A DNA stretch of 30,737 nt, from positions 1-30,737 of the IMG/VR virus record IMGVR_UViG_3300035670_000933; one strand, written 5' to 3'. Below are positions 1 through 30,737 of this stretch, piece after piece. This DNA comes from a virus. Its lineage: Duplodnaviria > Caudoviricetes. Every line of letters starts with the position of its first letter. Positions within the stretch are counted from its first letter, which is position 1. The translations under genes and the position numbers were made by a program. The notes under the pieces were generated by a model. It saw only the letters and a list, made by a program, of their open reading frames with translations, was not told the DNA's origin and made no database searches.

Positions 1-11
1 TCCGAAAAGTT

Positions 12-812
12 TCATTTCGTGCCTCGTTTCGAGTGCTCGACTCGTTCGCGGAAATACCTCAACGCGGTTTCGAGTTCTTCAGTCGGTCTGTGCTCTAGTA
101 AGGCTACTACGTCTTCTTCCGTTTTTCCTGTTAGGAAGAGCGCCGCAACTGTGTTTAAAGTCGCGTCGTACTTAACATATAACGGATTAACTAAAGGCTT
201 TACTTCGTGCTCTTCGAGTTCGTCGAGATATCTTCCCTGATTAAGCCACGTAGCAGGGTGGCAGAAGTATTTAGCGTCGGTTACGGAGCGCTTATAACGC
301 TCGACGGACGCTAGGAACTCGTCGAAATTCGGAGCGTCTTCCTTTTCGAAGATTCGTTTAAAAGAACGGAAGGCGGCAGACTTTCCAATTCGTCGCGGAT
401 ACGTTTTCCAAAACGTATCGAAATTGGCGGTCAATATTGACGGTTCTTGACGGTTCTTTATATAGGAGTCGTTTACGTCGGAGTTACGCCTTTCTGACTT
501 CGTAGTTACGCCTTTCTCTAAAACGGGATTCTCCAAAGGCTCCTTTGTAGTTACACCTTTAAGCACGTATTCAGAACGGTGTCCTCTTCCGTTACCACGC
601 TCGACGACCTCTAATAAGCCGCTCTTAACGAGTTCTTTAATAACGAGACGAACGTACGTATCCGTACAACGTGCTTTTCTAGCGAGCGTCTTCTGCGACG
701 GGAAACAGTACCCTTCGTCGTTCGCGAAATCCGCGAGCGCGAGGTGTATTAGTAACTTCTCGCCGCGATAAGGAGAGCGCTCCCAAACGTGCGTTATCCA
801 CCTAATCGACAT
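12..812 (-). CDS. Phage replication initiator (N-terminal winged HTH, replisome-organizer type)
   Basis: N-terminus LALADFANDEGYCFPSQKTLARKA is typical of HTH_36-type initiators. C-terminal FDTFWKTYPRRIGK...HPATWLNQGRY domain. Internal DNA repeats in the linker. Confidence 0.85.
   Translation of the reverse strand: MSIRWITHVWERSPYRGEKLLIHLALADFANDEGYCFPSQKTLARKARCTDTYVRLVIKELVKSGLLEVVERGNGRGHRSEYVLKGVTTKEPLENPVLEKGVTTKSERRNSDVNDSYIKNRQEPSILTANFDTFWKTYPRRIGKSAAFRSFKRIFEKEDAPNFDEFLASVERYKRSVTDAKYFCHPATWLNQGRYLDELEEHEVKPLVNPLYVKYDATLNTVAALFLTGKTEEDVVALLEHRPTEELETALRYFRERVEHSKRGTK
437..560. repeat. Iteron-like direct repeats, putative replication origin inside the initiator gene
   Basis: AGTTACGCCTTTCT at 482-495 and 504-517; AGTTACACCTTT at 549-560; TTGACGGTTC tandem at 437-446 and 447-456, followed by TTTATATA. 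Confidence 0.65.
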
Positions 813-835
813 ACTTCCTCCTTCTTCTCTTTCAG

Positions 836-1294
836 TTATTTCAGTAAGTCGAGAGCACCTAAAAGCGTTCGGAACTCCGATAATCGAATTAAAACGATTC
901 CGTCCGTCGTCTCGTCAGGCATAGCGACCATAACGAAAGGACGTATATCGCCTACCGCTTTCGACTGCTTCGACTGATTCTCCGCCGCATAGAACCGTGT
1001 AGCGATAGGTGCTACCTGCGCTCCAGCCTTTACTTCGAGTCGCAGGTGTCCTGCCCAATGCTCCTCGTGGCGGCTATTAGCGCCTGCGATACCTAGCGCC
1101 TTACGCGCTCTACGAGCCTTAGCGTCACCTTTACTACGGTTCCTCTTCCCTCGTGCCGCAGGGTCGTTACAGCCGCGAACGCGACGCTTACCGTCTCTCG
1201 CAGGACGTCCTAACGTGCCGAAAAGCGGACAGTTCGGTTCCTTACACTTCTCGCGATTACCTTCGCAGTAATCCTTATCTTTAAGAAGCGTCAC
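836..1294 (-). CDS. Putative Holliday junction resolvase-like PD-(D/E)xK protein with Cys-rich N-terminus
   Basis: GKRNRSKG...LEVKAG pattern; position beside the initiator. GTG start at 1294 overlaps the whiB stop (GTGA) and has a GAAGGAAGG RBS. Confidence 0.5.
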   Translation of the reverse strand: MTLLKDKDYCEGNREKCKEPNCPLFGTLGRPARDGKRRVRGCNDPAARGKRNRSKGDAKARRARKALGIAGANSRHEEHWAGHLRLEVKAGAQVAPIATRFYAAENQSKQSKAVGDIRPFVMVAMPDETTDGIVLIRLSEFRTLLGALDLLK

Positions 1295-1542
1295 GTTACC
1301 TTCCTTCCGTTTCGTTTTTTCCGCTCGTAAATACGTTCGGCAGGAGTTAAGCCGCCGTAGACACCCCACCTATCTTCGAACGCTTCGAGATGAAGAACGA
1401 GTTTTAGACACGGCTCTTTTTCGGTACACGTAGCGCATACCGCTTTAGCCGCGTCAAATTTCTTCTCGCTAACTCCACGAGGAAAAAATACTTCCGTCTT
1501 TAAGCCTCTACAGGCGGCGCGTTCCTGCCAACTAAGGTTCAC
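1291..1542 (-). CDS. whiB: WhiB family Fe-S transcription factor
   Basis: WQERAAC...FFP...AKAVCATCTEKEPC...WGVYGGLTPAER has the four Cys and the G(V/I)(W/Y)GG motif. Likely GTG start at 1542 (the ORF track starts at 1560). Confidence 0.92.
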   Translation of the reverse strand: MNLSWQERAACRGLKTEVFFPRGVSEKKFDAAKAVCATCTEKEPCLKLVLHLEAFEDRWGVYGGLTPAERIYERKKRNGRKVT

Positions 1543-1735
1543 GATAAATCGTCTCAGCAATAGGAAAGTGCTCTTCTATCTCCCTGTTTATTTCTTTCCG
1601 TTTATAGACATACTCGCGAAGCGCTTCGAGAGATAGCCGTTCCGTACCGTCGAAACGAACTACCTCCTCTGCGGCACGAAAAAGACGCGCCTCTATTTCT
1701 GCTCGCTCGTAAAGGAGATTAGAAATGCTGGTCAT
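1532..1735 (-). CDS. Hypothetical protein
   Basis: 67-aa ORF overlapping both neighbours in the operon. Confidence 0.7.
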   Translation of the reverse strand: MTSISNLLYERAEIEARLFRAAEEVVRFDGTERLSLEALREYVYKRKEINREIEEHFPIAETIYREP

Positions 1736-2360
1736 CTTGTACGTCCTCTACTTTCTCCGCCATAAGCGCGGTTATTACTTTCGAGGCTTCGACTTTAGTA
1801 ATCGCCGTAGCCGTCTTCGTCGTATCTTCGAGGAGCACCTGAACGAACTGGTCAATATTCGCCACGTTCTTTTCCTTCGCGAGTTTCTTAATCAGTCCTA
1901 GTTGCGCGGACGAAGCCGACGAGGAGAGAGCGGTTACGGACGCTCCTTCGCTCTTCGCCTGCGTACGAGGCTTATACGGGGTCTTAGGTGCTTCCTTTAC
2001 GGCGTCCTCTGTCTGGCGGTTACGAACCTCTTCGAGCGACGCGACGCGTTGCGTATCGGCTACGAGGAGAGCGACTATGGCTCTTCCCCACGCGCTCGTC
2101 TCCGCGTTCATTACTTCGGAGTCACGCGTAAAGTTTGTCTTACCTACCGCAGGCTCCGCCGCTACCGCTACTGCTGGAAGCGTGTCCTCTGGCGAACGGT
2201 ACGCCGCCGCCGTGTAAATAATGAATTCTCGTCCGCCGATTTCCATAACGCGGAAAGGTTCAGCAGGATTAAACGGACGAAGACACCCGTTCGGGTACTT
2301 TGCTCGAAACTCGCGAATACGCTCCGCTACGTCTACGTAGCCTTCCATTGAGTAACTCAT
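1719..2360 (-). CDS. Single-strand annealing protein (Rad52/Sak-like recombinase)
   Basis: YVDVAERI...NAETSAWGRAI motif; directly downstream of a YqaJ exonuclease, the usual exonuclease+SSAP pair. Confidence 0.7.
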   Translation of the reverse strand: MSYSMEGYVDVAERIREFRAKYPNGCLRPFNPAEPFRVMEIGGREFIIYTAAAYRSPEDTLPAVAVAAEPAVGKTNFTRDSEVMNAETSAWGRAIVALLVADTQRVASLEEVRNRQTEDAVKEAPKTPYKPRTQAKSEGASVTALSSSASSAQLGLIKKLAKEKNVANIDQFVQVLLEDTTKTATAITKVEASKVITALMAEKVEDVQDDQHF

Positions 2361-2372
2361 TTCCTTCTCTCC

Positions 2373-3320
2373 TTATCGGTAAGTCCGCATAACGCGGAAC
2401 GGTTTACTTTCTTTCTGGTATTTCTCGAAGACGTCAGGACACTCCTCTTGGAGTCTCTTCGCGTCTAGCGACTTTCTTCCCTGCTGTTCTTTCCACGAGA
2501 TAACGCGAACGCCGTTAATCGTTCCTTCGTCGTTATCTAAGAGGAGACGAGCGAGTTCGTCCTTTACCTGCTTCTCTATCTGCTCCGCCTCTTTCGCCAT
2601 AGTACGAGCGTTATCGAGTTCTTCGAGAAGCGTCGCCGCCTTTGACGGAAGTTCGATAGTCGTTCCTTTCGACGGGAAGAGTCGCGCTATCTGCTCCGCG
2701 TCGAACTCTTCGACGGAGCCGTTATACGGTTCGCCGTTATCGACGAGTGCTCCTAGACGTTCCGCTTCGTTAAGAAGCGTTTCTAAGAGAGCGTCGTTCT
2801 CTGGGAGTTCGAAGAGTCCGATATTGTCTCGCGAGTCGTGGACGATAAAGAAGACGGGAGCGCCTGTAAGGAAGCGTTCGATTTCTCCCTGTGCGAGCCA
2901 CTCTGAAGGGAAGTCTTCTACGCCGCGAATCGAATAGCGGCTTGTGTGCTTCGCCTCGACTACGACGGACGGATTCTCTACGTCGTCTACCGCGTCGAGC
3001 GAACCGCTCCAGCGCTGGCGTCGATAAACGACGTCAGGTGTTACGAGAGACTGCGAGAGCAGGCGAGACGCTTCGCTTACTAGGACAGGCTCGACGAGCG
3101 TTCCCCACCTCATAGCGCCGTTCGGTTCGACGACGATAGGAGCCGTCGCCTTCTCGTAGTAGAGGTCTGCGCGTGTCTTGTATTTCGAAAGTCCGATTAG
3201 TGCTCCAGCGTCAGACGCGCCGAAGGTACAACGAGAGAACTCGTCGCGCCAACGGTTAAGAAGCCACTCCGTACTTCCGTGTTCGCTCTTCGGACTAATC
3301 CGTAGTTCGTGATGTTTCAT
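2373..3320 (-). CDS. YqaJ-like viral recombinase exonuclease
   Basis: EWL..R...GASD, WGTLVEP, GSLDA, VEAK lambda-exonuclease motifs; C-terminal coiled coil ending in RVMRT. Confidence 0.88.
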   Translation of the reverse strand: MKHHELRISPKSEHGSTEWLLNRWRDEFSRCTFGASDAGALIGLSKYKTRADLYYEKATAPIVVEPNGAMRWGTLVEPVLVSEASRLLSQSLVTPDVVYRRQRWSGSLDAVDDVENPSVVVEAKHTSRYSIRGVEDFPSEWLAQGEIERFLTGAPVFFIVHDSRDNIGLFELPENDALLETLLNEAERLGALVDNGEPYNGSVEEFDAEQIARLFPSKGTTIELPSKAATLLEELDNARTMAKEAEQIEKQVKDELARLLLDNDEGTINGVRVISWKEQQGRKSLDAKRLQEECPDVFEKYQKESKPFRVMRTYR

Positions 3321-3415
3321 TACTGCTCCTTCTCTAGGTTCCTTCGAGTATTACGTGGGGGTGTTACAGAGTGCCAGAATCCTGTACCACGAATAACTAA
3401 GAGGTAGTTAGTCGT

Positions 3416-4144
3416 TTACTTAATAGGACGTTGGCGCGTTTCGGGTATCGGGAACTTAACGACGTCGAGCCGTAGCAACTGGCTAAGAATTACGTCGTCT
3501 ACGTGGTATCCCCACCGATTACCCGTAAGACTTCCGAACGAGATAGAGCACTTCCAACGCTTCTCCGTCGTCGTCTTCATAGCGTAGTAAAACTCGCGGT
3601 GGTGGCTATCTCCGTATTTCGGAGGACAAGCCGCGTGGCATAGTTCGTGGAGGAGCACCTTCCAAGAACGCGCCTCGTGAAAGCGTCCTGATTCGAACGG
3701 AACGAGCCGTAACGTAATTTCTCCCGAAGAGAAGAATCCTCCTCCCTGCCAATGACCGCTCGCACCTCGCGTCTGTCGCGTATCGGTAATAACGATTCGA
3801 GGAATCGGCTTACCCTTGTGGTACGGCGTAAGAAGTTTCCAGAGTCGTTCCGCTTCGACCTGAATTAACTTCTCGCGCTTCTTAACGAGTCGCTCGTTCG
3901 CGGTAACTCGTCCACGTCGAGCCGCTTCCTTCTGCCGCTTCTTCTTCGAGCGCTCCTGAGTCCTCGCAGTCTGCGCTTCTCTCTTCTTCTCTAGTGACGG
4001 TGCGACCTTCTCTACGAGTCTTCCCGTCTTCGCGGAGCACGAGAGGCAGTATCGCCGTACGTCGTCGCGACGCGGCTTCGTCGGCGCTAGTCCTCCTTCT
4101 CCGCAAGTTAGGCACGTCCACCGCGCCTGTCGTTTAGTAGCCAC
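3416..4144 (-). CDS. SprT-like zinc metalloprotease domain protein with N-terminal Cys4 finger
   Basis: LLHELCH...HHREF (HExxH plus a third His); CLTC...CLSC at the N-terminus. Confidence 0.65.
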   Translation of the reverse strand: MATKRQARWTCLTCGEGGLAPTKPRRDDVRRYCLSCSAKTGRLVEKVAPSLEKKREAQTARTQERSKKKRQKEAARRGRVTANERLVKKREKLIQVEAERLWKLLTPYHKGKPIPRIVITDTRQTRGASGHWQGGGFFSSGEITLRLVPFESGRFHEARSWKVLLHELCHAACPPKYGDSHHREFYYAMKTTTEKRWKCSISFGSLTGNRWGYHVDDVILSQLLRLDVVKFPIPETRQRPIK

Positions 4145-4204
4145 CTTGTCCTCCTTCTCAGAACGGTGATATAAATATCTGGCTGTTATCGAATTCGTTT
4201 CTAG

Positions 4205-4360
4205 TTAGGCGCTCTTGCGAATCGCGTCCATACGGACGAGTTTCGAAGAGTGCGTATTTGGATTACGACAGTAGGCGTCTCGCAGGCGAACGTCGGACTC
4301 GACGATTCGACCACAATGAGAGCACCTGAAAGCGCTTCCGCGATTCCTTCTCTTCTTCAT
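4205..4360 (-). CDS. Small C3H zinc-finger peptide (51 aa, not in ORF track)
   Basis: MKKRRNRGSAFRCSHCGRIVESDVRLRDAYCRNPNTHSSKLVRMDAIRKSA; strong RBS GGAGGAACCT-ATG. Confidence 0.75.
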   Translation of the reverse strand: MKKRRNRGSAFRCSHCGRIVESDVRLRDAYCRNPNTHSSKLVRMDAIRKSA

Positions 4361-4381
4361 AGGTTCCTCCTTCCTACGTCA

Positions 4382-4545
4382 ATTCTAGCGTGTCGTGTTT
4401 TTGCGATTTCTGAAAAACACCTGTTTCAGATACGTTCGGAAAAAATCAACCGCGTAAACACTCGTCCAAAAAATTTACAAAAAATTTCGCCCACCGTTTT
4501 TCGTGTTCGCGTCGGGAGCGTCCGCCGCGCTAGAAAAATCTGACG
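4382..4545 (-). promoter_or_regulatory. A/T-tract-rich non-coding control region with putative promoter for the recombination/replication operon
   Basis: TAGAAT -10 box on the minus strand at 4387-4382; inverted repeat TCTGAAA-N8-TTTCAGA at 4409-4430; CAAAAAATTT at 4467 and 4478. Confidence 0.55.
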
Positions 4546-4556
4546 CGACGGACGAC

Positions 4557-4823
4557 TTACCCGACACTCTGCGGAGAAGGAGGACGCAGAGCGCTTTCTG
4601 AGATTACAGCCAGGCGCGTGACCATAGCAACGGGAATACAAAGAACGGAGTCGAAGCACTCCGCCGCATTAGAAGACTGAGCAATAACTACGTGGTGAGG
4701 TTTAGCGTCTTCGAGCAGGAAGCCGACGCTTACCGTTCGCATAGGTTCTTGGTCGATATCTTCCGTAGTTATCCAAGACGTCGATTCCGAATACGCGTCG
4801 TTCCACTCTACGAGCACTATCAC
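4557..4823 (-). CDS. Conserved phage hypothetical protein
   Basis: VEWNDA...SVGFL...IP pattern common in phage genomes; coupled to the upstream gene. Confidence 0.75.
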   Translation of the reverse strand: MIVLVEWNDAYSESTSWITTEDIDQEPMRTVSVGFLLEDAKPHHVVIAQSSNAAECFDSVLCIPVAMVTRLAVISESALRPPSPQSVG

Positions 4824-4825
4824 GA

Positions 4826-5890
4826 CTACCAGCCTTCGCGTTTCCTGTCCTGAACGAATACGGGAGCCTGAAAGGTAATTCCCTTATCAGGAGCGACGAG
4901 CGCAAGCGCCTGCTGAGGCACTTCGTAGGCGAACGAATTCAGATAGGCGTATTCGTCATAGCCTTTTAGAGAACCGTTAATAATAAGAGAAGGCGTCGAG
5001 ATGTATTGGTGCCAATGTCCTAGCCAAAGCGTTTGGAAACTTCCGTACGTCGCTAAATACCGTTGCGCTTTACGTGCTCGCAGTCGCATAATCGGCGGAT
5101 AGATACCACCGATTCCTCCTCCTCCGCTCGCTTGGTCGCCGTGAGTTAAAAGGTGTCCTTGTCCGTAGATAGTTAGAAGCGCGTCGGCGCTCTCAGGAAT
5201 CTGGAACGTGAACCGCTTGTCTCTAACGAACTCGCGAAGAAGGAGTTGCGATAGGAGCCAGTCGAAGTTCGTACGAACTCGTAACTTCGCTCGTGGCTTC
5301 CTGCTCGTTCTTCCGTGATTACCTACGACGGAGACAACGTGAACCTTTTTAAATTCGGTAGCGAGAAGGTCGAAAGCGGCGGCGAGACGTTCAGCCCAAT
5401 AGAGGAGGCTCGACATAATCGGCTCTTCGTTCGTCTCCGAAAGTTCTTCGTGGATATCTCCCGAAAACATATCGCCACCTAGAAGCACTACTACGCCGTC
5501 ATAGGAAACGCCTGAGAGATAATGCCGCGAAAGTTTTACGACGTTCTCTGTCCACTTCTTTAAACGAAGTTCCGCGATAGTGCGGTTGTACGCGTTTAAT
5601 CCGTCTACTTCTTCTGGATTAACTACCTCGTCTAGGTGAAGGTCTGAGAGCATTACTACGAGAGTCGCCGCGCTCTTCTTCGGCTTTTCTGGAGCGAGCC
5701 ACTTAGGACGCGAAAGTTCTAGCGCTTCTACTTTCTCGATTACTTCGAGAGAACGGCGAAGCGTCTCGTTCTCTTCGGTAAGACGAACCGATTTATCTAT
5801 AGCGGCGTCTCGTTCCCTTCGAAGCCGTGTCGTCTCTATCGCGTTCGTTTCGGCTAGTTCCTGCTCTAACTCGTCTTTAAATGACGTCAT
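4826..5890 (-). CDS. Calcineurin-like metallophosphoesterase
   Basis: SDLH, GGD, GNHGR, THGD and GHWH motifs; N-terminal coiled coil. Confidence 0.88.
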   Translation of the reverse strand: MTSFKDELEQELAETNAIETTRLRRERDAAIDKSVRLTEENETLRRSLEVIEKVEALELSRPKWLAPEKPKKSAATLVVMLSDLHLDEVVNPEEVDGLNAYNRTIAELRLKKWTENVVKLSRHYLSGVSYDGVVVLLGGDMFSGDIHEELSETNEEPIMSSLLYWAERLAAAFDLLATEFKKVHVVSVVGNHGRTSRKPRAKLRVRTNFDWLLSQLLLREFVRDKRFTFQIPESADALLTIYGQGHLLTHGDQASGGGGIGGIYPPIMRLRARKAQRYLATYGSFQTLWLGHWHQYISTPSLIINGSLKGYDEYAYLNSFAYEVPQQALALVAPDKGITFQAPVFVQDRKREGW

Positions 5891-6116
5891 CTAAAATCTC
5901 TCCGTTTCTCGCACGAGCCAAAGACGTTCGAGAGATACGAATTCCGTACGTTTCGAGAACTCGTCGAATCGCCTCTAGTGAAATGCTCTTATCGTGAACT
6001 GCGGTAACGAAGTCTTCTCGTTCAGACTCAGGAAGTGCTTCGTATGCTTTCCTGAAATGGCTTTTATGTTTTAGTTTCGGCGGTTCGTTTTTAACCTTCT
6101 CTAGAAACTTTCCCAT
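5877..6116 (-). CDS. Hypothetical protein, possible HTH
   Basis: 79 aa; ISLEAIRRVL...ISRTSLARAR; overlaps both neighbours. Confidence 0.65.
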   Translation of the reverse strand: MGKFLEKVKNEPPKLKHKSHFRKAYEALPESEREDFVTAVHDKSISLEAIRRVLETYGIRISRTSLARARNGEILDDVI

Positions 6117-6315
6117 AGTCGTTCGCGTGACCTTCTAAATGACGGTCTAGTTTTTCGTCTACCCGAATAATTGACCTGTGGATAAAACGAAGATTCTCTA
6201 CAACCGTTGCGTGGTCTTCGCGGTTCTCCTTCCTGAACTGTTGTAAAACGACTCCTAAGAGTCCTCCTACCGTCGTAATAACAGCCACAATGATAGCCGC
6301 CTGCTCCGCGCTCAT
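6091..6315 (-). CDS. Small membrane protein of the lysis cassette
   Basis: One N-terminal TM helix followed by a coiled coil ending KLDRHLEGH; immediately after the endolysin. Confidence 0.7.
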   Translation of the reverse strand: MSAEQAAIIVAVITTVGGLLGVVLQQFRKENREDHATVVENLRFIHRSIIRVDEKLDRHLEGHANDYGKVSREG

Positions 6316-6321
6316 AGCGGA

Positions 6322-6831
6322 TTACTCCGAATCGGCGTCGTTCGGGAACATCTTCCTAAACGCCTCGCGAATAGCCTTCGGATTATCGGCAACGGCTGGA
6401 GAGAGTTCTACGTGAATCCAGTCGCCATTTGGCGCTCCCGTAATCGTCGGCTTCTTATAGTTCTCCCACGTGCCTCTATCGCAACGCCAGCCGCGTCCGA
6501 AAGGAGCCACCCAATAATCCAGAATTAGTTCGATTCCTAGAGCCTCCGCATTAGACGGAATAGTTAAGAGGTCGAGCCACTCGCTCGCTATCTTGCGTCC
6601 GTTCGGAACTCCTTTATTAGCCATTTTTCTATAAGAGAGGTCTACCGCTCTTCCCGTTGCGTGAACACTCATAGAGTCTTTACCGCGCTTAGGACGATTC
6701 GCGAACGTACCGTTATCCCAAAGAGCACGATTAGAACGCCGTTCGATTTGATTAACGAACGCTATAAGTCCTAGACGAGCCGCGTTCGTAGGACTAATAC
6801 CGTCCGCAATACCTGTATATTTACGAGCCAT
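6322..6831 (-). CDS. Endolysin, peptidase M15-like (LAS) zinc peptidase
   Basis: R...SVHATGRAVD and DWIHVE motifs (SxH-x6-D...HxE/H). Confidence 0.8.
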   Translation of the reverse strand: MARKYTGIADGISPTNAARLGLIAFVNQIERRSNRALWDNGTFANRPKRGKDSMSVHATGRAVDLSYRKMANKGVPNGRKIASEWLDLLTIPSNAEALGIELILDYWVAPFGRGWRCDRGTWENYKKPTITGAPNGDWIHVELSPAVADNPKAIREAFRKMFPNDADSE

Positions 6832-7091
6832 TACGACTTCTTTCGCGCCTTCGAAGGAGCAGTATCGCGAAGCGCAAACGCGTTGTCGATTTCTTCCTTC
6901 GTAAGTTTCCCGTCAATAGAAGCCTTAGCCAATTTCTCTACGACGCTAGCAACGGCGACGAAGCCAGCGAGAGCGGCAGACTTCCAAACTTCGAGTTCAG
7001 GCGCGATAATCGCGCTACCCGTAATAATTCCAAGAGCACTCGAAACGAATAGCGCCGCGATTCTGCCAACGATATCTTTCCACTTATTCAT
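6831..7091 (-). CDS. Putative holin
   Basis: Two hydrophobic helices and a basic C-terminus; coupled to the endolysin (TAATG). Confidence 0.65.
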   Translation of the reverse strand: MNKWKDIVGRIAALFVSSALGIITGSAIIAPELEVWKSAALAGFVAVASVVEKLAKASIDGKLTKEEIDNAFALRDTAPSKARKKS

Positions 7092-7251
7092 CAGAGCCTC
7101 CGTCTAGGTAAGTCATTACTACGTGAAATGATATCGCAAGCGCCGTAATCCAGATACCTAAAGTCCGCGTAGAACCTGAAAGGGTAATTAAGACGAGTCC
7201 TGTTCCTGCCCATACCCAGACGTTCTCAGTTAAATAGTTAAGCCATTTCAT
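7084..7251 (-). CDS. Small two-TM membrane protein (55 aa, not in ORF track)
   Basis: MKWLNYLTENVWVWAGTGLVLITLSGSTRTLGIWITALAISFHVVMTYLDGGSDE; TAATG-coupled to the upstream gene. Confidence 0.7.
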   Translation of the reverse strand: MKWLNYLTENVWVWAGTGLVLITLSGSTRTLGIWITALAISFHVVMTYLDGGSDE

Positions 7252-8198
7252 TAGTGTCGCCTTCGAGGAGCAGGAAGAGGTGTCACAAAGAATACAGCAG
7301 ATACCGCGACGACGGTACGCCGTTCCGCTACAGAAATAGTCGAGCCTGAAGGAACGTAATCGTCATAGCCGCCGCTAAATACGTTTACTTCTTCTTCGAA
7401 CTTCTGCTTCTCTTCTACAGGTGCGTCTAGTGCTGGAGCGAAAAGAGTCGTAGACGTTTCGAGAAAGAGCGACGTCGAAGGAATCTCTTCGAGAATCGTA
7501 GACGTCTGGATACTCGTAGTCGTCTCGCTAATCGTCGTCGTAGTGCTCGTCGTAGTTCGAGGAGGAATCGTCGTAGGAGCGCTCGTAGACGTCTCTAAGA
7601 GGCTTATAGAGGTCGTAGAAGCAGGTTCGGTAGTAGTCGTAGTAGTAGTAGTAGTAGGCGGCTCTGTAGTCGTCGTAGGAGCCTCTGTAGTAGGCGAAGG
7701 AGGCACTTCCGTAGTCGTAGTAGCAGGCGGCGGAGCCTGAGTCGTCGTAGTGCTCGACGTCGTAGACGCGACCTCTGTAGTCGTAGAGGCAGGAGCCTGA
7801 GTCGTCGTAGGTGGCTCCGTAGTCGTAGGTGGCTCCGTAGTCGTCGTAGTCGTTTCTTCCGTCGTCGTAGACGCCTCTACTGTGGTAGTCGTTTCGCTAA
7901 CAGTCGTCGTAGAAGGCGGAACCGTAGTCGTAGTAGTGCTCGAAGTCGTCGTAGTTACTGACGCGCCGTAACTCCACGTATACGGCTCGCTAGGAGCACC
8001 GTTACGCCACGCCTCACAGTCGCTCCACGTAGGCATAAGACCAGCCTCGTAATCCGCTAACGGCTGTAACATCTGCCAATTCGTAGACGAATCTACGTAG
8101 CAAGTCCACGTGTTATACGACGCTTCCGCTTTCGCAGGAGCCGCTAACGCTAAAACGGCGGCAGGAAGAAAAACTATCGAACCGCTCCGCCATTTCAT
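7251..8198 (-). CDS. Secreted/membrane-anchored Thr/Pro/Ser-rich (mucin-like) protein
   Basis: Signal peptide (AAPAKA), small 2-Cys domain, about 165-aa poly-Thr stalk, C-terminal hydrophobic stretch followed by RRRH. Confidence 0.8.
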   Translation of the reverse strand: MKWRSGSIVFLPAAVLALAAPAKAEASYNTWTCYVDSSTNWQMLQPLADYEAGLMPTWSDCEAWRNGAPSEPYTWSYGASVTTTTSSTTTTTVPPSTTTVSETTTTVEASTTTEETTTTTTEPPTTTEPPTTTQAPASTTTEVASTTSSTTTTQAPPPATTTTEVPPSPTTEAPTTTTEPPTTTTTTTTTEPASTTSISLLETSTSAPTTIPPRTTTSTTTTISETTTSIQTSTILEEIPSTSLFLETSTTLFAPALDAPVEEKQKFEEEVNVFSGGYDDYVPSGSTISVAERRTVVAVSAVFFVTPLPAPRRRH

Positions 8199-8218
8199 AG
8201 CGGAAAGAATACTTCTAA

Positions 8219-8431
8219 TTACTCGTCTTCAGGCTTTAATTCTGGTGGAGGAGGCGGCTGTATTACGACTCCGTTCTTTACTTCCCAACCGATTCCAGCA
8301 GGATTTAAAGCGTCGTACTCAAGAAGGTGTTCTGGGTCGTCGTTAATCCACTCAAAGGCTTTTACGGAGATATTTACTACGATTCCGTCAGTCGTATTAG
8401 GTTCACACCACGCAACTAATCGTTCGCTCAT
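8219..8431 (-). CDS. Small tail-fibre-associated hypothetical protein
   Basis: ATG at 8431 overlaps the upstream stop (ATGA); AGIGW...PPPPP pattern typical after Gly-rich tail genes. Confidence 0.65.
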   Translation of the reverse strand: MSERLVAWCEPNTTDGIVVNISVKAFEWINDDPEHLLEYDALNPAGIGWEVKNGVVIQPPPPPELKPEDE

Positions 8432-8919
8432 AATCCTGCTCCTACGGGCTGAAGGTACTCTATCCATACGTATCCACTGCCGCCTGCCGCGCCGCTAGTT
8501 CCAGCCGCCGCGCCTGCTCCAACCGTAATCGAGATACCAGTTCCAGCCGTTACTGCTCCACCAGCCACAATTTCACTTCCAGCCGCCGCAAAAAACTGTC
8601 CTTCACTTCCTGCTCCGTTAGTTCCGTAAGTCATACCACCCTGACCACTATTCGTCGCACCTGTAACGTGGTAATTAGTTTCGATATATCGAATTCTCAT
8701 ACCTCCGCCGCCAGTAGCGCTAATAGTTCCACTCGCAAATGCGACAGAACTCGTTCCTCCAGTTGCCCACGACGCGGTTCCCGTACTACCGCCGCCAGCC
8801 CTGATATGCGCTATCGCGTACGTAACTCCTGCTGGCGGTGTAAAAGTTCCGTCAGCAGTAAATACCGTAACTCGTTTTTCATAACGGAAACCGCTTATAT
8901 ATCCGCTATCTCTACTCAC
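8428..8919 (-). CDS. Glycine-rich minor tail protein
   Basis: FTADGTFTPPAGVT...GGG...ITVGAG...GGSGYVWIEY glycine-rich domain. Confidence 0.75.
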   Translation of the reverse strand: MSRDSGYISGFRYEKRVTVFTADGTFTPPAGVTYAIAHIRAGGGSTGTASWATGGTSSVAFASGTISATGGGGMRIRYIETNYHVTGATNSGQGGMTYGTNGAGSEGQFFAAAGSEIVAGGAVTAGTGISITVGAGAAAGTSGAAGGSGYVWIEYLQPVGAGL

Positions 8920-9278
8920 GCTGAAATCCTATTCACGTAGCCGCCGATAAGAATTACGTTCGCGGAAGCGGCGAACGCTCGAACTACGAGCGGCGTCGCG
9001 TTTCCCTTTAGAACTAATCCAGCGATAACGGTAACTAAACCGCTCTCAGGAAGAACCGTTAATTCGATAAGGTCATCAGGCGAGGACGTTCCACCCCACT
9101 CAATAGTAAGTTTTCTCGCAGTCGTATCGGAGTTCACCGCATAAAGCCAAATCTCGTCGAACGTAGTCGCGGTAGCGCTACCAGTATGGATAGTCGTTCC
9201 AGCAGTAGCAGTAGCCGCGACTTTAATAAGTTTCCCGTCAGTCGAACCGCTAAGAATCTGTTTACTAAACGTCGCCAT
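8916..9278 (-). CDS. Putative minor tail/virion protein
   Basis: Beta-rich 120-aa ORF in the tail module. Confidence 0.6.
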   Translation of the reverse strand: MATFSKQILSGSTDGKLIKVAATATAGTTIHTGSATATTFDEIWLYAVNSDTTARKLTIEWGGTSSPDDLIELTVLPESGLVTVIAGLVLKGNATPLVVRAFAASANVILIGGYVNRISA

Positions 9279-9286
9279 ATTTCTCC

Positions 9287-9568
9287 TTAACTAAAAACCT
9301 GAACACCTAATACTATTTGGTCATCGTCTCCCGACGCACCACCGAACGGTTGCCAAGCGGAGCCGTCGTAATAAAACACGCTGTCGCTAGCGTCGATATA
9401 TGCGAACATACCCTCAGCCAGCGTCGGTTCTCCTACTCCACCAAATGCGTTATCACGCGCCGTCGTCGTCGCGAAGCGCATAATTACTTGGTCTTGTAGA
9501 TACGTATTGACCTGTGCGGCGGTCAGCACGTCGCCTGATACGAAGAGTTTTACACCTGCTCCAGCCAT
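9287..9568 (-). CDS. Putative minor tail protein
   Basis: F.SGDVLTAAQVN...FATTTARD...YDGSAW resembles the N-terminal module of actinophage tail fibres. Confidence 0.7.
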   Translation of the reverse strand: MAGAGVKLFVSGDVLTAAQVNTYLQDQVIMRFATTTARDNAFGGVGEPTLAEGMFAYIDASDSVFYYDGSAWQPFGGASGDDDQIVLGVQVFS

Positions 9569-9574
9569 AGGCGT

Positions 9575-10828
9575 TTATGATAGCGCATTAGAGGCATCAA
9601 GTACGCCGTAAGTTGCGTCATCTAGCGTAAACGGAAATACGAGTTCCGCAGGAGCGAGACGGATAACGACGTTATGCGCTCCAGCCGAAAGGCTATGGCT
9701 AATTCCTTCTATCGAATAAGTCTGGGTAACGGAGGCAGGAGAGCCAGTCGCATAGGTTCTAGTTATTTCTACAATGTCGGCTATTTCGAGGTCTAAGACG
9801 TCGCTCCGTTGTCCAGAAGTAATTCGATTCATAGAAACCGCGAGGTCGTCGAAACGGTATACGGGCTGGCTATATCGGTCTAGGAGCGTATTCGCGAGCG
9901 TAAGCGCGGCGGCGTCCGACGCTAAAAGAAGGTCAGAAAGAGCGAGCGTCGTAATACCGAACTCGTCCTGAGAATCGGTATCGTCCGCGTTCTGGACTGC
10001 TCCACCTTCGGTCTGTGTCGAAATACGGTTATAGAGGAACTCTTGTCCATAAAGCACCGATAGCGACGAGTAAGGAATATCGCTACCTGTATCGGAGAAC
10101 GTCGCCGCGATAGACGCGAAGACAGTAGTTATACGGTCAGTAAAGGTAAGGGTTCCGTCTTTCGCTACGTAGAGATATCCCTGTTCCGCGTCAGCGCACC
10201 TTTGAAGATAAGTAAGAGCGTTCGTATTCGCTCCGATTTCGTACGCTCCTAGAGCCGTAGTACCCGTATTTATAGAACGCGAAGCGGCAGGATAGCCGAC
10301 AGAGGCGAGGTCTAATATTCGTTCTACTCGTGCTCCAGATAGTTCTTCGCTAGGAGTAAACGCGTCTCCAGTAGTCGTATTCGCAAGAAGAACAAAATCG
10401 TCCGAAGCACTAAAAACGACCTCTGAAAGGTTGTAATCATAGATAACGTCGATATCCGTAATACGACCTGTAAAGACGGCTTTACCGTCTAAAAGAATCG
10501 TCACTTTTCTTCGCGGCGTAACTCCAGAGCGTCCAAGAGTCGAATCCCAATAAGGTGAATCTTCGTTAATCGGGTCGAAACGTCGGTCATTATTTATAAG
10601 TCGAAGCGTCGCCGTACCAGCACTAAAGTTTGCGAGTTGGTCAGAACGTCCTCGCGAAATAGAAACTTCGCGACAGAATGAAGAAACGTCATCACCTAAA
10701 AGAGTTCCGTCGAGAGCGTTCGAATCTAAGACGCCCAGAGAAGCGCTATCTAACGTAAATGGATTAACAGGAAAACCTAATTCCATTAAAACAGTAACGG
10801 ACTCACCCCAAGGGAACGTTGTAGCCAT
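9575..10828 (-). CDS. Minor tail (tail-tip/hub) protein
   Basis: Directly after the tape measure gene; ISRGRS...GTATLRL.N.DRRFDP...FTGRI pattern. Confidence 0.75.
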   Translation of the reverse strand: MATTFPWGESVTVLMELGFPVNPFTLDSASLGVLDSNALDGTLLGDDVSSFCREVSISRGRSDQLANFSAGTATLRLINNDRRFDPINEDSPYWDSTLGRSGVTPRRKVTILLDGKAVFTGRITDIDVIYDYNLSEVVFSASDDFVLLANTTTGDAFTPSEELSGARVERILDLASVGYPAASRSINTGTTALGAYEIGANTNALTYLQRCADAEQGYLYVAKDGTLTFTDRITTVFASIAATFSDTGSDIPYSSLSVLYGQEFLYNRISTQTEGGAVQNADDTDSQDEFGITTLALSDLLLASDAAALTLANTLLDRYSQPVYRFDDLAVSMNRITSGQRSDVLDLEIADIVEITRTYATGSPASVTQTYSIEGISHSLSAGAHNVVIRLAPAELVFPFTLDDATYGVLDASNALS

Positions 10829-13533
10829 TACGCCACCGCGAGCGGAAGAGCACCATTACGACGCTGATAACGCTTCAGCGCGTCTACGATTTGGTCTCCA
10901 ACTTCCGCGCCGTTAGTTCCTAGACCAGCGTTTACGACGATAGAGATATTCGTTCCGCCGAAATCACTAGCACGAGAAAGCGGAATAATCGCCTCCGCTC
11001 CTGCCTCACCGACAAGCCCAAGCGTAGGACGCGTAACGATTCCACCGTCAGCGAACGGAGTAAAGAAAGGATTACCGCCGAAAAAATCCGATTCCCTAAA
11101 CGAAGGAATAGAAATAGGAGGACTCAAACGAGACGAAACCTCCGCCTCCGTTCTCGTCATATCCTTCTGAGCCTTACGAACGATAGCGGCAGGCGTCTCA
11201 GCACGAACCTTGCGAAGTTCTTTCTCCGCCTCAATAAGTTTTTCGATAGCGTCACGCTCCGAATCGAGAGCGTCCTTATACGCCTTAGACGCCTCAACCT
11301 CGTCGTCCTTAGCCTTCGTAAGCGCTTCGAGCGCCTCCCTATATTCCTCAGAACCTTCTTTAGCGCCTTCCACAATTACGTCATAGAGATAGTTCTGACG
11401 ATTAAGTTCCAAAGTCGCGTCAGCCTGAGCCACCGTCGCGTCCTCTACCGATAGTTTCGCGTCAGCCAATTCGCGTTCAGCCTGCTCGATTTCCTCCGTC
11501 GTCGGAACCTGAGTACGAAGCCTCTGAAGTTCCTTCTCACTATCCGTAATCGCATACGTAGCGTCACGAACAGCGTACTTTGCCTCCTCCAGAGCGATTT
11601 CGGCGCGGCGAATCTCTTCTGGCGTAGCACCTTCGCGAGTACGAATCTCCTGAAGTTCTCGCTCCGCCTCACCTAAGTCAAACGTGGCTTCTTCGAGGTC
11701 GAACTTTCGTTTCTGAAGGTTAATCTCCGCGTCTTCGACGTTACGAGCGCTTGGACCTTCACGGAGAAGACGTAGTTTCTCCTCCGCCTTCTGAACGTTC
11801 TTAACCGAATCTTCGACGCTCCAGTTAGCGCGGACAAGCGCTCTCTGTGCTTCCTCTACTGCTCGCGCCTGCTTCGCCGCTTCCGCCGAATCACGACCAT
11901 AGCCCTGTGTAACGCGATTAAAGTTCTCCTGCGCTTTACGAACTCCGTCCGTCGCGGTCTGAAGTTTCTTAAACGAATCAGATACACGGTCACGAACATC
12001 GAGAAGAGAACGTTCGGCACTAGAGACGCCTTTAAGCGCGTCCGTATACGTCTTTAACTGTTTCTGAGCCTTCTCAATAGCGGATTCGCCGCCGCCGCCT
12101 CCACCGCCGCCGCCGCCTCCGCCGCCTCCGCCTGTACCCGTCGTCGTGCTACCCGTCGGCTTAAAACCTAGATTCTTTTTCTCCGCGTCCTGAATCATTC
12201 CAAGAACGTTGATTACTTTCTTTCCTGCTTTATCTGCCGCGTCACCGATACGCCCAAATGCGACTTCTCCGATTTCGCCTAACTTTGGAACGTCAATACC
12301 TACGGCGCGAAGAATTCCGCCGAAAAGATTTACGCCTTTAATAACGATATTTATGGCGCGAATCCAGAAATTTACCATTGTCTCGAAATAGCCGATAATG
12401 GCGTTAATAACGAAATTAACTACCTTACGGAATCCTTCGAATCGAACGTATGCGGCGGCTACCGCGACGCCAAATGCGATTACTGCGGCTACGACAATTC
12501 CTATCGGATTCGAAAAAAGAGCAACGTTAAAAAGATTCTGCGAAATAGTTGCGGCGATAGTAATTCCGCGAAGAATCGCGAACGCCGTACCGATACCTAG
12601 AAGAAGGTCTACGAACTTATTTCCGCTCGAAAGCACGTTAAGAAGTTCGCCGCCTAAATACTTAAGACCAGCGCCGATACCGTTCTTACCGACGATATCT
12701 GAAAACGTCTGAAGGCGTGGAAGCACTTCGTCTTGTAGAAATCCAAGCAGGCTTTTAAAGACGGGAAGTAGTGCTGTACCTAGTTCCGCTTTAACGTCCT
12801 CAAAGGAGGCTTTAAGGATTCGGCTCATATTCGCTACGCCGTCGCTCGTTCGCGCAAAGTCTCCTTGCGCTAGAGAAGAGTCCTTCATAATTAACGCGTA
12901 AGCGGCTTGCGCTTTAGCCGCGATAGGAAGCGTTCCCTTAGTCGTTTCGATAAGTCCTAGACGAAGTGCCTCTTCCTTTAGGCGTACGTCGTTAAGAGCA
13001 ATACCGAAACGCTTTAACGGTTCCGTCTCTCCCGAAAGTCCTGAGCGGAGCGCTAGAAGAACGTCGTCAATGTTCGCATTATTAAACGAGGCGAGGTCTG
13101 CGGCAAGAGTGACGAGCGTCGTACTCATCTCCTGTGCTGGCTTCTGCCCAATACCGAACGCTTGGAAAAGATTCCCGTACGTGCCTGTGGCTTCTAGTGC
13201 CGCCTGCTTCGAGATACCTAGATTCTTCGCCGCGTCGTCCGCAAACTTGACTACCGCTTCCGAAGACTGACCGAAAACTACGTTTACCTTCGACATTGAC
13301 TCTTCGAGAGCGGAGCCAGCGTCTACTAACTGTTTACCGATAACCGCTCCAGCGATACCTACGACGGCTCCGAACTTCGCAATATTCTTCAGCGCAGTAG
13401 TCGCGGCTTTATCGACAGTACGGAACGCATACGTCGCCTTATTTCCAGCGCCGTCAAGTTTCTTAAAGTCGTTAATCGCCTTATTTATGCCACGCGAATC
13501 AAACTGCGAAATAATAGGTACGACGACTGCCAT
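10828..13533 (-). CDS. Tape measure protein
   Basis: 901 aa, Ala/Gly-rich helical; LAADLASFNN...LSGETEPLKRFG core, hydrophobic segment, poly-Gly linker, coiled-coil repeats, C-terminal FADGGIV...GEAGAEAIIPL. Confidence 0.93.
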   Translation of the reverse strand: MAVVVPIISQFDSRGINKAINDFKKLDGAGNKATYAFRTVDKAATTALKNIAKFGAVVGIAGAVIGKQLVDAGSALEESMSKVNVVFGQSSEAVVKFADDAAKNLGISKQAALEATGTYGNLFQAFGIGQKPAQEMSTTLVTLAADLASFNNANIDDVLLALRSGLSGETEPLKRFGIALNDVRLKEEALRLGLIETTKGTLPIAAKAQAAYALIMKDSSLAQGDFARTSDGVANMSRILKASFEDVKAELGTALLPVFKSLLGFLQDEVLPRLQTFSDIVGKNGIGAGLKYLGGELLNVLSSGNKFVDLLLGIGTAFAILRGITIAATISQNLFNVALFSNPIGIVVAAVIAFGVAVAAAYVRFEGFRKVVNFVINAIIGYFETMVNFWIRAINIVIKGVNLFGGILRAVGIDVPKLGEIGEVAFGRIGDAADKAGKKVINVLGMIQDAEKKNLGFKPTGSTTTGTGGGGGGGGGGGGGGGESAIEKAQKQLKTYTDALKGVSSAERSLLDVRDRVSDSFKKLQTATDGVRKAQENFNRVTQGYGRDSAEAAKQARAVEEAQRALVRANWSVEDSVKNVQKAEEKLRLLREGPSARNVEDAEINLQKRKFDLEEATFDLGEAERELQEIRTREGATPEEIRRAEIALEEAKYAVRDATYAITDSEKELQRLRTQVPTTEEIEQAERELADAKLSVEDATVAQADATLELNRQNYLYDVIVEGAKEGSEEYREALEALTKAKDDEVEASKAYKDALDSERDAIEKLIEAEKELRKVRAETPAAIVRKAQKDMTRTEAEVSSRLSPPISIPSFRESDFFGGNPFFTPFADGGIVTRPTLGLVGEAGAEAIIPLSRASDFGGTNISIVVNAGLGTNGAEVGDQIVDALKRYQRRNGALPLAVA

Positions 13534-14142
13534 TTACGATTCCGTTTCTCGCTCGCTACCGAACTGACCGCTACTACGCCGCACTTGGAGAGAAGCGCGT
13601 TCAGACTGTAGTTGTCTCTGCGAAATAGTTCCACCAGCCAATTTCTTAGACACCATTTCTTCGGTGCTCTTCAGACTCGCCTTAATCGAGCCAAGAACCG
13701 CTTCCAAACCGTTATTAACGGTACGCCACATAATACGAGACGGCTTCTCGAAGCCAGCAGTCTCTAAACCTTTTACGAGAGGAATCGAAGGCTTACGAGA
13801 GCCAGCCATATCTAAGACGACGCCGCCAGCGTCTCTCTGACGAAGCCGAAGAATAGGAACCTCACCCGTCATACGGTTCGCTCGTCCGCCAAATACCGCC
13901 GTAACGCGGCTCCTTACTTTTCCTCCGTCCCAGTACGGAAAACGAGACTCACCTTTACGTTCAGGCGTCGTATGCCAATAAGACACGGGAGGTTTCGTCG
14001 GGAACTGTGTTCGAGCCTGACGAACGAGTTCGTCCGCAGGTGCTTTAATCTGCTTACGAATCCCGTTATATAGCGTTCGGTCAAGATAATAAAGTTCTTT
14101 AAGCGTTTCGCCTAAACCGTACACCTGAACTTTCGCGACCAT
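13534..14142 (-). CDS. Putative neck/tail-completion protein (HK97 gp10-like)
   Basis: Basic protein starting V.V.GL.ETLKEL with PSRIMW near the C-terminus; in the tail module. Confidence 0.5.
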   Translation of the reverse strand: MVAKVQVYGLGETLKELYYLDRTLYNGIRKQIKAPADELVRQARTQFPTKPPVSYWHTTPERKGESRFPYWDGGKVRSRVTAVFGGRANRMTGEVPILRLRQRDAGGVVLDMAGSRKPSIPLVKGLETAGFEKPSRIMWRTVNNGLEAVLGSIKASLKSTEEMVSKKLAGGTISQRQLQSERASLQVRRSSGQFGSERETES

Positions 14143-14152
14143 AGCGCATATG

Positions 14153-14365
14153 TTACTCGACTCGACGCGTTCTCCATTTACGAGCGTTATACGCGTTTAC
14201 GCTTCCATAGATTCCTGCTCCTAAAAGAAATCCATACTGGCGCGTAGCGAGCGCGAAGACCACCCAGAGGCACTCGTTAAGAAACGCAAGAAGCCAGCCA
14301 TACCATTTCCCTTTCCCGATAACGAAAAGAGCAGTAACGCCGATAATCGAAAGAACGTATGGCAC
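14153..14365 (-). CDS. Small PnuC-like membrane protein
   Basis: Three short TM helices; GKGKWYGWL...NECLW...QYGF...KW pattern; GTG overlaps the upstream TAG. Confidence 0.6.
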   Translation of the reverse strand: MPYVLSIIGVTALFVIGKGKWYGWLLAFLNECLWVVFALATRQYGFLLGAGIYGSVNAYNARKWRTRRVE

Positions 14366-14547
14366 TAGCGGAACCGTTTCTTCTTAGCCTGCTCGTGCGC
14401 TTTCTCTTCGGCTCGCCGCTTATCTTTTAAGTAGTTCGCTATGGCTTGGAGCATTTCAGGTGACTCAGCCAACAGGACGGACGGCGCTATTCCCGTCTCG
14501 ACTGCGAGAACCGCTATTTCGTAGTGGGCTGAGTCTCGACTAAAGGG
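14365..14547 (-). CDS. C-terminal (T) part of the tail assembly chaperone, reached by -1 frameshift
   Basis: The -1 frame from slippery C CCT TTA (14547-14541) reads PFSRDSAHYEIAVLAVETGIAPSVLLAESPEMLQAIANYLKDKRRAEEKAHEQAKKKRFR*. Confidence 0.8.
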   Translation of the reverse strand, partial: PFSRDSAHYEIAVLAVETGIAPSVLLAESPEMLQAIANYLKDKRRAEEKAHEQAKKKRFR

Positions 14548-14798
14548 CTGTCCGTACCTTCCATAGGCTCGACGGATTCGACGGAGTTAATCCAGTCAGG
14601 GTCGAACGCGAGCGTCGTCTTACCGCGCCTCTTCATACTGTGCCACGCGAGCCAAGCGAGGTCAGTAAGGCGAAGTTCCGTATCGAATTTAGTAACGCTC
14701 TTATTCCACGTTCGTTCGAAAGAAACGAAGTCACCAAAGCCTGCTTCGAGTTCTTCCGTCGAGCCGTCTGCGAACTTTACTCGTAGAGGAATTTTCAT
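14514..14798 (-). CDS. Tail assembly chaperone (G)
   Basis: Between the major tail and tape measure genes; slippery heptamer near the 3' end. Confidence 0.82.
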   Translation of the reverse strand: MKIPLRVKFADGSTEELEAGFGDFVSFERTWNKSVTKFDTELRLTDLAWLAWHSMKRRGKTTLAFDPDWINSVESVEPMEGTDSPLVETQPTTK

Positions 14799-14828
14799 TA
14801 GTGCTCCTTCTTCGGTAGGGAATAGTTA

Positions 14829-15239
14829 TCAGGCGCCAGTGCTCTTCGCGAGAGTTCCACCCGTGAATGTGAGTTCGGTCATAGCCAACTCACCAACCGC
14901 GCCCATAACAGGCGTATGCGCTCCCAGATATGCGTTCGAAATCGTATAGAGAGGATTTGTCGCGGAAGTAGCGGCGGCACTTGGACGAACGGTAACGGTA
15001 GTCGTCTGACCTACCAAACCGTAAATCGTCGCCTCGACTTCGCCTGCGGCGAAATCCTGCTGGAACGAAATTTCGCAAGAAATGTTCTGGAGTCCGCCAG
15101 CGAACTTATGTCCTGAATCTCCGAAGGCTGTGACCTCGACGGAATCGACTTCGTATGTGAGGGTGACGCTATTAGCGCGGTCACTCAGGACGACGCCGTT
15201 CACGGTGATATCTGCGTTAGTAAGAACGAGTTGCGCCAT
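14829..15239 (-). CDS. Major tail (tube) protein
   Basis: LSD...SVTL...VEVTAFGD...GGL...NPLY pattern; position upstream of the chaperone. Confidence 0.85.
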   Translation of the reverse strand: MAQLVLTNADITVNGVVLSDRANSVTLTYEVDSVEVTAFGDSGHKFAGGLQNISCEISFQQDFAAGEVEATIYGLVGQTTTVTVRPSAAATSATNPLYTISNAYLGAHTPVMGAVGELAMTELTFTGGTLAKSTGA

Positions 15240-15245
15240 AGTAGG

Positions 15246-15413
15246 TCACTTTTCCTTTACTGCTTCGTCTGATTTCTTGGATTCCTTCAGAACTTCGATA
15301 TGTCCGCCCTGAAGAAGTGCCTCAATGTTAGCACCTTCGAGGTCGTCCGCGTCAATTACGTCGCCAGCATTTTTACCAGCGAGACGATTCGAAAGAACTT
15401 TAAACTTCTTCAT
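15246..15413 (-). CDS. Small hypothetical virion-module protein (55 aa, not in ORF track)
   Basis: MKKFKVLSNRLAGKNAGDVIDADDLEGANIEALLQGGHIEVLKESKKSDEAVKEK; AGGAG RBS; fills the gap. Confidence 0.75.
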   Translation of the reverse strand: MKKFKVLSNRLAGKNAGDVIDADDLEGANIEALLQGGHIEVLKESKKSDEAVKEK

Positions 15414-15424
15414 AATTCGTACTC

Positions 15425-15832
15425 CTAAGCGTGAACCGTTATCGTCGTTTGGATTTCTAGAAACTCCGCGCCGTCTACTGCGAGGCTCGAAATGTCCGCA
15501 CTTGATGATACCACTAGAGAAGCGGCTACGCCGCCAAGAGTCGTATCGGCTTCTAGTGCCGCTCTAATACTCTTCGCGCCAGAATACGAAAGGTAATCGT
15601 CGAGAAGCGCGTGAGCGGTTCGGTCTAAATATCGTCCGACGATAACGCGAATAATCCAGACCATTTGGACGTTTCCGCCAGCGAAAGCGCGGTGATATTG
15701 GATACTCGAAAGAGAAGGAAACGCGATAGGCGGATTTAACTGTTCAGGCTGATACGAAAACGTACGAAGTCCGCTAATCGTTGCGAGACGAGCCTTTAAA
15801 CCGTCCGCTACCTGAGAGACGGTAGCCGCCAT
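15425..15832 (-). CDS. Tail terminator protein
   Basis: ATG at 15832 (TAATG coupling); ARLATISGLR...SIRAALEADTTLGG; position. Confidence 0.72.
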   Translation of the reverse strand: MAATVSQVADGLKARLATISGLRTFSYQPEQLNPPIAFPSLSSIQYHRAFAGGNVQMVWIIRVIVGRYLDRTAHALLDDYLSYSGAKSIRAALEADTTLGGVAASLVVSSSADISSLAVDGAEFLEIQTTITVHA

Positions 15833-16428
15833 TAGATAACTCCGAAGGCGCGGTAAGGAGAGAGCAGGTCGCGAACGTCTGGGTCTACAGCACGTACCTG
15901 AATAGCCATATCTCCGAAACCGACGACTCCTAGAGCCGCGTTGTAGCGACTGAAGCCACGAATAGAAAGAAGAACGCAAGCCTCGCGGACGTCATTTGGA
16001 ATAGACGGCCAGCCAAAGGTTCCCGTAATTTCGATAGTTGGACGAGGCGGCTGGTAAAGGAACGGAAACGATTTATCACCCTGAGCCGTTAGACGCGTAT
16101 ATGGTCTGCTCTGAAGAGAAACGTCGGTTGGCTCTAGGTAGTAATCGGAGGCGCTCCACGTAGTCGCAAACGTTCCGTCACCTGCGGTATCTGTTTTAAC
16201 TATAAGCCCTGTCGCCGTAGCGAGGTCAGGAAGACCAACAGAGAAATCGTCTACAGGAAATAATTTAATCGTCTTCGTTGTCTGATAGAAGAAGCGTCCG
16301 CAATAGCCGTCAATACGACGCGAAGCGCCTTCTATCGACTTCTCTAGAAGCGTATCGTCAGTCGAATCGGTAAGCCGAAGCGCGGCTTTAACCTCTGCGA
16401 GGGTACAGTAGCCGTTCGTAATAGCCAC
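15832..16428 (-). CDS. Head-tail adaptor (HK97 gp6/SPP1 gp15-like)
   Basis: YCTLAEVKAAL...DD.LL...ASRRIDGYCGR.F...FGW..IP.DV..AC. Confidence 0.88.
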   Translation of the reverse strand: MAITNGYCTLAEVKAALRLTDSTDDTLLEKSIEGASRRIDGYCGRFFYQTTKTIKLFPVDDFSVGLPDLATATGLIVKTDTAGDGTFATTWSASDYYLEPTDVSLQSRPYTRLTAQGDKSFPFLYQPPRPTIEITGTFGWPSIPNDVREACVLLSIRGFSRYNAALGVVGFGDMAIQVRAVDPDVRDLLSPYRAFGVI

Positions 16429-16620
16429 TTACTCGCCTCGTTTCTTCGCTCGTTTCTTTACTGCTCGTTCCACTACAGGAGAAGCCGTAGCCGTTTCTTC
16501 GATTTCGATACCGAAAGCACGAAGCGCCGCGTCTACTTGCGCGACACGCGCCGTAAGACCACGACGAACGTAGCCTTCTCTTTCGATTAGAAGCGTTTCT
16601 ACTGCTCGATTATTCTCCAT
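16429..16620 (-). CDS. Hypothetical protein
   Basis: 63-aa ORF after the capsid gene with a GAGG RBS. Confidence 0.75.
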   Translation of the reverse strand: MENNRAVETLLIEREGYVRRGLTARVAQVDAALRAFGIEIEETATASPVVERAVKKRAKKRGE

Positions 16621-16633
16621 ACGTTCCTCTTTC

Positions 16634-16683
16634 GTAGTTAGAGCCTGACGGCGGAACTAGCCGCCGCCAGACTCTACAACTAC
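16634..16683 (-). terminator. Long stem-loop after the capsid gene (attenuator/mRNA stabiliser)
   Basis: AGAGTCTGGCGGCGG-CTAGTT-CCGCCGTCAGGCTCT with G-U pairs on the minus strand, extended by GTAGTT/AACTAC; no U-tract. Confidence 0.65.
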
Positions 16684-16689
16684 TTAACG

Positions 16690-17991
16690 TTAGAACGTCG
16701 GTGCGGCGAGACCAGAACCGATAATCTCAGCCCACGCCTTCGGGTAACGACCAACGGTGTTGGCTGAGTAGCCATACACCACCATAGTCACGTCGAGTTC
16801 CGCCGCCTTCGGCTGTTCGAAACGGAGAAGCATTGGCTCGCCGTTTCCGTCTTCCCACAGGTGGAGTTCCTGCGTATTTCCGATGTAAACCGCGTCTTGG
16901 TCGGTGTTCAGGGTCGTAGGAACGTTCGCGTCGGTAATAACTGGCAGACCAGCGATGGTGTAGCCGCTATTTCCGTAGACGACGGAGCCTGCGCCAGTTG
17001 CGACGGTGTTCATCGGGTTATGCGACTGCGGAAGCGCCAACGGGCGGTTCGTCGAGTCGATAGCGGCGAGAATCCAAGCCAAGCGGCGCGGGTGCATAAT
17101 GATGACGTTCGGACCAGCGTAGAACGAGGTCTGAATTTTCTGAACGGCGTCGAGAAGTTTCGGATAGAACTCTGCGACGGACGGCGAAGCGTCGGTGTAG
17201 GTAACGGTGTTTCCGTTGCCAACCTTAATGGTGTTCACAACGTCTGCGTCGAGCGACGTGTGGTAGGCGGAAACGAGGTCAGCCATAACGAGGCTGTCTA
17301 CGTTCGTTCCACGCTCCAACGCCTGACGGCTAACGTTCTGCTGACCAGCGAACGTCTTAACCGTCACGTCCAACTTGGTGTCGTCCATATTCGTTTCGGA
17401 GACAGCCGCGCCTTCAGTCTGCTCTGCGACCGACGAGCCAGTGGTGACTCGCGAAATCGAAATGGTCAGACCTTCCGCAGGGAGTTGGTGCTTACGCGCC
17501 GCGTCTGCGGTTGGGCGACCTGCTCGTGCGAACGGAGCCGCCAAGTCGGTGAGGTACTGCGGAACGATAAGACCAGCGAAGTTTGCGCTCGTCACGTCAC
17601 GACGCTCTACGCGCTCCTCGTTCATATGGCGAGCGAGGCGCTCCTTAGCGGCGTAGTCGTTATTAAACTGCGCGGCGAAAGCGTCTGCGACGAAGGAGTT
17701 CTTCGACTGCTTGGTGTAGGTGCGCTCCTCGCGGACGACGCGAGCAGGAGCGGTGACTTCTGCGATTCCGTTCGCCTTGCGGAGTTCTGCGGCTTCTGCC
17801 GAACGCTTCTCCAGTTCGACGTGCTTCGAAATCTGCTCGTCAAGTGCGCGAACCTCGTCGAGAACGGCGGTAACTTCCGCGTCCTCTTCGGTGCTCAGGT
17901 CGCGAGCCTCGTCCTTCGCCTTAGCGATAAGGTCGTCAGCCTTTGCGAGAGCGGCGTTGCGCTTTTCGGTGAGTGTCTCTGAATACTTCAT
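16690..17991 (-). CDS. Major capsid protein, HK97 fold with N-terminal delta (scaffold) domain
   Basis: Coiled-coil N-terminus, GLIVPQY, QTEGA, IMHP, IAGLPVITDANVP; follows the protease. Confidence 0.93.
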   Translation of the reverse strand: MKYSETLTEKRNAALAKADDLIAKAKDEARDLSTEEDAEVTAVLDEVRALDEQISKHVELEKRSAEAAELRKANGIAEVTAPARVVREERTYTKQSKNSFVADAFAAQFNNDYAAKERLARHMNEERVERRDVTSANFAGLIVPQYLTDLAAPFARAGRPTADAARKHQLPAEGLTISISRVTTGSSVAEQTEGAAVSETNMDDTKLDVTVKTFAGQQNVSRQALERGTNVDSLVMADLVSAYHTSLDADVVNTIKVGNGNTVTYTDASPSVAEFYPKLLDAVQKIQTSFYAGPNVIIMHPRRLAWILAAIDSTNRPLALPQSHNPMNTVATGAGSVVYGNSGYTIAGLPVITDANVPTTLNTDQDAVYIGNTQELHLWEDGNGEPMLLRFEQPKAAELDVTMVVYGYSANTVGRYPKAWAEIIGSGLAAPTF

Positions 17992-18060
17992 TTGAGGAAT
18001 CCTCCGTAGTGAGTTGTGGAATTTTCTTCAGTGAAGTATTCGAGTGCGAGTATCGCGGCT

Positions 18061-19563
18061 CTACTTCGGCTGACTGATTCGTGCTCTCGCTACTTCTTTC
18101 GAACGTAGACGAGTAAAAGCACTTGGCTCAATGTTAGTAGTTTCGTTAGTGCTTCGCAACTCCGCTACGGTGCTCTCGTAGGCAGGGTAGGTCACTACCG
18201 AAACGTCGTATAACTGAACTTCTTTAAGTTCGCGAATACTTCTATCGGTGCTCCACGAATCCTTAATAGTCCTAAATGCGAAACTCATCTGCGAGAGGTC
18301 GCCGCGACTAAGAGCACTCATAACGCGAGCGGCGTCAGGATTAGACGGGTCTAGTTTCGCCTCGACGCGAAGCCCACGTTCGTCCTCGACGAGTTCGAGA
18401 GTACCTGACTTAGTACGAGCGAGCGGAACGCCTTCGTGGTCGATAAGCAGGCGGACGTCAGCGCCGTCCTTAATCGTCTTAGTAAACGCGCCGCGCTTAA
18501 CGTACTCTGTCCAAGGCAACGGCTCTGAAGGAGAATCGAAGACGGCGGCATAGCCAACGAGCGTAGAGCCTTCGCCTTCCGCACGAAGTTCGAGATTCGT
18601 ATATGCGACGGAACGCTTCTCGTCAAACGCCTTCGTTACCCAACGAACTTCGACGTCGCTCTGAATCTGTTCTTTATCTCGTTCCATAATCGCCTCGTCT
18701 ATCCACTTTAGATTCCTTTTATCTAATTGCGCTACTACTCGCTCTGCGTATGCCTGAGCACGACGAGCGCTCTCCTTCGAAGAGCCGCCTCCCCAGAGAA
18801 GCATTGCGACTAGACCAGCCGTAATCTCGTCGTCTTCTACCGCGTCTAAATCGACGATATGCCGCGCTATCCAAGGTGCGATTTTCCGCCACTTGCGTTC
18901 GGTAATACGACCAGCCGCCATTTCGCGAGCGTCTTCTACCGTCTGCGGCTTTAATCCGTCTCCTGAATATCCTTCCTCGTGTAACCGAATTCCGCGACGA
19001 GCAGACTCGCGCATAAACTCAGGAGCGGAGATATCTACGGCGCGAGATTCGTACTCCATAGGAGTCTCTTCTGGCTCCTCTGGCTCCTCTTCGTCGTCTT
19101 CTTCCTCCTGAATCGGTGCTGATTCGGGAACGTTTTCGAGTCCTTTAATTAGCCTTTCAGAGATAATCCAGAACTTACAAATAGCCTCTGGCGCTATCTC
19201 TCCTTCGACGATTTCGCAGGCGCGACCACCCTCGTAGAAGACACAATTCGCGCAAATTAAACCGTCCTCGCTAAAAGGCGATTCCTCGACGTAATGCGAG
19301 CCGTGTTCTCCTGCTCCTTTATCGAACTTTCCGTATTCCTCCGCGATTCCTTCGAGGAGGTCATAAAGCACGTTCTGAACAGGCGATAAACCTTCTCCGC
19401 CGTTCCTCTCTTCCTCTTCGTAAGCGGACGTAACCGCAACGAAATGCGCCTGAGCCTCTTCTTTCGTCGCGTGGCAACCGCCGTCAATAGGCGTCTTTTC
19501 GCCTTCCTTAACTACAGCGAAACCGCTACAGCCTTCAGCGTCAGAAATAATTTCGTACGGCAT
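18061..19563 (-). CDS. HK97-type prohead protease with long multidomain N-terminal extension
   Basis: C-terminal GYAAVF...GAF...LIDH...MSFAF...DVSVVTYPAY; N-terminal HiPIP-like Cys4 domain and a LLWGG domain. Confidence 0.9.
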   Translation of the reverse strand: MPYEIISDAEGCSGFAVVKEGEKTPIDGGCHATKEEAQAHFVAVTSAYEEEERNGGEGLSPVQNVLYDLLEGIAEEYGKFDKGAGEHGSHYVEESPFSEDGLICANCVFYEGGRACEIVEGEIAPEAICKFWIISERLIKGLENVPESAPIQEEEDDEEEPEEPEETPMEYESRAVDISAPEFMRESARRGIRLHEEGYSGDGLKPQTVEDAREMAAGRITERKWRKIAPWIARHIVDLDAVEDDEITAGLVAMLLWGGGSSKESARRAQAYAERVVAQLDKRNLKWIDEAIMERDKEQIQSDVEVRWVTKAFDEKRSVAYTNLELRAEGEGSTLVGYAAVFDSPSEPLPWTEYVKRGAFTKTIKDGADVRLLIDHEGVPLARTKSGTLELVEDERGLRVEAKLDPSNPDAARVMSALSRGDLSQMSFAFRTIKDSWSTDRSIRELKEVQLYDVSVVTYPAYESTVAELRSTNETTNIEPSAFTRLRSKEVARARISQPK

Positions 19564-19565
19564 AT

Positions 19566-19826
19566 TTAATCCGTATCAGGGAGAAGAACGCGAACGTCTT
19601 CGGTTGCGGAAACGACTACAGCGTAAATCGTTTCATCGGGTGGAATGGTGAACTCAACAGGACTCGTATGTTTCTCAGTAAGAAGACCAGTCGAGGTAGT
19701 TACCGTCGAATTACCTAGATATATAGGCTGATTTCCTACTACGTGAAGATAGATAGTACGCCACTTATTATCAGGCGGTATAACGAGAGTAGGAGTAGTC
19801 GCCACCGTTACTGAAATAGATTTCAT
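19566..19826 (-). CDS. Hypothetical beta-rich virion-module protein
   Basis: IYLGNSTVTTSTG pattern; ATGA overlap with the portal gene. Confidence 0.7.
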   Translation of the reverse strand: MKSISVTVATTPTLVIPPDNKWRTIYLHVVGNQPIYLGNSTVTTSTGLLTEKHTSPVEFTIPPDETIYAVVVSATEDVRVLLPDTD

Positions 19827-20998
19827 TGTGGCGGCTCCGCGTCTGTTCCGATATCAGCAGTAGCGGCGACGTCCGAAACGGGAAGCGCCATAACGAACTT
19901 ATCTCCGCCTTCGAACGGCTCCTTATTCTCGACAGCGCGAGCCTCGTTCGGCGTAAGAGTTCCCGAACTAATCTGAATCTGTTGAGCACGAACACGTGTA
20001 AGAAGGTCAGCGCGTTGGAATTCGTCCGTATTAAATCGCACCTTCTGACCTAGCGGAAGCATTTCGCTAAGTGCGTCTTCGATACGGCGGAGCCACGGGA
20101 GCAGGGTATAGCGCACGAAGTTGATACCCATACTTTCGACGTTCTGGTAAGTCTGCGAGTCTCCTCCGCTTCCGTTAATCATATGGAGCGGAATTCGATA
20201 AGCGCGAGCGATATCGCGAACTACGGCTTCGCGGTGTTCGAGCATTTGCATATCTGCGGCGCTCGTAAGAATCGGACGCCACTTTAAGCCGCTTGTAAGA
20301 ACGGCTGGACGACGGTGTTTATAGTGCGAGTCTTCCCACTGCTGACGAATAAGTTCCGCCTGTTCTTTAGTTAGCGACGTATCCGTTTCGAGAACGCTCG
20401 ACGGCGTAGCGCCTTCGCCGTAGAATTGCGAAAGGAATCTATCCATAGCGATACTCATACCGATAGTGTTCCGAAGTGCTTCGAGCGGCGAAATAGAACG
20501 ACGCTGATTAGGAAGGCGAAGCCAATGAACGGCGCGAATTTCTCCGTCCTTATATTCGCGTTTGTCGATTTTAAAGTATTCGTTTCCTTCGTCGTCGAAG
20601 ACTTCTGCGACTTTAAACGGGTGGATATTTCGCATTTCTACAGGAAGTTCTCCAGCGCGGCGCGGCGCGTAAATGTAATCGGTTCCGTGAAGCGCGAGAG
20701 TTACCGTCATCTGGTGAATAAATTCGAACATCGTCTGTTCGCTATTCGGACGAATAAGAAGAGACGGAGTAGGAAGGCGTTCGATTCTGCCTCCTCTATC
20801 GCGAGTAAGTTCGAGCGGCATAGACGCGACGGAATCCGCGATAAGAGTTACACACGCAAGAACGGAAGAGACAGAAAATGCGGAAGTCTCCGTAACGATT
20901 TCCCCTGAGTAGTTCGGGAAGTACGGACGCGCAGAAATCTGATACGGGTCAATATTCGTAGGGAGAGCACGAGCCTCACGTTTACGCCAAAGACTCAC
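19823..20998 (-). CDS. Portal protein, HK97 family
   Basis: V.ACVTLIADSVASMPL, RPN, SPL, IARAYRIP, TPNEARA.E. Confidence 0.95.
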   Translation of the reverse strand: MSLWRKREARALPTNIDPYQISARPYFPNYSGEIVTETSAFSVSSVLACVTLIADSVASMPLELTRDRGGRIERLPTPSLLIRPNSEQTMFEFIHQMTVTLALHGTDYIYAPRRAGELPVEMRNIHPFKVAEVFDDEGNEYFKIDKREYKDGEIRAVHWLRLPNQRRSISPLEALRNTIGMSIAMDRFLSQFYGEGATPSSVLETDTSLTKEQAELIRQQWEDSHYKHRRPAVLTSGLKWRPILTSAADMQMLEHREAVVRDIARAYRIPLHMINGSGGDSQTYQNVESMGINFVRYTLLPWLRRIEDALSEMLPLGQKVRFNTDEFQRADLLTRVRAQQIQISSGTLTPNEARAVENKEPFEGGDKFVMALPVSDVAATADIGTDAEPPQ

Positions 20999-21132
20999 GC
21001 CAGAATTCCTCCGATAACGATTAGAAGTACGCCGCTAGTAATAATCGCCACAGGTACGCTAAACGTTCCTACGCCGACGACTACAAGTATGCCACCTATA
21101 AGTTCGGCTGTCGTGGTAAGTAGTTTTCTCAT
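20995..21132 (-). CDS. Small two-TM membrane protein (45 aa, not in ORF track)
   Basis: MRKLLTTTAELIGGILVVVGVGTFSVPVAIITSGVLLIVIGGILA; overlaps terL (ATGA) and portal (GTGA). Confidence 0.75.
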   Translation of the reverse strand: MRKLLTTTAELIGGILVVVGVGTFSVPVAIITSGVLLIVIGGILA

Positions 21133-22634
21133 TTCCATATATCCATAATCGTCGGTGCGTCTATGATACGCGTTTTCGTAGTCGCTCTATCTACTGCCAT
21201 AACGAGCGCTATTGCGGCGTCGATTTTTCTTCGGCTTTTTCCTTTCGAGAGTCGCCACCCGTTATCCGTCATACGTTGAGCGGCTGATAATACTTGGTCT
21301 GTAAACGTAGGAGAGCCGTCGTGGGCTATTTTCCCGTTTACGATTAACTCGTAAGCGTTACCGCAGGCAGGAACGAGACGCGAAGACGTCTGCGGATACT
21401 CGACCATAGGAAGTCCGTCGTCGGCTAGTGCTTCAGCCGAACGCTGGAAATAAGCAGGGTCGTAAACGAATTCCCGTACTTCGTAGGTGTTATGGATTTC
21501 CCGTAGGTAGTGCTCGACTGCGGCGATATCTACGCCTTCGTCTTTCGGTTGCCAGATTTTCGCTCGTACGACTAGCCGTGTCTCCTGCTGTTGCGCGATA
21601 ACTACGGCTATCGAGTCGTGTTTAAGAGCCATATCTATTCCGACGTAAACGGGTAGTTCTTCGTCTATCTCATCTTCGGAAACGCAACGCTCCCACGAGC
21701 CAGCAGGAAGCCACGACTCCTGAGCGCGCACCCACTGATTTAAACGCCAACGACGGAACGCGCTTTCAGAAGTCTGCTTTACCGCCGTCTCGAAATCCTC
21801 TAACGAAAGGAGTCGTTCCGCAATATTCGGATTCGCGGTACGCCACGCGGCTTTGTCGTTTAGGTCGCAGTCTGGCGGAGCCTCCCACCACCAGAAGCCG
21901 TAAGACTCGTCTACGACTTCCTTCGCCGCGCACCTCTTCCCGTAGTCGTAAAGTTCGCCACAGAGCGAAGATAGGTCATAGCCAGCCGTCGTAATCGAGA
22001 CTACGAGCGGCTCTATACGTGCTCCGCTACCTAGCGTCATCTGGTCGTAGAGGTCGCTCGTTCCCTGATTCCATAACTCGTCGAAGAGCACGAGAGACGG
22101 ATTAAGTCCAGCCTGCGAACGGAATTCCGACGAAAGTACGCGGAAGATAGAACCGAAGCGCGGCATTTCGAGCGCGTCGCGATATACGCGGCACTCTTTC
22201 GAGAGAATAGGACTCGCCTGAATCTGCTGTTTAGCCTCGTTAAAAATAATTCGCGCCTGTTGCCTATCTCCTGCGACGGCGTAGATTTCCGCGCCTGCCT
22301 CGCCTGCGACTAAGCCATAAACGGCGATAGCGGAACCTAGAAGACTCTTACCCTGTTTACGAGGAAGCCCGATAAGTGCTCGACGATAACGAAGACGTCC
22401 GTTCGGCGTTCGCTCATAGAGAGCACGAAGTAACCACTTCTGCCACGAAGTAAAGTCGAGCGGCTCGCCTGCGCGATTACCTTTTAGAACCGTGAAATGG
22501 TCGAGAGCGAACCGAATAATTTCGTCGCCGTCAGACGGCTTATAGATACGCGGCGTGTAGTACGTCGGTTTCCACTTATTCGACGGCTCTAGCGCGTTTC
22601 GCCGCGATACGTTTATGGAGGTCTGCGAACTCAC
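21129..22634 (-). CDS. terL: Terminase large subunit
   Basis: Walker A PRKQGKS, Walker B LVLFDE, ITTAG, nuclease GIDMA...D and KIDAAIA. Start position uncertain. Confidence 0.96.
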   Translation of the reverse strand: MSSQTSINVSRRNALEPSNKWKPTYYTPRIYKPSDGDEIIRFALDHFTVLKGNRAGEPLDFTSWQKWLLRALYERTPNGRLRYRRALIGLPRKQGKSLLGSAIAVYGLVAGEAGAEIYAVAGDRQQARIIFNEAKQQIQASPILSKECRVYRDALEMPRFGSIFRVLSSEFRSQAGLNPSLVLFDELWNQGTSDLYDQMTLGSGARIEPLVVSITTAGYDLSSLCGELYDYGKRCAAKEVVDESYGFWWWEAPPDCDLNDKAAWRTANPNIAERLLSLEDFETAVKQTSESAFRRWRLNQWVRAQESWLPAGSWERCVSEDEIDEELPVYVGIDMALKHDSIAVVIAQQQETRLVVRAKIWQPKDEGVDIAAVEHYLREIHNTYEVREFVYDPAYFQRSAEALADDGLPMVEYPQTSSRLVPACGNAYELIVNGKIAHDGSPTFTDQVLSAAQRMTDNGWRLSKGKSRRKIDAAIALVMAVDRATTKTRIIDAPTIMDIWK

Positions 22635-23049
22635 TCGTCTTCACTTCTCCTACTCCCAGATTCGCTCTATCTGTCGGACTAAATCCTATCTGACCTAGAA
22701 GTTTCGCTATCTGATTATCTAACTCGCGCAAGCCGCGACGTTCGCGCCACGCGTCAGGCTGAGAGAGAACGCGAGCACGTAACTGAACTCGCTCGTCGAG
22801 TAACTCGCAAGCCATAAGGACAAGTTCGCCGTCGATAGACGGCTTTAGCCAAGGTGCGCCTCCCGTCCAAACGGCTTCCCAGAGACGCATACCGTACGGC
22901 GAGAGTTTCCTATGCGGTTCAGGGATATCGCTATGAGCAGTAGGAAGCGCGATTACCTCCGCCTTCGGAAGTTTCCGCTTTCCTAGATTCCCTAAACGAA
23001 TCTTCTGTTCGACAGGCTTTGGACGCCTGCCGCTACCTTTCCCACCCAC
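22576..23049 (-). CDS. terS: Terminase small subunit (P27-like)
   Basis: GRRPKP...GNLGKR at the N-terminus, GFSPTDR near the C-terminus; GTG at 23049 with AGGAGG RBS. Confidence 0.88.
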   Translation of the reverse strand: MGGKGSGRRPKPVEQKIRLGNLGKRKLPKAEVIALPTAHSDIPEPHRKLSPYGMRLWEAVWTGGAPWLKPSIDGELVLMACELLDERVQLRARVLSQPDAWRERRGLRELDNQIAKLLGQIGFSPTDRANLGVGEVKTSEFADLHKRIAAKRARAVE

Positions 23050-23251
23050 TAGGAGCACCTCCTACGAGCAGGATTCGTGGTGACGTCTACCCTTCCGTGA
23101 AAAACGGGGTGAAACGGCGATTTCCCTTTATTCATAAGTGTTTCGAGAATACTTCTTTTTACGCGGCTACGCATAAAGAGACGGGCAGGGGAGCCGTAGG
23201 TACGCGGTCTAGAAAAAATCGCACACCTGCGCGTGTCGAGTGCTGGTCTGG

Positions 23252-23554
23252 TCATCTGCGGTGTTCTCTCGCGCCTCGTCGAGAGTTACAGGAGCGGTGC
23301 GCTGGTAGTAGGGGTGACGTCGGTTCTCCCGTTAGTACGTGGTCTGCGGTGAACGGGTCGTCTGGTCGTGCTCCTTCGCCGCATATCCAGCAGGCTTCGG
23401 CGTTCTCTCTTACTGCTTTCGCTCTCGTCTTATAGGTTCCTTTGTAGTGAGGACGCGTCGCGTTTCGTACTGCTTCTCGTATCTTCGTACACGTGTCGCA
23501 CCTGCTGGAGTTAGGCGTTAGTTGTCCGCAGTTTAGACAAGGCTTCTTAATCAT
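23252..23554 (-). CDS. HNH endonuclease (terminase-associated)
   Basis: CWICG...TADH...AHRSCNSRRG; upstream of terS like HK97 gp74. Confidence 0.88.
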   Translation of the reverse strand: MIKKPCLNCGQLTPNSSRCDTCTKIREAVRNATRPHYKGTYKTRAKAVRENAEACWICGEGARPDDPFTADHVLTGEPTSPLLPAHRSCNSRRGAREHRR

Positions 23555-24204
23555 TTCTCTATTATGAAGCCTGAGAACTCTCCGAATCGGAAGAACTCGT
23601 AGTAGACGAACGGGAAGATATCGCGGCTTATGGGTCGCTGGATTCCCGACAGGCTGAGTTCCTTCTGGAGGATTTCGTTCGCGTCTACGCCGCTCGCGAC
23701 CTTTCCTGCGAGGGTAAGACGGCGGTAGATAGTGCCGATATAGCGAGAGGCGTCTTCGGTTTTATCTACGACGATTAGCGCTCCTCCTACGTTGAGGTTG
23801 TCGTATAGGCGGCGGAGGTAAGGCTTTCGTTCTGCTATCGGGAGGAACATAAGCACGAGGAAGAGCGTCGCGACGTCGAACGGTTCGTAGTCGTAGTCGA
23901 GTACGTCGGCTAGTTCGAAGCGTCCGTATCCGTCGAAGAGTTCCTTCATCTGGGGAGAGTTATCTATAGAGACGGCTTCGCAATTACGTGCTTTCAGGGA
24001 ATCGGTTAAGAGGCGCGTTATGTTTCCCGTCGAGGCTCCTATGTCGTAGAGCCTTCCGCCTTCGGGGAGATAGTGCCTAGCGATATGCGCTACGGCTCCT
24101 GCTACGAGGTCATAGAAGGGTAACTGTTCCCGTACGTGCCGCTCGAAGCCTGCCGCTACGTTTGCGTTTTTAAACGTCCAGTCACGAGGTATTTCGAACG
24201 TCAC
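23551..24204 (-). CDS. CmoA-like class I SAM-dependent enzyme (carboxy-SAM synthase family)
   Basis: DWTF...VA..F..HV...LPFY, YDIGASTG, IDNS..M, LMFL...R...L..LY..L..GGALI..DK match the CmoA layout. Confidence 0.72.
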   Translation of the reverse strand: MTFEIPRDWTFKNANVAAGFERHVREQLPFYDLVAGAVAHIARHYLPEGGRLYDIGASTGNITRLLTDSLKARNCEAVSIDNSPQMKELFDGYGRFELADVLDYDYEPFDVATLFLVLMFLPIAERKPYLRRLYDNLNVGGALIVVDKTEDASRYIGTIYRRLTLAGKVASGVDANEILQKELSLSGIQRPISRDIFPFVYYEFFRFGEFSGFIIEK

Positions 24205-25265
24205 GGAAGCCTCCTAAGTATCTCGTCTCTAATCGTTTCGCCTACGCGCTTCATCATTAGCGGAGGTACGGAACGTCCGATTCGTTCGGCTCGTTCGCGA
24301 TACGTTCCTGTTAGTTCGAAGTCAGCAGGGAACGAACAGAGAGCGCGGAGTTCTCGAAGGTTAAACTTTCGCGGCTCGAAGGGGTGAGTTACGGACGCGG
24401 CTCCTACTACTCCTGCGGTAGCGGTAATCGTTAGGCAAGGCTTAACGGGAGAGACGCGGACGAGGTTTAAATACTTACGCGAGACGACGCCTAGACGTAG
24501 GTTCTTATATTCGCGTCCTATCGCGTAGCGCGTGAAATCCAAGTCTTCTCCTGTCTCAGGGTCGAACCTTCCGACGTGAGCAGGAATCGAGAGGTATTCG
24601 CCTAACGCGTCACGGACGGTAGGACGAGTAGGAAGGGGAGCAGGGAAGACAGGCGCTAGTCCTAAGTCCTCGCGTACTCCGACGAAGATAAGGCGCTCAC
24701 GTTTCTGCGGTACTCCGCACCTAGAGGCGTCTACTATTCGCGCTTCGACGCGATAACCGCAGGAGCGGAGGCGGCGAAGAATCTCTTTAAAGTATCCGAT
24801 AGCGGTTCCTACGGTTAAGCCTTTGACGTTCTCTGCGACGAATACCTTCGGCTGAATATCGTTAAGGATTCGAGCGAACTCAAAAAACAGGTCGTCTGAG
24901 CGTTGCGCGGTATCGGAATAGTTACTTACGTTTCCCCACCCGTCTTCGCGTTTACCTGACGTAGAGAACGCGGCGCAGGGAGGAGAGCCTTCGAGAAGGT
25001 CTACTTCGTCTAATCCTGCGAGCGCTAGAAGGTGCTTACCGTTTATCTCTCGTATATCGGCAGGGCTGATAGGTACGCCGTCGTGATTAAGACGGTAGGT
25101 ATCTCGCGCCGCTTCGACGAATTCGGACGCGGCTCGTATCTCGAAGCCTGCCATTTCGAGTCCTAGACAGGAGCCACCACAGCCAGAGAAAGTAGAGATA
25201 GCCGTAAAGCCGTTCGTACCGCGAACACGGCGAACCTCTTCCATAGAAGGAAGTACGAAGTCCAT
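24201..25265 (-). CDS. C5-cytosine DNA methyltransferase homolog with variant motif X
   Basis: FSGCGG (I), GSPPC (IV), ENV (VI), QKRER (VIII), IGRSVPP (X). ATG at 25265 is TAATG-coupled to the ParB-like gene. Confidence 0.93.
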   Translation of the reverse strand: MDFVLPSMEEVRRVRGTNGFTAISTFSGCGGSCLGLEMAGFEIRAASEFVEAARDTYRLNHDGVPISPADIREINGKHLLALAGLDEVDLLEGSPPCAAFSTSGKREDGWGNVSNYSDTAQRSDDLFFEFARILNDIQPKVFVAENVKGLTVGTAIGYFKEILRRLRSCGYRVEARIVDASRCGVPQKRERLIFVGVREDLGLAPVFPAPLPTRPTVRDALGEYLSIPAHVGRFDPETGEDLDFTRYAIGREYKNLRLGVVSRKYLNLVRVSPVKPCLTITATAGVVGAASVTHPFEPRKFNLRELRALCSFPADFELTGTYRERAERIGRSVPPLMMKRVGETIRDEILRRLP

Positions 25266-25762
25266 TACGTCGTCGAGCCGCTCCACTCGTAGCCGCACTT
25301 CGGACATTTATGTTCGGTAGCCAAATCGGTATCGACGGTAGGGAACGCGTCAGGAATTTCGTTTTCGATATCGGAAATAATCTCGTCGAGAGCGTCGCCG
25401 TCGAAGAGCGTTCCTGAAAGTTCGAGGGGAGTAGCGGCGAGTTCTTCTAGAATCTCTTTAAGAACGTTTGAGTCGTAAGTAGCGAGGTCGTTAGCGCGGT
25501 TATCTGCGAGCAGGATACGAAGCGCTCTATCGTCGTCGCAGTCGATATAGCCCACTTCGATATCGTTCCAGCCAAGAAGTTTCGCGGCTTTAAACGTATG
25601 ATTCCCTGCGAGAATAAAGTTCGTTCCCTGCTGAACGACGAGCGGACGATACTGACCGTTCTCGCGGAGGCTTTCGCTAATCGCGCCTACGTCTCCCTGA
25701 CGAGCGTTCTTAGGGTGAGGCTTTAAGTCGTCTACGGATACTCGTTCGTATCTAATTTCCAC
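25265..25762 (-). CDS. ParB/Srx-like domain protein with C-terminal Zn ribbon
   Basis: LKPHPKNAR, ILAGNH, LADNR, HKCPKCGYEW. Confidence 0.88.
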   Translation of the reverse strand: MEIRYERVSVDDLKPHPKNARQGDVGAISESLRENGQYRPLVVQQGTNFILAGNHTFKAAKLLGWNDIEVGYIDCDDDRALRILLADNRANDLATYDSNVLKEILEELAATPLELSGTLFDGDALDEIISDIENEIPDAFPTVDTDLATEHKCPKCGYEWSGSTT

Positions 25763-25803
25763 TTCTCGCTCCTTCGATAGGAGCGAAATGGTATCAGACT
25801 TTT

Positions 25804-25853
25804 AGCCTCTTCAGTAGCGGCACTACCGCTAGACGCCTCGCGGCGTTTCGGCT
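25804..25853 (-). ncRNA. Type II hammerhead ribozyme (downstream copy)
   Basis: AGCC GAAA CGCC-GCGA-GGCG UC UAGCGG-UAGUG-CCGCUA CUGAAGA GGCU: complete core and three stems; predicted cut after the C at 25832. Confidence 0.93.
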
Positions 25854-25858
25854 TCTGC

Positions 25859-26008
25859 TTACTTTAAGCGGCAGGCGATAAGGAACTTCTCGCGGTCAAA
25901 ACGCGGATTATCGTCCTCGAAGATATCCATAAGCGTTTCGATAAGAACGATAATGTCCGTTCCCTCTGAAATCGCCTTCGCTATTTTCTCGTAGTGCTTC
26001 CTAGTCAT
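25859..26008 (-). CDS. 49-aa phage protein between the two hammerheads
   Basis: MTRKHYEKIAKAI...DNPRFDREKFLIACRLK; GAGGAGG RBS before ATG at 26008. Confidence 0.85.
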   Translation of the reverse strand: MTRKHYEKIAKAISEGTDIIVLIETLMDIFEDDNPRFDREKFLIACRLK

Positions 26009-26033
26009 ATTTCCTCCTCTTAGATTTCCGACG

Positions 26034-26083
26034 AGCCTCGTCAGGAGCGGCGATACCGCTCGACGCCTTGCGGCGTTTCGGCT
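26034..26083 (-). ncRNA. Type II hammerhead ribozyme (upstream copy)
   Basis: AGCC GAAA CGCC-GCAA-GGCG UC GAGCGG-UAUCG-CCGCUC CUGACGA GGCU; predicted cut after the C at 26062; compensatory change relative to the other copy. Confidence 0.93.
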
Positions 26084-26640
26084 TAATACTTTCCTGTACC
26101 TCCGCAACGGTTACACGTCCAGCCCGTGAAATTCCATTTATCTGAACCGCCAGCGCCTCCGCAACGAGGACATTTATCCTCGTCCTTCCACGTCTGGAGA
26201 GATTCGCGGCGAAGGCGAGCGTCGGTACGACGAGTCAGTTCGTTACGGACGTCCGTAATCTGCTCCCACGTCATTTCGTTAAGAGCGATATCGGCTCCGA
26301 CAACTTTCCGAATTACTGCTTCGAGCGAACGAACGCGAGCCTCTTCCGCCGCCGCGACGAGTCCGCCGTTTACGAGGTCGAGACGAACCTTCTCGCGAAC
26401 GGTAGCGAGTTCCTCCGCCTCGTGCTTCTTCTCTTCCGCGAAAACGGCGGTGGCACTTTCGAATGAGAATCCGAAACGCTTATTAAATTCGTTAAGACAG
26501 TAGAAGGTACGTCCGCTCGCGTCGTTCATCTGCTTCCATACAGGTTCGGAGCAGAATACGTAGCCGCCGTCGTAGAAGCCTTCGCCTGCCTCGACGCTGA
26601 CGGAGCATACGGAGCACGTTCCGCGATATCGGTTATTCAT
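26083..26640 (-). CDS. Hypothetical protein with N-terminal Cys cluster and C-terminal DnaJ-like CxxCxGxG finger
   Basis: NRYRGTCSVC...GEG; CPRCGGAG...CNRCGGTG; GGAGG RBS. Confidence 0.8.
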   Translation of the reverse strand: MNNRYRGTCSVCSVSVEAGEGFYDGGYVFCSEPVWKQMNDASGRTFYCLNEFNKRFGFSFESATAVFAEEKKHEAEELATVREKVRLDLVNGGLVAAAEEARVRSLEAVIRKVVGADIALNEMTWEQITDVRNELTRRTDARLRRESLQTWKDEDKCPRCGGAGGSDKWNFTGWTCNRCGGTGKY

Positions 26641-26669
26641 AGGTTCCTCCTCGTTAATTCGTTAAGACG

Positions 26670-26699
26670 AGTCTACGGTGGCTCCCGTAGGCGAGTCCA
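26670..26699 (-). promoter_or_regulatory. Putative SigA-type promoter
   Basis: TGGACT-N18-TAGACT in an intergenic gap about 30 nt upstream of ATG 26640. Confidence 0.55.
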
Positions 26700-26729
26700 G
26701 AACCTCTTTTCACCCGTAAATAGCCTGTT

Positions 26730-27197
26730 TTAGTCGTATACGGGATTCGTAAGTAGGTCGAAAACGTCCGCCGCCTCTAGAAGCCAGCCGCGAGAAGGAT
26801 TATCGGAGTGAGCCGCGAAAATCTTCTTCGTCGTCGCATTAAAGCGCTCCGAATTCTTTCGGAGATATCTCTTTAGACGTCCTACTTCGATAGCGACGAA
26901 CGCGCCTGATTCTCCTTCGAGCGCATAAACGTAAATCCACCATTTAGCCGTCGTGACGTTAATTCCAGAAGGCTTCCAGACGGATTCGTTTAAATCGAGT
27001 TCCTGAAGTGCTCGCATAGGCGCTTGGTGCGTCTCGATTACCATACGTCCGTTGCGGTATCTATCCGTTTTAACTTCGAACGCGCCGCAAGAGAGCGCTC
27101 GAAGGAAAGCAGTAACGAACGCTTCGCCTTCTTCGCCGTCTTTTAGGTCACGGACGAAATTAAAGCGCTCTAAATCGAACGACGGCTGATAAGCCAC
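26730..27197 (-). CDS. Putative PD-(D/E)xK nuclease-fold protein
   Basis: DL..GEEGE...FEVKTD...IE...PSGI.VT.AKWW pattern. Confidence 0.65.
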   Translation of the reverse strand: MAYQPSFDLERFNFVRDLKDGEEGEAFVTAFLRALSCGAFEVKTDRYRNGRMVIETHQAPMRALQELDLNESVWKPSGINVTTAKWWIYVYALEGESGAFVAIEVGRLKRYLRKNSERFNATTKKIFAAHSDNPSRGWLLEAADVFDLLTNPVYD

Positions 27198-27358
27198 TAT
27201 TCCTGCTCTACTTTTTCCATTTCGAAAACGCGGTTCGTATGTCGCTCAGGATTTGAGCACGTAGGAGGCGTAGAGACGCGAACGTAAAGCGTAAGAGCGC
27301 GATTACAAGACGGACATACGAAGACTTCTCGAAACGCCGCTTTACGTTCATTATTCAT
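27197..27358 (-). CDS. Small C3H zinc-finger peptide
   Basis: ATG at 27358 (ATGA overlap); CPSC-x15-CSNPERH. Confidence 0.7.
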   Translation of the reverse strand: MNNERKAAFREVFVCPSCNRALTLYVRVSTPPTCSNPERHTNRVFEMEKVEQE

Positions 27359-27570
27359 ACCCTTCGACAGTAGACGGGTGGCGACCACGTTCGCTCGACT
27401 AGCGGACGCGTCGCGATAGCCATAGTTCCGTCATTCGCAAGCCATACCAGAAGTTCTACGTAACTATCTCCTACGTCGGAATCAGGTAGGCGGCACTTCC
27501 AGCGACAGTAACCGTCGCTATCCGCGAGAAGCGTCGTAAAAAGCGGTTCGGGAACTTCGGCGTCAGTCAT
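27355..27570 (-). CDS. Hypothetical protein
   Basis: 71-aa ORF coupled to both neighbours. Confidence 0.65.
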   Translation of the reverse strand: MTDAEVPEPLFTTLLADSDGYCRWKCRLPDSDVGDSYVELLVWLANDGTMAIATRPLVERTWSPPVYCRRV

Positions 27571-27649
27571 CTTTTTTCCGAAAGAGAAGACGCGGCAGTA
27601 ACGCGACGAGCACTCCGCAGAGGAAGTAAATCGTTACGAAGAGTTTCAT
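27563..27649 (-). CDS. 28-aa single-TM peptide (not in ORF track)
   Basis: MKLFVTIYFLCGVLVALLPRLLFRKKDD; TAATG coupling; fills the gap. Confidence 0.55.
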   Translation of the reverse strand: MKLFVTIYFLCGVLVALLPRLLFRKKDD

Positions 27650-27864
27650 TAGAGTTCGACACCCTGCTGAAGGTGAATACGAAGCCTGTCTACCGTTGCG
27701 AGAGCGTCGCGGAGCGCCTGCCTCGTTTTCGCTAACTCTTCCTTTACCTCTTCGAGGAAACGTCGCGCTTCGTCGCGCTCCTCGCGAAGAGTTTCGTTCG
27801 CCGTCGATAGGTCAGAGACGCGGCTCTGTTCCATAATTAGTTCGGCTCTTAGGTTGTCGGTCAT
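27649..27864 (-). CDS. Coiled-coil hypothetical protein
   Basis: Heptad pattern, ERDEARR; AAGGAG RBS. Confidence 0.75.
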   Translation of the reverse strand: MTDNLRAELIMEQSRVSDLSTANETLREERDEARRFLEEVKEELAKTRQALRDALATVDRLRIHLQQGVEL

Positions 27865-27995
27865 TTCTTCTCCTTCTTTCGTTTAGATATTTCTTCTCTT
27901 AACTCTTTAATAATCAGGTCTAGTTCGTCTTCTAAGTCGCGTCGGACGACGTAGTGAAGTAGTTCGACTATTCGGATAAGCGTCGAAGTTTTCAT
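27861..27995 (-). CDS. 44-aa hypothetical protein (not in ORF track)
   Basis: MKTSTLIRIVELLHYVVRRDLEDELDLIIKELREEISKRKKEKK; AAAGGA RBS; ATGA overlap. Confidence 0.65.
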   Translation of the reverse strand: MKTSTLIRIVELLHYVVRRDLEDELDLIIKELREEISKRKKEKK

Positions 27996-28010
27996 TAGTT
28001 CCTTTCTCGT

Positions 28011-28073
28011 TCCCGTACCGCGAATCGAACGCGGCTCTGCGAAGGGGAAGCACAGAGACTACCTGTTACGGGA
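28011..28073 (-). ncRNA. tRNA-like element lacking a D-stem
   Basis: 7-bp stem UCCCGUA/UACGGGA; linker ACAGGUAGU; 7-bp hairpin with loop CUUCCCCUU; T-arm CCGCG-UUCGAUU-CGCGG. Confidence 0.65.
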
Positions 28074-28081
28074 TTTCTCGC

Positions 28082-29083
28082 CTAGCGGAAATTGGCGAGA
28101 ACTTTAAGCGCTTCGATATCTGCCGCGCCTGTTTTACCTGTTAGAGCGTCAAGGTAGTTACGCTCCGCGAGTACGGTTCCTCCGCGAGTAGGACGGAAGT
28201 GGTGACGGTAGGTGTTTACCGCTTGGAGCACTCCGTACGCCGTTCCCTTCCAAGGTGTTACGCGCTCGTCGTTCGTCCAGAGGTTGCGGAGAATCGAACG
28301 AGTGTTTTCGGCTCGCGTAATCGCCTGTAGAGCGTCTTTCTCAGGAGTAGGAACGTACTTCGCTACGAATTTCTCGTACTGCTTATCCGTTACTTTCTGC
28401 GAAAGGAGCGCTTCGAGTTCACGCTGAAAGTCGTCCGCCATAGTGTGAACGACGTTAAGAGCGGTTCTCGCGTCCTGTAGACGGAGCGACGAGTTAGCCG
28501 TATGTCGAACGGTATACGCCTCGCCGTCTTCTCGAAGTGCCGCGTCTCGCGTGTTATCGCAGACGACGATAGTTACCGTCCGCTTATACGTCGTCGCAAT
28601 ACTTCCGTTAAACGAGGTCGTCGCGAGAAGGTTAGGACGGAACTCTACGCCGCCTGCTCCTTTCACGTTCTCTGGCATTTCGACCTGAACGAAGGCGATA
28701 GCGCCGCCTTTCAGGACGCCTGCGGAGCCAATAGAAAGGTCGTCGTCGAGAATATTCGAGACAGCACCTAGAAGAACGTCGTCGTACTGGTGCGGCGCGT
28801 ATCGGCTCGACGGAACTCCTAACACTTCGTAGGAGTCGTCGCGGATAATCGCCTTACGGTTCGGAACTTCGACGTATCCGTTCGGAGACTTTACGTACAT
28901 TGTCTCCTCTACTGCTTTCCACGAGAAGAGGCGTCGTCGGACGTCTTCGAGCGGAATCGCGCCGTCGTAGTGATTCGGTTCTTCGCTCTGGAGGTCAGCG
29001 CGATAGTGCCAAGCGTTACCGCGCTTCTCCGTAAAGCCGATAAGCATATTTTTATTCAGGTAGTCGAGAGTTTCGCGACTCAT
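28082..29083 (-). CDS. DUF932 family phage/plasmid protein
   Basis: AWH, AIIRDD...LGV.S..Y..HQ, SAGVLKGG, LLATTSFNGS, VVCDNT, RHT, GTAYGVLQAV. Confidence 0.88.
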   Translation of the reverse strand: MSRETLDYLNKNMLIGFTEKRGNAWHYRADLQSEEPNHYDGAIPLEDVRRRLFSWKAVEETMYVKSPNGYVEVPNRKAIIRDDSYEVLGVPSSRYAPHQYDDVLLGAVSNILDDDLSIGSAGVLKGGAIAFVQVEMPENVKGAGGVEFRPNLLATTSFNGSIATTYKRTVTIVVCDNTRDAALREDGEAYTVRHTANSSLRLQDARTALNVVHTMADDFQRELEALLSQKVTDKQYEKFVAKYVPTPEKDALQAITRAENTRSILRNLWTNDERVTPWKGTAYGVLQAVNTYRHHFRPTRGGTVLAERNYLDALTGKTGAADIEALKVLANFR

Positions 29084-29289
29084 TAGTTTCTCCTTCTGTC
29101 GGTTTTAATTAGGTTGTAGGTGAGAGCGCCTGTAATCGAAATAAAGAATACAAATCCTTCAGGCGAGGGAATCGGCTCCGTTCCTTCTGCTTCTAAGCCG
29201 CCAGCGCAAGCCAGCGCCGCTAAGAAGGCGATAACGGTTACGACGAGTTTCGTCCTCGTCCACCGTTGCCAGTTCGTTACGTGAATCAC
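29083..29289 (-). CDS. Small two-TM membrane protein
   Basis: Two hydrophobic segments; coupled to neighbours. Confidence 0.7.
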   Translation of the reverse strand: MIHVTNWQRWTRTKLVVTVIAFLAALACAGGLEAEGTEPIPSPEGFVFFISITGALTYNLIKTDRRRN

Positions 29290-29501
29290 GGAAGAACTAC
29301 CTCCTTCTCCTCGTAGGAGAGAAGAACGGCTTCGGCGTCGAGTGTGACGTAATCGAGTGGCGTAGCCATTGGGAAGTGCTTATGTTCCTCGCAAGGGTCG
29401 CCGTAATCGGGAACGACGAAACGAACCGTAAGTTCGTAAATTCTCATTACGCGTACGTTCGGCTCTTCTTCGTCGAGCGGTTTAATAAACGGTTTATTCA
29501 T
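29286..29501 (-). CDS. Hypothetical protein
   Basis: 71 aa; GAAGGAG RBS. Confidence 0.7.
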   Translation of the reverse strand: MNKPFIKPLDEEEPNVRVMRIYELTVRFVVPDYGDPCEEHKHFPMATPLDYVTLDAEAVLLSYEEKEVVLP

Positions 29502-29610
29502 TTAATTCTCCTTCTCTAGGTACTTATAGGTTTACGATATTTCGAGGGTGTAGTGGGGTATTTCCTGCTCCTTTCGTTAGTCGTTTCTTTTAGAACTTCT
29601 CTAGGAGGCT

Positions 29611-29664
29611 CTAAGAGCGCCGTAGGCAGGGGAAAGCCTTCTACGGCTCCTACGGCGCTCCTAG
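29611..29664 (-). terminator. Strong intergenic stem-loop (terminator or structured RNA)
   Basis: 16-bp stem CUAGGAGCGCCGUAGG/CCUACGGCGCUCUUAG with one G-U pair on the minus strand; no U-tract. Confidence 0.5.
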
Positions 29665-29691
29665 CGGCTCTAGGACGCTTCTCCGCGCCTC

Positions 29692-29922
29692 CTACGCCTT
29701 CCTAGCCCACGCGATAACGGCGGCTTTCTCCTCGTCTGTCGCGTTACGAAACGCCACCTTCGCTACTTCGCGCTTACGACGAATCTCGTAGAGATAACGC
29801 AAGCCTTCGCGAGCCGCTTCGATATCGCCGTTCGTCTCGTCGTCGTCTTCCGCCTCCCACTCGTCTATGCCTCTTCCAGCCGCCTCAATAAGCGCCTCTA
29901 GGCGTCGAGCCGAAAGCCTCAT
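29692..29922 (-). CDS. Hypothetical protein
   Basis: ATG at 29922 (ATGA overlap, GAGGAGG RBS): MRLSARRLEAL... Confidence 0.7.
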   Translation of the reverse strand: MRLSARRLEALIEAAGRGIDEWEAEDDDETNGDIEAAREGLRYLYEIRRKREVAKVAFRNATDEEKAAVIAWARKA

Positions 29923-30245
29923 TTCGTAACCTCCTCGTCCTGAAACATAAGGTCGAAAAGCGCCGTTACGGAGTGCTGAGTTCCGAACTCTTCCCTCGCG
30001 TCGTTCAGCATTTCGTAGTGGTGCCAGAACTCCTCGCGGATTTCGAGCCACGACATTTCGGACGAGTCGTAAAGTCCTCCGCAGAGTTCGATAAGTTCCC
30101 AGACTTCTTTTCCTTCTTCGTCGGTAATCCCTTCGAACTCCGAACCGTCGTACGGCTCGCGGAGCACTATCGCGACGGAATCCTTCAGGCGGACTCCTTG
30201 CGTCTTAACTCTAAGACGCGCTTCGTAATCGGTTTCGTACAGCAT
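29919..30245 (-). CDS. Acidic hypothetical protein
   Basis: ATG at 30245 (TAATG coupling, GGAGG RBS). Confidence 0.7.
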   Translation of the reverse strand: MLYETDYEARLRVKTQGVRLKDSVAIVLREPYDGSEFEGITDEEGKEVWELIELCGGLYDSSEMSWLEIREEFWHHYEMLNDAREEFGTQHSVTALFDLMFQDEEVTK

Positions 30246-30737
30246 TAGGCGCTCACCTCCTGCCATACTGCTTCGCGGACGATAAGAGTAAGCGCTTCGA
30301 TTACGTCGAGCGGCAAGTTACGAAGCGGCGAACCTTCGTGAAAATACGAAGGCTTACCTGTAACTTCTGTGGCGAACGTATTAAGCGCGGACGTAAGAGA
30401 GTTAAGAGCAGGCTTAACGACGTTCGTATAGTGCTCCTCCTCGCGACGCTTCTCGTAGACGCGAGCGAGGCGAGCGCTTTCCTCTTTACGAAGACGTTCG
30501 GTGACTTCGTGCTTCGCCTGCTCGTAAGGAGCGCGGATAAGGCGAGCGGCTACGACGCGGAAGTAGCGCTGAACATTTCCGTTGTAATCGCGGTCTTCGT
30601 AACTGACGAGGATTCCCTGACCGCTAGACGTCTTACGGAAGTTTTCGAGGTCAGCAGAATAAGTCACGTAGTAGCCGTTCCTAAACCGTCCTTCGTACGA
30701 GTGCTCGACGTCTTCGACGCGAACCTTTGCGCGAGTG
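30245..30737 (-). CDS. Hypothetical protein, probably 5'-truncated by the window edge
   Basis: The frame stays open upstream of GTG 30667 to the window end (TRAKVRVEDVEHSYEGRFRNGYYVTY...). Confidence 0.65.
   Translation of the reverse strand, partial: TRAKVRVEDVEHSYEGRFRNGYYVTYSADLENFRKTSSGQGILVSYEDRDYNGNVQRYFRVVAARLIRAPYEQAKHEVTERLRKEESARLARVYEKRREEEHYTNVVKPALNSLTSALNTFATEVTGKPSYFHEGSPLRNLPLDVIEALTLIVREAVWQEVSA

What the first reader, a model, noticed from the sequence alone, without database searches (positions are those of the whole stretch)
25804..26083. Two hammerhead ribozymes bracket one gene: a self-excising, potentially self-circularising 230-nt mRNA
Seen: two 50-nt sense-strand type II hammerheads (26083-26034 and 25853-25804), each with intact GAAA, GUC and CUGANGA core. 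The differences between them preserve function: GCAA vs GCGA GNRA loop, a G-C vs U-A compensatory pair at the base of stem I, CUGACGA vs CUGAAGA at the free position, and changes at the stem I apex. The predicted cuts (after 26062 and 25832) release exactly 230 nt holding a GAGGAGG RBS and a complete 49-aa ORF. Established: hammerheads leave 5'-OH and 2',3'-cyclic phosphate ends that can be re-ligated by the ribozyme or by RtcB, and tandem copies generate circles in viroids and retrozymes. Inference: because these are type II, the excised piece begins with stemI-CUGACGA-GGCU and ends with AGCC-GAAA-stemIII-GUC. Its two ends therefore rebuild a chimeric hammerhead with the whole gene as loop II, positioned to ligate into an exonuclease-resistant circular mRNA. 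Cleavage would also separate the upstream gene from the downstream modification/packaging genes.
Basis: partly seen in the sequence, partly recalled or inferred. Interest (0 to 1): 0.95.

Follow-up and report, generated by a model that had tools for sequence, protein, structure and literature searches.

The report
Self-locking hammerhead ribozymes punctuating phage genes
Two hammerhead RNA motifs bracket a tiny phage gene and likely cut its message into a hairpin-capped linear piece, a layout known since 2011; what looks new is that the first motif, like many other phage hammerheads, has a conserved tail predicted to fold back over its own catalytic core, while the proposed circular mRNA has no direct support.

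Summary
Observation confirmed: two type II hammerheads (26083-26034, 25853-25804, minus strand) would release 230 nt holding an RBS and a real 49-aa phage gene. The layout is known: Perreault 2011 described clustered hammerheads flanking prophage genes, proposed circles and detected none. This scan has also reported it repeatedly on other DNA. Relatives carry a third copy about 4.8 kb upstream. Circularisation is unsupported: no RNA data cover the cassette, the chimeric fold is minor (P about 0.05), 39 of 167 neighbouring pairs elsewhere cannot rebuild it, and the proposed junction also occurs in the genome. Best reading: cleavage gives linear mRNA pieces capped by a hairpin at each end. New here: these belong to a compact subclass without the loop I pseudoknot, scoring below Rfam's cut-off. 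Copy 1's tail can pair with its own catalytic core (7 bp, 4.7 kcal/mol better than the ribozyme fold in a secondary-structure model). In other phages this 'lock' covaries with the free core base (67 of 71 Watson-Crick, p about 1e-15) and occurs in 39 of 154 unselected compact copies against 8 expected. My searches found no description. It is likely a post-cleavage ratchet, possibly a switch.

The parts
26670..26699 (-). Promoter-like motif (TGGAC, 18-19 nt, TAnnnT) before the Zn-finger gene; the likely start of the transcript that holds both ribozymes
   Evidence: Only match of this pattern in the window; the same motif precedes the gene upstream of the third copy in G002 and G004 and the replacement gene in G004. 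The sigma70 scan found 0 sites. Promoter function is inferred; likeness to actinobacterial housekeeping promoters is recalled.
26083..26640 (-). 185-aa ORF with a C-terminal CxxCxGxG-type zinc finger; its stop codon TAA overlaps the first base of stem II of copy 1
   Evidence: phrog_30451, unknown function. Replaced by an unrelated 105-aa gene in G004, whose stop overlaps stem II in the same way.
26034..26083 (-). Type II hammerhead, copy 1 (HHR-B); predicted cut after 26062; U at stem I position 1.7 and A just 5' of stem II
   Evidence: conserved in 4 of 4 close relatives.
26028..26044 (-). 'Lock' (anti-core) hairpin: core CUGACGA paired with stem II's last base plus the tail (7 bp, loop GGC); mutually exclusive with the active fold
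   Evidence: Minimum-energy fold once the tail is included; kept in G004 by two one-sided changes and present in the third copy of G002 and G004; family covariation.
26013..26019 (-). Shine-Dalgarno GAGGAGG of the 49-aa gene
   Evidence: Sequence.
25859..26008 (-). 49-aa ORF; three-helix protein of a widespread unnamed phage family (consensus MTRKHY...DNPRFD..FL.ACG)
   Evidence: 350 clusters at E<=0.001; no Pfam family; model pLDDT 91.8; no solved structure at E<=0.001 or Z>=5.
25804..25853 (-). Type II hammerhead, copy 2 (HHR-C); predicted cut after 25832; no lock; stem II can extend by 4 bp past a 5-nt bulge
25832..26061 (-). Predicted 230-nt released RNA: 5'-OH, stem I hairpin, lock hairpin, RBS, ORF, stem III hairpin, 2',3'-cyclic phosphate
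   Evidence: length, folds; end chemistry from established hammerhead mechanism (PMC8782182).
25750..25800 (-). Strong hairpin that buries the RBS and GTG start (25762) of the ParB-like gene; a TGnTAnnaT extended -10-like motif (25796-25788) lies in its 5' arm
   Evidence: z = -6.1, 0 of 200 shuffles as stable; the tail is nearly invariant in 4 of 4 genomes; motif; ParB-like phrog_723.

Best explanation
The two motifs are compact type II hammerhead ribozymes that likely cut an early phage transcript between genes, which would leave a linear 230-nt single-gene mRNA protected by a hairpin at each end rather than a circle. In a type II ribozyme the cut lies between two closed hairpins, so the upstream piece would end in stem III plus a cyclic phosphate and the downstream piece would start with a 5'-OH and stem I; both end types are poor nuclease substrates (inferred from T4 RegB/PNK data). 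In copy 1 the ribozyme is complete six bases before its tail is made, so it would fold first. The tail then pairs with the CUGACGA core and strips stem II. I read this lock as a ratchet: after the cut it would release the upstream piece, block re-ligation and leave two stacked hairpins in front of the RBS; transcripts that lock before cutting would stay uncut, so processing may be partial. Copy 2 has no lock and would give the early message a defined 3' end, while read-through into the ParB/methylase/packaging genes would be muted by the RBS-burying hairpin. Shown: sequence, conservation, covariation, gene-boundary position. Inferred: cleavage, folding order, stability effects.
For: Position: of 186 type II motifs with enough flank, 171 have an upstream ORF stop within 40 nt and 148 an RBS plus start within 60 nt downstream, against 60 and 11 on the opposite strand (pattern-selected set, exact duplicates removed only). 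All three copies in G002 and G004 sit this way. Many copies have no detected partner: 27 of 61 locked and 22 of 70 unlocked compact copies have no other hammerhead within 2.4 kb on either side, so one ribozyme at a gene boundary is the basic unit. Lock: 39 of 154 unselected compact copies have >=5 bp against a shuffle mean of 8.3, maximum 18. The free core base N7 covaries with its partner: U-A 32, C-G 35, U-G 3, C-A 1 of 71 (Fisher p 1e-15); both pair types occur in 5 of 8 stem II classes and within 2 single loci. The lock is not tied to a downstream partner (27 of 61 against 34 of 70) and is symmetric in neighbouring pairs (11 upstream only, 11 downstream only, of 85). Folding: stem II probability 0.98 when the RNA ends at 26034 and 0.003 when it ends at 26028. 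Literature: clustered prophage hammerheads cleave in vitro and in E. coli (PMC3088659); phage-linked type II hammerheads cleave in vivo in Desulfovibrio (PMC8782182); 5'-OH and 3'-phosphate ends slow decay in T4 infection (PMC3014915).
Against: No cleavage or expression data exist for this locus. The folding model puts the lock 4.7 kcal/mol below the ribozyme fold in copy 1 (family median 2.2), so copy 1 may rarely cut unless tertiary contacts, which the model ignores, hold it. Copy 2 is the best fold only locally; its stem II probability drops to 0.26 with 10 more bases and its full fold has P 0.035-0.12 in longer contexts. In glmS, ribozyme cleavage leads to decay, not stability (PMC6765202). 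Neighbouring copies keep the open stem more alike than the closed ones, which plain linear processing does not require. The cargo family mostly does without hammerheads (75 of 80).
Confidence: 0.5

Rival explanations
1. The lock is a regulatory switch acting before cleavage. Copy 1 is off by default once its tail is made, and cuts only if polymerase pauses or a factor holds the active fold. A ribosome ending at the upstream stop codon, which overlaps stem II, would melt the ribozyme and let the lock close, coupling cleavage to whether the upstream gene is being translated.
For: Lock favoured by 4.7 kcal/mol within six bases of completion. The upstream stop ends within 8 nt of, or inside, stem II in 98 of 113 locked copies, overlapping it in 45. 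The overlap is kept when the upstream gene is replaced in G004. The family's lock is only about 2 kcal/mol more stable than stem II, as a balanced switch would be.
Against: Unlocked copies show nearly the same stop proximity (165 of 201), which compact phage genomes could give anyway. No ligand-binding element or factor was found. The same pairing is explained by post-cleavage product release.
Confidence: 0.22
2. The ribozyme copies matter mainly as DNA repeats: recombination at or within them adds, drops and swaps small early genes, and cleavage only makes each module's 5' end independent of its neighbour. The pair around the 49-aa gene is then a by-product of module duplication.
For: Genes change at the ribozyme borders: the gene before copy 1 differs in G004, with identity to the window starting at 26085, and the gene right after the third copy differs between G002 and G004. 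G004's copy 2 combines a copy-1-like core and stem base with the copy-2 tail. The open stem is the best-kept part between neighbours in type II arrays (retention 0.61-0.65 against 0.29-0.37 for stem I; 85 pairs, 50 loci) and in type I arrays (stem I 0.70-1.0; 17 pairs, 8 loci), as crossovers inside the motif would require.
Against: The 49-aa cassette is present in 4 of 4 close relatives; no empty site was found. The repeats are only 51 nt at 88% identity. This does not explain the lock. Hairpin-closed stems may simply mutate faster as units.
Confidence: 0.13
3. One reading: the released piece rebuilds a chimeric hammerhead, ligates (itself or through host RtcB) and persists as a circular mRNA. 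The lock would then trap the circle in a non-cleaving fold, as alternative folds do in viroid-like RNAs (recalled).
For: All three copies share stem II, and the chimera would keep the U1.7/A contact. The chimeric fold has P 0.046 in the linear piece but 0.001 in the circle, so a circle once made would resist re-cleavage. In this phage group the two copies that head a released piece carry the lock and the last copy does not. Open stems are preferentially kept alike; circle-only compatibility 19 against skip-only 11 (p = 0.2). Full-length hammerheads ligate 2000-fold faster than minimal ones (PMC6155905).
Against: Perreault 2011 detected no circles or spliced products. The spacer does not favour end-joining (0.046 against shuffled median 0.10); folding as a circle costs about 4 kcal/mol in the model. 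39 of 167 neighbouring pairs are not circle-compatible. Across phages the lock is independent of a downstream partner. No RNA ligase among the 34 proteins scanned (not every ORF, and about 1.1 kb is missing).
Confidence: 0.1
4. The motifs are not active ribozymes, or the tail-core complementarity is a DNA dyad (operator) or a mutational by-product rather than an RNA fold.
For: Below Rfam's gathering score. The lock is a short inverted repeat in DNA. 4 of 18 consensus-conforming hammerheads were inactive in Perreault 2011.
Against: Core invariant and 100% pairing with double-sided changes in all three stems over 34 sequences, themselves chosen by a pairing descriptor. Single deviations in the lock are G-U type 11 times and A-C type 2 times (p = 0.02; 5 against 2 without the position tied to stem II).
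Confidence: 0.05

Closest known systems
Clustered hammerhead ribozymes flanking single genes or gene blocks in prophages (Perreault et al. 2011, PMC3088659: Clostridium scindens, Azorhizobium caulinodans, Agrobacterium tumefaciens ardA locus)
   Same: Two or three same-strand hammerheads at gene borders in a phage; variable small genes between them; mRNA processing proposed; circles and splicing proposed and not detected.
   Different: Their type II consensus uses a loop I-tail pseudoknot. These copies lack it, have U1.7 and an A before stem II instead, and copy 1 has a tail complementary to its own core. I found no such feature in the passages and Discussion part read; the supplementary alignments were not opened.
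Rfam Hammerhead_II (RF02276)
   Same: Type II permutation, same core, same stem order; it is the best Rfam match to copy 1.
   Different: 19.7 bits against a gathering score of 37; copy 2 not listed; no pseudoknot (>=4 Watson-Crick pairs in 7 of 128 compact against 36 of 76 other type II motifs).
Minimal enhanced hammerheads with a U1.7 to loop II A Hoogsteen contact (O'Rourke et al. 2015, seen only as cited in bioRxiv 10.1101/2022.04.26.489422)
   Same: U at position 1.7 in 113 of 128 compact motifs and A at the place equivalent to the last loop II base in 107 of 128, 151 of 151 in a second set.
   Different: Here stem II is open, so the A comes from the upstream flank, often the stop codon. 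The contact is inferred from conservation only, and the cited preprint found U7 not essential in its own construct.
Retrozymes and viroid-like circular RNAs with hammerheads (PMC6155905; search listings of PMC4918200, PMC7229834)
   Same: Tandem same-polarity hammerheads could release a unit-length RNA with ligatable ends.
   Different: DNA phage operon, protein-coding spacer, 4-bp open stem, no opposite-strand ribozyme, no long terminal repeats beyond the 51-nt motif, no circle shown.
T4 RBS-sequestering hairpins with an internal late promoter (genes e, soc, 49, I-TevI; PMC3014915)
   Same: A hairpin buries the RBS and start of the next gene, with a promoter-like motif in its 5' arm.
   Different: Here it follows a ribozyme; promoter activity is untested and the motif is an extended -10 type, not the T4 late box.

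Membership tests
Hammerhead ribozyme, type II permutation | Conserved core CUGANGA, GAAA, UH with no mispair next to the core | tested here: met
   Both copies; core invariant in 34 of 34 aligned compact motifs.
Hammerhead ribozyme, type II permutation | Three stems, I and III closed by loops, II open | tested here: met
   Minimum-energy fold of both 51-mers; 100% of cells paired, double-sided changes in 3 of 4, 3 of 5 and 5 of 6 pairs (sequences were chosen by a pairing descriptor).
Hammerhead ribozyme, type II permutation | Site-specific self-cleavage after N17 | not testable with these tools
   No RNA run covers the cassette.
Hammerhead ribozyme, type II permutation | Stem I-stem II tertiary contact | tested here: inconclusive
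   U1.7 and the A before stem II are conserved, which fits a Hoogsteen contact; not shown structurally.
Rfam Hammerhead_II (RF02276) / pseudoknotted type II consensus | Score at or above the gathering threshold (37 bits) | tested here: not met
   19.7 bits for copy 1; copy 2 not listed.
Rfam Hammerhead_II (RF02276) / pseudoknotted type II consensus | Pseudoknot of 4 or more pairs between loop I and the 3' tail | tested here: not met
   Absent in both copies by inspection; 7 of 128 compact motifs reach 4 pairs.
Clustered phage/prophage hammerheads (Perreault 2011) | Several same-strand hammerheads flanking single genes or short blocks in a phage genome | tested here: met
   Two in the window, three in G002 and G004; terminase, portal, head and tail genes present.
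Clustered phage/prophage hammerheads (Perreault 2011) | Identity of the flanked genes not constant | tested here: met
   Genes beside copy 1 and the third copy differ between relatives; cargo homologues bracketed in 2 of 80 loci.
Retrozymes / viroid-like circular RNAs | Covalently closed circular RNA accumulates | not testable with these tools
   No usable RNA data.
Retrozymes / viroid-like circular RNAs | Non-coding centre between long terminal repeats (retrozymes) | tested here: not met
   The spacer encodes a conserved 49-aa protein; the repeat is only the 51-nt motif.
Retrozymes / viroid-like circular RNAs | Ribozymes in both polarities (viroid-like replicons) | tested here: not met
   No hammerhead of type I, II or III on the + strand of the window; other ribozyme classes gave no Rfam hit.

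The most novel reading that the evidence does not exclude
Phages carry a widespread, apparently undescribed class of self-locking hammerheads: a tail that pairs with the catalytic core decides whether the cut happens, in a race with transcription and with the ribosome stopping on stem II, making the hammerhead a natural gene-control switch; in the extreme form the same lock traps a ligated 230-nt circular mRNA (that part about 0.1).
Probability: 0.3. Interest if true: 0.8.

Novelty: new variant of a known kind. Interest (0 to 1): 0.5.

Why it matters
[quoted passage not shown] The bracketing itself adds only one more example. The lock adds a testable handle: a covarying helix that is incompatible with catalysis must be kept for something that happens before the cut (control), after it (irreversible release, 5' protection) or after ligation (circle trapping), and a few tail mutants in one in vitro transcription experiment separate these. 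The compact subclass also escapes Rfam's threshold; about 1,600 stored stretches of IMG/VR match one compact pattern (estimate), so phage hammerheads are likely under-annotated. If circles were shown, it would be a natural circular mRNA made by a DNA phage.

Tried and rejected
RNA evidence: no RNA holder was listed for 25500-26900; the one small-share run offered had no contig over the cassette and no joints. Neither result bears on expression or circles. Loop I-tail pseudoknot: absent. A 7-base match between loop I of copy 1 and the tail of copy 2 was considered and dropped: loop and tail come from the same copy in any chimera, and that tail is better explained by the hairpin and promoter-like motif. 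Lock as a circle-specific trap: rejected as a general rule. Direction of stem II compatibility: 19 against 11, not significant. Empty site lacking the 49-aa cassette: none among the 4 contigs with the copy 2 tail. Cultured phage with this motif: only a chance 31-nt match in a tail gene; the lock pattern in GTDB genomes gave 13 matches, all metagenome-assembled, with 5 lock-pattern copies passing my type II descriptor, so no cultured model was found. Cargo function: no Pfam family, no solved relative, no fold match at Z>=5; the Atlas gave unnamed viral clusters; the weak phrog_2922 hit was not followed. Sigma70 promoter and terminator scans gave nothing above chance. Other ribozyme classes beside cargo homologues: none in 20 of the 80 loci scanned with Rfam. 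Literature on the lock: searches, term look-ups in PMC3088659 and PMC10085705, and two look-ups of earlier scan notes found no description; the library lacks most subscription journals and I did not open Perreault's supplementary alignments, so prior description is not excluded.

Full report
Observation. The minus strand holds two 50-nt motifs at 26083-26034 (copy 1, HHR-B) and 25853-25804 (copy 2, HHR-C). Each has a 4-bp open stem II, GAAA, a GNRA-capped stem III, GUC, a 17-nt stem I hairpin and CUGANGA. They are the only hammerheads of any permutation that my descriptor finds in the window. Sixty dinucleotide shuffles gave 1 loose and 0 strict hits. The cuts after 26062 and 25832 would release 230 nt with the RBS and the 49-aa ORF. 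Rfam misses both: no hit at E<=1 in the whole window and 19.7 bits against a gathering score of 37 for copy 1.

Context. The window is a tailed dsDNA phage contig with all listed genes on the minus strand: replication initiator, RecE-like exonuclease, tape measure, head, portal and terminase genes, DUF932, a ParB-like gene and two methyltransferases. The host is unknown. Four close relatives keep both motifs. The two near-complete ones, G002 and G004, have a third copy about 4.8 kb upstream. A G002 locus maps to both the end and the start of the window with about 1.1 kb between, and the third copy lies in that gap, so this phage probably has it too. A promoter-like motif stands one gene upstream of copy 1 and one gene upstream of the third copy (function inferred). 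The unit is therefore promoter, one gene, ribozyme, further genes. The gene before copy 1 is a zinc-finger ORF in the window, G002 and G003 and an unrelated 105-aa ORF in G004; both stop codons overlap stem II. The gene after the third copy also differs between G002 and G004. After copy 2 a hairpin (z -6.1, 0 of 200 shuffles) buries the RBS and start of the ParB-like gene, with an extended -10-like motif in its 5' arm, the layout that silences T4 late genes on early transcripts (PMC3014915, passages).

Cargo. The 49-aa protein is real and common: 350 clusters at E<=0.001, a confident three-helix model (pLDDT 91.8), no family name and no solved relative. Of 80 viral loci with a homologue, 2 (the close relatives) are bracketed, 3 have one hammerhead nearby and 75 have none within 1.5 kb by my scan; of the 37 more distant loci, 4 had one. 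The protein does not depend on this arrangement.

Prior art. Perreault et al. 2011 (PMC3088659; passages; Discussion part 1 of 2; supplements not opened) reported several hammerheads flanking single genes or gene blocks in prophages, showed cleavage of three such arrays in vitro and one in E. coli, proposed processing into single-gene mRNAs, raised spliced or circular products and could not detect them (data not shown). Phage-linked type II hammerheads cleave in vivo in Desulfovibrio vulgaris (PMC8782182; passages and section 7 part 1). Reviews call the role of these ribozymes open (PMC6765202; PMC6155905; passages). Earlier notes of this scan report the same layout in at least 23 genomes.

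Family survey. Pattern scans of viral and metagenome contigs gave several hundred motifs; these sets are pattern-selected and cover only part of each collection. Of 186 type II motifs with enough flank, 171 follow an ORF stop within 40 nt and 148 precede an RBS and start within 60 nt; the opposite strand gives 60 and 11. Of 204 type II motifs, 128 have the 17-nt stem I seen here; 113 of these have U at position 1.7, 107 have A just 5' of stem II, and only 7 can form 4 loop I-tail pairs, against 36 of the other 76. This fits a U1.7-A Hoogsteen contact in place of the pseudoknot (O'Rourke 2015, seen only as cited in bioRxiv 10.1101/2022.04.26.489422, which found U7 not essential in its own construct); the contact is inferred. 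In 34 aligned compact motifs all three stems are fully paired with many double-sided changes, though the set was chosen for pairing.

The lock. With its tail, copy 1 folds differently: the core CUGACGA pairs with the last base of stem II and the next six bases, a 7-bp hairpin that excludes the active fold (-28.0 against -23.3 kcal/mol; stem II probability 0.98 for an RNA ending at 26034, 0.003 at 26028). G004 keeps it through two one-sided changes, the third copies have it, and copy 2 does not. It is a family trait. In a first set 15 of 85 compact motifs had 5 or more such pairs against a shuffle mean of 4.0; in an unselected set 39 of 154 against 8.3, maximum 18 in 1000 shuffles (15 of the 39 use the stem II arm itself). 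A scan that fixed four tail bases but left core position N7 and its partner free gave, after removing near-duplicates (109 to 71), U-A 32, C-G 35, U-G 3 and C-A 1 (Fisher p 1e-15); motifs without the tail show no such link. This count is not corrected for relatedness, but both pair types occur in 5 of 8 stem II classes and side by side in 2 loci. Among 249 unselected motifs 23 are perfect and 16 have one deviation over six positions, against 0 and 3 in a window 20 nt away; deviations are G-U type 11 times and A-C type twice (p 0.02; 5 against 2 without the position tied to stem II), mild support for RNA over DNA pairing. The family median advantage of the lock is 2.2 kcal/mol (113 motifs); the model ignores core and tertiary energy.

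Testing the circle. For: all copies share stem II; the chimera would keep the U1.7-A contact; the chimeric fold is 40 times rarer in the circle (0.001) than in the linear piece (0.046), so a circle would resist re-cleavage; in this phage group only the copies that head a released piece are locked; and neighbouring copies keep the open stem more alike than closed stems, in type II arrays (0.61-0.65 against 0.29-0.37 for stem I and about 0.4 for the variable stem III positions; 85 pairs, 50 loci) and in type I arrays (stem I 0.70-1.0; 17 pairs, 8 loci). Against: the spacer does not favour end-joining (0.046 against a shuffled median of 0.10); 39 of 167 neighbouring pairs cannot form the circle-direction stem II, and the 19 to 11 excess of circle-only over skip-only compatibility is not significant; the lock is no commoner before a downstream partner (27 of 61 against 34 of 70 within 2.4 kb; 7 of 11 against 12 of 27 within 5 kb, too few to judge) and is symmetric in neighbouring pairs (11 and 11 of 85); 27 of 61 locked copies have no detected neighbour within 2.4 kb (other ribozyme classes were not counted); and the published test was negative. 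Retention of the open stem is equally predicted by DNA crossovers between copies and by faster joint mutation of hairpin arms. The proposed junction is also the uncut sequence of copy 1, so it cannot serve as a marker. No RNA data could be brought to bear.

Mechanism. I commit to linear processing (0.5). The cut falls between two closed hairpins, so each product gets a structured end with a 5'-OH or a cyclic phosphate; T4 data show such ends slow decay until a kinase/phosphatase converts them, though glmS cleavage leads to decay. The lock would act as a ratchet in copy 1, stripping stem II, blocking re-ligation and stacking a second hairpin before the RBS; some transcripts may lock before cutting. 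Copy 2 would end the early message, with read-through muted by the RBS hairpin; its fold is only locally the best. Rivals: the lock as a pre-cleavage switch coupled to the ribosome stopping on stem II (0.22; stop within 8 nt in 98 of 113 locked but also 165 of 201 unlocked motifs); repeats as recombination joints (0.13); circular mRNA (0.1); inactive motif or DNA dyad (0.05). These are not fully exclusive.

Verdict. The finding as written is a correct observation of a known arrangement with an unsupported circular-mRNA reading. It works like the clustered prophage hammerheads and belongs to that group; it is not a member of the pseudoknotted Rfam family or of the retrozymes. The compact, core-locking form is a new variant as far as my searches reach; subscription journals and supplementary alignments were not seen. 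Interest 0.5, carried by the lock.

Noticed in passing
window end 30737 / start 1; L003 (G002 6197-9215): The contig is a circularly permuted, nearly complete genome lacking about 1.1 kb between its end and its start; in G002 that stretch holds the third hammerhead, a 113-aa ORF and a promoter-like motif.
   Followed up: yes
window 26699-26641 (-); G002 and G004 equivalents (L436, L180): A repeated early module head: A/T tract, TGGAC-N18-19-TAnnnT promoter-like motif, short leader that can form a small hairpin in G002/G004, and a GAGGAGG RBS; two near-identical copies in G004.
   Followed up: partly
window 25796-25788 and 15513-15505 (-): The only two matches on the minus strand to a TGnTAnnaT-type pattern share the form TGRTAYCAT; a candidate late-promoter motif.
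   Followed up: no
L055, L005/L006, L451-L453, L430-L433: Large arrays of 6 to 8 type II hammerheads, one per small gene, in other phage contigs.
   Followed up: partly
L016, L017, L021, L022, L064, L069, L080: Arrays of type I hammerheads whose open stem I is almost the same in all copies while stems II and III diverge; with 6-7 bp open stems these are better candidates for re-ligation or circles than the present pair.
   Followed up: partly
L085 and L118: Two type II hammerheads only 69 nt apart, with no room for a gene between them.
   Followed up: no
L129 (G003), copy 1: Cleavage triplet GUA instead of GUC, an allowed variant; 9 of 318 compact motifs have A at this position.
   Followed up: no
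window 7251-8198 (-), repeats at 7440-7960: Thr/Pro-rich tandem-repeat ORF without a PHROG hit at 1e-5, downstream of the tail genes.
   Followed up: no
window 28082-29083 (-): DUF932 gene inside the block between the third hammerhead and copy 1, kept in G002 and G004.
   Followed up: no
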